Below, one piece after another: positions 1 through 64,000 of a stretch of DNA of 64,000 nucleotides (positions within the stretch are counted from its first letter, which is position 1; each line of letters opens with the position of its first letter). Location: IMG/VR virus record IMGVR_UViG_3300042197_002762, positions 114,479 to 178,478 of that record, one strand, 5' to 3'. A program made the position numbers and the translations under genes. The stretch comes from a virus. Below the pieces are notes generated by a model, which saw only the letters and a program-made list of their open reading frames with translations, made no database searches and was not told the DNA's origin.

Positions 1-144
1 AAAAAAGGTGTGAAGACTTCTGTAAAACATTTGTGTGGGCTTTATGATATTCCGTATGATGAAAGTATGGCTCACGATGCTAAATACGATAATATTTTGT
101 GTATTCAAATTTTTCAGAAACAAATAATGACTATTGATATATGA
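1..144 (+). CDS. 3' end of DEDDh 3'-5' exonuclease (DnaQ/epsilon-like), partial
   Basis: Frame 1 reads KKGVKTSVKHLCGLYDIPYDESMAHDAKYDNILCIQIFQKQIMTIDI*, with an ExoIII HxAxxD motif. Its stop overlaps the dnaE start (ATGA). Confidence 0.75.
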   Translation, partial: KKGVKTSVKHLCGLYDIPYDESMAHDAKYDNILCIQIFQKQIMTIDI

Positions 145-2675
145 AATTTTTAGAACAATTTAAAAACATTGAAATGAAGAATGTCAACCTTGTAAGGTTG
201 CCCAATATTTCTTTCACAAAAGAAGAAAAAGGTATCTTGGCCGAGAAAGCTGAAAATAACGAGCAGTTTCTTCAACAGCTTGTAAACGAAGGCTGGAAAA
301 AGTTTCGTGATAAGATTCCAGAAAAGAAAAAGCCAGTTTATCTTGAGCGTATTAAAGAAGAATTTGAGATTGTAAAAGATCTTGGGTTTATTGATTACTA
401 CCTTCTTGTATGGCGTGTTATTAACAAGGCGCGCCAGCTTGGGGCTTTTATTGACTGGGGTCGTGGTTCTGCGGCTGGTAGTTTGATATTCTATTTGATT
501 GGAGTTACAGGTGTAGATCCAATTGATAAGAATCTTTTCTTTACTCGTTTTATTTCTAAAACTCGCGCTAAGAAAGAAGTAATTGATGGGGTAACCTATA
601 TTCAAGGTGATCTAGCTCCAGATGTTGATATTAATTTGGGTGGGGTTCGTGATCAAATTATTGAATGGCTAAAGAAGTGTTATCCGAACAAGGTTTGTAA
701 AATTTCTTCAGTATCAACATTTTCTGGTAAGATTCTTGTAAAAGATGTTTACAAAATTGTTAATGAAGCCAGTGAAGAAGAAGCTAGCCATCTAGCAGAT
801 ACAATTGGCAAACACTTCGGGGTAGTTGAAGACATTGAAGATTCTTATAAAAATAGCGAGAAGTTTCGTGATTGGGCTGATCGTTATCCCGAAACATATC
901 AAATTGCATTGAAGTTGCGCGGTCTTATTCGCGGTAAATCGACACATGCTAGTGGATACTTTATTTCTTATTATCCTCTTGATAAATTTGTTCCTGTAGA
1001 AATTAATAAAGAAGGTGAGCTTGCAATTTCATATGAAATGAATACTGCGGCCAAGTTTGGAATTAAGCTTGACCTTCTTGGGCTTATTAGTAATGAGATT
1101 ATCAAAAATGTATTTGAATTAATTCCTGAAAAATTTGAAGATATTAACCTTGATGACAATGAGGAAGTTTATACTCATCTTCAACGCGATGATTTAATGC
1201 CTTATGGTCTTTATCAAATTAGTGCCGATTGCGCTTATCGTGTTTGTAAAAATATTCGACCAGCAAATATTGCACATTTGAGTGACGTAAATGCTATCGC
1301 TCGACCTGGAGCTTTAGCGTATGAAAAAGATTATATTAATTTTACGGGAGAAGCCCCGCATGAAAAACTTGCCCCAGTATTTGCGGAAACACGTAACCTT
1401 CCACTTTATCAAGAGCAATTAATTCAAGCTCTTGTTACAGTTGGTTTTACTCCAGATGAATCTGAATATATTCGACGGATTATTGGTAAAAAGAAACGTG
1501 ATGAAATGCCAAAATGGAAAGATAAAGTATTCGAAATTTGTGAACAAAATAAATTTGGTGAGCAAGTTGCAGAAGCTATATGGAAAGTCATGTTGGATTC
1601 TGCTGACTATTCATTTAATAAATCACACTCATATTGTGTGGCATACCTTGGGGCATTGACAGTTTATCTTAAGTATAAATATCCGCTTCAATTCTTTACC
1701 GCTTGCTTGAATGCTATTCAGAAGCTTCCTGACCCAATGGATGAGATTAGACAGATAGAGCGAGAGCTACCGCATTTTAATATAAAATTGCTTCCGCCGC
1801 ATTTGTTGAAATCAGACGTGGGATTCACTGTAGAAGATGAAAATATTAGATATGGACTAAGCGCTATTAAAGGTGTCTCAGATAGTTCTATTGAAAAACT
1901 TGTTAAATTCCGTGGTGAATATGACAATAAAATTGATTGTTTTATGGCCGCTAAACAAGCTGGTTTAAATATTGGAATTGTTTCTGCCTTAATTCAAGCT
2001 GGAGCTTTAGATGACCTTGGTTCATCAAGACCACATTTAGTATTGCAAGCACAAGCATTTAATCTTCTTACTGATAAAGAAAAGCGTTTAGTTAAAACTT
2101 TGCATGACGAAGGAGAAGTAAAAAATATTCTCAGTATTATCCAATTACTTGTTGATAAAAAACAAATCAAACAAACGCGATTTGAAACATTTAAGAAAAA
2201 GTACATGCCCTATCGACAGATATTTGAATTGAATACTCGTAACGAAGCACTTACTAATTATTTTTATGAGAAAAATTGTTTGGGATTTAGCTATACACAA
2301 AATTTAACAGACATCTTTAAACAGGGGAATGGTAATTTTATTACTATCAAAGACGCATTTGAAACTAAAGAAGATAATGATAGAGTCTTAATTATTGGCG
2401 AAATTGTTGAAACACCAAGACAATCTAAATCTAGAAATGGTAATAAATTTTTCAAAGCTACCGTTGCAGACGATACGGGCAAAGTTTCCGTATTACTTTT
2501 TGATGGCCGCTTTGGGCTTTTTGAAGATTGCAAAGATAAAAATGGTGGAGCTTTTCCAGAAGAAGGAGATATTGTTATAGCTAATGGTCGCTTAAAAGGA
2601 ACAGACGCTATTTTTGCAGATGATATTGTAAAACAAGATTGTAAAATATACAAGAATATGCGAGATTTGAAGTAA
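141..2675 (+). CDS. dnaE: DNA polymerase III alpha subunit lacking the N-terminal PHP domain
   Basis: GRGSAAGS, PDVDI, STHASG, KLDLLGL, RPG, YQEQ, FNKSH, IRYGLSAIKG motifs and a C-terminal OB fold. 844 aa, starting just before the palm region. Confidence 0.95.
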   Translation: MKFLEQFKNIEMKNVNLVRLPNISFTKEEKGILAEKAENNEQFLQQLVNEGWKKFRDKIPEKKKPVYLERIKEEFEIVKDLGFIDYYLLVWRVINKARQLGAFIDWGRGSAAGSLIFYLIGVTGVDPIDKNLFFTRFISKTRAKKEVIDGVTYIQGDLAPDVDINLGGVRDQIIEWLKKCYPNKVCKISSVSTFSGKILVKDVYKIVNEASEEEASHLADTIGKHFGVVEDIEDSYKNSEKFRDWADRYPETYQIALKLRGLIRGKSTHASGYFISYYPLDKFVPVEINKEGELAISYEMNTAAKFGIKLDLLGLISNEIIKNVFELIPEKFEDINLDDNEEVYTHLQRDDLMPYGLYQISADCAYRVCKNIRPANIAHLSDVNAIARPGALAYEKDYINFTGEAPHEKLAPVFAETRNLPLYQEQLIQALVTVGFTPDESEYIRRIIGKKKRDEMPKWKDKVFEICEQNKFGEQVAEAIWKVMLDSADYSFNKSHSYCVAYLGALTVYLKYKYPLQFFTACLNAIQKLPDPMDEIRQIERELPHFNIKLLPPHLLKSDVGFTVEDENIRYGLSAIKGVSDSSIEKLVKFRGEYDNKIDCFMAAKQAGLNIGIVSALIQAGALDDLGSSRPHLVLQAQAFNLLTDKEKRLVKTLHDEGEVKNILSIIQLLVDKKQIKQTRFETFKKKYMPYRQIFELNTRNEALTNYFYEKNCLGFSYTQNLTDIFKQGNGNFITIKDAFETKEDNDRVLIIGEIVETPRQSKSRNGNKFFKATVADDTGKVSVLLFDGRFGLFEDCKDKNGGAFPEEGDIVIANGRLKGTDAIFADDIVKQDCKIYKNMRDLK

Positions 2676-2691
2676 ATTATCAAATTCTTAG

Positions 2692-2697
2692 GTGTAA
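2692..2697 (+). promoter_or_regulatory. GTGTAA putative late-promoter motif (representative copy)
   Basis: The same hexamer lies 6-26 nt upstream of about 15 genes on either strand, and also upstream of two RNA genes (see findings). Confidence 0.65.
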
Positions 2698-2707
2698 ATT
2701 ATATATT

Positions 2708-3589
2708 ATGCCAATTCCAAATCCAAAAAAGTCAGAAAAACAAGGTGATTTTGTTTCGCGTTGTATGGGAGATGAGACAATGAATAAAGAGTTTCCTGAT
2801 CAAAAACAACGTGCCGCTGTTTGTTATTCTCAATTTAAAAAAGCGAATGCTACGCTTGATGCTTCTGAAAGTTTGGAAGAATATAAAAATGATTTTTATG
2901 AAATGTCTGTTGGTTCTATCAATTCAATTAAAAAACATGCAGAAAATATTTTAGAATCTTTAAATGATCCAATGGTTAAAGATAACTTAACTGAATCTTG
3001 GTTACAGGGTAAAATTGCGATTACAGAAGATTACATGCTTACTATTCATAATTATGTGATGTTTGTGCAAGAAAACGATGATGAAACAGAAGAGTCCGAA
3101 GTAGATGCAGCAGCAGAAGACCTTACTGTTGATAATCTTTATATTCCAGGGCCTAATGAATATGTAACAGCAGAAGAAGTTGCTTTTGATGAAGCGGATA
3201 TTCTTGAATACGATATTGCTAAAGCAAGACCTGGGCTATGGGAAAATATTAGACGTAAAAAACAAAGAGAGGGTAAAAATTATAAACCAGCAAAACCTGG
3301 AGACAAAGATCGTCCATCAAAAGAAGCTTGGAAAAAAGCGCAGGGTTCGGAATATCAAGGTAGAAAAGTAACTCTTAATAAACCCTTTAGAACCCCAGGC
3401 GGTCCTAAAAAATTTGCTGTATATGTTAAGAATCAAAGTGGCAATGTTGTTATTGTAAGATTCGGTGATCCGAATATGAAAATAAAGAAAAACATTCCTT
3501 CTCGTAGGAAAAGTTTTCGCGCCCGACACAATTGCTCAAATCCTGGTCCAAAATGGAAAGCCAGATATTGGGCATGCAAAAGTTGGTAA
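2708..3589 (+). CDS. Mosaic phage protein of short basic modules separated by acidic linkers
   Basis: Modules MPIP..FVSRCM..QRAAVCYSQ, RPGLWENIRRKK and RRKSFRARHNC..KARYWACKSW. Preceded by GTGTAA. Confidence 0.6.
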   Translation: MPIPNPKKSEKQGDFVSRCMGDETMNKEFPDQKQRAAVCYSQFKKANATLDASESLEEYKNDFYEMSVGSINSIKKHAENILESLNDPMVKDNLTESWLQGKIAITEDYMLTIHNYVMFVQENDDETEESEVDAAAEDLTVDNLYIPGPNEYVTAEEVAFDEADILEYDIAKARPGLWENIRRKKQREGKNYKPAKPGDKDRPSKEAWKKAQGSEYQGRKVTLNKPFRTPGGPKKFAVYVKNQSGNVVIVRFGDPNMKIKKNIPSRRKSFRARHNCSNPGPKWKARYWACKSW

Positions 3590-3595
3590 ATCTTA

Positions 3596-3624
3596 TTGAC
3601 TCATAAATAAAAAAGTTCTATCAT
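3596..3624 (+). promoter_or_regulatory. sigma70-like promoter
   Basis: TTGACT-N17-TATCAT upstream of ORF 3634. Confidence 0.7.
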
Positions 3625-3633
3625 ATTGATTAT

Positions 3634-3921
3634 ATGATAGTAACATGGACAGTCGAAGGCGTTGATTGGGCAAAAAAAATCAAAGCTCATATTGATACAG
3701 ACCCTTCTGAGATTGCCACTCGTGGTGTCGAAATGGCTTTAGAATCATTAAAAACAGAAGAAGATTCTATTCAATTTGGCGCAATCTTAAGAGTCTTTCA
3801 TAATAAAATGGAAGATGAAGGAGAACATTGGATTATGTATGCTCCTAAAATTTTAGCCAATGCTGGTTATTATAAAGATGCAGAAGAGCTTCGAGAAGCT
3901 GCGGAAAAAGAATATTTGTGA
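3634..3921 (+). CDS. hypothetical protein
   Basis: 95-aa ORF behind the promoter, overlapping the next gene start. Confidence 0.6.
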   Translation: MIVTWTVEGVDWAKKIKAHIDTDPSEIATRGVEMALESLKTEEDSIQFGAILRVFHNKMEDEGEHWIMYAPKILANAGYYKDAEELREAAEKEYL

Positions 3922-5156
3922 ATCAAAATCTAACATATCAAGAATATAGAAATATTTTAGAGTCTCTTCTTGAGCATCATGGAATATTTTATCAATTTTG
4001 GCGTTTGATAAAACCAGTCTATAGCGCATCTGTTCCAACTGCCTGTGTGGGATTTAATAAAGAAGGTAATTGTATTGAATTTTTAATTAATAAAAAATTT
4101 TGGGATAAACAAAGCGACCACAATAAAAAGTTTATTATTGCACATGAATGTTTACATGTGATTAATTCTCATGGAAAACGTGCTGGAAAAAAAATGTCTA
4201 ATCTTGCAAATCAAGCAATGGACATTGTTGTTAACGAAAGTCTTGTCAAATATTTTAAATTTGATCGTAAAGAAATAGATCCTAAAACAGAATATTATTG
4301 GATGAATAATTCATTTGATAATGATCCCAATATTCTACCTTGGAATAATTTTGAATATTATTATAACCGTCTTTTAAAAGACGCGAAATTTGTAAAGAAT
4401 AAACAACTTATTAATGACCATAGCGGTCTTGGGGATTTTCCTGAACAATCTGTTCAAGAAATAATTAATAATCTTTCCGAAGAAGATGCGGAAAGTCTCA
4501 AAAATATTTCTGAAGATGCCGAAAAAAATGCGCGTAAAAATGATGATAAAAATATTGGTAACGTGCGTGGCGGACTAGTTCAGAAAATTGAAAATAAACC
4601 AGTTCAATATAAAAAGAAATGGGAAAATATTATTCGACGTTTTGAAAAAAAAATGTCAAAAGATGAGGGGTTAGAGTCTCATTGGATAATGAAAGATCGT
4701 CGTCTTTATAATTTAAATTTTAATATCTTTTTGCCTTCTGACATAGAACAGACTTTAAGAAAAACAGAAAGTGAAAAAGTATCAACTTGGTTTTTTATGG
4801 ACACAAGTGGTTCATGTTGGGGATTAGCCCCACGTTTTTTTCAAGCTGCAAAAAGTCTTGATCCAGAAAAATTTGATGTTAAATATTTTGCTTTTGATAC
4901 AGAAGTTTATGAAGTAGACTTAAAAAAACAAAAACTTGATGGAGGCGGTGGTACAAGTTTTCGTTGTATTACAGATTATATTTATAATAATAAAAAAGTT
5001 AAACCTTTTGTATGGGTTCTTACTGATGGCTGGGGATATGGAGCCAAAATTCCCGAAGATCAAAGAAAAAAATGGAACTGGTTTTTGACAAATGATGGAA
5101 CGACAGCTTATATCCCACAGGGCTGCAAGATTCATGAATTAAAAAATTTTGAATAA
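3918..5156 (+). CDS. Metallopeptidase-like (HExxH) + vWA domain protein
   Basis: IAHECLH motif, MIDAS DTSGS, GGGTSF and LTDG motifs. Confidence 0.85.
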   Translation: MNQNLTYQEYRNILESLLEHHGIFYQFWRLIKPVYSASVPTACVGFNKEGNCIEFLINKKFWDKQSDHNKKFIIAHECLHVINSHGKRAGKKMSNLANQAMDIVVNESLVKYFKFDRKEIDPKTEYYWMNNSFDNDPNILPWNNFEYYYNRLLKDAKFVKNKQLINDHSGLGDFPEQSVQEIINNLSEEDAESLKNISEDAEKNARKNDDKNIGNVRGGLVQKIENKPVQYKKKWENIIRRFEKKMSKDEGLESHWIMKDRRLYNLNFNIFLPSDIEQTLRKTESEKVSTWFFMDTSGSCWGLAPRFFQAAKSLDPEKFDVKYFAFDTEVYEVDLKKQKLDGGGGTSFRCITDYIYNNKKVKPFVWVLTDGWGYGAKIPEDQRKKWNWFLTNDGTTAYIPQGCKIHELKNFE

Positions 5157-5182
5157 TTAAACAACAATATATAATATATAAT

Positions 5183-5620
5183 ATGAATATTCCTAAAGAA
5201 AAAGAAGCTTATTTTCAAAAAATCGCTCTTAATCTGATTAGAGTCTCCGATGACTTTAAATCAATTTTACAGTCTGAATTTCCTAATATTTATGCAGATA
5301 TTCAGAGTGCGGCTACAAATCCAAATTGTGGATGTGTAAACAAAGTCGAAGCAGAACTTTTAAACAATAAAGATAAATCTTTAAATTTGTTAAATAACTT
5401 CTTATCGAATAAAGATAATCTTGAAAAAATTAATGAAGTATTAAGTGTGGATTATGCGGCCTTATCTCCAAAGCCATATTCTGGAAGGATGTTTGTCATT
5501 GAAAATACTGAAGAAAAATTTAAAGAATTCATGGATAGTATAAATAAAGATCGTGCTGTTTTTAGAAATTTTTCTACAGCGATATCTCCAGAAGGTAAAT
5601 TACATGTTTACTTTTTATAA
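5183..5620 (+). CDS. hypothetical protein with CxC motif
   Basis: 145-aa ORF containing NPNCGC. Confidence 0.55.
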   Translation: MNIPKEKEAYFQKIALNLIRVSDDFKSILQSEFPNIYADIQSAATNPNCGCVNKVEAELLNNKDKSLNLLNNFLSNKDNLEKINEVLSVDYAALSPKPYSGRMFVIENTEEKFKEFMDSINKDRAVFRNFSTAISPEGKLHVYFL

Positions 5621-5626
5621 AAAAAT

Positions 5627-5920
5627 ATGCATTTATTTGATTTATTATATTATATTTGTATAAGTCTAAGTTTCTCCTATATGTGGAGTTTTGCAGATAT
5701 TTTTGCTCCAGTTCGAAACTTTGTTGCTAAAATTCCATACGTAAGAAGACCACTATTATGTCCAGAATGCAGTAGTTTTTGGGTAGGTCTATTTGTGTCA
5801 TTTTTATATAATCCTATTGTTTTAGATTTAAATTTATTTATTTTAACAAATATTTGTTGTGGGTTAGTCACCCATTTATTTGCCTGTATTTTGTACAAGT
5901 CTGTACATAAATTCTTATAA
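5627..5920 (+). CDS. small membrane protein (DUF1360-like)
   Basis: Hydrophobic segments and LLCPECSSFWVG motif. Confidence 0.55.
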   Translation: MHLFDLLYYICISLSFSYMWSFADIFAPVRNFVAKIPYVRRPLLCPECSSFWVGLFVSFLYNPIVLDLNLFILTNICCGLVTHLFACILYKSVHKFL

Positions 5921-5929
5921 AAAAGTTTC

Positions 5930-5958
5930 TTGCTTTATTTATAAAATAGTCATACCAT
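5930..5958 (+). promoter_or_regulatory. sigma70-like promoter, leaderless
   Basis: TTGCTT-N17-TACCAT, then 6 nt to the ATG at 5965. Confidence 0.6.
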
Positions 5959-5964
5959 TAATGC

Positions 5965-6996
5965 ATGGCTCAAGATATTAATACAATTAAAAATAAATTA
6001 GACCAATATTTTAAAATTGGTAAAAATGTATTACTTGAGGGGCGTCATGGAACAGGTAAAACAAGTCTTGTTACAGAAATATTTGACAAAAATTGTAAAA
6101 ATTGGCTTTATTTTTCTGGATCGACTCTTGATCCATGGGTAGATTTTGTTGGAGTCCCTAAAGAAATTAAAAAAGGTAATGATTATGTTCTTTCATTTGT
6201 TCTTCCAGAAAAAATGGCAGATGATAAAGTAGAAGCTATTTTTATTGATGAATATAATCGTAGCCATAAAAAAATTCGCAATGCTACAATGGAACTTGTA
6301 CAGTTTAAAAGTATCAATGGACGTAAGTTTCCAAATCTAAAAGTAGTCTGGGCGGCTATTAATCCAAGTGATGATGAAGAAGAGTATGATGTGGAAGAAT
6401 TAGACGGTGCCCAAACTGATCGTTTCCAGATTAGAATTAAAGTTCCGTTCATTCCTGACATCGAGTATTTCCAAAATAAATTTGGAAATGATTGGGCTAA
6501 ATCTGCTCTAGAATGGTGGAATGGTATGCCCGATAAAGCTAAGAAGTTAGTATCCCCTCGTAGACTTGATTACGCTCTTGAAATTCATAAAGAAGGTGGA
6601 GATGTCTTCGATGTATTACCGATAGAAACAAACCCTACTAAATTAATTGCTACGCTTAAACTTGGTAGTCTTGAAGATAAAATTAAAAGCCTTTTTAAAC
6701 TAAAAGATGCAAAGAAAGCTCAAAAGTTTTTTGAAGACGAAAATAACTTTCAAGCGGCACTACCGATTATTAAAAGAAAAGCTGATTATATGAAGTTCTT
6801 TCTACCCACGATTGATAATGAGCGTATTACTTCATTGTTTTTTAGTGATGATCATTTTAAAACATTTATTCTTGATCATGCGCCATATTTTAAACCTGCA
6901 TTAGAAGAAATTTCTAAATTAAAGTCGGTTAATAAAGATGACATCCGAATGATTAATCATGCACTTAAACAAGTTGGAAATATAACTTATTTTTAA
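5965..6996 (+). CDS. MoxR/dynein-related AAA+ ATPase, probable partner of the vWA protein
   Basis: Walker A GRHGTGKT, Walker B IFIDEYNR, AAINP, DRF and SPRR motifs. Confidence 0.85.
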   Translation: MAQDINTIKNKLDQYFKIGKNVLLEGRHGTGKTSLVTEIFDKNCKNWLYFSGSTLDPWVDFVGVPKEIKKGNDYVLSFVLPEKMADDKVEAIFIDEYNRSHKKIRNATMELVQFKSINGRKFPNLKVVWAAINPSDDEEEYDVEELDGAQTDRFQIRIKVPFIPDIEYFQNKFGNDWAKSALEWWNGMPDKAKKLVSPRRLDYALEIHKEGGDVFDVLPIETNPTKLIATLKLGSLEDKIKSLFKLKDAKKAQKFFEDENNFQAALPIIKRKADYMKFFLPTIDNERITSLFFSDDHFKTFILDHAPYFKPALEEISKLKSVNKDDIRMINHALKQVGNITYF

Positions 6997-6998
6997 TA

Positions 6999-7565
6999 TC
7001 AAAAACAACCGCATTCAGAAGGTTCTCCACAAGTACATTGTATACGCCCACTATATATATCAGTAGTTATTTCTTTTACGTAATAGACTCTTCTATTTCT
7101 CTCTACCGTAATAGGGCCAACAAGTTCTCTTATATATGGAGGAGCCCCAGCAGTTCCTGGATATAATGGGTTACGCCTTGCCCCATACCAATAAAAATCA
7201 ACACTTAAAGTGTCAATATGAGAAAAAGTCTCTTCTCTTTCGATTTTTGGTCCACTAGCATGGCTAACGTTAGTAGCCGCAGATACACATGCATATGGTT
7301 CTGAATAACTAATATTACAATCTGGAGATAATGATTGAGTTTGTTCTTTATCCCAATCGGGAGGGTTTACATAAGCATCCGCTGTTTCAAAACTTTCGTA
7401 CTCCGGCCAAACATTAACTGGATCTGGTGGCCAAAAAGTATATATTGGGCGATAGATTATTTCTATTGGATCGCAAGTCACTGTTTCCGCCCAGGCAAAG
7501 GCAATAATGCAATTATTACATTCTTCTTCGCTACTTTGCTGTTTAACTGTATTTGTAGTTCCCAT
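6999..7565 (-). CDS. Cys/Pro-rich protein, paralog of 18425-18958
   Basis: Shares PxWDKxQ, SVDFYW and CTCGxPxxCGC(F/Y) with the paralog. Confidence 0.7.
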   Translation of the reverse strand: MGTTNTVKQQSSEEECNNCIIAFAWAETVTCDPIEIIYRPIYTFWPPDPVNVWPEYESFETADAYVNPPDWDKEQTQSLSPDCNISYSEPYACVSAATNVSHASGPKIEREETFSHIDTLSVDFYWYGARRNPLYPGTAGAPPYIRELVGPITVERNRRVYYVKEITTDIYSGRIQCTCGEPSECGCF

Positions 7566-7569
7566 AATA

Positions 7570-7782
7570 TTAATAATAAAATAATTCTCTATTAAATGCC
7601 CAACCAGTCAACATAAAAAGCCCCATTTGTAAAAATGAGGCCCAACAAAGGGGTGGATCTAATTTAAAACCAAAACCCATACGAGCAGAAAAAAGACAAA
7701 AAGAAACCGTTAATAATATCATGGCAACAACTAGCATTGAATTAACCATTATTTTAATTGTTTTTTTAGTTTGCTTTTTCAT
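7570..7782 (-). CDS. small two-TM membrane protein
   Basis: Two hydrophobic segments; overlaps the upstream gene in the same operon. Confidence 0.5.
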   Translation of the reverse strand: MKKQTKKTIKIMVNSMLVVAMILLTVSFCLFSARMGFGFKLDPPLCWASFLQMGLFMLTGWAFNRELFYY

Positions 7783-8107
7783 TTCGCCTTGATTCCAAAA
7801 TAGCCACCATTTGTTCTAATTGTCTTAATCTTATTTCAATAAGTTCTAATGTTTTTGTTTGAGAAATGTCTACTTGATTTTTGATTTCTAACTGTCCAAG
7901 AATAAGTTCGATTCTTTGAACTTTTTCAGAGGTTTTAGAATATTCTGATTTTGTAATAAAATTATTTTGTAAATATAAACTAGCAACCATAAAAGCTAAA
8001 ATTGCTAATTTCCATATATTATCAAAAGAAAAAAAATCTGATAAATGAATGGGCTTTGGGTTATTGTGAGCAATAATTTTTTTTGTATTTTTATTAGAAG
8101 TAAGCAT
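7766..8107 (-). CDS. TM + coiled-coil protein
   Basis: LAILAFMVASLYL helix followed by heptad pattern; GTGTAA motif upstream (8134-8139). Confidence 0.6.
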   Translation of the reverse strand: MLTSNKNTKKIIAHNNPKPIHLSDFFSFDNIWKLAILAFMVASLYLQNNFITKSEYSKTSEKVQRIELILGQLEIKNQVDISQTKTLELIEIRLRQLEQMVAILESRRNEKAN

Positions 8108-8141
8108 AATAAAGATATAGTATATTATATATTACACATAA

Positions 8142-8801
8142 ATGGCTTATATTAATACAGATATTCCTATATTTTCAGCTTATTTAGATACAAGTTTTCT
8201 GTATGATAAAGCGCCACGCTCTACAAATGAGTATATAATTGTTGAAGTTTTCGGATTTACTTCTTTAAATCGCCGTTGCGCCTTGTTTTCTGTAATGACG
8301 GACATGGGCAGTATTCATGCCCGTGTTCCAATACATTATTTAACAGATATACTGCCAGAAGAAGGGCTTACAAATTTTCCTCTGGATTGGCTTGAATTAT
8401 GGGATTGTTATTCTCCTTATGTGACTGTTAATAGGTATGAGTATCTTAAGAATAGCGCTTGTAAAATTTTATTAAAAAATAAAGAATGGCATGATGCTAC
8501 ATACCTAATGACTTTTGATTGGGCTTACGGACCACATCATCAAACAGGACAAAGTGAAAATCCAGGGGGGCATAAACAAGGGCATCTTTTAATAGGTAAA
8601 GGTGGTCAATTCTTTTTCCAACCTGGAAATCGCATTGTTTGGCGCGACGGTGGTGCATTCATTGGTAAGGAACTAAAAGGTCATGAAAAATGGAAAGTTT
8701 TTAGTAAAGAATTTTCTTGTGAACAAACTGGTAGTCGCTGGTTTGCTGGTGATGAAGAATTATATTTTTATCAATTTGAGCCTAATAAAGATAAGTCTTG
8801 A
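8142..8801 (+). CDS. conserved phage hypothetical protein
   Basis: 219 aa with ARVPIH and LELWDCYS motifs typical of a widespread phage family (recalled, not searched). Confidence 0.6.
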   Translation: MAYINTDIPIFSAYLDTSFLYDKAPRSTNEYIIVEVFGFTSLNRRCALFSVMTDMGSIHARVPIHYLTDILPEEGLTNFPLDWLELWDCYSPYVTVNRYEYLKNSACKILLKNKEWHDATYLMTFDWAYGPHHQTGQSENPGGHKQGHLLIGKGGQFFFQPGNRIVWRDGGAFIGKELKGHEKWKVFSKEFSCEQTGSRWFAGDEELYFYQFEPNKDKS

Positions 8802-8834
8802 ATATTAATTCAATTAATTATAATATCTTCAACA

Positions 8835-9458
8835 ATGAATAATACTGTTGAACTAATTGGTTATTACGGTTCTGATGAAATAATTGCTTGTTCAGCCTGG
8901 ACTTCCACTTCTCGTAATTTAACAGAAGAAAAACGTGAGAGAATCGAGGGATTGATTAACATGCTTTGGTCGAATGGTCACGAAACCCCATTTGAAAAAG
9001 GTATTGTTCATTTTTTAGTAAATACAGATATTGCTACTCATATTCACCTCCTTAAACATCGTATTTCAAGTATTAATGCTGAATCAGCACGTTATAAAGA
9101 ACTAAAAGAGGATAAATATTATGTGCCCGATGACTGGCCTTTTGAATGGATTGAAAAATTAGAGAATTATACAGGACAAGGTCTAAAATTATACCATGAA
9201 TGTATTGATAACCTTACTAAACATTATGGTATAGACCGTAAACGCGCAAAAGAAACTGCACGATTTTTTCGTGGATATAATACACAAATCGAAGCTGATA
9301 TTATGTTTAATATGCGTAGTTTTGCTAATTTTTTAAAATTGCGCGATAGCGAACACGCTCAGAAAGAAATATGTGATATTGCCCAACAAATGGCGCAAGC
9401 TGTTAAGTCTATAGAAAATAGACCTTTTAAATTTACTTTAAAAGCTTTTGGGTATTAA
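8835..9458 (+). CDS. thyX: FAD-dependent thymidylate synthase
   Basis: GHETPFE, xHRx7SxRY (KHRISSINAESARY), ETARFF and HAQKEI motifs. Confidence 0.92.
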   Translation: MNNTVELIGYYGSDEIIACSAWTSTSRNLTEEKRERIEGLINMLWSNGHETPFEKGIVHFLVNTDIATHIHLLKHRISSINAESARYKELKEDKYYVPDDWPFEWIEKLENYTGQGLKLYHECIDNLTKHYGIDRKRAKETARFFRGYNTQIEADIMFNMRSFANFLKLRDSEHAQKEICDIAQQMAQAVKSIENRPFKFTLKAFGY

Positions 9459-10036
9459 GGAAGGCTAATCTTGACAAGAGCATAGCCATTTTCATCTAAA
9501 CGGCTTAAGAACTTACCAATAACCACAATACCATCTGTCCCGATACGGCCATTTGAGCCAACATAAGCGGCATCCCCAATATCAGGATTACCGCCTCCGC
9601 CACCACGATTTGTTGTATCAATGTCATTAACAAGAATAAGACCTCTTGTTAATACTGGAACAGCTTGAATATCTTTAATAATAACATCCATTTCGGCGGC
9701 TTTACGTGAATTAAAAATTAATTTTTCTCCATTTTCATCAAATTCACGGATATCTTTAAGCAATACACCAATAGCGGTAGGAACATCGTCGTGACCTACA
9801 ACTGGCTCAACTTGACCAACTAATTCAAAATTTTGGGTTACCGTATTTGGGTAAGTAGCACCTGGAGCAGAAGCGCCTAAATCTAATGGGCCAGCAGTCT
9901 TTTTATCTGTAGCTCCTACTGATTTCCAGCTTCTTTTTGGTTTCACAAGAGTTCCTTTATTTGCAATGGCTGTGCATGCAAAAAAGTTTAAAACTTCATG
10001 TTCATTATAATCTCTAAATGGAAGTAAGTTTGGCAT
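9455..10036 (-). CDS. putative virion head decoration-type protein
   Basis: PFRDYNEHEV..REFDENGEKLIF..RKAAEM..AVPVLTRG resembles capsid-adjacent genes of large phages (recalled). GTGTAA lies 9 nt upstream. Confidence 0.45.
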   Translation of the reverse strand: MPNLLPFRDYNEHEVLNFFACTAIANKGTLVKPKRSWKSVGATDKKTAGPLDLGASAPGATYPNTVTQNFELVGQVEPVVGHDDVPTAIGVLLKDIREFDENGEKLIFNSRKAAEMDVIIKDIQAVPVLTRGLILVNDIDTTNRGGGGGNPDIGDAAYVGSNGRIGTDGIVVIGKFLSRLDENGYALVKISLP

Positions 10037-10079
10037 ATACTCATATTACACTTCGAAAATCAATTTGTCTACTTTTTTT

Positions 10080-11012
10080 TTAAAATAAATTATTTAATTT
10101 ATTAATATTAATAATACCATGCCCAAATAAATTATCCTTACCAATAGGTCCATAATCGTCACAACTTTGTGTTAAAATACTTTTTAATTCTTCTATTGTG
10201 TATTGCTTATTTTGTTTTTTAGCCTCTGAAAGAATAATGGCGACAAGACCAGATAAAAATGGAGCCGCAAAACTAGTTCCATTTACAATCGAATATTGAT
10301 TATTTAAATTAGTTGTTAATATATTTTCCCCAGGTAGCGCAAAATCTGCATTATTACTTCTCGATGAAAAATTCGATATATTTCTATCTTTTCTATACGA
10401 GGTAACCCCTATTGTTTCTGTATAATCGGCAGGAAAACATGAATAATTTTCACCATAATTACCCATTGCACAAATTACCGGAATATTTAATTTATACAAT
10501 TCTTTTAATAAATCATGAAAGATTTCTCCTTGCGGTGATTTACCACCTAAAGACATATTAACTATATCGGGTTTAATTTCTATTGCATATCGTAGTGAAT
10601 TTTCTAAACTAATATTATTACCAAAACCTTTATTGGACAATGTTTTGACTGGAATAATTTTAGAATGAGGTGCGACACCTACCACTCCGAAACCCGAATC
10701 TTTTGCGGATATAACTCCAGCTACAGAAGTTCCATGACCTTGGTGGTCACTATAATCCTCATTTTTTATAAAACTTCTGGCTTTCTCAAAATCGATATTA
10801 TCTTTTAAATCTTCATGGTCGGTGATTCCAGTATCACAAACCATAACGGAAATATTTTCACCTTTATTTTTATTCCATAATTTTGGAACATCGATGTCAA
10901 TTATACCCCAATCTACAATATCTGATAAAGTTGCAACGTCACCAGTTTCAATTATTTCATCACCTGGTAATAAATATTTTTTGCTCACATAAATTATTAC
11001 ACTAAATACCAA
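10080..11012 (-). CDS. subtilisin-like S8 serine protease (true start probably GTG at 10988)
   Basis: Catalytic triad motifs CDTG, HGTSVAG and GTSFAAP. Confidence 0.93.
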   Translation of the reverse strand: MVFSVIIYVSKKYLLPGDEIIETGDVATLSDIVDWGIIDIDVPKLWNKNKGENISVMVCDTGITDHEDLKDNIDFEKARSFIKNEDYSDHQGHGTSVAGVISAKDSGFGVVGVAPHSKIIPVKTLSNKGFGNNISLENSLRYAIEIKPDIVNMSLGGKSPQGEIFHDLLKELYKLNIPVICAMGNYGENYSCFPADYTETIGVTSYRKDRNISNFSSRSNNADFALPGENILTTNLNNQYSIVNGTSFAAPFLSGLVAIILSEAKKQNKQYTIEELKSILTQSCDDYGPIGKDNLFGHGIININKLNNLF

Positions 11013-11802
11013 GATATTTATTCATAGAAAATATATTTTTTAAAACAAGTTTATTTGATTTACTACCTTGTAAATGACAGATATTTTTTATATACGCTTC
11101 TTTACTAATTACGGCCAAATTTCTTGTTTGATGTAAATATGATGAAAATTCTTGTTTATAATGTTTTAATAATTGGAATATCCAAACTTGTTCTAACAAT
11201 AAAGCGGGCATAAATGGCATAAAATTTAAAGATTCTTTACTGTTTAATTTTTGATTAATGCTTTGTTTATTTTCTATAATAAAATTAATGATCTCTTCGC
11301 ATATATCTTGTATTAATTTGAAATTTTTACCACCAAATAGGGCACAATTATAAGACCTATTTATAAACGATTTTGTATTGCTTGGCCTTAATTCAAAATA
11401 ATTTTGATATTCTTCTACCAAAGGATCTAAATGAAATTCATTGTGATAGAAAACAACCTCTTTATTTAAAAAATCTTGATCAAAATTTTTAAACAAAAAT
11501 ATATCATAGTCCATATGAATAAAAGGCTCGTTTATTCTTAATAAAGAAAATAATTTACCTATACTCCACATTTGGTCAGGTATCTCATTAAATCTATCGT
11601 CATTTAATTCATGGTGCTCATTAAATTTAATATCTTCAAATGATTCCAAAGATTTTTTGTCTCCATAAAAACAGGTTTTGTAACCATGGCTTTGGACTAA
11701 AAAATTAGACAATTTTGCCATTTCTAAATTAATTTTTAACTTTTCATCGTTCATGCCATTTTTGAATCTAGACATATATACGTTACTAAAAACAGTCTTC
11801 AT
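11002..11802 (-). CDS. glycosyltransferase-like protein (DUF6734-like)
   Basis: WSIGKL, PFIHMDYDIFL and NCALFGG motifs. Confidence 0.55.
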   Translation of the reverse strand: MKTVFSNVYMSRFKNGMNDEKLKINLEMAKLSNFLVQSHGYKTCFYGDKKSLESFEDIKFNEHHELNDDRFNEIPDQMWSIGKLFSLLRINEPFIHMDYDIFLFKNFDQDFLNKEVVFYHNEFHLDPLVEEYQNYFELRPSNTKSFINRSYNCALFGGKNFKLIQDICEEIINFIIENKQSINQKLNSKESLNFMPFMPALLLEQVWIFQLLKHYKQEFSSYLHQTRNLAVISKEAYIKNICHLQGSKSNKLVLKNIFSMNKYLGI

Positions 11803-11822
11803 ATTTTTATTATACTTATAAG

Positions 11823-12850
11823 ATGTATTTACATATAATATTTGTAATGATAAAAGTAGTAAATCATTTATTTGGAAACGATTTAATAAAAAACAATTTT
11901 TATTTATCGCAATTCAAGAATATTATATTTGATACAGACGATATTGATTTAGTAAAAGTACAGATATATTCACGTTTTATGGAGAATTTTGATATTTATA
12001 ATGTTCAATTTAAATTTGAGAAAGTTAAAGATTTACCCACTGATGATGAATTTACCATGTTTATTTCAAAATATCAAATAGCGTGGGATAAATTATATTT
12101 AGAAAATATTGAATATTAAACTTATATATAGATAATGGATTTACAACAACTTCTAAATATGGAACAGTTAGACGGATTACATCTTGATGTAATGTTTGGG
12201 GCTGTACCAAAACGTCTTGTGGGAGATGTTTCGAAAAAGTTTAATAAACGTAAAACAAAAAATTTGTTTTATATTATTTTCGGAGTTTATTTAAAAGAGT
12301 CTAATCAATATATTGTTTTTACGAGCGTATTTAAATCTTCAAAGAAAAAGGTTGATGGGCAATGGTTTTCTGAAGTTATGGTAGATTCCGCAGTGTTTGA
12401 AGATAAGCAAAAAGTTCTTGATTATCTTTATGATTTCATGGACCATTTTGAAGATCACGATAGAATTATTAATGAAGAAATAATGAGTATGGGAATGATG
12501 CCAGCAATTGATGCTTTTCATTATTTGCTAGTTTGGAATAAAGGTATTTTTGATTATTTCAATGTATTTATTGAGAGCGAAAATAAAAAAAGATCTGGAC
12601 TTTTTAAGAAATTATTGGGATAATATCTATTATGTATTGGCCATCTATGCAAGTATTAAAAAGTAGTGAGCTTTGGAAAAAGCTTGATAAAAAAATGAAA
12701 TGGACTTTTATGGGAATGTGGACCGTTGAAGATTCGCAAATGCATTCCGATCATCCAGAATATAAAGTAGAGCCAAATATGGCTTATCTCAACAAAAGAA
12801 AAACAGGTTTTAAACCTCGCCTACAAAGAGACGAAGAATCGGAAGATTAA
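11823..12850 (+). CDS. three consecutive hypothetical ORFs (11823-12119, 12135-12623, 12632-12850)
   Basis: Co-oriented, closely packed ORFs with no recognisable motifs. Confidence 0.5.
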
Positions 12851-13185
12851 TTTTGATAGGTAATATAAGCAAACACTGGAGCATTTCCAGATGTAGCCGC
12901 TAGTCTAATCTCAGCTATTGGAGAATCAAAAAAGATAGGATCTCCATAACCAGCCCCAACCCCAGTTGCTGTGTAAAAAGAGACAGCTTCTGCTGAACCA
13001 CCCGCTAAAAACATTGGGTTTTGATTTAATTGTGTTTTAGCCTGTAAATCAATATTAACACTAGAACCACTAGCATAAACTACAATAAAACCATTTTTAC
13101 ATAATGCTGTGTTTACCCATTGACCAGTAAAAGGAGCTACTTGTCCAGTTGCCAAATATTCTGTTTTAATAAGAGAAGGATTCAT
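12847..13185 (-). CDS. putative small structural protein
   Basis: Beta-rich, Gly/Ala-rich; GTGTAA lies 10 nt upstream. Confidence 0.5.
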   Translation of the reverse strand: MNPSLIKTEYLATGQVAPFTGQWVNTALCKNGFIVVYASGSSVNIDLQAKTQLNQNPMFLAGGSAEAVSFYTATGVGAGYGDPIFFDSPIAEIRLAATSGNAPVFAYITYQN

Positions 13186-13242
13186 TACTTTTTATTTACA
13201 CATAAAATAGATAGTTTATATTTTAAAAATTAAAATAATTAA

Positions 13243-13662
13243 ATGAATCGAGAGAAAACAATACAATTTTTACGTCAAATTTGTTTGCAATATGATGTAA
13301 AAGTTAAATTTAGGTCACGTTTTCATAAAGATCTTGATGGTGAAGCAGATGTTGAAAATGAAATAATTTATATAGATAAAAAACTAACAAGAAAAGCTAT
13401 GGCAGAAGCAGTATTTCACGAACTAGGACATATATACTGTTACAGAAAAGGGATTTGGAAAAAATTCCATAAAGAACATGATTATTCAGCAATTAAATCT
13501 TTCAAAGCTGAAAATTGGATTGAACATTGGGCCAAACGTGAATGGGACGCATGGGGAATGAGAAAAATATTTGGACAATATCGCTTTTCTTATTTAAAGA
13601 GCGAGCAAAAAAAATTAGTTAAATGGATTAAAAAACATTTTAGAATACCTAAAATAAATTAA
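13243..13662 (+). CDS. ImmA/IrrE-like Zn metalloendopeptidase
   Basis: AVFHELGHI motif and ExxA downstream. Confidence 0.65.
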   Translation: MNREKTIQFLRQICLQYDVKVKFRSRFHKDLDGEADVENEIIYIDKKLTRKAMAEAVFHELGHIYCYRKGIWKKFHKEHDYSAIKSFKAENWIEHWAKREWDAWGMRKIFGQYRFSYLKSEQKKLVKWIKKHFRIPKIN

Positions 13663-14114
13663 CATCCACAAGTATAAGGCCAAGGGCGATTACATGGATT
13701 ACAAATCCATCTTGGCGGAGTCACAGCGCGAGTAATTCTTACGCCACGATCTCTCCAGCATTTTAAAGGAGTAAACGTGGCTGTAATATACCATAATCCA
13801 CGACCTATACCACACTGTTCCCACGTTTTACCAGGAATAATTAATTTGCCATTTTTTAATGTTCCAATATTATTACTAGAATAAGCATGATATTGAATAG
13901 AACCAGGTATTCTAATTATTTTAGTAACACCACTACCCCCAGGGCAAGTGTTGTTACCTCTAACAGAAACGTAACTATTTACTGATATAGCTGATTGTGG
14001 TGCCCATGAACCCACAAATTCTGTGCCTATTTTTTGATTGCGATAATAAGAACCCTTTAAATTAGCTGTCCAAGCTAATGATACTGTATTTAGTTGTCCT
14101 GTCCAAGCTGCCAT
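13659..14114 (-). CDS. Cys/Gly-rich hypothetical (late) protein
   Basis: 151 aa ending in CNPCNRPWPYTCGC. Confidence 0.55.
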   Translation of the reverse strand: MAAWTGQLNTVSLAWTANLKGSYYRNQKIGTEFVGSWAPQSAISVNSYVSVRGNNTCPGGSGVTKIIRIPGSIQYHAYSSNNIGTLKNGKLIIPGKTWEQCGIGRGLWYITATFTPLKCWRDRGVRITRAVTPPRWICNPCNRPWPYTCGC

Positions 14115-14128
14115 ATTTTATATTTCTA

Positions 14129-15877
14129 TTATGTTACGATTTTTGGTTTTGCTGGTAATTGGTTATTTCCAGTCCAATTACAGCTTCTTGGATTGGAAGG
14201 GTCATAAAAAGTTTGACATCTTGTTGGTATTATACTATCATTTGGAAGTCTAATTCCAGCAGAAGTTGCAATACCACTTTGTTGACATTGGATTATTATT
14301 CCTGTTGGGGTAATAACTTCATAACATTTGGAGCCTGTTGGCCAACTTCCCGAGTTAAATAATTTAACAACTTTTTTAACTCTATTATTATTTTTTGTAA
14401 AACCTTTATCCCAAAGAGTTCCGAATAATTTTGCACGAGCGTCTTTTTCAGCACGATTTTTTGCTATGTATTGGGGCTCATTATATGATTTATTACTATA
14501 AGCAATTTTTTTAGAAAAGAAAGTTCCAAATAAACCATTTTCGATACTTTTATCATCAATATAATGTGTATGGGTTGTTCCATTTCCTGATAAAACTCCA
14601 GTTCCAGAAACAAAATAATTTACAGAGTAAAAATCAAATTGCAAATTATTCGAACCATAATCACCATTTTTTGTTCTTACAACTTCTATTTGAAAAGGCG
14701 TCCCACTTGGAATAATACCATTCCAAGTACCTGTATTCATTGCATCTTTTCTATAAACTGGTTCATATAATTTGTAGAAATTAGTATTTGCTAATGGAAC
14801 ATTTTGTTTAAGTCTAACTTGTTCTAAGTTTACAAATTCAACAAACGAGTTATCAGAACCACTAGTAAAACCAGAACCAGAAATAAATGTTCCGGATTCT
14901 GGGAACTTTCTATAACTTAAACCACTAAAAGCAGTATCTTCACTAGAAACAGAAATTAAACTGCCACTTCTTAATATATATACATCTCTAGTACCAACAA
15001 CTTGACCATTTTTTCCAGTTTTTGGTGCTGCATTTGGTCTTCCAGAAAGTTCAGCCCAAAATCCCGAAAAGGTTTCTACTTTATGAGGGCTTACGTAAAC
15101 AATATTTTTTGTATTTATTCCTGTACTGATTATGATTAAATCCTTTATACCAGTAGTAACATTATTACCACTCAATGAAAATATATTTTTAATTTTAGGA
15201 ACAACAACTAAATCATGCCTAAAGGCTGGAAAGGATTTGGTTTCATAAGAGTGTGGATAAGTAGCCCATCTGGCACCGCTTGGTAAATTGCCACTAGTAT
15301 TACCAACTAAAACGCCAGTTTCACCTAAACCAGAACCATATATTTTATTTTTGTTATAAGAAACTCTTGTGGTAGCAATTTTATAAAATTGAGAAAACCC
15401 TGTAGTTAACTTGAAATATCTTTCTTTTTCTCCAAATCTTATTCCGGTAACTCCAGATACTACGAAAGTTTGCTCTGGAGAAGAAGTTAAACGACTAAAT
15501 GAAGCAAAAATAGGATCATAAGGATTATCTGGATATACTTGATTATAGACAGAATAATTTAATAATTCACCATTGGTTTGAATAGAACTTTCTGATTCTG
15601 CATAAAAATAATTCGTTTGACGAATATCGGAATTTTGAATTTCAACATATTTTTCTCCATTAGCCTCTTCTGAAACTAATGTTAAAACTTGCTTTGGTTT
15701 TCTTAAAGTTCCCAAGTTGATATTTTTTATTCTTATATTTGTATAAGATAAAGGCTCTTTTGTTTTTTTATCAAAAGATATGGGTGATAAATTTTCTAAA
15801 TCTTTTTTAAGATTATCTACTTGTGAACGATCAATTAGGCCAAGGCCTAATTTTCTTCTTTTATAATTGCTATTCAT
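14129..15877 (-). CDS. putative virion structural protein
   Basis: 582 aa, rich in SG/TG like the other minus-strand tail-type proteins. Confidence 0.55.
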   Translation of the reverse strand: MNSNYKRRKLGLGLIDRSQVDNLKKDLENLSPISFDKKTKEPLSYTNIRIKNINLGTLRKPKQVLTLVSEEANGEKYVEIQNSDIRQTNYFYAESESSIQTNGELLNYSVYNQVYPDNPYDPIFASFSRLTSSPEQTFVVSGVTGIRFGEKERYFKLTTGFSQFYKIATTRVSYNKNKIYGSGLGETGVLVGNTSGNLPSGARWATYPHSYETKSFPAFRHDLVVVPKIKNIFSLSGNNVTTGIKDLIIISTGINTKNIVYVSPHKVETFSGFWAELSGRPNAAPKTGKNGQVVGTRDVYILRSGSLISVSSEDTAFSGLSYRKFPESGTFISGSGFTSGSDNSFVEFVNLEQVRLKQNVPLANTNFYKLYEPVYRKDAMNTGTWNGIIPSGTPFQIEVVRTKNGDYGSNNLQFDFYSVNYFVSGTGVLSGNGTTHTHYIDDKSIENGLFGTFFSKKIAYSNKSYNEPQYIAKNRAEKDARAKLFGTLWDKGFTKNNNRVKKVVKLFNSGSWPTGSKCYEVITPTGIIIQCQQSGIATSAGIRLPNDSIIPTRCQTFYDPSNPRSCNWTGNNQLPAKPKIVT

Positions 15878-15884
15878 TATGTTT

Positions 15885-16252
15885 AATCCGCCATCCAGAT
15901 GTCAGTTACTAACCTAAGTTCGTCCACGACCAGTGAACTACCCTAGGATTTGGGTCCGAATCTAGTAGGTCTCCGAACCAGCTCGGCAAAACTTTGTGTC
16001 TTGACTGTTGAGTGGCTCAATGCAACAATGATGTTATCGTATACTTGTTTATAATATACTTCTTTATGTCACCATAAAGGTCAGACTATATCTTCTTTCT
16101 TACGAAAGTTCGGGCGCTCGTGGGCCGTATTATTGTTGGGACTCAACAGCCTAGTCGTTACACCTTCCATCTTATCTTTCCCAGATGGCTTGGATCGGGA
16201 TTGTCTTTATTTCTAAAGAGTTTCCCCGAATTCACCCGATAACGGACTTGCT
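15885..16252 (-). ncRNA. group I intron-type ribozyme (IA-like, with P7.1), stand-alone and possibly circularly permuted
   Basis: Minus strand: P3 TCGGGTG/CGCCCGA, P4 TCGGGG/TCCCGA, P5 TCTTTA-GAAA-TAAAGA, R GGTGTAACGACTAG, S AAGATATAGTC (P7 GACTA/TAGTC), P8 CTTTC-GTAA-GAAAG, P9 CTTTATG-GTGA-CATAAAG. Confidence 0.88.
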
Positions 16253-16330
16253 AAAATTTTAAAGAACTATTTATTATTACACATTATTTTTTAAATAGAC
16301 TTAAATTTTAAATTAAAGTATAATAAAATT

Positions 16331-16591
16331 ATGATCGCAGAAATATTTGGAATAATAATGACATTAAGTTTTATGTTGTGTTATCTTCCTCAAATTGTTA
16401 AAATTTATAAAAATAAATCATCAGAAGGCGTATCTTTAATGCTTGTAATTATGTGCATAATTGGGTATATATCTGGGATGATATATATGTTTTTAACCCA
16501 GTTTGGAATTTGGTGGTTTGCAAATTATTCTGTTGGGTTAATAATGTGTATAATACTTGTTTATGCTTGGTTTAAATTTGCAGAAAAATAG
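16331..16591 (+). CDS. PQ-loop / SemiSWEET-like membrane protein
   Basis: CYLPQIVKIYKNKSSEGVS motif and three TM helices. Confidence 0.8.
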   Translation: MIAEIFGIIMTLSFMLCYLPQIVKIYKNKSSEGVSLMLVIMCIIGYISGMIYMFLTQFGIWWFANYSVGLIMCIILVYAWFKFAEK

Positions 16592-16594
16592 TTT

Positions 16595-16668
16595 GGGGGA
16601 TTGTTGTAATGGTAGCGAGCGGCCTTTACACGGCTGAAGCAGGAGTTCGATTCTCTTATCCCCTACCA
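16595..16668 (+). tRNA. tRNA-Val(TAC)
   Basis: Acceptor GGGGGAT/ATCCCCT, loop TTTACAC, T-arm AGGAG-TTCGATT-CTCTT, encoded CCA. Confidence 0.9.
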
Positions 16669-16706
16669 TTAAATGTCTTTAGTGGTATATTGGTGTAATC
16701 ACATAT

Positions 16707-17243
16707 ATGACCACTATTTTAAAAGAATATATCATTAAGGATAAACATGGAAAGAGCCGTAGTCATGTTGATTTTAAATGTGATTTTTGTTCTAAAAAAC
16801 ATACTAAAGAAAAAAGATTAGTTAAAAATAATAATTTTTGTTCAGTTTTATGTTCCAATAATTTTAGATATAAAGATGTAAAAAAAATTAAAACAAAATG
16901 CGCATATTGTAAACAAGATATTATTCGAAGTCCATCTAAACATCGAGCTAAGTCTGGTTTATGTTTTTGCTCTAAGAAATGCAAAGACGAAGGTCAAAAA
17001 ATTAAAAACAATATACAAGATGTTTGGCCATCTCATTATGGTTTGGCAAATGGTTTCCATTCTTACAGAAAACTAGCTTTATCTCATTATGAAAAAAAAT
17101 GTGCAAAATGTGGATATAAAAAAATTCCAGATATTTTACAGGTGCATCATATAGATCATAATCGAAGCAATAATGATATTAATAATTTACAAATTTTATG
17201 CCCTAATTGTCATTCTATAGAGCATTTGTGTAAAAAAGATTGA
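16707..17243 (+). CDS. HNH endonuclease with N-terminal Zn-ribbon repeats (free-standing homing type)
   Basis: CxxC..VHHIDHNRSNN..NL..LCPNCH motif and several CxxC/FCSxxC motifs. Confidence 0.88.
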   Translation: MTTILKEYIIKDKHGKSRSHVDFKCDFCSKKHTKEKRLVKNNNFCSVLCSNNFRYKDVKKIKTKCAYCKQDIIRSPSKHRAKSGLCFCSKKCKDEGQKIKNNIQDVWPSHYGLANGFHSYRKLALSHYEKKCAKCGYKKIPDILQVHHIDHNRSNNDINNLQILCPNCHSIEHLCKKD

Positions 17244-17341
17244 CTTTATAAATAAAATTTGGGATTATCTCGTAAAAGGAGCCGACTTTCCGCTGGTTGT
17301 GGTTTTCCCAGAGCAGTCGCGGGTAAACTGCTCACATTTAA

Positions 17342-17414
17342 GGGGGTGTAGCTCATCTGGTAGAGCAGGACCTTTGCAAGGTCAAGGTAGCAGGTTCGAA
17401 CCCTGTCACCTCCA
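17342..17414 (+). tRNA. tRNA-Ala(TGC)
   Basis: Acceptor GGGGGTG/CACCTCC with G3:U70; loop TTTGCAA. Confidence 0.92.
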
Positions 17415-17419
17415 TAAAA

Positions 17420-17501
17420 GCTCAAATGGCGAAACTGGCAGACGCGACAGACTTAGGATCTGTTTCCGTAAGGAGTGTGGGTTCAACTCCCTCTTTGAGC
17501 A
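17420..17501 (+). tRNA. tRNA-Leu(TAG)
   Basis: Acceptor GCTCAAA/TTTGAGC, loop CTTAGGA, long variable arm. Confidence 0.92.
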
Positions 17502-17503
17502 TT

Positions 17504-17941
17504 TTATTCAACAGTGCATTCACCATCACAATTATTAAAACAAAGACTAACATCAAATTCTTCACATTCTAATAATGTTGATGGATATGGTTTGTAAGCA
17601 GGGTTTGGTTCTATAACTCCAGTTTCAGGATTTGTATAAGCAGCTTGATTACAAGGGGCGGGCTGAGCATTTAAACAATCGTTTACCCATTGTTTTGCTT
17701 GATTTTTCAGCGCTTCTATTAATTCGTCTTTATAAGATGCTATTATAGCATCATCAGCAGCCCCTTTACATTCTTTTTGTATTTTTGATTCATCATCATA
17801 AAAAACAATAAAATCAAAATTATATACAGGTTCAGAATTAGGAGCTATCTCGCCCCCAAAATCTGCCGAGCCACAAACTCCACCCTGAACATCTACACAA
17901 CAATTCGAACATTTACCATTGTTTTTACTAGTGGTACTCAT
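17504..17941 (-). CDS. Cys-rich hypothetical protein (MSTxS family)
   Basis: MSTTSKNNGKCSNCC start and Cys-rich C-terminus. Confidence 0.6.
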   Translation of the reverse strand: MSTTSKNNGKCSNCCVDVQGGVCGSADFGGEIAPNSEPVYNFDFIVFYDDESKIQKECKGAADDAIIASYKDELIEALKNQAKQWVNDCLNAQPAPCNQAAYTNPETGVIEPNPAYKPYPSTLLECEEFDVSLCFNNCDGECTVE

Positions 17942-17948
17942 AAAGTAA

Positions 17949-18359
17949 TTATTGTGGGGAAATATCTACATTTCCAATATCAACATCAGCAGTAGCGCCG
18001 CCACCACTTTCTGCATCAATGGTAGCAGCAAAGTCAGCGCATACCTCAAATGATTGACCATTTTCAAAATAGAAGGTATCCCATCTTTCTCTAATATATT
18101 GTGCTAAAGCATCTGCTAATGCTTGCGCCAAAGCATTTTCAAGTGCTGTTTGGGCATTTTGTTTTAAAGGTTTATCAGACTGTTGATTTGTTATATCTGG
18201 CCCCGTAGGAGAAGTTAAATCAAAAGTTCCAGAACCTCCCGTGTGTGGCGTCGTTGGGTCGATTTCAATTGTAAATGTCATGCATCCGTTTCCATCTACA
18301 GCTCTTTGACATGAGTTGTTATTGTTAGATTTAGTGTTGGCGGTTGAAGATGTGCTCAT
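17949..18359 (-). CDS. hypothetical protein (MSTxS family)
   Basis: MSTSSTANTKS start; GTGTAA upstream (18385-18390). Confidence 0.6.
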   Translation of the reverse strand: MSTSSTANTKSNNNNSCQRAVDGNGCMTFTIEIDPTTPHTGGSGTFDLTSPTGPDITNQQSDKPLKQNAQTALENALAQALADALAQYIRERWDTFYFENGQSFEVCADFAATIDAESGGGATADVDIGNVDISPQ

Positions 18360-18424
18360 TTATTTTTATAACGATATTATAGTATTACACCTTTTTATAC
18401 TTGATTTATAAAATTTATTTGAAA

Positions 18425-18958
18425 CTAGTAGCAGCCACAACCTACTGGCTGACCACAGGTACAAATAATTTGTCCTTCATAAAAAGTGTAGACATCAGTA
18501 TATTCAATTACCGTTTCCCTATCAAAGGATTTAGACTCAGGACCCGCAGTCGTTAATATTTCTGGCGGTGGGGGGTTTGGATTTGGCCCAGAACACTGCC
18601 AATAAAAATCAACACTAGGATTAGTATTTCCTAAAAATTCTTCCCTATTAACTGTTTTCTGATCTACCTCCCGAACATTAGAAGCTTGACCAATACAACT
18701 ACGATCTGCCCCAATATAATAGTCTTCTACAAATTCATGATTATAATCTGCGAGTACTTGGTCTTTATCCCAATTAGGATCGCTAACCATATAAGGACCC
18801 CCACCTGGTGGATAAACATTACAACTAGAAGGTGGATTTGGGGGCATGGCATTTGGAGGGGCTTTACTAACCTCCCGTTCTTTATAAACCTCCACATGTG
18901 TCCAATTAATATTAATTAGACATTGTTTACACCCACCATTTTTTGAGGAAGTACTCAT
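18425..18958 (-). CDS. Cys/Pro-rich protein, paralog of 6999-7565
   Basis: Shared motifs listed for the paralog; GTGTAA lies 8 nt upstream. Confidence 0.7.
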   Translation of the reverse strand: MSTSSKNGGCKQCLININWTHVEVYKEREVSKAPPNAMPPNPPSSCNVYPPGGGPYMVSDPNWDKDQVLADYNHEFVEDYYIGADRSCIGQASNVREVDQKTVNREEFLGNTNPSVDFYWQCSGPNPNPPPPEILTTAGPESKSFDRETVIEYTDVYTFYEGQIICTCGQPVGCGCY

Positions 18959-19226
18959 ATGATGATTTACACAAAATATTTGACTATTATTAAATTTTAT
19001 TTATAATAAATGAAGCGTGTGAACAAGCGATCTGCTATGAGCAAATTCAAAAAACCAACAAAAAAAGAAATTAAACGTATGGCAGAACTTTTAGTTAAAT
19101 ATTATGAAAAGGATATTAATCGTGAACGTGAGAATGATTTGTATCTTGCCTTAAATAGTCGCTTGCATAAACAAGCGAGTATTGAAGTTGTTTTATCTAC
19201 ATTTTTTGGTTTAGACCCTTTTTAAT

Positions 19227-20387
19227 ATGAGTAAATCCTACAGAATTCCAAAATCTAAATTACCAGAATTAACTTTAACTGGTTTATTTCATTCTGAATT
19301 TATAAACCCAATTGCATTAATAGCTTCCTTATATGAAGGAGAAATGCCATCATACAAAAGATACAGAGAGAATTTTTTTAAAGAGAAACTTATTGATTAC
19401 TTAAATAAAAATGGCGGACAAATCGTTCAAGTTGGTGAAGAAGTTTTAGTTTCTAAAACTATAGACGATTTGGAGCAAGAAGAAGGAGAAGAACCATTTA
19501 TAGTCGGTGGCGAAGTTATCATTCCTAGTTTTGATTATGAAGAAGGTTCAATTTATTTTTATAAAGATAACTTCATACAAATTAGTTCTGAAAATGGAAG
19601 GGATAAAGACAAATGTAAATTAATGTTTTATTATCCAACGAGTAAAGAATGTGTTGATGAAGAATTTAGAGAGTTTATGGATATGGACAAACGTCCTAAT
19701 GTATTCATGGTAAATCAAGATTATGGTAATTTTAATTTTTCTAAATTTAATATTAATTTACCGGAAACATTTGATCTTGAATTAAACTATGGAGAAGATT
19801 TTGAAAAAGTAAGTGAAAAGATGATTAAATCACTTCATGAAAATTCGTCTGGCCTGTACATGCTTCATGGTAAACCTGGAACAGGCAAAACAACTTATAT
19901 AAGATATTTAGCATCAGTGCTTAAGAAAGATGTTATTTTCTTTCCGACTTCTTTTGTCGATGAAATTACAAACCCTTCGATCCTTTCCTTGTTGAAAAAG
20001 AAACAAGACTGCGTAATGATTCTTGAAGATGCGGAAAAAGCTCTTACTAAACGTCATCTTTCAGACCAGCCCTCTCTTGTTTCAACACTGCTTAACATGA
20101 CAGATGGTATTTTAGGTGATGTTCTTAAATTAAATGTTATTGTTACTTACAACTGTGATCGTCAAGATATTGACGAAGCACTTTTAAGAAAAGGTCGTTT
20201 GAAAGCTGAGTATTCATTCCAAGGTCTCAAAAAGCATCAAGCAGAAAAGCTTATTAAAAAACTTGACATTGACATCAAACCAGAAGATAATATGACCTTA
20301 GCTGATATTTATTACGCAAAAAGTGATGAAGAACTTATTGGTAATATCAAAAGTCTTGAAAAACCCAAAATAGGATTTATGCCATGA
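19227..20387 (+). CDS. AAA+ ATPase (BCS1-like phage family)
   Basis: GKPGTGKT, ILEDAE, LLNMTDG and ALLRKGR motifs. Confidence 0.88.
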   Translation: MSKSYRIPKSKLPELTLTGLFHSEFINPIALIASLYEGEMPSYKRYRENFFKEKLIDYLNKNGGQIVQVGEEVLVSKTIDDLEQEEGEEPFIVGGEVIIPSFDYEEGSIYFYKDNFIQISSENGRDKDKCKLMFYYPTSKECVDEEFREFMDMDKRPNVFMVNQDYGNFNFSKFNINLPETFDLELNYGEDFEKVSEKMIKSLHENSSGLYMLHGKPGTGKTTYIRYLASVLKKDVIFFPTSFVDEITNPSILSLLKKKQDCVMILEDAEKALTKRHLSDQPSLVSTLLNMTDGILGDVLKLNVIVTYNCDRQDIDEALLRKGRLKAEYSFQGLKKHQAEKLIKKLDIDIKPEDNMTLADIYYAKSDEELIGNIKSLEKPKIGFMP

Positions 20388-21405
20388 AAAATAAGCAAGT
20401 AAAAATTAAACCAAATAAAACTGCTCGCAAAGTAGAAAAAATGAAAACAGATGTTAAAGATTTCGCGGCGAGTACGAAAAAAATCAATATCGTTGATCCC
20501 GCCGAATATAAATCTACTTGGCGGACAAAATTTAATTTAAACATTTTACTTCCGTGGCTTATGTTTAAGAAAAGTATTTCTTACCGAATTCCCTATCAAA
20601 TTCGTGATGGGTGGTATAAATTTAAATGTTTTTTTAATCCGAAAAATAAAAAATACCGCGCCGCGATTCCAAATACTTGGGTTGATGTTTGCGCCCTTAT
20701 TGAAGACGTAAATTTCGCCTTCATTAAAGGTTTTTACGAAGATGAATATAAAAGTGGTTTGGTAGACTGGGAAGGTTCTGGCGAACAGAATTCAAAATTT
20801 GCTAAGTGGCTTGAAAAAGCATATCAGTATATCACAGTCGAAAGACCACAATTGCAAAAAGATTTGGATGAGGCTTATCCGCCACTGACAGGCAAACGTC
20901 TTACGGAAATCAATCGTGATTCTTATGAGAAAGAATATGCAGAAGTTCATCGTATTGAAAAATTAATTCAAGATAAAGATACAAAGGTCTTGACAGAAAC
21001 TATAAAATATAGACAATATTTCTGGACATGAGTGAAGATTCTCCAAAGTACGAAGTTCTCTATAATCATAATACTCTTTTAGAAACTCGTAAATTTGACA
21101 ATAAGTCAGAATCAATTTATACAATTACCGTAGTTCCAGAAAAATCTGGGGAACGTTGTCGCTGTATTGGTTTTTATACCAGATATAGTGACGCCCTACA
21201 TTTTATAGAAAAATTTGGCATCAATGGCCTTGATGAAGGCGGCTTGTTTAAATATTTAGTAATTGAAAAAGTTTTAGAAGGCATCTATGCCATGTCCGAA
21301 GAATTTGAAGAGTCATGGTTTGAAGCAGATTTCAAGACAATGAAATGGAAAGAAATAAAAAAGCCAGAAAAGTTTAAAGGTGTAATTAACTTTGGGCTTG
21401 GATAA
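20384..21405 (+). CDS. two hypothetical ORFs (20384-21031, 21028-21405)
   Basis: Translationally coupled (ATGA overlaps). Confidence 0.55.
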
Positions 21406-21802
21406 TATGGCTAAATACGAAAATTTTATTATTACAAAAGAGTTTTTAGACGAAAATCCAAATGCTGTATTTATCTTTGGTGATAATCTTCGTCGGGTGG
21501 GTTATGGTGGCGCAGCAGCTTTAAGAGACCATCCGCAAACGTACGGATTTATTACTAAAAAAAGTCCTGATAATATGGACGATTCTTTTTATCGACCAGA
21601 TACTTATACAACAGATTTTCTAGCCTATGCGGTAGAGTTACAGCTTTTTGTTGAAAAAAATACAGATAAAACCTTTTATATTTCTCAACTTGGCGGCGGA
21701 TTAGCCAATAGATACAAAATATGGGAAAAAGTTCTTAAACCTGGATTAATAAAATATTTTGCACATTACGATAATGTTGTATTCCTTTGGGATAAAGATT
21801 AA
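21392..21802 (+). CDS. small alpha/beta phage protein (FIFGDN..GxGGxA), possibly macrodomain-like
   Basis: Motif only; function uncertain. Confidence 0.4.
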   Translation: MGLDNMAKYENFIITKEFLDENPNAVFIFGDNLRRVGYGGAAALRDHPQTYGFITKKSPDNMDDSFYRPDTYTTDFLAYAVELQLFVEKNTDKTFYISQLGGGLANRYKIWEKVLKPGLIKYFAHYDNVVFLWDKD

Positions 21803-21815
21803 TGTAATAATATGA

Positions 21816-22472
21816 ATGCAATACAAAATATTGGCGTTCTCTGATATTCACCTTGGCGACCCTGATTGTCAGCCCAAAAAAGTAATAAACGTTTTAAGAA
21901 AAGTAAAAGCCGAAAAAATAATTATTGTAGGCGATCTTTTTGATTCCAAACACTTATCAAGATTAAAAAAGAATCATTGGCGGGTGTTATCTACCATCCG
22001 TAGTGTTAGTAAAAAATGTGAAGTAATTTACTTACTGGGCAATCATTGTTTTCTTAATATGGAATATATGACCCATCTCTTGGGAATTAAAACGGGGTTA
22101 GAACATGAAGAAACAATTAATGGCAAGAAATTTATATTTCTACACGGTGATATTTTTGATTTTTTTGTTTCAACTAAACGCTGGAGAACTGATTTAACAA
22201 CTAATTTTTATTACTGGTTAAGAACAAACTTTCCTGATTTTGCCCGTTGGGTTCGCCATGCTTGCCACAAATTGGTATGTAAAGCAACTTATTATAAAGA
22301 TAATGCAAAAAAGTATTGTACATTGAATAAAAAAGATTATATAATCTGTGGACATTCACATTTTCCAGCTATAGAAGGGTGCTACGTAAATACGGGCTCT
22401 TTCTGTGAAAGAAAACTGTGTTCTTACATAACAATTGACCAAAACGCAGAAATACGGCTTAACTACATTTAA
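21816..22472 (+). CDS. metallophosphoesterase (LpxH-like)
   Basis: SDIHLG, GDLFD, GNH, HGD and GHSH motifs. Confidence 0.85.
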   Translation: MQYKILAFSDIHLGDPDCQPKKVINVLRKVKAEKIIIVGDLFDSKHLSRLKKNHWRVLSTIRSVSKKCEVIYLLGNHCFLNMEYMTHLLGIKTGLEHEETINGKKFIFLHGDIFDFFVSTKRWRTDLTTNFYYWLRTNFPDFARWVRHACHKLVCKATYYKDNAKKYCTLNKKDYIICGHSHFPAIEGCYVNTGSFCERKLCSYITIDQNAEIRLNYI

Positions 22473-22474
22473 TT

Positions 22475-23263
22475 ATGAAAACTCTTATAATTCCAGACAT
22501 TCATCAAGATATAGCTGGGCTCAAAAAGATTTTTAAACTTGAGAAGTTAGACTCATTTGATGAAATCATTTTTTTAGGGGATTGGTTTGACTCTTTTTAT
22601 GAACCGCCCAAAGTCGCAAGTTTTAAAGATACTTGCCTCTTTTTGCGCGACCTTGTTTGGGAAAATGAAAAAACTGGTAAAATGGTTTTTCTTGTCGGAA
22701 ACCATGATCTTGCCTATATTTACAATAATAGAAAAGGCGGATATACGAGCGTTGCGCCAAGTATAACCTACTGGTGTTCAGGGGTTACTAAAAGTAAAAT
22801 TGGTACTTTTCGTCAAGTTTTTTTTGATAAAGGTCTTAAAGACGAATGGTTTGTAAAAAATTTTAAAATCGCACATCGTTCTCAAGGGTGGATTTTTTCT
22901 CATGCTGGAATGGTTAATCGTCAGATTCCATATGGTCATACTGTAAATCAAGTAATTGATGAGATTATACCAGATGTTTGGCTTAATTTTAGAAATGTTG
23001 CTTATCGTCAAAACGCATTAATTTCTGCTGTTGGTATTGTCCGTGGTGGTCAAGATAATACTGGTGGGCTTCTTTGGCTTGATTATCACAATGAATTTTA
23101 TGCATCGCCAGACATTGGTAAACAAGTTTTTGGGCATAGCTATGTTCCAGAACCAACAGCAACAGCTTTAAATACTGATTATGAAAGTTGGAATATGGAT
23201 ACTAATCTTAAAGATTATGCTATCATTCGTGATGGCCGTTTAACAACTCGTCGAATTGTATGA
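22475..23263 (+). CDS. calcineurin-like metallophosphoesterase
   Basis: PDIH, GDWFD, GNHD, SHAG and FGHS motifs. Confidence 0.85.
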   Translation: MKTLIIPDIHQDIAGLKKIFKLEKLDSFDEIIFLGDWFDSFYEPPKVASFKDTCLFLRDLVWENEKTGKMVFLVGNHDLAYIYNNRKGGYTSVAPSITYWCSGVTKSKIGTFRQVFFDKGLKDEWFVKNFKIAHRSQGWIFSHAGMVNRQIPYGHTVNQVIDEIIPDVWLNFRNVAYRQNALISAVGIVRGGQDNTGGLLWLDYHNEFYASPDIGKQVFGHSYVPEPTATALNTDYESWNMDTNLKDYAIIRDGRLTTRRIV

Positions 23264-23844
23264 ATAAAAATATACAAAAATTAATATCAGACATTATGAC
23301 ACAATGTGTTAAGAATGGAATTAATTTTCGTCTTGAACATACTGACCAAGTTGACCAAGAGAATATCCCTTGTAGTGGATATTTTGACGAACAAACATTG
23401 GCCGTTGCCACGAAAAAAGAAAAAATGCAAGATTGGTTAGATATTCTTGTTCACGAATCTTGCCACCTTGATCAGTTTCTTGCAGGGCCGAAAGTTTGGA
23501 TGCCAGATGAAGAAACTTTGTTCATAGTTGAAGGATGGATTCATGGTAAGAATATTTCTAAACCTAAACTAGAGAAAGGTTTTAAAAATACAATTGCTCT
23601 TGAATTAGATTGTGAAAAAAGAACTGTAACTAAAATGCAAAAGTATGGAATTCGTTTTAACAAAAAACAATACATACAAAAAGCAAATTCATATCTTTTC
23701 TCTTATACTTATGCTTTTGTTAATAAAGCGTGGTATCCGAAACCATACGAAAAGCCCAAAATTTACAATCATATGCCAACAAAGTTCTTGACTGTAGATG
23801 AATATTTTGATATAAATAGTAAATACTTTCAATACTATCTATGA
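23260..23844 (+). CDS. putative Zn metallopeptidase-like protein
   Basis: LVHESCH (HExxH) motif and LELDCE. Confidence 0.6.
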   Translation: MNKNIQKLISDIMTQCVKNGINFRLEHTDQVDQENIPCSGYFDEQTLAVATKKEKMQDWLDILVHESCHLDQFLAGPKVWMPDEETLFIVEGWIHGKNISKPKLEKGFKNTIALELDCEKRTVTKMQKYGIRFNKKQYIQKANSYLFSYTYAFVNKAWYPKPYEKPKIYNHMPTKFLTVDEYFDINSKYFQYYL

Positions 23845-24718
23845 AAAAAATAATCAAACCAAAACAAGAAGAAAAAGCAGAATATTTTTCTGATTTTAGC
23901 GGAAAACCTTTTGGTGATGAAGTTGCTTTTTTTGTTCCAGAAGTTGAAATCAAATTTGAATTTAATTATGGTTCAGAATTTGATGGCTCAAAAATCGAAT
24001 TCCATTTGACCGATCAAGAAGCAAAACATGTTCTAGATTTTATTCGTATGAACTTGTCAGAAGGTAAGATTACTGAACTTAAAACTCGGCTTGAATCTGC
24101 TAACGAAGATTACGATGATAACATGGACGCACGTGATTGGCAATCATGTGATTATATTGGCAATTCTATAAATCTTTATAAATATCTTTTGCCTAATGAC
24201 GATAATTAATCTTAAACATCGAAATATTTTTGGTTATAATGTTCTCGTATGGTGGAATACAAATTCTGAATTTAAACTACTAAAAATAGATAACCGCATG
24301 TATAAAAAATATAGCCTTTATATATGGAAGTTTATTTTCGAAATCGGAAAACTCAAATATGGAACAAACAATAAATCTGTATCAACAATTAGTAAATAAT
24401 TTAACAAATGCAATCGACCAAAATTTCCGTAACCAACTCGCTAAAGAAACGCAAATCGAATCGCTCGACCCAAAATGGAAAGCCGCGCGCCAAAATATCG
24501 AAAGATACTTACAGCAAATTGCCAATCAAAACGTGGGACTTGAACCTGTTCTTTTATCAGATGGGTTTTTTATTTACGAGGATATCGCGGCTCTTTTGGT
24601 AGATTTATTGTGGCAACAGCTTAATAATAAGCTAGATATAAAAGAAACTCTGTATTATTATCGTTATTATAAAATTCAGATTTATAATAAATATTTATTG
24701 ACAGATAAAACAAATTAA
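23841..24718 (+). CDS. three hypothetical ORFs (23841-24209, 24196-24399, 24359-24718)
   Basis: Overlapping co-oriented ORFs. Confidence 0.5.
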
Positions 24719-24731
24719 AAGATAATAAGGT

Positions 24732-25022
24732 ATGGAAAAAACTAAAAAAGTCCTAGAAAAAAAAGAACTCTACATCCAGTTCTCTGATGAAGAAATGGAA
24801 GAACTTGGATGGGAAGAAGGTCAAAAACTTTCTTTCAAGTTCGATGAAGAAACAAAAGCTATTACTCTTGAGCCGTTTGTGAAAATGGATATTGATATTA
24901 GCGAATGGCCTCGTGAAATTCTCCAATTCTTGATTGGAGAATCTTGCGATAGAGATATCTCTGTAAATGCAGTTATTAACGAAACCCTTTTAAAATTTAT
25001 TGAAAAAAATGAATATAAATAA
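24732..25022 (+). CDS. AbrB/MazE-like DNA-binding protein
   Basis: LYIQFSDEEMEELGWEEGQKLSF pattern; promoter TTGACA-N17-GATAAT at 24698-24726. Confidence 0.6.
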   Translation: MEKTKKVLEKKELYIQFSDEEMEELGWEEGQKLSFKFDEETKAITLEPFVKMDIDISEWPREILQFLIGESCDRDISVNAVINETLLKFIEKNEYK

Positions 25023-26202
25023 AAACAAAAAAGTAGAAGCACATATTTATAAAGTTGTGCATACTTTAGATATTCCAATTGATAGCGTTTACCCGACAGT
25101 CAGTATGGAAATTGATGAACAAGCTACTCTTGCAGATCATCTTTATGCTTTTGAACGTTTTCTTCAAAGCATCGGGTATCATTTGCCAGCAAATAGTCAC
25201 CTTGATTTCGTGGAAGATGATATAGAAAGCGATAGAGACGATGAAGTCACTATCGGTGAACCCTCTAACCATAAAAATAATGGAGTAAATTAATGAAACA
25301 AGATCGCGTCACAATGTTTGCAATCCTTTCAATCCTAATTATCCAATTAGGAGTATTGATTTCTAATGAGTTCCGTTTTTCTAGGATTGAAGAAAAAATC
25401 GACCAATATTTTTTGCCAATTGTTGAGTTACCAGAATGGGAGGAAAATCCATAATGGGTATGTTCGATTCAATTCAATGTAACTATCCACTTCCACTTCC
25501 GTTGGAAGTTATAGACGTTATGCCAGATCCATATGACCTGGAATTTCAAACCAAAGACTTAGAAAATCTATTGGATAATTATTATTTAAATGAGGATGGA
25601 ATATTGTCTTGGCACAAAAAGAAATATGAATGGAAAGATGACGATAGTGCCTTTTTAAAGGGATATATGGATGTTGTCGAAGAAGAAATCGTCCCAACAG
25701 ATTTTCACGGTGTTCTTAATTTTTACTGTTACGAAACAGTAGAAGAAGATATAGAAAATAATAAAGCAAAAGATATTACAATAGATTATCTTGCCAAATT
25801 TACAAATGGTAAACTTGAAAATATAGAGATTCTTTCCTATGATATTATTGATGCTACCGTGCGTATTATTGATTTAAAAAATACCATGAAAAAACACGAA
25901 GAGCGCCGCAAGCGTTGGTATAATAAATATATTTTCTATACTAAAGGTTGGAGATTTATTAAAAATAAAATAATTTTAAACCCTATTGATTTATTGAGAA
26001 AATTTTTAGATAAATTATATTGGTTAATAGTAAGATATTTGTAATGAAATTAGATTTCACGCAAATAAATGGAAAACAAATTCAAGTAACCGATATGGAA
26101 TATCTTTATACTTATACAAATAAAGACGGTGAAAAAATTGCTGTTTTTGAATATCAAGGAGAACAAATAGAGAAGAAAGTAGCCGAAGATGTCGCCTCTT
26201 GA
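25000..26202 (+). CDS. cluster of hypothetical ORFs (25000-25293, 25293-25454 TM, 25454-26044, 26020-26202)
   Basis: Coupled starts and stops; the 53-aa TM ORF 25293-25454 was read manually. Confidence 0.5.
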
Positions 26203-27082
26203 TAAATTAAAATCACATCCATACGTTTCAGAAAATGTTTCATTAAGTATTTATAATGAGCCATTTAAATATATTGTTATAGATAATTTATTTAAACCTG
26301 AAATATATAATCAACTTTCTCAAAAATTTCCAGAGTATATTGCTAGAAAATCTCACGTGCATGGTCAAGTTGGTGATAATGCAAATAATATTTATAATGC
26401 CATTATCTATGGATTTAAATCAAATGATTATGTAAATGGTTTTGAATTTTTTATAGATACTTTTTGGAAAAATTATATTTCAGAAATTTTTGAAATTGAA
26501 TTTAACCAACATGTTACATCTTCAGTACATTTTCATAAAGGCTCTCCTGAACAACCATCAAAAAGCGGATGGGCTCATAAAGATTTGAGTATATGTTCTG
26601 CGATTGAAGACCCATCAAAAGAAATAAAAAATATTGATGATTGTCAATATGCGGATGATAGTAATGGACAACCGTTTACAAAAAAAATAATTCGTAGTGT
26701 AGCAAATCTATATTATTTAAATAATAAAGAAGATGTAACAATTGATGACGGTGGAGGGACAGCAGTTTGCAATAATTATAATATGAATGATATTGCAGAA
26801 ACTATATTACCTATAAATAATAGACTTTTCTCGTTTGAAATTAGTCCTATTTCTTATCATGGTTTTATTGGAGCTAAATTTGATCGCAGTGCAATGGTTC
26901 AATGGTTTCATAGTGATCCGATTTATATTGTGAAAAAACATCTAGACAAATTTAAAAAACAGTGGAAAGAGTCTAGAATGATTTTTGAGAAATGGAAAAA
27001 AGAAGATTTATGGCAAATTGAGCAGCATCCAGAATATTGGGATAATTTTGATAAGCCATTTGTAGAAATATTAAATAATTAA
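26189..27082 (+). CDS. 2OG-Fe(II) oxygenase superfamily protein
   Basis: YIVIDN, HxD (HKD), LYYLN, GGGT and distal H (SYHGF) motifs. Confidence 0.75.
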   Translation: MSPLDKLKSHPYVSENVSLSIYNEPFKYIVIDNLFKPEIYNQLSQKFPEYIARKSHVHGQVGDNANNIYNAIIYGFKSNDYVNGFEFFIDTFWKNYISEIFEIEFNQHVTSSVHFHKGSPEQPSKSGWAHKDLSICSAIEDPSKEIKNIDDCQYADDSNGQPFTKKIIRSVANLYYLNNKEDVTIDDGGGTAVCNNYNMNDIAETILPINNRLFSFEISPISYHGFIGAKFDRSAMVQWFHSDPIYIVKKHLDKFKKQWKESRMIFEKWKKEDLWQIEQHPEYWDNFDKPFVEILNN

Positions 27083-27084
27083 TT

Positions 27085-27588
27085 GTGTTTTTTTATTTAC
27101 AAATTGTTGTTTCAATTTTTTTGTTATTTTTATTATTTTTTGTAAGAGGGTCTTTAGAAAATCCTATTTATAGTATATTAAAATTTAGACACAGTAAATT
27201 TGATAAAATAATTTCAAGATTAAGATTTTATATACCGTGGTTATTATTTAATGAAATGAATAATAATTACATGGATATTAAAATAATTTCGAGTTCAAAT
27301 AAAAGTTCTCATGTATGGTATTTAAGAAAAGATAAATGCATAGGAAACTATTATTTTAATAATGATTTAAGTTCATTGACTTTAACATTTTATTATAAAG
27401 AAATGTTTAGTTCTTTTTTAAATAAATTTTGCTTGAATAAAGTTCAAGAATTTTATTTTAATAAAAATGAGGTTTGTAAATCTTTAATAATAGAAAAACA
27501 TTGGTTTGATTCTTTTGATGAAAAAAGTATTAATTATAGACTTAATCCAATAAATATTGGACAACTTTTTAATTGGAAAAATGATTAG
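27085..27588 (+). CDS. membrane-anchored hypothetical protein
   Basis: N-terminal TM helix; overlaps the HTTM gene. Confidence 0.45.
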   Translation: MFFYLQIVVSIFLLFLLFFVRGSLENPIYSILKFRHSKFDKIISRLRFYIPWLLFNEMNNNYMDIKIISSSNKSSHVWYLRKDKCIGNYYFNNDLSSLTLTFYYKEMFSSFLNKFCLNKVQEFYFNKNEVCKSLIIEKHWFDSFDEKSINYRLNPINIGQLFNWKND

Positions 27589-28441
27589 CTTTATAGATAT
27601 ATATAATTTTTTATTTAATTATCAGGTTTATTCTGAATTTACAGTCTTTTTAAGAATTATCTCTGTAGGATATTTATTATTTTGCCTGTCATGGATTTAT
27701 AGGGATGCTTGGTATTTTTCATCTCCGATCGGGCCTTTTGGGGATGCAGATTATAAAAATTTTTCTAGAAATATTTTTCCACAATTTTCATTATTTGACT
27801 ATTTTAATAATCAATTCTTTGCACAAAAATTTATTTTTATTAATTTCTATATTTTTGGACTTTTTTCTTTATTGGGTTTATTTACAAATGTATCGTTATT
27901 TATATTTTTAATTATGATGATATCTATACAGAGTAGAATTCTACCTATTATATATAGTGGTGGAGATTCTATCGCTAGAATATTAATTACTTGTATGATT
28001 ATAACAGATTGCGGATCTCAATACTCTATTGATAATTTTTTAGGATTTGCATCTAATCAAAATATTATAAATGGAACAGGTATTAGAACTTTACAAATTA
28101 GTATCTGCATGATATATTTTTGGTCTTCAGTCTATAAATTAAGAGATAAATATTGGCTAAATGGAGATGTTATTAAAAATGCAATTGCTTCTCCAATTTG
28201 GGGTAAAAGATGGCTTATAAAATTTTGGTCTATTAACTTTGTATCAAAAATTACTACATGGTCAGTATTAATATTTGAGTATTTTGCACCAGCTTTATTT
28301 TTCATTAAAGAAACAAGAAATTTTGCTATTGCATATGCGATATGTATGCATATTTGTATTACTATATTTATGAGAATTGGATATTTTGGACCTATAATGA
28401 TAATATCTATATTAAGTTTTTGTAACGATTTTTTTGAATGA
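27557..28441 (+). CDS. HTTM-domain polytopic membrane protein
   Basis: LGLFT, GGD, LQISICMIYFWSSVYKL..WLNG, FEY and MHI..FMRIGYF motifs. Confidence 0.75.
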   Translation: MDNFLIGKMISFIDIYNFLFNYQVYSEFTVFLRIISVGYLLFCLSWIYRDAWYFSSPIGPFGDADYKNFSRNIFPQFSLFDYFNNQFFAQKFIFINFYIFGLFSLLGLFTNVSLFIFLIMMISIQSRILPIIYSGGDSIARILITCMIITDCGSQYSIDNFLGFASNQNIINGTGIRTLQISICMIYFWSSVYKLRDKYWLNGDVIKNAIASPIWGKRWLIKFWSINFVSKITTWSVLIFEYFAPALFFIKETRNFAIAYAICMHICITIFMRIGYFGPIMIISILSFCNDFFE

Positions 28442-29058
28442 ATATTTTAATATTAGGTGGCACACAAATGATTGGTAAGGATTTTACTAATCTTTTAATT
28501 ACTAATAATAAAAATTATAAAATAATTATAGCGAATCGTGGGCTAACAAGGCCAGATTTATTTCCTAATATACCTCATGTTAAAATAGATAGAAACATAG
28601 AGTCAACATGCCAAGTGTTATCCAATTATAATTTTGATATTGTGGTTGATTTTTCATGTTATACCGTAGATCAATTCAGTAATACATATAAATATTTAAA
28701 ATATAATAAGTATATTTATATATCTACAATGTCCGTACATGAAAAGCATATTATAAATAATCTTGATTTAAATAATAATTATCATAGATATTGTATAGGT
28801 AAATATCTAATTGAAGAATTTATATTTAACAATAAAATAAGAAATTGCTTAATTATAAGGCCTTGTGCGATTTATGGCGAGGATGATTATACAAATAGGT
28901 TTTATAAGAAAGATGGTGAGTATTATTGGAAATCGAATAACTCTAAAGTTGGAACTGGAACAATGTTTGTAAAAGATTTCTCTAAATTACTTAGCTATCA
29001 TATACATAGCTACCCAGAAATTGGTGCTATAGATGTTTGTGAAAAATGGTGGACGTGA
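28438..29058 (+). CDS. NAD-dependent epimerase/dehydratase (atypical SDR)
   Basis: ILILGGTQMIG, YIYIST, YxxxK and IIRP..IYG motifs. Confidence 0.8.
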   Translation: MNILILGGTQMIGKDFTNLLITNNKNYKIIIANRGLTRPDLFPNIPHVKIDRNIESTCQVLSNYNFDIVVDFSCYTVDQFSNTYKYLKYNKYIYISTMSVHEKHIINNLDLNNNYHRYCIGKYLIEEFIFNNKIRNCLIIRPCAIYGEDDYTNRFYKKDGEYYWKSNNSKVGTGTMFVKDFSKLLSYHIHSYPEIGAIDVCEKWWT

Positions 29059-29481
29059 GGAGAGTTGAACTCCTGTCCATTTAATTTACATTAAAAAGTC
29101 TACATGTTTAAGTGTTTTTGGTATTTGGTTGGCTAAAGGTTACCTTGGTACACTAACCTATCTTTTAAAGCCTACCTATGCAGAGAACATTCTGCATAAT
29201 GTTCAACAATTATTTTTACAATTAAGTTGACTTCATAAACCTATTGCAGTTCCAACGCTTTTAATAGGATCCAGACATTGGTTCTTAGGCAGCCATCAAG
29301 TATTCTTCTTCAACACCGCCGAGAAACTCGTCGGAGTTATTGAAGATGTACTCAGCTTCTGCCAAGATCGAGTCAGTATTATCTTCTGCTCTTAATTTTT
29401 TAATCGATTTTTTACGAGGCCATCGATTAACCTCGACATGCGTTTTTAATTTCAACCAAATGTCGAAACCAGTACACGCCC
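29047..29481 (-). ncRNA. ssrA: tmRNA
   Basis: 5' GGGCGTGTACTGGTTTCGAC, 3' GGAGTTCAACTCTCC-T-CACGTCCACCA with G3:U; internal tag frame ending LMAA*. Confidence 0.95.
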
Positions 29482-29576
29482 AAAATTTCAAAGATCTACC
29501 TATTTAGATAGTAATATTTATTACACAATTTGTCAATATTTTTATATTTATATTTTATATTACTTATAATTAAAGA

Positions 29577-30281
29577 ATGAAAGAATTAATTAATAAATTT
29601 TACAGCGAAAGAGTCTACGCTCAAACCCCTACTAAACTTTGTGAATTTATGAATATGTATGGTAGTGACAAAGGAACGAGGGGTGGCGCAGGAAACTATA
29701 CGAAACTTTATAATTTTTTATTCAAAGATATTGCAAATGATATAGAAAATGTATTTGAAGTTGGTCTGGGAACCAATAATATTAATATCCCTAGTAATAT
29801 GGGTCCGTTAGGTAAACCTGGAGCTTCTTTGCGCGCATGGAGAGAATACTTTCCAAATGCAGAAGTATATGGAGCAGATATTGATAATGAAATTTTATTT
29901 GAAGAAGACAGAATAAAAACCTTTTTTGTTGATCAGTACGATGAAAATTCAATAAAAAGTTTATGGAATAATTTTGAAGGAATTGAATTTGATATTATAT
30001 TAGATGATGGGATACATGATGTTGCTTGGACAGAGAAATCAGGAAATATTAATTTTTTTAAAAATTCTATTCAAAAATTAAAACAATCAGGATTTTATAT
30101 AATTGAAGATGTAGCTTGCGACCATGATGGGGAAATGATTTCTCCTAAAGTTTTAAATTTTGTAAAAGATTTAAAATCAGGAGTTTATGGAATTTTTGAG
30201 TTTGCGGAACTTATTAAAACACCTGCATTCAAAAATAAAGAAAATTTTAGAAATACTCAATTAATTTTGATAAAAAAATAA
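29577..30281 (+). CDS. class I SAM-dependent methyltransferase-like protein
   Basis: FEVGLG, YGADID, DIILDDG and YIIED motifs. Confidence 0.75.
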   Translation: MKELINKFYSERVYAQTPTKLCEFMNMYGSDKGTRGGAGNYTKLYNFLFKDIANDIENVFEVGLGTNNINIPSNMGPLGKPGASLRAWREYFPNAEVYGADIDNEILFEEDRIKTFFVDQYDENSIKSLWNNFEGIEFDIILDDGIHDVAWTEKSGNINFFKNSIQKLKQSGFYIIEDVACDHDGEMISPKVLNFVKDLKSGVYGIFEFAELIKTPAFKNKENFRNTQLILIKK

Positions 30282-30290
30282 AAAGGTTTC

Positions 30291-32093
30291 ATGCACAAAA
30301 AAATAGGAGTTCAGTCTTGTTGGGGGTTTGGAAATTTTCTTTTCGTAACCTCTTTGGCTTTATCAAATATACGACAAAATAAAAGAAGTAATGAGTTATC
30401 AATAATAGAACACGGGAATTGTGGCTATGATTCTGAAAAAAAAAGAAATAGATTCGTGTCAGATTATTTTTTAAATTTATTTACTCCAAAATTAAATATT
30501 GAAGTTATTGAGAAAGAAGAAAATTTTTATAAAGATGACCCTAGCAACTTCCTTTATAAAGGTTTTAATTTTCAATATAACCTAGACCAACATAAAGATT
30601 ATATAATAGATTGCCTTCAGTTCTCAGAAAAATCAGAACAATTATGCGATGAATTTCTTAATAAAATTCATTATAAAGATGAAAATAAACAATACATATG
30701 TGTTAATATTAGAGACGGTGATTTTAAATCATATTATAATAAAATAGATGAAACTTTAGATCCAAATATTTTTATTGAAATAATAGATGCATTAGATAAA
30801 GAATTACCAATTATTGTAAATATCATTCCACAAGAAGAAAAAGAAAAATATAAAAAAATATTTGAAAAATATATTAACAGAATTTATTTTTGTAACATAG
30901 ATTATCCTATGTTTTTACCAATAATAGCGAAATCAGATTATTGTATTATTGCTAATTCTACTTTTTATTGGTGGGGAGCTTTTTTAAATAAAAAAGGTAA
31001 AATATTTTATCCAGATCCATGGTTTCGTGTTTTCAATCAAAAAATGTGGATTCCAAATGGGTGGGAAAAAATAGAAAATAGAATAAAAAGAAAAAATACC
31101 ATAATTCATGTTGGTGCGCATCATGGTAATGAAATTCCTAATTATAAAAAACTATTTGATAGAATAATAATGATAGAAGCAGATCCAAACAGTTTTTTAG
31201 TATTAAAAGAAAAATATCAAAAAGAAACTAATATAGAATTAATCAATATAGGAATCTCCGATAAAAAAGAAAATATACCTTTTTATAGAACATCTAACGA
31301 ACAATCAAGCTCTTTTTTCAAATTAAATGATCCACATATAAAACAATTTCCTTATGTTCAACAAACAGATACAATAAATATAGAGACCGATACTTTAGAT
31401 TCGATAATTAAACTTGATGGTCGTAATAATGTATTAGTTATAGATGTTCAGGGGGCTGAACTAAAAGTTCTCAAAGGAGCTTTAGAAACATTAAAAAAAG
31501 TTAATGAGATACGGCTTGAGATAAATTACGAAGAAACTTATAAAGGCGGCTGTTTAATGTACGAAATAGATGAATTTCTTTATAATAATGGATTTAAAAG
31601 AACAGTCGCCAATTTCGGGGGCTGCCAAGGTGAAGCAACTTATATTAAAAATAAAACAATATTTAAAAATATTGATATAAATACTGATTGGATAACAATT
31701 TTTGATTCTGATGATCCAAAAAATTGGATGGAGAAGTCTTTACCCTTAATATTTTGGATAAAAAAACATTCAATAAAAACGGATAAATTAAAAATAGAAG
31801 CAGTGGGTGTCTCAGAAGAAATTTCTATAGCATTAGAAGATTTAGGTAAAATAACGCCTGAATGGAATGGATATGGTTATTTTATTTGGAATGCTTTTCA
31901 TTTGGGGGCAACAAATAAAATACAAACAGAACAAGGTAAAATAATTATATCTGAAAAAGATGGGTCATACATCGGTGGTACAGGTTTTGGGAGAGTCCAT
32001 TATGTTGGAGATAAACAAGGATATTCTGTAAATGGAACGAATATAGAAAAAACAAATTTTAAAATATCTCTACACAAAAAAATTGACTTCTAG
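30291..32093 (+). CDS. fusion: GT11 alpha-1,2-fucosyltransferase + FkbM methyltransferase + C-terminal domain
   Basis: GFGNFLF, NIRDGD and IANSTFYWWGAFL (GT11); HVGAHHG and IDVQGAEL (FkbM). Confidence 0.8.
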   Translation: MHKKIGVQSCWGFGNFLFVTSLALSNIRQNKRSNELSIIEHGNCGYDSEKKRNRFVSDYFLNLFTPKLNIEVIEKEENFYKDDPSNFLYKGFNFQYNLDQHKDYIIDCLQFSEKSEQLCDEFLNKIHYKDENKQYICVNIRDGDFKSYYNKIDETLDPNIFIEIIDALDKELPIIVNIIPQEEKEKYKKIFEKYINRIYFCNIDYPMFLPIIAKSDYCIIANSTFYWWGAFLNKKGKIFYPDPWFRVFNQKMWIPNGWEKIENRIKRKNTIIHVGAHHGNEIPNYKKLFDRIIMIEADPNSFLVLKEKYQKETNIELINIGISDKKENIPFYRTSNEQSSSFFKLNDPHIKQFPYVQQTDTINIETDTLDSIIKLDGRNNVLVIDVQGAELKVLKGALETLKKVNEIRLEINYEETYKGGCLMYEIDEFLYNNGFKRTVANFGGCQGEATYIKNKTIFKNIDINTDWITIFDSDDPKNWMEKSLPLIFWIKKHSIKTDKLKIEAVGVSEEISIALEDLGKITPEWNGYGYFIWNAFHLGATNKIQTEQGKIIISEKDGSYIGGTGFGRVHYVGDKQGYSVNGTNIEKTNFKISLHKKIDF

Positions 32094-32119
32094 TGTAAAT
32101 AATAATATTATTTTTTAAT

Positions 32120-32299
32120 ATGGAATGTCAAAATAATAATTCTTGCGGGGCTGGTAAAGGTGACAAACCCAGAAATTGTTTTTCGCAGAAATATCGTGAT
32201 AATTATGACTCTATAAATTGGAATAAAAAAAATGAAAAAAATCAAACTAATACTGACGTTGCTCCTCCTCCAAAACGTGGGCTGTCAACATTTAGATAA
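32120..32299 (+). CDS. small hypothetical protein (GKGDKPR motif), 59 aa
   Basis: Read manually: MECQNNNSCGAGKGDKPRNCFSQKYRDNYDSINW.. GTGTAA upstream. Confidence 0.6.
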   Translation: MECQNNNSCGAGKGDKPRNCFSQKYRDNYDSINWNKKNEKNQTNTDVAPPPKRGLSTFR

Positions 32300-32501
32300 A
32301 ATACAAGTAAAAGGGGAAATTACGGGAACTAGATACAGTAGCCAGCAATTTACTAGAGGTAAACATATTATTTCTGCAATTTATCCAATCACAGACAGGG
32401 TTAATATTAAAGGTAAAATGGCTCAACCTTATATAAGTAATCATTCAATGGATGTGGGTATGCCAGATTACGGAGAAACAGGATTAGAAATTTTATTTTA
32501 A
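32232..32501 (+). CDS. putative lipoprotein
   Basis: MKKIKLILTLLLLQNVGC signal with lipobox-like Cys. Confidence 0.55.
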   Translation: MKKIKLILTLLLLQNVGCQHLDKIQVKGEITGTRYSSQQFTRGKHIISAIYPITDRVNIKGKMAQPYISNHSMDVGMPDYGETGLEILF

Positions 32502-32559
32502 AAAGTGTTGACAAACTTATAAAATAAGTGTATAAAAGTAATAGTTCTTTGAAAACAAT

Positions 32560-32898
32560 TTGTTAGCAAACCGCTCACTAAGAGCAGAGATGCTAACAAT
32601 GGTGGTGTGGCGATGAACAACCAGTAAAATTGGGGTCGCCTTTGAATAAGGTATGCAACTCTACCTCCATATTTCCGTGCTTACATGCACGGAGACTTCT
32701 AGAAGCAATATGGTTCCACAGTGAATAAGCTGCCAGACATGCTGGTCAAAAAAGAAGAGCGCGGGTTCTGGGTAAACCGAAGGCTGTATGTGCCAAAACT
32801 CATGTATAAATGGTTTGGTGTTCTGCGGCTACTGAATGGGTAGCCAATGCCGTAAAAGGCGCAACTTTTACGGTCCAAAGTGCGATAAAAACACCAAG
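32560..32898 (+). ncRNA. uncharacterised structured ncRNA (~340 nt) upstream of tRNA-Met
   Basis: No long ORF, GC-richer than flanks, many hairpins; upstream TTGACA (32508) and boxA-like GTTCTTTGAAAA (32544-32555). Confidence 0.7.
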
Positions 32899-32905
32899 TT
32901 TTAAT

Positions 32906-32978
32906 TGCAGGATCGACAAGAGGTTAAGTCAGTAGGCTCATAACCTACCATGCGTGAGTTCAAATCTCACTCCTGCTA
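32906..32978 (+). tRNA. tRNA-Met(CAT), initiator-like 1:72 mismatch
   Basis: Anticodon arm GTAGG-CTCATAA-CCTAC, T-arm GTGAG-TTCAAAT-CTCAC. Confidence 0.88.
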
Positions 32979-33005
32979 TTATTTATCTTAAATCAATTAT
33001 ATATT

Positions 33006-33853
33006 ATGATTATATCAAAATTAATGGGGGGGCTAGGAAATCAAATGTTTCAATATGCTTTTGCAAGAAACTTATCTCTTAAATTTAACACGCCATTAAA
33101 AATAGATTTATTGCGATTAAAAAAAGAACGGAAGAAAGTTTTAATTCTAAAACAGGACCTAGAAGAGATTACGATTTAAATGTATTTAATGTTTATGAAG
33201 ATTTTGAAATCAATCCTCAAAAATTAATAACAATCTCTGAACCCCATTTTCATTATAATAAAGATTTAATTGATATTATTGAGAAACTTATTCGTAATGG
33301 TTACGATATTCTTTTAAGGGGGTATTGGCAAAGCCCCCACTACTTTAATGAAAATGAATCACAGATCAGACAAGATTTTAAATTTAAAAATAGTATTTTT
33401 AATGAAGAGGGTGATATAAGTAAATTATTAAATAATATAAATTCTAAAAATTCTGTAATGATCAACATACGAAGGACCGATTATTTACAAACATCTTTTT
33501 TTGGCGTTATGGGGTTAGATTATCTAGAAAAAGCAAAAAAGATAATTGAATCAAAGATTTCAGATCCTCACTATTTTGTTTTTTCAGACGATATTTTTTG
33601 GTGCGAAAAAAATATTAAATTTCCAAATATGTTTTTAGTTGATCATTCTTATAAGGGGCGTAAATTTGAGTATTATTTGCAGTTAATGTCCCAATGCAAA
33701 CATTTTATTATACCAAATAGTACTTTTGCTTGGTGGGGCGCTTGGTTAAATAATGATAATAATAAACTAGTAATAGCTCCGTCCAAATGGTTCACGAATT
33801 GTGATATAAATACTAAAGATCTAATACCTTTTAAAAATTGGATTCGTATCTAA
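33006..33853 (+). pseudogene. GT11 alpha-1,2-fucosyltransferase interrupted by a -1 frameshift
   Basis: Frame 0 gives MIISKLMGGLGNQMFQYA; the -1 frame continues to GYWQS, NIRRTDY and IPNSTFAWWGAWL. An A7 run sits at 33119-33125. Confidence 0.8.
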
Positions 33854-33898
33854 TTAAATGTATTTGACTATTCATAAAAATTATAATAATATCAAAAC

Positions 33899-34159
33899 AT
33901 GAACAACACAATTGATATTCATAGTCGTAATACCCCTACAATTCATCAAATGCGGCGCGCGGGTTGGAAAGTGCGCGTAATTCATGGTAAAATGGAAACC
34001 CCTCTTTCAGATCGTTTTACTCGTATTGAGTTGACAAGTCCAGAAGGCAAAGATTCAACTGGTACGGCCTATTGTAGTAAAGTGGATCAGTGGAATCGTA
34101 AATTGGGTAATCGCATCGCACTTGGTCGTGCACTTAAAAATTATTCTACTGTAAATTAA
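33899..34159 (+). CDS. conserved phage hypothetical protein
   Basis: CSKVDQWNRKLGNRIALGRAL motif; TTGACT promoter at about 33864. Confidence 0.55.
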   Translation: MNNTIDIHSRNTPTIHQMRRAGWKVRVIHGKMETPLSDRFTRIELTSPEGKDSTGTAYCSKVDQWNRKLGNRIALGRALKNYSTVN

Positions 34160-34164
34160 TGTAT

Positions 34165-34235
34165 TGCCCTCTGGTGAAACGGTATCACGGGACCCTTTGG
34201 AGGTCTTTTTCTACGTTCGAATCGTAGGGGGGCAG
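34165..34235 (+). tRNA. tRNA-Gln(TTG)
   Basis: Acceptor TGCCCTC/GGGGGCA, loop CTTTGGA. Confidence 0.88.
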
Positions 34236-34278
34236 CTTTTAGGTTGACTCGTCTTTAAAATGATCATATCATAACTCT

Positions 34279-34500
34279 ATGAAAACAAATACAGACAAAG
34301 ATGGTATTTTCTTTATGTTTATTTACTGCCTTGGCTTTTTAATTATGCTATTAGCAATCGTTTCATTAAAAGACGATGTTCGTAATTTAAAAACAGAAAC
34401 AGACGAATTGCGCCTACTTTTTAATCAAAAGTTTTTGCAAGAAATGACTGTAAGTAGACCAGAAATCAGAGATCTAACTTATAGAAGATTTGAATTTTAA
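34279..34500 (+). CDS. single-TM hypothetical protein
   Basis: TM helix; promoter TTGACT-N17-TATCAT (34244-34272) 6 nt before the ATG. Confidence 0.55.
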   Translation: MKTNTDKDGIFFMFIYCLGFLIMLLAIVSLKDDVRNLKTETDELRLLFNQKFLQEMTVSRPEIRDLTYRRFEF

Positions 34501-34503
34501 AAA

Positions 34504-34575
34504 ACTCCTATAGTTCAATGGTTAGAACGGCCTGTTTATAACGGGCGAATCTTGGTTCAACTCCAAGTGGGAGTA
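34504..34575 (+). tRNA. tRNA-Ile(TAT)
   Basis: Acceptor ACTCCTA/TGGGAGT, arm GCCTG-TTTATAA-CGGGC, T-arm CTTGG-TTCAACT-CCAAG. Confidence 0.88.
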
Positions 34576-34593
34576 TAGTTTGTGTAATAATAT

Positions 34594-34773
34594 ATGATGA
34601 ATATAAAAGATACTTCCATATATAAAGAATTTTTGGCGCAAAAAGAAGAAGTGATGAAACATAAATGGTACGAAAGTGAACGTGCTGGACGTGATGTAGG
34701 TTTTGCTTACGCTATAATAGATTGGACAATTAAATTTAAAAATAAATGGATTAAAGAAAGAAAAAAAAAATAA
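34594..34773 (+). CDS. small DUF4032-like protein, 59 aa
   Basis: Read manually: SIYKEFLAQKEEVMKHKWYESERAGRDVGFAYAIIDW. GTGTAA upstream. Confidence 0.7.
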   Translation: MMNIKDTSIYKEFLAQKEEVMKHKWYESERAGRDVGFAYAIIDWTIKFKNKWIKERKKK

Positions 34774-34774
34774 T

Positions 34775-34847
34775 GTTGCTTGTGGTGTAACGGTAAGCAT
34801 TACAGATTGTGATTTTGTCGGTGAGGGTTCGATCCCCTTCAAGCAAC
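34775..34847 (+). tRNA. tRNA-His(GTG)
   Basis: G-1:C73, acceptor TTGCTTG/CAAGCAA, loop TTGTGAT. Confidence 0.9.
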
Positions 34848-34898
34848 CCTCAAAAAATTATTTGACATTTAATTCAATCTTCACTATAATAATAGACT

Positions 34899-35003
34899 AT
34901 GAAATATATTATTCTATCAATCCTTGTTGTTGCATTGACGGCATGTGCTTCTAAAAAGTCTTGCCAGCCTTGCGGAAAAGCAACTGTTTGCGCTGTTAAA
35001 TAA
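34899..35003 (+). CDS. small Cys-rich lipoprotein, 34 aa
   Basis: MKYIILSILVVALTAC lipobox; TTGACA-N17-TATAAT at 34862-34890. Confidence 0.7.
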   Translation: MKYIILSILVVALTACASKKSCQPCGKATVCAVK

Positions 35004-35028
35004 ATTAATTTAAAAGCGTAAACAAGAG

Positions 35029-35059
35029 TAGCAGGCTAGAAATAGTCTGCTATTTTTTT
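35029..35059 (+). terminator. intrinsic terminator
   Basis: TAGCAGGCTA-GAAA-TAGTCTGCTA followed by T7. Confidence 0.75.
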
Positions 35060-35060
35060 A

Positions 35061-35131
35061 GCGGGATTAGTTTAGTGGTAAAACCGGACTCTTCCAAAGT
35101 CAAGATGCCAGTTCGATTCTGGCATCCCGCA
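35061..35131 (+). tRNA. tRNA-Gly(TCC)
   Basis: Acceptor GCGGGAT/ATCCCGC, loop CTTCCAA. Confidence 0.88.
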
Positions 35132-35135
35132 TTTT

Positions 35136-36383
35136 CTAGAGTTGGCTTGTAAACTTAGATATTATTCCAGTTACACCGCTAAAAGAAGCAACAAATGGTG
35201 GTAAGTTTTTCCAATTAGAATTGTCTACTATCCCAACAATATTAGCGTCTTTTGAAGAGGCGATTTTTAAACTATTAATCGAAGAACGTGTATTTTCATC
35301 AAAAACTGGAACTCTGCCAGTTAATTGAGAAGGAACGTTTTGTAATAATTCCCATGGTTGATCATTATATTTGCCATAGACTAACTTTGGTTTTGAGACA
35401 TCTAGAAGATCATCTTTAACGCCTACCGCAAATTTAATTATGTTTCCATTTATTTCTGATATACTAACGCTTCTCCAGTATTGCAAATCACCTTCTGTGC
35501 TCCATGTAACACCAGAATCATTACTGGACCAAATATAACCCAGGTCATTTCTTACAGCAATCATATTTTTTCCGTCTTTGGAAATTCCTAAATCTCTCCA
35601 GTTTCCAGTAACTGAAGAAGAATTTATTATACCTGAAAACCAAGAATTACCAGAGTTATGGCTAACAATAATTGGGCCATTTTCTGCTGCGATGGCTTGA
35701 ATTTTAAAATCACTGGAGACATCTACCAACTCCCAACTACCAGTGGGAACTCCAGAATTTATTGACCAACTAACTCCAGAGTTACTACTAATTCTAGCTC
35801 TGACATTATTTGAACTGGTAGCGCCATCACTTAATACTATAATTTGGAATTTACCATCTGAAGACATTGCGACATCTCCAAGATAAGCACCATGCCAGAA
35901 ATCCGAGAAAGTAACACCGGAATTTGCACTTCTTTGGGAATAAAGGCCAGGAAATTTTTGTATTATAGTCATACATTTTAAATCATCTGAGACGGCAATT
36001 CTTTTATTGAGAGAATTGCTACCACCATCTGGAGCATTTGGGCTGATACTTAACCAAACCCCCGTACCAAAGTCAGTATTATAAAAAAATCGTTGGCTAG
36101 CGAAAGGATAAACAACATGATTTTTACCACTACCAACTATTTTATAATCATAAAAATAACCAGTAATAAGTTGAGAGCTAAAACCAGAAGCCGTACCAGA
36201 AACAAAATTATTAAAAGAAATATCTATAGATGATTCTGTCACTGTATTATAAAAACTATTAGTTTTAACAGCAGAACCCGAAATCAATTCGATATTATTA
36301 TTTACATTTTCTAAATCTTCAGAAATTAATCTTCCGACAGGAAGTCCTAAGCGTTTATAAATTTGTGGTGATAAATTACTCAT
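35136..36383 (-). CDS. BNR/Asp-box beta-propeller protein (tail/receptor-binding-like)
   Basis: Repeated SxNSGxSW/SNDSGVTW motifs; GTGTAA lies 8 nt upstream. Confidence 0.75.
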   Translation of the reverse strand: MSNLSPQIYKRLGLPVGRLISEDLENVNNNIELISGSAVKTNSFYNTVTESSIDISFNNFVSGTASGFSSQLITGYFYDYKIVGSGKNHVVYPFASQRFFYNTDFGTGVWLSISPNAPDGGSNSLNKRIAVSDDLKCMTIIQKFPGLYSQRSANSGVTFSDFWHGAYLGDVAMSSDGKFQIIVLSDGATSSNNVRARISSNSGVSWSINSGVPTGSWELVDVSSDFKIQAIAAENGPIIVSHNSGNSWFSGIINSSSVTGNWRDLGISKDGKNMIAVRNDLGYIWSSNDSGVTWSTEGDLQYWRSVSISEINGNIIKFAVGVKDDLLDVSKPKLVYGKYNDQPWELLQNVPSQLTGRVPVFDENTRSSINSLKIASSKDANIVGIVDNSNWKNLPPFVASFSGVTGIISKFTSQL

Positions 36384-36447
36384 ATTAAATATTACACATA
36401 AATAGTTGATTAATATATAAAAATATAATTATTGTGTAATTATATAA

Positions 36448-37599
36448 ATGATTAATACATATCAAGAAGGGGATGAAAAATTTCCCACATTATTTGGATT
36501 TAAAACAGATAATAAATTCGCAGCAAGCGCTTTAAATACAGTTTATGGTATTGTAATGACTGTATCTATTGCTTTTGCCTATTACGCATTAAGCTTAATT
36601 TTAGTTGGGTGGCCGATGATAATGACCTTTTTAGCAGCCTTGGCTGTAGTAGGCTTACCTTATTGCATTAAAATTATTTTATATGGCCGCAAAGAGTTTA
36701 CTTTAAAGATGGCATACTTATGTATTGCTATTAGTATCCTTCCTACAATATTTGATTTTATTGGTTTTTATGCCAAAACCAGCGTTAGACAATCACTTGT
36801 AGAAACAAAGTTCGAAGTTCTTGAAAAAATCAATTATTTTGACAAAGAAGCTAGAGATAGTATTACTAAAAATATAATTCAACTAGACCAAAATTTTAAT
36901 GCCCAATTAGTAGAAACTGACAAAAAGTTTAACGAACAAAAAGCCGAATTAAGTAAACAAGTATTAGATGCGGAACAAACTTATATAGATGAAACACAAG
37001 GAGTTCAAGGCAGATCTACAAGTGGTCGCATTGGTGTTGGACCAAAAGCTAAAGAGCTTGAAGCAGAATGGCGTAGGAAACAAGCAGAAAAAAATTTAGC
37101 GGTAGAAACGCTAGACTCTAATAAAAAGCGCGAGATAGATCGCATTACAAAAGATTATGAGACGGAAAAAAAATCTCTTGAACAAGGTATTACGGTTATT
37201 GATGAGTTGACCAAAACAGGAAAAGACTCTGGTATTGTTATTGAAGTGACTAAAGCAGAAACTTTTGACCAATTAGCGGAAACTCTAATTCGTTTAAATA
37301 GTTCTATTAATGTAATAAGTTCTAAATTAAAATTAGAACCAGAGTATATTAAATTTTCTACTGAGAATATTATTCAATTATCTTTCGGCGCACTAATGCG
37401 TTGGGAAATTACTGCTGTAATTTGTTTTGCGCTCGCGGTTCTTTTAGAAATTGTTGATACAATTATTGTATATATGATACGTGGCGTAAAACGTAAAAAT
37501 GAAGAAGAAAAGATACAAGAAGAAAACGTTACTCAACAAGAAGTTCCACATGTAGATATTCATCTTGACAATAAGAAAAAAATTGTTAATGTAAGATAA
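36448..37599 (+). CDS. multi-TM + long coiled-coil protein (DUF4407-like)
   Basis: Three N-terminal TMs, DETQG..GRIGVGPKAKELE, one C-terminal TM. Confidence 0.65.
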   Translation: MINTYQEGDEKFPTLFGFKTDNKFAASALNTVYGIVMTVSIAFAYYALSLILVGWPMIMTFLAALAVVGLPYCIKIILYGRKEFTLKMAYLCIAISILPTIFDFIGFYAKTSVRQSLVETKFEVLEKINYFDKEARDSITKNIIQLDQNFNAQLVETDKKFNEQKAELSKQVLDAEQTYIDETQGVQGRSTSGRIGVGPKAKELEAEWRRKQAEKNLAVETLDSNKKREIDRITKDYETEKKSLEQGITVIDELTKTGKDSGIVIEVTKAETFDQLAETLIRLNSSINVISSKLKLEPEYIKFSTENIIQLSFGALMRWEITAVICFALAVLLEIVDTIIVYMIRGVKRKNEEEKIQEENVTQQEVPHVDIHLDNKKKIVNVR

Positions 37600-37602
37600 G
37601 TT

Positions 37603-37893
37603 ATGTATAATATTCGTATGGAATATGGTATCGTTAAAACAGTTGCTCCAGATCAACAATTAATTAATTTAATTGAGTCAATGGGTAGATGCGTTAGAGA
37701 AACAGAGTGTCATTTTAAATATAGTCGATGGAATCGTTTAGTTGAAATTTATTACTATTTGAGATATGGTCTTCTGGGAATGGCTTGGATTAAAATAAAT
37801 GATTTGCGCGATGATTTGCGTTGGAGAATTCCCAGTGATGTTTATCATACTCTCAAAGATATCTGCAAAGATATGGACGTTAAGATTGCCTAA
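37603..37893 (+). CDS. hypothetical protein
   Basis: 96-aa ORF abutting tRNA-Asn. Confidence 0.5.
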   Translation: MYNIRMEYGIVKTVAPDQQLINLIESMGRCVRETECHFKYSRWNRLVEIYYYLRYGLLGMAWIKINDLRDDLRWRIPSDVYHTLKDICKDMDVKIA

Positions 37894-37965
37894 TGATGCG
37901 TAGCTCAATGGTAGAGCTAGCGGCTGTTAACCGCTCGGTTGTAGGTTCGAATCCTACCGCATCAG
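37894..37965 (+). tRNA. tRNA-Asn(GTT)
   Basis: Acceptor TGATGCG/CGCATCA, arm AGCGG-CTGTTAA-CCGCT. Confidence 0.92.
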
Positions 37966-37981
37966 TTTTTTAAAAAAATAT

Positions 37982-38010
37982 TTGACAAAGTAATCAAAGT
38001 ATTATATGAT
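37982..38010 (+). promoter_or_regulatory. sigma70-like promoter of the RuvC-like gene
   Basis: TTGACA-N17-TATGAT. It covers the ATGs at 38006 and 38009, so the true start is probably 38039. Confidence 0.7.
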
Positions 38011-38038
38011 GTATTTATCCTATTTAATTAGGATAACT

Positions 38039-47530: not shown

Positions 47531-50500
47531 TTACCATGTTTTATTTTTACAGCAAGCTGAGATGTAAGGCATAAAAAATTTTGTAATTGTAGTATTTGCT
47601 CCAGATTTAAAAATTTTATATGAAAGTCTTTTGCTCGCATATGAAATATAAACAGTACTTATATTCCCACTTTGGAAAGTATTGTAGTAATTATCTCTAT
47701 AATAAAATGGTAAATTATTTAAACTTCCGAAAGTAGAATAACTACCAATTGTAGAACCAAAACGCCCTGTAATTTTTTCTTTATCTTCTAAATCGAAAAC
47801 AAATTGCCCACCACTGCTTAGATTAAAAATTCCGCTTACTTTATTAAAATTATATCCAGTATTTTTATATAACATATATGAGAAAGGATCTATAAAAGCA
47901 TTTACATTGTGACTATATAAATTTGTTATTCCAAAATTATAAAAATTTCTCGTTGGAGATGAGGACCAAGTCCCAGTAAACCAATATTGGGTTGGTAAAA
48001 TATTTGGCATTGTTTGGCAATTTTGTATTCGTAAAAAATTAAAATTAGTATCTAAAATACTCCAAATATTTGTACCTGAATCAAAACATCTTGCGCCTGT
48101 AATTCTAAATTCAGGGTTTGCAAAAATACATTTTTCACCACTTATACAATTTAAACCGCTATACTGACCACTTTGAATTTTTTTATTTTCATAAATACCT
48201 TGTACATTTAATACATTATTATTATTTAATGTATTATTTGTAATAAATAAAAATTCATTACCAGTAAGATTATTTAAATTGAAATTAACTTCTTCATCAA
48301 AAAACTTATTTAAATAATTTCTATTGATATCTATAGAAATATTTTTTAAATTATCTAAATTATTTCCTAACGGCTTATATACTTTTCGCGCTTGCTGTAA
48401 AGTATTTATACCAGTATTAGAAAAGCTATTTATAGTAGATCCCCAATAATAAAATCCACTATTAAAATTTTGTGGCAGTCTTGTTATATAAAAATCAGTA
48501 TAATTATCATCCCTAAAAGCTCTAAATAAAAATAATCTATTTTCATTAACAATATTAGTATAGAAAAATTTCTTATCAAAATATGTTTCATATAAATCAG
48601 GAAACATATCAGATAATCCAATATTATCTGGAAATAATTCACTTGTGCCGCTACTACTTAGCATGCCGCCGGAATAAAATCTTAAGTTATTTATTTCGGG
48701 ATCAGAACTAAAGGCTTGATATACATAAACTGGATAAATAAGAGTATTGCCAGCGCAATGCCCGAAATTCATTTCCGGTAGAGGTAGGGCCGCATCTGTT
48801 ACTGGTGGTGGATTCATAACAGAGTTATCACCTAATCTCCAACCAGTTACTGGTGGTAATTTGCCTGGATCTTCATCTACACCTTGTCTTCCAGTTGCGC
48901 TATACCAAGTAAATGGGCCATTGTATAAATTTTCAACTGCCCTCCATGCGCTAGGCAAGCTATTTTTATAAATATAAAAGTTTGGATTTTGATCATTTCT
49001 AAATCCTACCCTTGGAGTTCCAGCTATCGTAAATATCCCACTAGTATAAGTTCCAGCAAAACCAGTAATTCCAGGAGTATTATAAACATGTAATTTATTT
49101 ATATACGGACCTACATTTGTACCACCGCCAGTAGAATTTTCATCTTTATTTAAAGTAAATATTCTTACAGAACCAGTCCATGCACTTACCCCATTATAGT
49201 TACCATATATAGAATCATTTTCATTTGTAATAAAAGAATTAGTGGGAGATGTAAGATTTGTACCAACGCTATCCAAATCTGAAATTATCCATCTTTTCAT
49301 TACTGGATTGTTCCAAATTGCATATTGATATTTTTCACTTATATAAGTTTCTATATTGGTCAAACTTGTTGGATTGTAAATATTAATTGCGCCAAATCCG
49401 CTTAATTTTGGAGCGCTTGCTATGACTGTTTCATTGTAAATATCTACATTTTTACCTAAATTTATTTCAGGAGATGCTGTTCCAGTAAAGCTTTTACTTA
49501 AAGTCCACCCATTTTCTTTTGATCCAGTATAAATAAATATTCGACCAATCCCATTATCTCCAAGATTTACATCTCCAGGAGAGCCTACAACAATTGTCGT
49601 ATCTTTAATACTTACTGAATTTGCAAATTCGGATTGTAAACCAAACCCAGATATTTGTTGCTTGAATCGAAGTGGGCTTAGAATATTTCTACCCGTATAT
49701 ATATTTGCATATCCGCCAACTGATCCACCCAAACGGTTACCTAAAACAAGTATGTCGCCGTTTCTATTAATAGAAACACTCGAACCGTCAAACTGGGAGC
49801 CAGATAATTTTTGATCAAATGCCCATCCAGTTAAAAATGTTTGTCTATAAACTAAAGCTCCACTAGAACTTGGTGTTCCAATAACTATATAACTAGCAAA
49901 AATATTTTGTGAAGTACGTATCGTATCACTCATGGCAATACTTGCATTTGAACTAATAATATCTGGATGTGTTATTGTTTGATATAATCTATATCCAGTT
50001 ACAGTGTATTGGTAGACAGATACTTTCTTATCTTCTGTTGCGGCTAAATAACTCGGCCCAGAAGAAAAAGGATTCGCTTCATTTATTACGATATTTCTTG
50101 CAAAACCAGAATTTATAGATGTTCCCGTTATAGTTTGGAATAAATTCCAACCACTAGTAGGGTTACCAGTATAAACAAATATAAACCCAGGGCTTCCATT
50201 TATTCCACATGAACTTGTTGCTATGATACTACCATTTGAAGTTAATGCGGAACTATATCCAGCTGGGTTTGTTATTCCACTTGGATGTGGAATTGTTTGT
50301 CTTAATGCCCAATTTTGCCCAGAAACGCCAGTAAAAATAAATAAACCAGTATTTGGAACATTGAATGTTGAATTTTTAGTAACAATAATAACATTTCCAT
50401 TATTACTGATACGCATTGAATCTTCTCCAAATCTATAATTGTTTAAATTTGAACCGGTTAAAACTTGGGTTACATCATAGTTATTTGAACCAGGTATAAA

Positions 50501-50782
50501 TATTGGCGTATCATCAACTTTATTAAATTTTAAACCTGAAAGATTGGGTGTCCCATTACCACTTGCGATTAAATCATATGCATTTGGAGTTACAAAAACT
50601 TTGGATGCATCATCATCTATTTGGACTATTATACCATTTAGTAATTCATCTGAACTTAAACCGCTGGGCATTGCAAAACCCCTGTCAGAATAAATTGTAA
50701 AACTATTATTTTTTAATTGTCTTCCTAAATTTTTATATTGAATAAATGTTTTTTTCATTAAAATGTATCTTTCTTTTCCCAC
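47531..50782 (-). CDS. large tail/fibre-type protein with FG-GAP-like beta-propeller
   Basis: Repeated G.S.AI..DG..IVVG(S/A)P..G.IFIYTG motifs; 1083 aa. Confidence 0.7.
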   Translation of the reverse strand: MGKERYILMKKTFIQYKNLGRQLKNNSFTIYSDRGFAMPSGLSSDELLNGIIVQIDDDASKVFVTPNAYDLIASGNGTPNLSGLKFNKVDDTPIFIPGSNNYDVTQVLTGSNLNNYRFGEDSMRISNNGNVIIVTKNSTFNVPNTGLFIFTGVSGQNWALRQTIPHPSGITNPAGYSSALTSNGSIIATSSCGINGSPGFIFVYTGNPTSGWNLFQTITGTSINSGFARNIVINEANPFSSGPSYLAATEDKKVSVYQYTVTGYRLYQTITHPDIISSNASIAMSDTIRTSQNIFASYIVIGTPSSSGALVYRQTFLTGWAFDQKLSGSQFDGSSVSINRNGDILVLGNRLGGSVGGYANIYTGRNILSPLRFKQQISGFGLQSEFANSVSIKDTTIVVGSPGDVNLGDNGIGRIFIYTGSKENGWTLSKSFTGTASPEINLGKNVDIYNETVIASAPKLSGFGAINIYNPTSLTNIETYISEKYQYAIWNNPVMKRWIISDLDSVGTNLTSPTNSFITNENDSIYGNYNGVSAWTGSVRIFTLNKDENSTGGGTNVGPYINKLHVYNTPGITGFAGTYTSGIFTIAGTPRVGFRNDQNPNFYIYKNSLPSAWRAVENLYNGPFTWYSATGRQGVDEDPGKLPPVTGWRLGDNSVMNPPPVTDAALPLPEMNFGHCAGNTLIYPVYVYQAFSSDPEINNLRFYSGGMLSSSGTSELFPDNIGLSDMFPDLYETYFDKKFFYTNIVNENRLFLFRAFRDDNYTDFYITRLPQNFNSGFYYWGSTINSFSNTGINTLQQARKVYKPLGNNLDNLKNISIDINRNYLNKFFDEEVNFNLNNLTGNEFLFITNNTLNNNNVLNVQGIYENKKIQSGQYSGLNCISGEKCIFANPEFRITGARCFDSGTNIWSILDTNFNFLRIQNCQTMPNILPTQYWFTGTWSSSPTRNFYNFGITNLYSHNVNAFIDPFSYMLYKNTGYNFNKVSGIFNLSSGGQFVFDLEDKEKITGRFGSTIGSYSTFGSLNNLPFYYRDNYYNTFQSGNISTVYISYASKRLSYKIFKSGANTTITKFFMPYISACCKNKTW

Positions 50783-52650
50783 TCAAATCCTGTTACAAAT
50801 TCTTGTTTTACACACTTATTTGTATCTGGGTCTATTATAAAAATATAAAATTTATCATCTTCTTTTGGATCTGGAGCGTCTGGGGCCAAAGAAGGTCCAT
50901 ATACTAAAAATTTTTGTTTTTTACGTTTGCCATCTGAAATTATTTCATATTCTTTAATGTGAGCTTCTGACTGGTTGTTCGTACCCCCAGATTCACTATC
51001 ATCTTGGACATAAAGAATAGCATTTCTTTTTCCATTTCTATCACAAACTTCGAATTCTTCACAATGACATTCTGGAATTGGGTCTGATGGTAAAAATGAT
51101 TCGGGATTATTCTGCCCATCCTTTTTAATTTTTAACTCGTATTTTCCAACTGACCCATATTCAGACCAGCCCGTATCAGGAGTTTCTTCAAAATCACCTT
51201 TAATCATTAAATAAATTATAGAAGTTTCGTATAAATTAACATTTAATGTCACAGGCATAAAATGATCATCTATATCTTCATTTTGAAATTGTTTATATTC
51301 ATCAGGGAGACATGCGTTATATGAAATGCATTGTGTATCAGCATTTTCTGGATAAATAGTCGGCAAATTATCTTGATTGCATCTAGGATTATTTTTTTCT
51401 TTAGACTGGTGAGCATGACAATTTAAAATATTCATGCTGACATCTAACATAGAACCATCTTTTACTGCCTGAGTATTGTCTATTTCAAAAGAATATTGTC
51501 CTTTTGGTAACAAAACCTTTAAAATATCAAAATCATAAGGAAAGCCGATCATACCTTCTATCATTTTATTACTGTCTTTGGTAACAACATCTGATTTTGT
51601 TAATATTCGTATGTTATAACCTTCTTTTACTGGCCAACATTCGTCTCTATAATTTAAAAAATTATTTGCATATGGCCAAAGCATATTCTTACGTGGTTTT
51701 TTTATAAAATCTAATTGATCATAAATTATTTTTATGTCATCTTCTGGATTTCCATTTTGAGAAAATTCTCCTTTATCCCACTGTGTTAAAGTTTTTATTG
51801 CGTCTTGGGAAAAGAGACTTCCCATAATAGGCGCCCAATTATTATGTCCATAATAATACTCGGCGCTTCTTGGACTTGCGTTATTTTCAGTATCATGCCA
51901 TAATCCCATTAAATGCCCAATTTCATGAGCCGCTGTCATGCCAGCTTTGTATGCAGTATTAATATCAAGTTGATTGTTTTGTTCAACAAGAGTCCCATCT
52001 GTTAACGCCACCATTTGCTGAACACTAGCAGTTCTCCAAACAACACAAGGTTGACTGTAAGGAAAATAAATAAAACCACCAAGCAAACCAGGATTTATAG
52101 CCAATCCATTTTTTTCCCAGAATTCTAAATAAACATTTATTTGTCTTCTTATTGGATTCATAACAGTCGTTAATGGTGTATTTGGAAGAGACAATAATAA
52201 TCTTCTATAGGAATATGGCCATGCAGTATTTTCTGAAGTACTATTTTTTAAATTATTAAATTCTTGCGCGGTGGGCTTTTCTGTGATAACACAAGCATAT
52301 CTATTTAAAATCGAATATGATTCAAAAATACTTTCTGAAGTTGTCACATTAACGTCAAATATTTCATATTTTTGGGAAACAATATTAAAAATAATTTCTT
52401 GTTCATTTGCCGTATATTTTGATTCTGGAAAATTTACATAAGGTAACCAAGTACCCAAACCTGGAATTCCAGGAATTGGTTGTTTAAAAAAACCATGCAA
52501 ACCTATCCATGTTCCATCCGTATCTATGATATTAGCTAAAGATGACCATCCAAAATTTGTAATAAAAAGATCTGGAGTGGCTGGGCCGTAAGCAGTATAG
52601 CCATTAAAAGCTAAATAAATACATTTTGGAGCATTTGGTTTACTTTGCAT
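50758..52650 (-). CDS. metzincin Zn metalloprotease, paralog 2
   Basis: HEIGHLMGLWH and WAPIMG; collinear with paralog 1. Confidence 0.85.
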   Translation of the reverse strand: MQSKPNAPKCIYLAFNGYTAYGPATPDLFITNFGWSSLANIIDTDGTWIGLHGFFKQPIPGIPGLGTWLPYVNFPESKYTANEQEIIFNIVSQKYEIFDVNVTTSESIFESYSILNRYACVITEKPTAQEFNNLKNSTSENTAWPYSYRRLLLSLPNTPLTTVMNPIRRQINVYLEFWEKNGLAINPGLLGGFIYFPYSQPCVVWRTASVQQMVALTDGTLVEQNNQLDINTAYKAGMTAAHEIGHLMGLWHDTENNASPRSAEYYYGHNNWAPIMGSLFSQDAIKTLTQWDKGEFSQNGNPEDDIKIIYDQLDFIKKPRKNMLWPYANNFLNYRDECWPVKEGYNIRILTKSDVVTKDSNKMIEGMIGFPYDFDILKVLLPKGQYSFEIDNTQAVKDGSMLDVSMNILNCHAHQSKEKNNPRCNQDNLPTIYPENADTQCISYNACLPDEYKQFQNEDIDDHFMPVTLNVNLYETSIIYLMIKGDFEETPDTGWSEYGSVGKYELKIKKDGQNNPESFLPSDPIPECHCEEFEVCDRNGKRNAILYVQDDSESGGTNNQSEAHIKEYEIISDGKRKKQKFLVYGPSLAPDAPDPKEDDKFYIFIIDPDTNKCVKQEFVTGFEWEKKDTF

Positions 52651-52656
52651 AATTTT

Positions 52657-53565
52657 TTAACATTTCCACACTAAATTTTGATATTGAGATGTTGAGCCGT
52701 TTGAAAATCCAGAAGCATTAACAATAATTATATTCGTATTACTACCATAATTAATCATATATAAGTTTTGATCTTGTCCAGATGAAACAAATAAGAAATC
52801 ACTACCACCTCTGTCCACAAGCGGGACCGCCCTAATTCTAAAAAATAAATTGCCTCCAGCCAAAGTGCTTAATGGTATATAAAATTCAACTCTTAAAAAA
52901 CCTATAGAAACCCCAGATTGATTGGGGGCCGTACTGTAATTAACTCCAGTAGTTAACCAGCCACTTGATAAATTTCTAGTATATTGAGTTTCATATTCAA
53001 AACCTTCTAACGCTCTAACAAATTGAAACCTCCCACTTTGCCCAATAACACTAACTATGGGCGTTTGGGTTTCAAAAGAAGTTCCGAAAGGATCGTAAAA
53101 TATCTCCGAAAAATAACCAAAAGTATTAGTCGTATTTCCATTACCAGATCTAGCTAAAATTGTGTAACGATATGGCTTATCAAATAAATTATAAATTGTG
53201 CTACCACTTATCGGTAGATTTGATAATTTACTAAATAAACCAGAAATACCAATAGCGTCAGAAGATTGTTGAGCAGGCAAGATTAAATCGTTTTCATCTC
53301 TTACCGAATTATTTAATGTAGTCGGAAATTCAGAAGCTAAAATCATGGGCATAAAATATTCGCAAGGTTTTGGCCAATCAATCTCAGCTATTGAGCTAGT
53401 AGATAGTTGATTTAAAACATTAAATTCTCCTGTTTGAGATAAAGAATTAACCCCACTTGTTGAAATTTTATTAAATTCAGTCTCAATAGTATCAGATAAT
53501 TCAAATAGAGATCCCATATCTGGAAGCCCTAAAACAATACCTAATTTTCTATTACCGGTAAACAT
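52657..53565 (-). CDS. putative structural protein
   Basis: SG/TG-rich and beta-rich, in the late operon. Confidence 0.5.
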   Translation of the reverse strand: MFTGNRKLGIVLGLPDMGSLFELSDTIETEFNKISTSGVNSLSQTGEFNVLNQLSTSSIAEIDWPKPCEYFMPMILASEFPTTLNNSVRDENDLILPAQQSSDAIGISGLFSKLSNLPISGSTIYNLFDKPYRYTILARSGNGNTTNTFGYFSEIFYDPFGTSFETQTPIVSVIGQSGRFQFVRALEGFEYETQYTRNLSSGWLTTGVNYSTAPNQSGVSIGFLRVEFYIPLSTLAGGNLFFRIRAVPLVDRGGSDFLFVSSGQDQNLYMINYGSNTNIIIVNASGFSNGSTSQYQNLVWKC

Positions 53566-53569
53566 TAAA

Positions 53570-53845
53570 TTAAATTTCTGATAAAGGAATTCTTTTCCAA
53601 GTATTTAAATCAGTGCAAATATAAAAATATTCATTATCGACCGCAATATTTCCAATTTTACCATTAGATTGCGAATCTTTTGGAGGGGAGACTAAAAGAG
53701 ATACGATAGTTCTTAAACTATTCAACTTAGAATTTAATGTAGAAGCAAAATAATTAATTCTTGTTGATTCTGACGACTGATCTGCGTATGTAATACCTAA
53801 TTTTTTATAATCGGCGCGTGTTAACATCCTTTTAATTACACTCAT
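53570..53845 (-). CDS. small tail-fibre-associated domain protein (start probably ATG 53827)
   Basis: GKIGNIAVDNEYFYICTDLNTWKRIPL motif; GTGTAA at 53836-53841. Confidence 0.6.
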   Translation of the reverse strand: MSVIKRMLTRADYKKLGITYADQSSESTRINYFASTLNSKLNSLRTIVSLLVSPPKDSQSNGKIGNIAVDNEYFYICTDLNTWKRIPLSEI

Positions 53846-53892
53846 TTAAGTTAAAATTTGACTTTTTTTAAAAAAAAACACATAATAAAACT

Positions 53893-54537
53893 ATGTGTAA
53901 AATTCATAAAAACAATCCACGGGACTGTTTTAGAAATTTTACAGAGTTAGAATTTCCAAAAGATGATAATAAAATTCTAAAATATAGCGCAAAAATCTTA
54001 AAACAAAAAATTAAATGTGATTTTATTCTATTAAAAATATTGATGGTAAGATTAAGGAGGTCGTCAAGTAAAGAAGACTGGAAACTTTTCAAAGTTATTT
54101 TAAACAAAAATTTAAATACAATTCTAGAGTCTGAAGAAAATTATTTAAATATCAGATGGATTATTTCAATTTTAGAAACATTTATTGATTTTGGAGACGA
54201 TACTGAATCGAGAAATGCCTTAATTGCTGTTAGTTTCCATAGAAATGAGAAATTTTTTTCTACTTTTTTAGATTTTTTTGAAATTTCTGTAAAAACTACC
54301 TACGAGCACGATCAAAGTCGATATATAATTGGAATGCCGCTCAATGATAAAACAGATTTACCGCAAAAATATTTTGAAAGAGTTCGAGATAAAATGACAA
54401 AAACGCCAATAATTTTTGATCTTTTTAAAAAAATGATGTCCTATTTAATAAGGAATGAAGAAACATTATTTCATATTTTATCTAATAAAGGGCAAGATAA
54501 AAATTTTAAAATACCCGCGCAAACTTTATTAACATGA
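53893..54537 (+). CDS. hypothetical protein
   Basis: RWIISILETFIDFG motif; leaderless promoter at 53858-53886. Confidence 0.55.
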   Translation: MCKIHKNNPRDCFRNFTELEFPKDDNKILKYSAKILKQKIKCDFILLKILMVRLRRSSSKEDWKLFKVILNKNLNTILESEENYLNIRWIISILETFIDFGDDTESRNALIAVSFHRNEKFFSTFLDFFEISVKTTYEHDQSRYIIGMPLNDKTDLPQKYFERVRDKMTKTPIIFDLFKKMMSYLIRNEETLFHILSNKGQDKNFKIPAQTLLT

Positions 54538-55042
54538 AACCATATTATCAAGTTTCCTATTGGAACAAACTGTTCAAATTGTGGATTCCCCATGATTTAA
54601 AAAAATATTCTTCTTTACAAGCCGCACAAAAGGCTGTAGACTCCTATAAAGAACACAAATTAGGAGTAAAATTTAGAATCCAAAAAATAGAAATAATAAA
54701 AATAAAATGAACTCAAAAACTGGAAAAGTAACACGTTTCATAGATATGCACAGTGGAGGCAAACTTAAAACGCCATTTACGCATATTTATGTTGATGCGC
54801 CGCTTGATAAGGCGCTAGATATATTCAAGGATACGTTTAAACGTGATCCCAATAATGTCACTTGCAAATGTTGTGGCGAAGATTTCGTATATGAAGAATA
54901 CAGTTCTTTGGAAGAAGCCACCGCATATGATCGTAAAGCAGGGTGGGATGATATTAAACAAAGATATTCCGATAAAACTGCTAAGATTTCAGTAGAAGAA
55001 TATTTTAGCGGTAAGAATAAAGTTATTCTCATTACAGAATGA
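54534..55042 (+). CDS. two hypothetical ORFs (54534-54710, 54707-55042 with CxCCG)
   Basis: ATGA-coupled; the first was read manually. Confidence 0.5.
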
Positions 55043-55443
55043 AGACAATCCAAAAATTGCGTTCTATTATTAATAAAATTAATTTTAGAAAGCACGAACA
55101 AACAGGTAGCGCAACCGTGCGCTACTATGTGCAAATTACCGGAAAGTATGGCGTAAAGTTTTACAGTAGAAAACGTGCTATGGAAGAAGGTTTTTTCCGT
55201 CAAAACGCGGCGCATTTTGCTGGTTTCGGACCCAAAGCACTTTTTAAAGGGCAGAAAAAAGGTTATTACTATTATGTTACAGAACATGCTGATCAAAGAG
55301 GTCTTAGTAACAATGATCTAACCGTAGTAAGACAAAACGTAGCAAAAATGGGATGGTCTACTTATGATCTTTACCGCGATAATGTCGGTAAAATAAAAGG
55401 TCGCCCAGTCTTAATTGATTTTGATACTTGCACAATTGGATAA
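55039..55443 (+). CDS. minimal protein-kinase-like fold protein
   Basis: GSAT..VKF..GPK..YYVTE..DLYRDNVG..VLIDFD. Confidence 0.6.
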   Translation: MKTIQKLRSIINKINFRKHEQTGSATVRYYVQITGKYGVKFYSRKRAMEEGFFRQNAAHFAGFGPKALFKGQKKGYYYYVTEHADQRGLSNNDLTVVRQNVAKMGWSTYDLYRDNVGKIKGRPVLIDFDTCTIG

Positions 55444-55446
55444 TTT

Positions 55447-55912
55447 ATGAAAAAACTAAATTGGAAAAAAAAGCAATATGATGATTTGACCATATGGATG
55501 GCCGAAGTTAAAACTGTCGGGTGGCAATTTTCTATTGAGAAAATAAAAGAAAAGAAATACGAAGCTTTTGTTTATTATGGACATGGAGAAGATCATCCAA
55601 TTTTTCCGCAAGGGGTTTACCTTCCATGCCTAGCTGAAGCACAAAGAGTGTGCAATGAATGGCTAGAAAATACAATTCTTGGTCTTAATAAATGGATTTA
55701 ATATGAATAAAATAATCGAAATAATTAGTATACTATTGGTATCAATTGCCGTTATTATTATTACAGCTTTTGCTTTTGGACTGCCAATTTCTTGGCTGTG
55801 GAACCTGTTTTGCCCAAAAATTTTTGGCTTGCCAGCGATTGATTGGATAGACGGCACAATATTGTACGCCATTTCCAGGGTTTTATTTGCAACGCATTAT
55901 TCATCAAATTAA
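55447..55912 (+). CDS. two small hypothetical ORFs (55447-55701; 55679-55912 membrane)
   Basis: Coupled ORFs. Confidence 0.5.
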
Positions 55913-56324
55913 AATGGTAGAAAATAATAAAACGAGATATTTGGTTCGTTTCCGCGCTTTTAACCGCGACAATGGGACACTTTATAAGTGGGATATGTTT
56001 GAAGGGTATCCACTTAAAAGTATTAATGCAACATGCCCACAAGAATATACTGGGGTAGTAGATAAAAATTTAAATGATATTTATGTTGGTGACATTGTAA
56101 ACTACAATGGGCAAAATTATCTCGTTCGTTTTCGTTATGGTGCTTACATGCTTTGGAAACTTGAAAATATTTCAACTCTAAAATTTTGGTGGTTCCATGA
56201 CGTTTTTGATAAATTCGGAGAAATGGAGGTTGTTGGTAATACCTTTGAACACGCTCCTTATTTGGTTGAGTGCCTTAACAAACAAAATGAGTTTGAAATG
56301 GGCTTAACAGACCAAATTATTTAA
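55887..56324 (+). CDS. YopX-family protein
   Basis: RFRAF..QEYTG..DKN..IYVGDIV..EVVGN.FE motifs. Confidence 0.8.
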   Translation: MQRIIHQIKMVENNKTRYLVRFRAFNRDNGTLYKWDMFEGYPLKSINATCPQEYTGVVDKNLNDIYVGDIVNYNGQNYLVRFRYGAYMLWKLENISTLKFWWFHDVFDKFGEMEVVGNTFEHAPYLVECLNKQNEFEMGLTDQII

Positions 56325-57113
56325 TTTGGTAGTAATATTAAATTTTTGAAAAACTTGAGTAAAATAAATAAATTCAGGGCAATATTTTAAAAACTTTCTA
56401 AATTGGGATTCTTTACAATATTTATCTAAATTATGTACAGCAAAAGTGTCTTTTAGATAATTTGTATGTGTACAAAAATTTGTAGCAAATTCATCTAAAG
56501 CTACTTTGTATACAGGGGTATCCTTGGTAGAATTTATTATTAACATTCCCATCACAAAATATAGATCCTCAAAATAAGTTCTAAAAGACATTCTTGTAGC
56601 TATTCTCCAATCTTTTGAAGGTAAAGGGGGAAATGTATCGATAACTTCTAATAAAGTTTGGACTTTTCTCAATGAGAAACCGCCATTAAAACATTGATAA
56701 TCTGAAAAATTATGCAAACCATGAGTGTCTCTCCACCACCATTTTTTAGGTGTATAACCGCCTATATAATCATAATGTAAAAAATCTTCAATTTTAAATT
56801 TTGATTTAGTGCATAAGCACCCATCTGTTTGTAAAGTTAAAACATGGGTAAAATCAGAAAAATTTTCCCAAAATTTTCTAGTTTTTAAAAAATCACTATG
56901 AGTAACTCCGGTAAAATTGTCTACACCAATATTAATTATTTTAATAAAAGGATCATTATTAAATAATGATTGATAATAAGAATAATGAGAAGACCCGCAG
57001 AAAAAAAAGAGTTTTTTTTGAGGTAAAACGGTTTGAAAATTTTTGATTAATAAAGGAATATTATTTAATTTCCGTGGCTCAACCAAAACTCCACATATAT
57101 TTGTAGATGACAT
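56304..57113 (-). CDS. DUF5672-like glycosyltransferase-fold protein
   Basis: VLVEPR, QTDG, YDYIGG, NGGFSLR and EDLYF motifs. Confidence 0.75.
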   Translation of the reverse strand: MSSTNICGVLVEPRKLNNIPLLIKNFQTVLPQKKLFFFCGSSHYSYYQSLFNNDPFIKIINIGVDNFTGVTHSDFLKTRKFWENFSDFTHVLTLQTDGCLCTKSKFKIEDFLHYDYIGGYTPKKWWWRDTHGLHNFSDYQCFNGGFSLRKVQTLLEVIDTFPPLPSKDWRIATRMSFRTYFEDLYFVMGMLIINSTKDTPVYKVALDEFATNFCTHTNYLKDTFAVHNLDKYCKESQFRKFLKYCPEFIYFTQVFQKFNITTKLNNLVC

Positions 57114-57184
57114 ATAATCGATCTAATTACACTTTTTTTAAAAAATTCATTGACAAATCTATTAAAATGAATTAATATCAGGGC

Positions 57185-57469
57185 ATGATCACTAAAAAAC
57201 ACTATACAAAAGATGGCCGTCATCCCGAAGATGTTATCTATCAGGAGCGCCAATTCATCCGTGAGATTAACAGTATTGTTAATAACAAGTTTGATAAACT
57301 CGTAAAAGACCTTGGTCTTGACGAAGCTGGCGCAGATTGGTTGTTTGACTACATCTACAATTGCGACGATGAAACCATTTCTTTTGACGATTTTCTCAAT
57401 GAAGCTGGTCTTGAATACACAGATTTTGTTAAGCCTCGCGTTCGTTCATGGTGGTATTATAATGAATAA
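57185..57469 (+). CDS. hypothetical protein
   Basis: Leaderless promoter TTGACA-N17-TAATAT at 57150-57178. Confidence 0.55.
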   Translation: MITKKHYTKDGRHPEDVIYQERQFIREINSIVNNKFDKLVKDLGLDEAGADWLFDYIYNCDDETISFDDFLNEAGLEYTDFVKPRVRSWWYYNE

Positions 57470-57759
57470 AAAATTACCATACGATTTAACCCAAGAAGAA
57501 ATCCAAGATTTACGAAACCAAAAGAAAAGAATAAGCGAATTTGTTATGAAAAAGTTTAAAAAAGATGAATTCCTGTCGTCGGGCGAACCGCATGTTTTCA
57601 AAATGCGGCTTGATGACGGATATGCAACCTACGAATACGATCTTAACCTCAATGAAAATTGGTGTATGCACGATATTTACACCGAACTTGCCGCCGTGCT
57701 TAAACGTTACGGTTGCTCTATCGGTGTTGGCGAACTGTGCGGCGCTGGATATTTAGAAA

Positions 57760-58179
57760 ATGAAACACAGAAAAATTAAATTTCGTTTCTGGTGTCCTGC
57801 TGGAAAAGCATTCATCCGTGATTATAATTATAATGGCGCGGTAGATGAACTGTTTGATGAGAAAGAGTATGATGTTCTCATTCCACAATAATTTACTGGA
57901 TTGATTGATAAGAATGGTGTTGAAATTTATGAGGGCGACCTTATTAATTTCTCAGTTAATTATACTGTTTGTCTTGGAGATAAAGATATAATCGAATACA
58001 AAAATCAAGAAGTTTATTATGATGAAGAATATGCATCGTTTCTCTTTGGGAAAGATGGGGTTGGCATGCTTGATCGCATAATGGAAAACACAATGGAAGT
58101 TGTGGGACACGTTAATTCTGAAAAATATCAGAAGCTTTCCGACTTATTGAAAGAAAAGACTATTTTTAAAAATCAATAA
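57760..58179 (+). pseudogene. YopX-family gene with an in-frame TAA at 57889-57891
   Basis: MKHRKIKFRFW..IPQ*FTGLIDKNGVEIYEGD; the paralog at 63222 has PQQFTG. Confidence 0.8.

Positions 58180-64000: not shown

What the first reader, a model, noticed from the sequence alone, without database searches (positions are those of the whole stretch)
15885..16252. Stand-alone group I ribozyme that looks naturally circularly permuted and may make a ~115-nt circle
Seen (minus strand): a complete P3-P9 core starts only about 13 nt after a GTGTAA/boxA-like leader, leaving no room for a 5' exon, P1 or P2, and no ORF is interrupted. The RNA's 5' end AGUCCGUUA (16248-16240) pairs 9 of 9 (with G-U) with its 3' end UGGCGGAUU (15893-15885), which would be a P2 opened at its loop. 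Just before that 3' strand lies GUU|AG-UAA-CU-GAC, a P1-like hairpin with a U-G wobble (U15911:G15903). A td-like 3' splice site AACAUCAUUG| falls at G16026, and the next bases UUGC can form P10 with GUAA. Known: engineered permuted intron-exon group I constructs circularize RNA, and natural permuted group II introns exist. Inference: back-splicing would give a structured, AUG-less circle spanning 16025 to 15911 (115 nt). The splice-site assignments are my manual model.
Basis: partly seen in the sequence, partly recalled or inferred. Interest (0 to 1): 0.86.

Follow-up and report, generated by a model that had tools for sequence, protein, structure and literature searches.

The report
Phage group I ribozyme with split P1
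A family of uncultured phages carries an intact group I ribozyme that is not an intron: its guide strand sits at the RNA's 5' end and its target strand 64-192 nt downstream, next to a gene's start codon, so it should cut its own leader there and could close the spacer into a small RNA circle.

Summary
Window 16062-16295(-) is a group I core (Rfam 69.6 bits). It lies in a divergent intergenic gap behind a GTGTAAT motif and a boxA-like signal, and it interrupts nothing.

The same unit precedes homologs of the 582-aa ORF in 19 distinct copies from at least 16 contigs or records, and once a different gene.

The terminal helix is under selection, but it reads as P1, not an opened P2:
- G16247·U15886 is a G·U pair in 19 of 19 copies, while the neighbouring pairs covary.
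- The G-bearing strand runs straight into P3.
- No P2 or upstream exon exists.

Its CUGAC is the 3' strand of a covarying helix inside the spacer.

G16026 matches the 3' end of canonical relatives (CGAUAACA-N-UG|).

So the order on the transcript is guide, core, terminal G, spacer, target U, AUG. This is the layout of engineered "self-targeting and splicing" circularisers.

Predicted products:
- GTP cuts after U15886, 8 nt before the AUG (2-13 nt in 13 of 19 copies).
- Back-splicing would then give a 140-nt circle, not 115 nt.

No RNA data could be obtained, so catalysis is inferred. I found no report of such a natural ribozyme.

The parts
16276..16282 (-). GTGTAAT, a promoter-like motif (-10-like) of the ribozyme transcription unit
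   Evidence: Conserved upstream of boxA in nearly all family members. In this genome, 26 of 79 GTGTAA copies lie 8-30 nt upstream of ORF start codons, against 0-1 of about 70 for control hexamers. Promoter function is inferred.
16257..16268 (-). boxA-like antitermination signal AGUUCUUUAAAA at or near the RNA's 5' end
   Evidence: The pattern AGWTCTTTRAAA occurs 3 times in the window, against 0.22 expected. The other two copies lie just upstream of the tmRNA and of an ncRNA/tRNA cluster. It is conserved in the family. Its likeness to the E. coli and B. subtilis rrn boxA is from my own knowledge.
16248..16251 (-). Possible P10 guide GCAA, immediately 5' of the wobble G
   Evidence: It is complementary to UUGC at 16025-16022. 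In relatives the pairing is 2-4 bp, and the register is not unique. Inconclusive.
16243..16247 (-). Internal guide strand of P1 (GUCCG). G16247 is the wobble G. UUA at 16242-16240 links it to P3.
   Evidence: The G.U pair is present in 19 of 19 copies. The next pair is U-A in 6, G-C in 6, A-U in 3, C-G in 2 and G.U in 2. A strict complement of a copy's own guide lies within 48 nt of the AUG in 15 of 17 copies, against 13 of 119 for guides taken from other copies.
16032..16239 (-). Catalytic core: P3, P4, P5, P6/6a, P7, P7.1/7.2, P8, P9, P9.1 and the conserved CGAUAACA (16039-16032)
   Evidence: Rfam RF00028 scores 69.6 bits. 97.4% of pair cells are paired, 17 pairs have compensatory changes, and P7 is invariant. 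The core is 74-91% identical to the cores of the other members.
16026..16026 (-). Terminal G (omega G); 3' splice site between 16026 and 16025
   Evidence: It is the first G after CGAUAACA-N4-6 in every member. The same motif ends canonical relatives, where the downstream exon frame starts right after it, for example L086 and L120.
15886..16025 (-). Spacer 'X' (140 nt) between the 3' and 5' splice sites; this is the predicted circle
   Evidence: X is 64-192 nt long across the family. Its 5' part is variable hairpins. Its 3' part (15973-15894) is a conserved pseudoknot-like domain in the window's clade only.
15895..15965 (-). Conserved X sub-domain. PX1 pairs 15965-15956 with 15905-15895. PX2 pairs 15946-15942 with 15918-15914. 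PX3 is a hairpin, 15937-15923, with a UGGUC loop.
Evidence: RNAalifold and pair counts give 98% of cells paired against 82% when shuffled. 11 of 21 pairs change on both sides, and slid controls fall to 24-46%.
15886..15890 (-). Substrate strand of P1 (CGGAU). Predicted 5' splice or cleavage site after U15886.
   Evidence: It pairs with 16247-16243. G15892 and G15891, just upstream, can instead pair with C15968 and C15969; that pair covaries C-G to U-A in L219 and L221.
15874..15885 (-). 8-nt leader left on the mRNA, plus the start codon (AUG 15877-15875). 15880-15874 is complementary to 16031-16025, which spans the 3' splice site.
   Evidence: The distance from the 5' splice site to the AUG is 2-13 nt in 13 of 19 copies. 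This 'bridging' complementarity recurs with different sequences in most lineages, but it is not significant in any single sequence.
14129..15877 (-). Downstream 582-aa ORF of unknown function, with a conserved N-terminal (R/K)KLGLG motif
   Evidence: No Pfam or PHROG match. There are 45 homologs in metagenomes. All 18 distinct homolog genes whose upstream DNA I could read carry the ribozyme.

Best explanation
This is a domesticated group I ribozyme, not an intron.

The transcript starts at a GTGTAAT-type promoter with a boxA antitermination signal. A few bases later comes the guide strand (GUCCG, 16247-16243), joined by UUA directly to P3, with no P2. The complete catalytic core follows and ends in the terminal G16026. 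After a 140-nt structured spacer (X) comes the strand that pairs with the guide (CGGAU, 15890-15886). That strand lies 8 nt upstream of the AUG of a conserved 582-aa gene.

P1 is therefore formed between the two ends of the RNA. [quoted passage not shown]

Shown here:
- The anatomy.
- Its conservation in 19 distinct copies.
- An invariant G.U pair with covarying neighbours.
- An intact core and terminal G.

Inferred:
1. GTP bound in P7 attacks after U15886. This frees the mRNA with a new 5'-G and a 2-13 nt leader. That fits a phage whose genes mostly lack Shine-Dalgarno sites and sit 8-30 nt behind GTGTAA motifs.
2. The new 3'-OH of U15886 then attacks after G16026. This joins U15886 to U16025, closes X into a 140-nt circle and releases the linear ribozyme.
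3. Before cutting, the start-codon region is paired with the 3' splice-site region, so translation would wait for the ribozyme reaction.
For: - Core: Rfam 69.6-76 bits in this window and 8 distinct relatives (10 loci). Pair counts give 97.4% paired, 17 compensatory pairs and an invariant P7.
- No room for a 5' exon, P1 hairpin or P2. The boxA ends 9 nt before the helix. In L218 a TTGACT-17-TATAAT promoter ends about 30 nt before P3. The upstream gene is on the other strand, or differs between relatives.
- P1: G.U in 19 of 19 copies. The +1 pair is UA 6, GC 6, AU 3, CG 2, GU 2. The pair just past the splice site is AU, UA or CG in 13 of 19. A strict site for a copy's own guide lies within 48 nt of the AUG in 15 of 17 copies, against 13 of 119 for foreign guides.
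- Terminal G: CGAUAACA-N-UG| is shared with canonical relatives, whose exon frame resumes right after it.
- Cut site next to the AUG: 2-13 nt in 13 of 19 copies.
- Leaderless habit of this phage: only 20 of 125 ORFs have a Shine-Dalgarno-like 4-mer, and GTGTAA is enriched 8-30 nt before ATGs.
- Chemistry is feasible. The engineered Tetrahymena construct with the order guide-ribozyme-insert-target circularises, and P1 alone is sufficient for it (PMC10457212).
Against: - There is no RNA evidence of any kind.
- P10 is short (2-4 bp) and its register is not unique.
- A P1 joined to P3 by only about 3 nt, without P2, is unusual for group I RNAs. I could not test whether it can dock.
- The spacer X is conserved only within the window's clade. 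A conserved function for the circle across the whole family is therefore doubtful.
- In 6 of 19 copies the AUG lies 24-40 nt from the cut, so 'making a leaderless mRNA' cannot be the whole story.
- For the 9 distant members I picked the substrate sites using complementarity. Their G.U is therefore partly by construction, and one search is the control for that.
Confidence: 0.58

Rival explanations
1. The ribozyme only makes the mRNA's 5' end. It performs just the first step (GTP attack or hydrolysis after U15886) to separate the mRNA from its structured leader. The terminal G and its context are kept for folding reasons, and no circle is made.
For: - The cut site hugs the start codon in most copies.
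- X is not conserved across the family.
- P10 is weak.
Against: - The first G after CGAUAACA is invariant, with the same spacing as in splicing relatives.
- In the engineered analogue, P1 alone already gives the second step.
Confidence: 0.25
2. It is a non-catalytic structured leader. A former intron core is kept as a stable, boxA-protected 5' UTR that controls translation or mRNA stability through the terminal helix, without any cleavage.
For: - The terminal helix and the bridging complementarity sequester the start-codon region.
- There is no experimental evidence of activity.
Against: - P7, J8/7, J6/7 and the terminal G are invariant, and core identity is 74-91%, in copies whose proteins are only 25-50% identical.
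- An invariant G.U at a fixed distance from P3 is not needed for a mere clamp.
Confidence: 0.1
3. One reading: the core is permuted in the P2 loop, P1 is the hairpin GUUAG-UAA-CUGAC with its splice site after U15911, and a 115-nt circle spans 16025..15911.
For: - The hairpin exists in this window and in L002.
- UUGC can pair with GUAA.
Against: - The wobble is A.G in L227 and L228, and the neighbouring pair is C.A in L003 and L062.
- CUGAC pairs with UUCGG in a helix that holds in 12 of 12 sequences and whose extension covaries.
- Short-spacer members have no such hairpin at all.
Confidence: 0.03
4. It is an ordinary intron, or a truncated relic, whose 5' exon and P1 lie upstream.
For: Rfam's alignment places a P1 in the A/U-rich upstream DNA.
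Against: - That P1 differs between W and L003, and is absent in L062, L219 and L222.
- The upstream region is a promoter plus boxA.
- The arrangement is conserved in 19 copies with different upstream genes.
Confidence: 0.02

Closest known systems
Canonical phage group I introns of the td-like kind (with P7.1/P7.2). Examples are the relatives in capsid and other genes on loci L086, L120, L169, L188 and L092. T4 td is cited from memory.
   Same: - Same core, 70-77% identical.
- Same P7 and J8/7.
- Same 3' end, CGAUAACA-N-UG|.
   Different: - Those relatives interrupt genes.
- They have a closed P1 hairpin with the exon strand upstream.
- They have a P2 hairpin followed by GCAAA before P3.
- Here the exon strand lies downstream of the terminal G, P2 is absent, and nothing is interrupted.
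[quoted passage not shown] 2023, PMC10457212)
   Same: - Identical order on the transcript: guide strand, ribozyme, terminal G, insert, target site ending in U.
- P1 alone is sufficient, and the insert becomes a circle.
   Different: - That construct is man-made, with the mRNA as the insert.
- Here the element is natural, the insert is a 64-192 nt non-coding spacer, and the mRNA is the piece cut off downstream.
Permuted intron-exon (PIE) constructs and the natural back-spliced ND5-717 intron of mushroom-coral mitochondria (Chi et al. 2019, PMC6545197)
   Same: The 3' splice site precedes the 5' splice site on the precursor, so the product is a circular exon.
   Different: - PIE constructs split the core in a peripheral loop.
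- ND5-717 is a normal intron in a circular genome whose transcript is permuted, and it restores the ND5 mRNA.
- Here the core is unbroken, only P1 is split, and no gene is restored.
Allosteric group I ribozyme behind a c-di-GMP-II riboswitch in a Clostridioides difficile 5' UTR (Lee et al. 2010; from my own knowledge)
   Same: - A group I ribozyme harnessed in a 5' UTR to set the mRNA's 5' region next to the start codon.
- It is not a selfish element.
   Different: - That one splices conventionally, with an upstream 5' exon, and is gated by a known aptamer.
- No known aptamer is found here, and the topology is different.
GIR1 / lariat-capping ribozymes of twin-ribozyme introns (from my own knowledge)
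   Same: - A group I-derived ribozyme placed just upstream of an ORF.
- Its 5' and 3' ends pair.
- It creates the mRNA's 5' end.
   Different: - GIR1 has lost P1 and the terminal-G chemistry, and it makes a 3-nt lariat by branching.
- It is eukaryotic and sits inside another intron.
- There is no RF01807 match here, and the core is a standard splicing core.
Natural circularly permuted group II introns of bacteria (Roth et al. 2021, PMC8637638)
   Same: A natural rearranged self-splicing ribozyme that back-splices a short RNA into a circle.
   Different: They belong to a different ribozyme class, use a different chemistry, and are permuted between domains.

Membership tests
Group I catalytic RNA (Rfam RF00028) | Conserved P3-P9 core with the P3/P7 pseudoknot | tested here: met
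   69.6 bits against a gathering score of 50. Across 11 sequences, 57 core pairs are 97.4% paired and 17 have compensatory changes.
Group I catalytic RNA (Rfam RF00028) | Guanosine-binding P7 and conserved J6/7 and J8/7 | tested here: met
   P7 (GACUA/UAGUC), AAGGUGUAACGACUAG and AAGAUAUAGUC are the same as in splicing relatives and nearly invariant in the family; L218 differs slightly, with compensating changes in P7. This is a sequence-level test only.
Group I catalytic RNA (Rfam RF00028) | P1 helix with a G.U wobble at the cleavage site, the G lying on the strand contiguous with the core | tested here: met
   G16247.U15886. The G.U is present in 19 of 19 copies, its neighbours covary, and the own-versus-foreign guide control gives 15/17 against 13/119. 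The helix is formed by the two ends of the RNA, not by a hairpin.
Group I catalytic RNA (Rfam RF00028) | Terminal G at the 3' splice site | tested here: met
   G16026 sits in the same CGAUAACA-N-UG| context as in canonical relatives.
Group I catalytic RNA (Rfam RF00028) | GTP-dependent self-cleavage or self-splicing | not testable with these tools
   No RNA data were available.
Group I intron (an intervening sequence) | Interrupts a gene whose exons are rejoined | tested here: not met
   It sits in an intergenic gap between divergent genes, and no split frame or split RNA gene is present.
Group I intron (an intervening sequence) | 5' exon strand upstream of the guide, closed by loop L1; P2 usually follows | tested here: not met
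   A promoter plus boxA lie directly upstream. The exon-like strand lies 140 nt downstream of the terminal G. There is no P2 hairpin, unlike in relatives.
Permuted / self-targeting circularising group I RNA (PIE, STS) | 3' splice site upstream of the 5' splice site on one transcript | tested here: met
   The order is G16026, then U15886.
Permuted / self-targeting circularising group I RNA (PIE, STS) | Circular product | not testable with these tools
   This needs RNase R treatment or junction RT-PCR.
GIR1 lariat-capping ribozyme (RF01807) | Family-specific core (no P1, a three-way junction, branching nucleotides) | tested here: not met
   No match even at E up to 10 over 15700-16450. P1 and the terminal G are present.
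Riboswitch-gated (allosteric) group I ribozyme | A known ligand aptamer adjoining the ribozyme | tested here: not met
   No riboswitch family matched. The conserved X sub-domain has no known relative and occurs only in this clade.
boxA antitermination signal | A boxA-like sequence in the leader of untranslated RNA | tested here: met
   There are 3 sites against 0.22 expected, all ahead of non-coding RNAs. Nus-factor binding is not testable here.

The most novel reading that the evidence does not exclude
These phages carry a natural self-targeting group I ribozyme module: promoter, boxA, guide, core, spacer, target, AUG. In one GTP-dependent reaction it creates a near-leaderless, 5'-G-tagged mRNA for a conserved late-type gene and also a small circular RNA. 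It would be the first natural stand-alone circularising group I ribozyme, and a ribozyme-based switch for translation. Up to three such modules occur in one phage genome.
Probability: 0.4. Interest if true: 0.92.

Novelty: new variant of a known kind. Interest (0 to 1): 0.85.

Why it matters
Group I ribozymes are known in nature almost only as introns.

The known exceptions are few:
- the GIR1 capping ribozyme;
- one riboswitch-gated UTR ribozyme;
- one back-spliced coral mitochondrial intron.

Here an intact splicing core has been rewired so that it targets the 3' end of its own leader. The arrangement has been kept through long divergence of the linked gene, whose proteins are down to 25-30% identical. 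It is also multiplied within genomes.

If it is active, it gives:
- a natural precedent for the self-targeting circularisation designs now used to make circular RNA;
- a new way for phages to make an mRNA 5' end and gate translation;
- a compact (about 215-nt core), P2-less ribozyme scaffold for engineering.

It also shows that intron-finding models alone mislabel such elements, and sometimes miss them altogether.

Tried and rejected
- Close relatives via IMG/VR with the single protein: none. Cultured phages by tblastn: none. One metagenome pattern scan gave a single extra copy.
- Rfam's P1/P2 placement upstream: rejected, because it differs between homologs and is absent in several.
- P10: I scanned every register of the 3'-exon start against the guide end. 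The expected register scores 18, but a neighbouring register scores 26, so there is no unique signal.
- 'Bridging' complementarity between the 3' splice-site region and the bases after the 5' splice site: it recurs in most lineages with different sequences, but it is not significant in any single A/U-rich sequence (72/300 to 221/300 shuffles do as well; 25/300 at best, in L003).
- GTGTAAT plus GUUCUUUAA as one promoter, or as an RNA pairing partner: the combination is unique to this site in the genome. A 30-nt hairpin insertion separates the two motifs in L227 and L228. I now read them as a -10-like motif plus boxA.
- A covariance model of the conserved X sub-domain found it only in the window's clade. 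It found nothing in 100 other phage loci, most of which carry related group I introns, and only one copy in the own genome.
- Rfam in E-value mode did not report the cores of L206-L213 and L232, although they are 74-82% identical to this one.
- I could not retrieve the boxA consensus wording from the two papers I opened. It rests on my own knowledge.

Full report
**What is there.** On the minus strand, Rfam's group I model matches 16062-16295 at 69.6 bits (gathering score 50). It is the only such match in the record, a 178,478-bp virus contig with terminal repeats. The match lies in a 453-nt gap between a plus-strand PQ-loop gene (16331-16591) and a minus-strand 582-aa ORF (14129-15877) that has no Pfam or PHROG match. 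No frame or RNA gene is split.

**Relatives.** The ORF has 45 homologs in metagenomes. All 18 distinct homolog genes whose upstream DNA I could read carry the same RNA.
- Near relatives: L002 (partial), L003, L062/L204, L219, L221, L222, L224, L225/L229, L226, L227 and L228.
- Distant relatives, with proteins 25-33% identical: L205-L211, L213 and L232.
- In L218 the same RNA precedes a different, 129-aa ORF.
- L204, L207 and L210 lie on one 147-kb contig, so one phage can hold three modules.
- The cores are 74-91% identical to the window's core. Canonical introns that share the same P7 motif are 70-77% identical.
- Across 11 sequences the core helices are 97.4% paired, 17 pairs change on both sides, and P7 is invariant.

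**The leader.**
- AGTTCTTTAAAA (16268-16257) is one of three matches to AGWTCTTTRAAA in the window, against 0.22 expected. The other two sit just upstream of the tmRNA and of an ncRNA/tRNA cluster, each behind a TTGACA-17-TAxxxx promoter.
- The sequence resembles the ribosomal-operon boxA (my own knowledge).
- GTGTAAT (16282-16276) is conserved 7-8 nt upstream of boxA. In L227 and L228 a 30-nt hairpin is inserted between the two motifs.
- In this genome, 26 of 79 GTGTAA copies lie 8-30 nt before ORF start codons, against 0-1 of about 70 for control hexamers. Only 20 of 125 long ORFs have a Shine-Dalgarno-like 4-mer.
- I therefore read GTGTAAT as a -10-like promoter element of a phage that mostly makes short-leader or leaderless mRNAs.
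- In L218 a consensus TTGACT-17-TATAAT promoter ends about 30 nt before P3.
- So there is no room upstream for an exon, a P1 hairpin or a P2. Canonical relatives do show a P2 hairpin followed by GCAAA before P3.

**The terminal helix is P1.**
- 16248-16240 pairs with 15893-15885 in all nine positions.
- Across 8 distinct versions, 65 of 72 cells pair, against 48.5 on average when the 3' strands are permuted; 12 of 40320 permutations reach 65.
- In the full set of 19 copies, the second pair (G16247.U15886) is G.U every time.
- The next pair is U-A in 6, G-C in 6, A-U in 3, C-G in 2 and G.U in 2.
- The pair beyond the wobble is A-U, U-A or C-G in 13 of 19.
- The G sits 7-8 nt before P3, on the strand that continues into P3. 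That is the orientation of an internal guide sequence.
- For the distant members I chose the partner strand by complementarity, so I ran a control. A strict four-base site for a copy's own guide lies in the last 48 nt before the AUG in 15 of 17 copies. Sites for the guides of other copies occur in 13 of 119 trials.
- The P3-proximal pairs are weak. G15892 and G15891 can instead pair with C15968 and C15969, a pair that covaries to U-A in L219 and L221. The working P1 is then five pairs, with UUA as the linker to P3.

**The 3' splice site.** Every member has CGAUAACA, then 4-6 A/U-rich bases, then the first G (G16026 here). Canonical relatives end the same way. In L086 and L120 the capsid reading frame resumes right after that G. 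From memory, T4 td ends similarly.

GUUAG-UAA-CUGAC is present here. In relatives its wobble is A.G (L227, L228) and its neighbouring pair is C.A (L003, L062). CUGAC(A)UNUGG instead pairs with CYAGAUUCGG in all 12 sequences, with three covarying pairs.

That helix (PX1) encloses two further covarying helices (PX2 and PX3). Overall 98% of cells pair against 82% when shuffled, and 11 of 21 pairs are compensatory.

A covariance model of this sub-domain finds it only in the window's clade. The distant members have a 64-77 nt spacer of one or two plain hairpins.

**Resulting model.** The order on the transcript is boxA, guide, core, terminal G, spacer X (140 nt here; 64-192 nt in the family), target strand ending in U, then the AUG.

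[quoted passage not shown] Those circularise their insert, and P1 alone is enough for the reaction (PMC10457212).

By standard group I chemistry:
- GTP would attack after U15886 and release the mRNA with an added 5' G and an 8-nt leader.
- U15886 would then attack after G16026, giving a 140-nt circle (16025..15886) and the linear ribozyme.

The predicted cut lies 2-13 nt from the start codon in 13 of 19 copies. That fits the short leaders of this phage's other genes.

The bases just after the cut, often including the AUG, are complementary to the bases spanning the 3' splice site. Different lineages use different sequences:
- AUGUU/AACAU
- AUUGAU/AUCAAU
- AUGAU/AUCAU
- AAUUGGACU/AGUC-U-UAAUU

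This suggests that the start codon is masked until the reaction, but the pairing is not significant in any single sequence. P10 is possible (UUGC with GCAA) but not uniquely supported.

**What is not shown.** No cleavage, no circle and no transcript ends have been observed. Whether a P1 tied to P3 by three bases can dock is untested. The variable spacer argues that the circle, if it is made, has no family-wide sequence-specific role. The cut next to the AUG may be the selected outcome.

**Literature.** I found natural permuted group II introns (PMC8637638), one natural back-spliced group I intron in coral mitochondria (PMC6545197), and engineered PIE, cis-splicing and STS systems (PMC11417360, PMC10457212). 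Six full-text searches found no natural stand-alone or self-targeting group I ribozyme in bacteria or phages.

Noticed in passing
window 29486-29497 (-) and 32543-32554 (+): boxA-like AGATCTTTGAAA and AGTTCTTTGAAA sit behind TTGACA-17-TAxxxx promoters. One lies directly upstream of the phage tmRNA (29047-29481). The other lies upstream of an unannotated stretch of about 340 nt that runs into tRNA-Met (32905). The phage seems to mark its untranslated RNAs for antitermination.
   Followed up: partly
whole genome G000 (window = C1:114479-178478): 26 of 79 GTGTAA copies lie 8-30 nt upstream of ORF start codons, and only 20 of 125 long ORFs have a Shine-Dalgarno-like 4-mer. This points to a phage-specific promoter type that gives leaderless or very short-leader mRNAs.
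   Followed up: partly
window 16151-16141 and 16013-16003 (-): The 5' strand of P7.1 (GGCUGUUGAGU) is complementary over 11 bp to ACUCAACAGUC near the start of the spacer. In L222, L224 and L225 the corresponding places read GACGAUU and AAUCGUC. This may be an alternative, inactivating pairing, or a trace of how the spacer arose.
   Followed up: partly
L204, L207, L210 (all on IMGVR_UViG_3300042507_006854): One 147-kb phage contig holds three ribozyme-plus-paralog modules within about 25 kb, so the module has been duplicated together with its gene.
   Followed up: partly
L062 about 6050-6025 (-) / L204: The long spacer of this relative holds a second copy of the target sequence (UAGCGGAU|U) inside a local hairpin, 68 nt after the terminal G. 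It is a possible alternative cut site.
   Followed up: no
L206, L207, L208, L210, L211, L213, L232: Rfam's group I model reports nothing at E up to 0.001 for these cores, although they are 74-82% identical to the window's core. Surveys that rely on RF00028 will undercount this family.
   Followed up: partly
window 16707-17243 (+): A free-standing HNH endonuclease ORF lies between tRNA-Val (16595-16668) and tRNA-Ala/Leu (17342-17501), next to the ribozyme locus. The same neighbourhood is seen in L003.
   Followed up: no
L218 5860-6249 (+): Here the ribozyme module precedes a 129-aa lysine-rich ORF instead of the 582-aa family, so the module is not tied to one gene.
   Followed up: no
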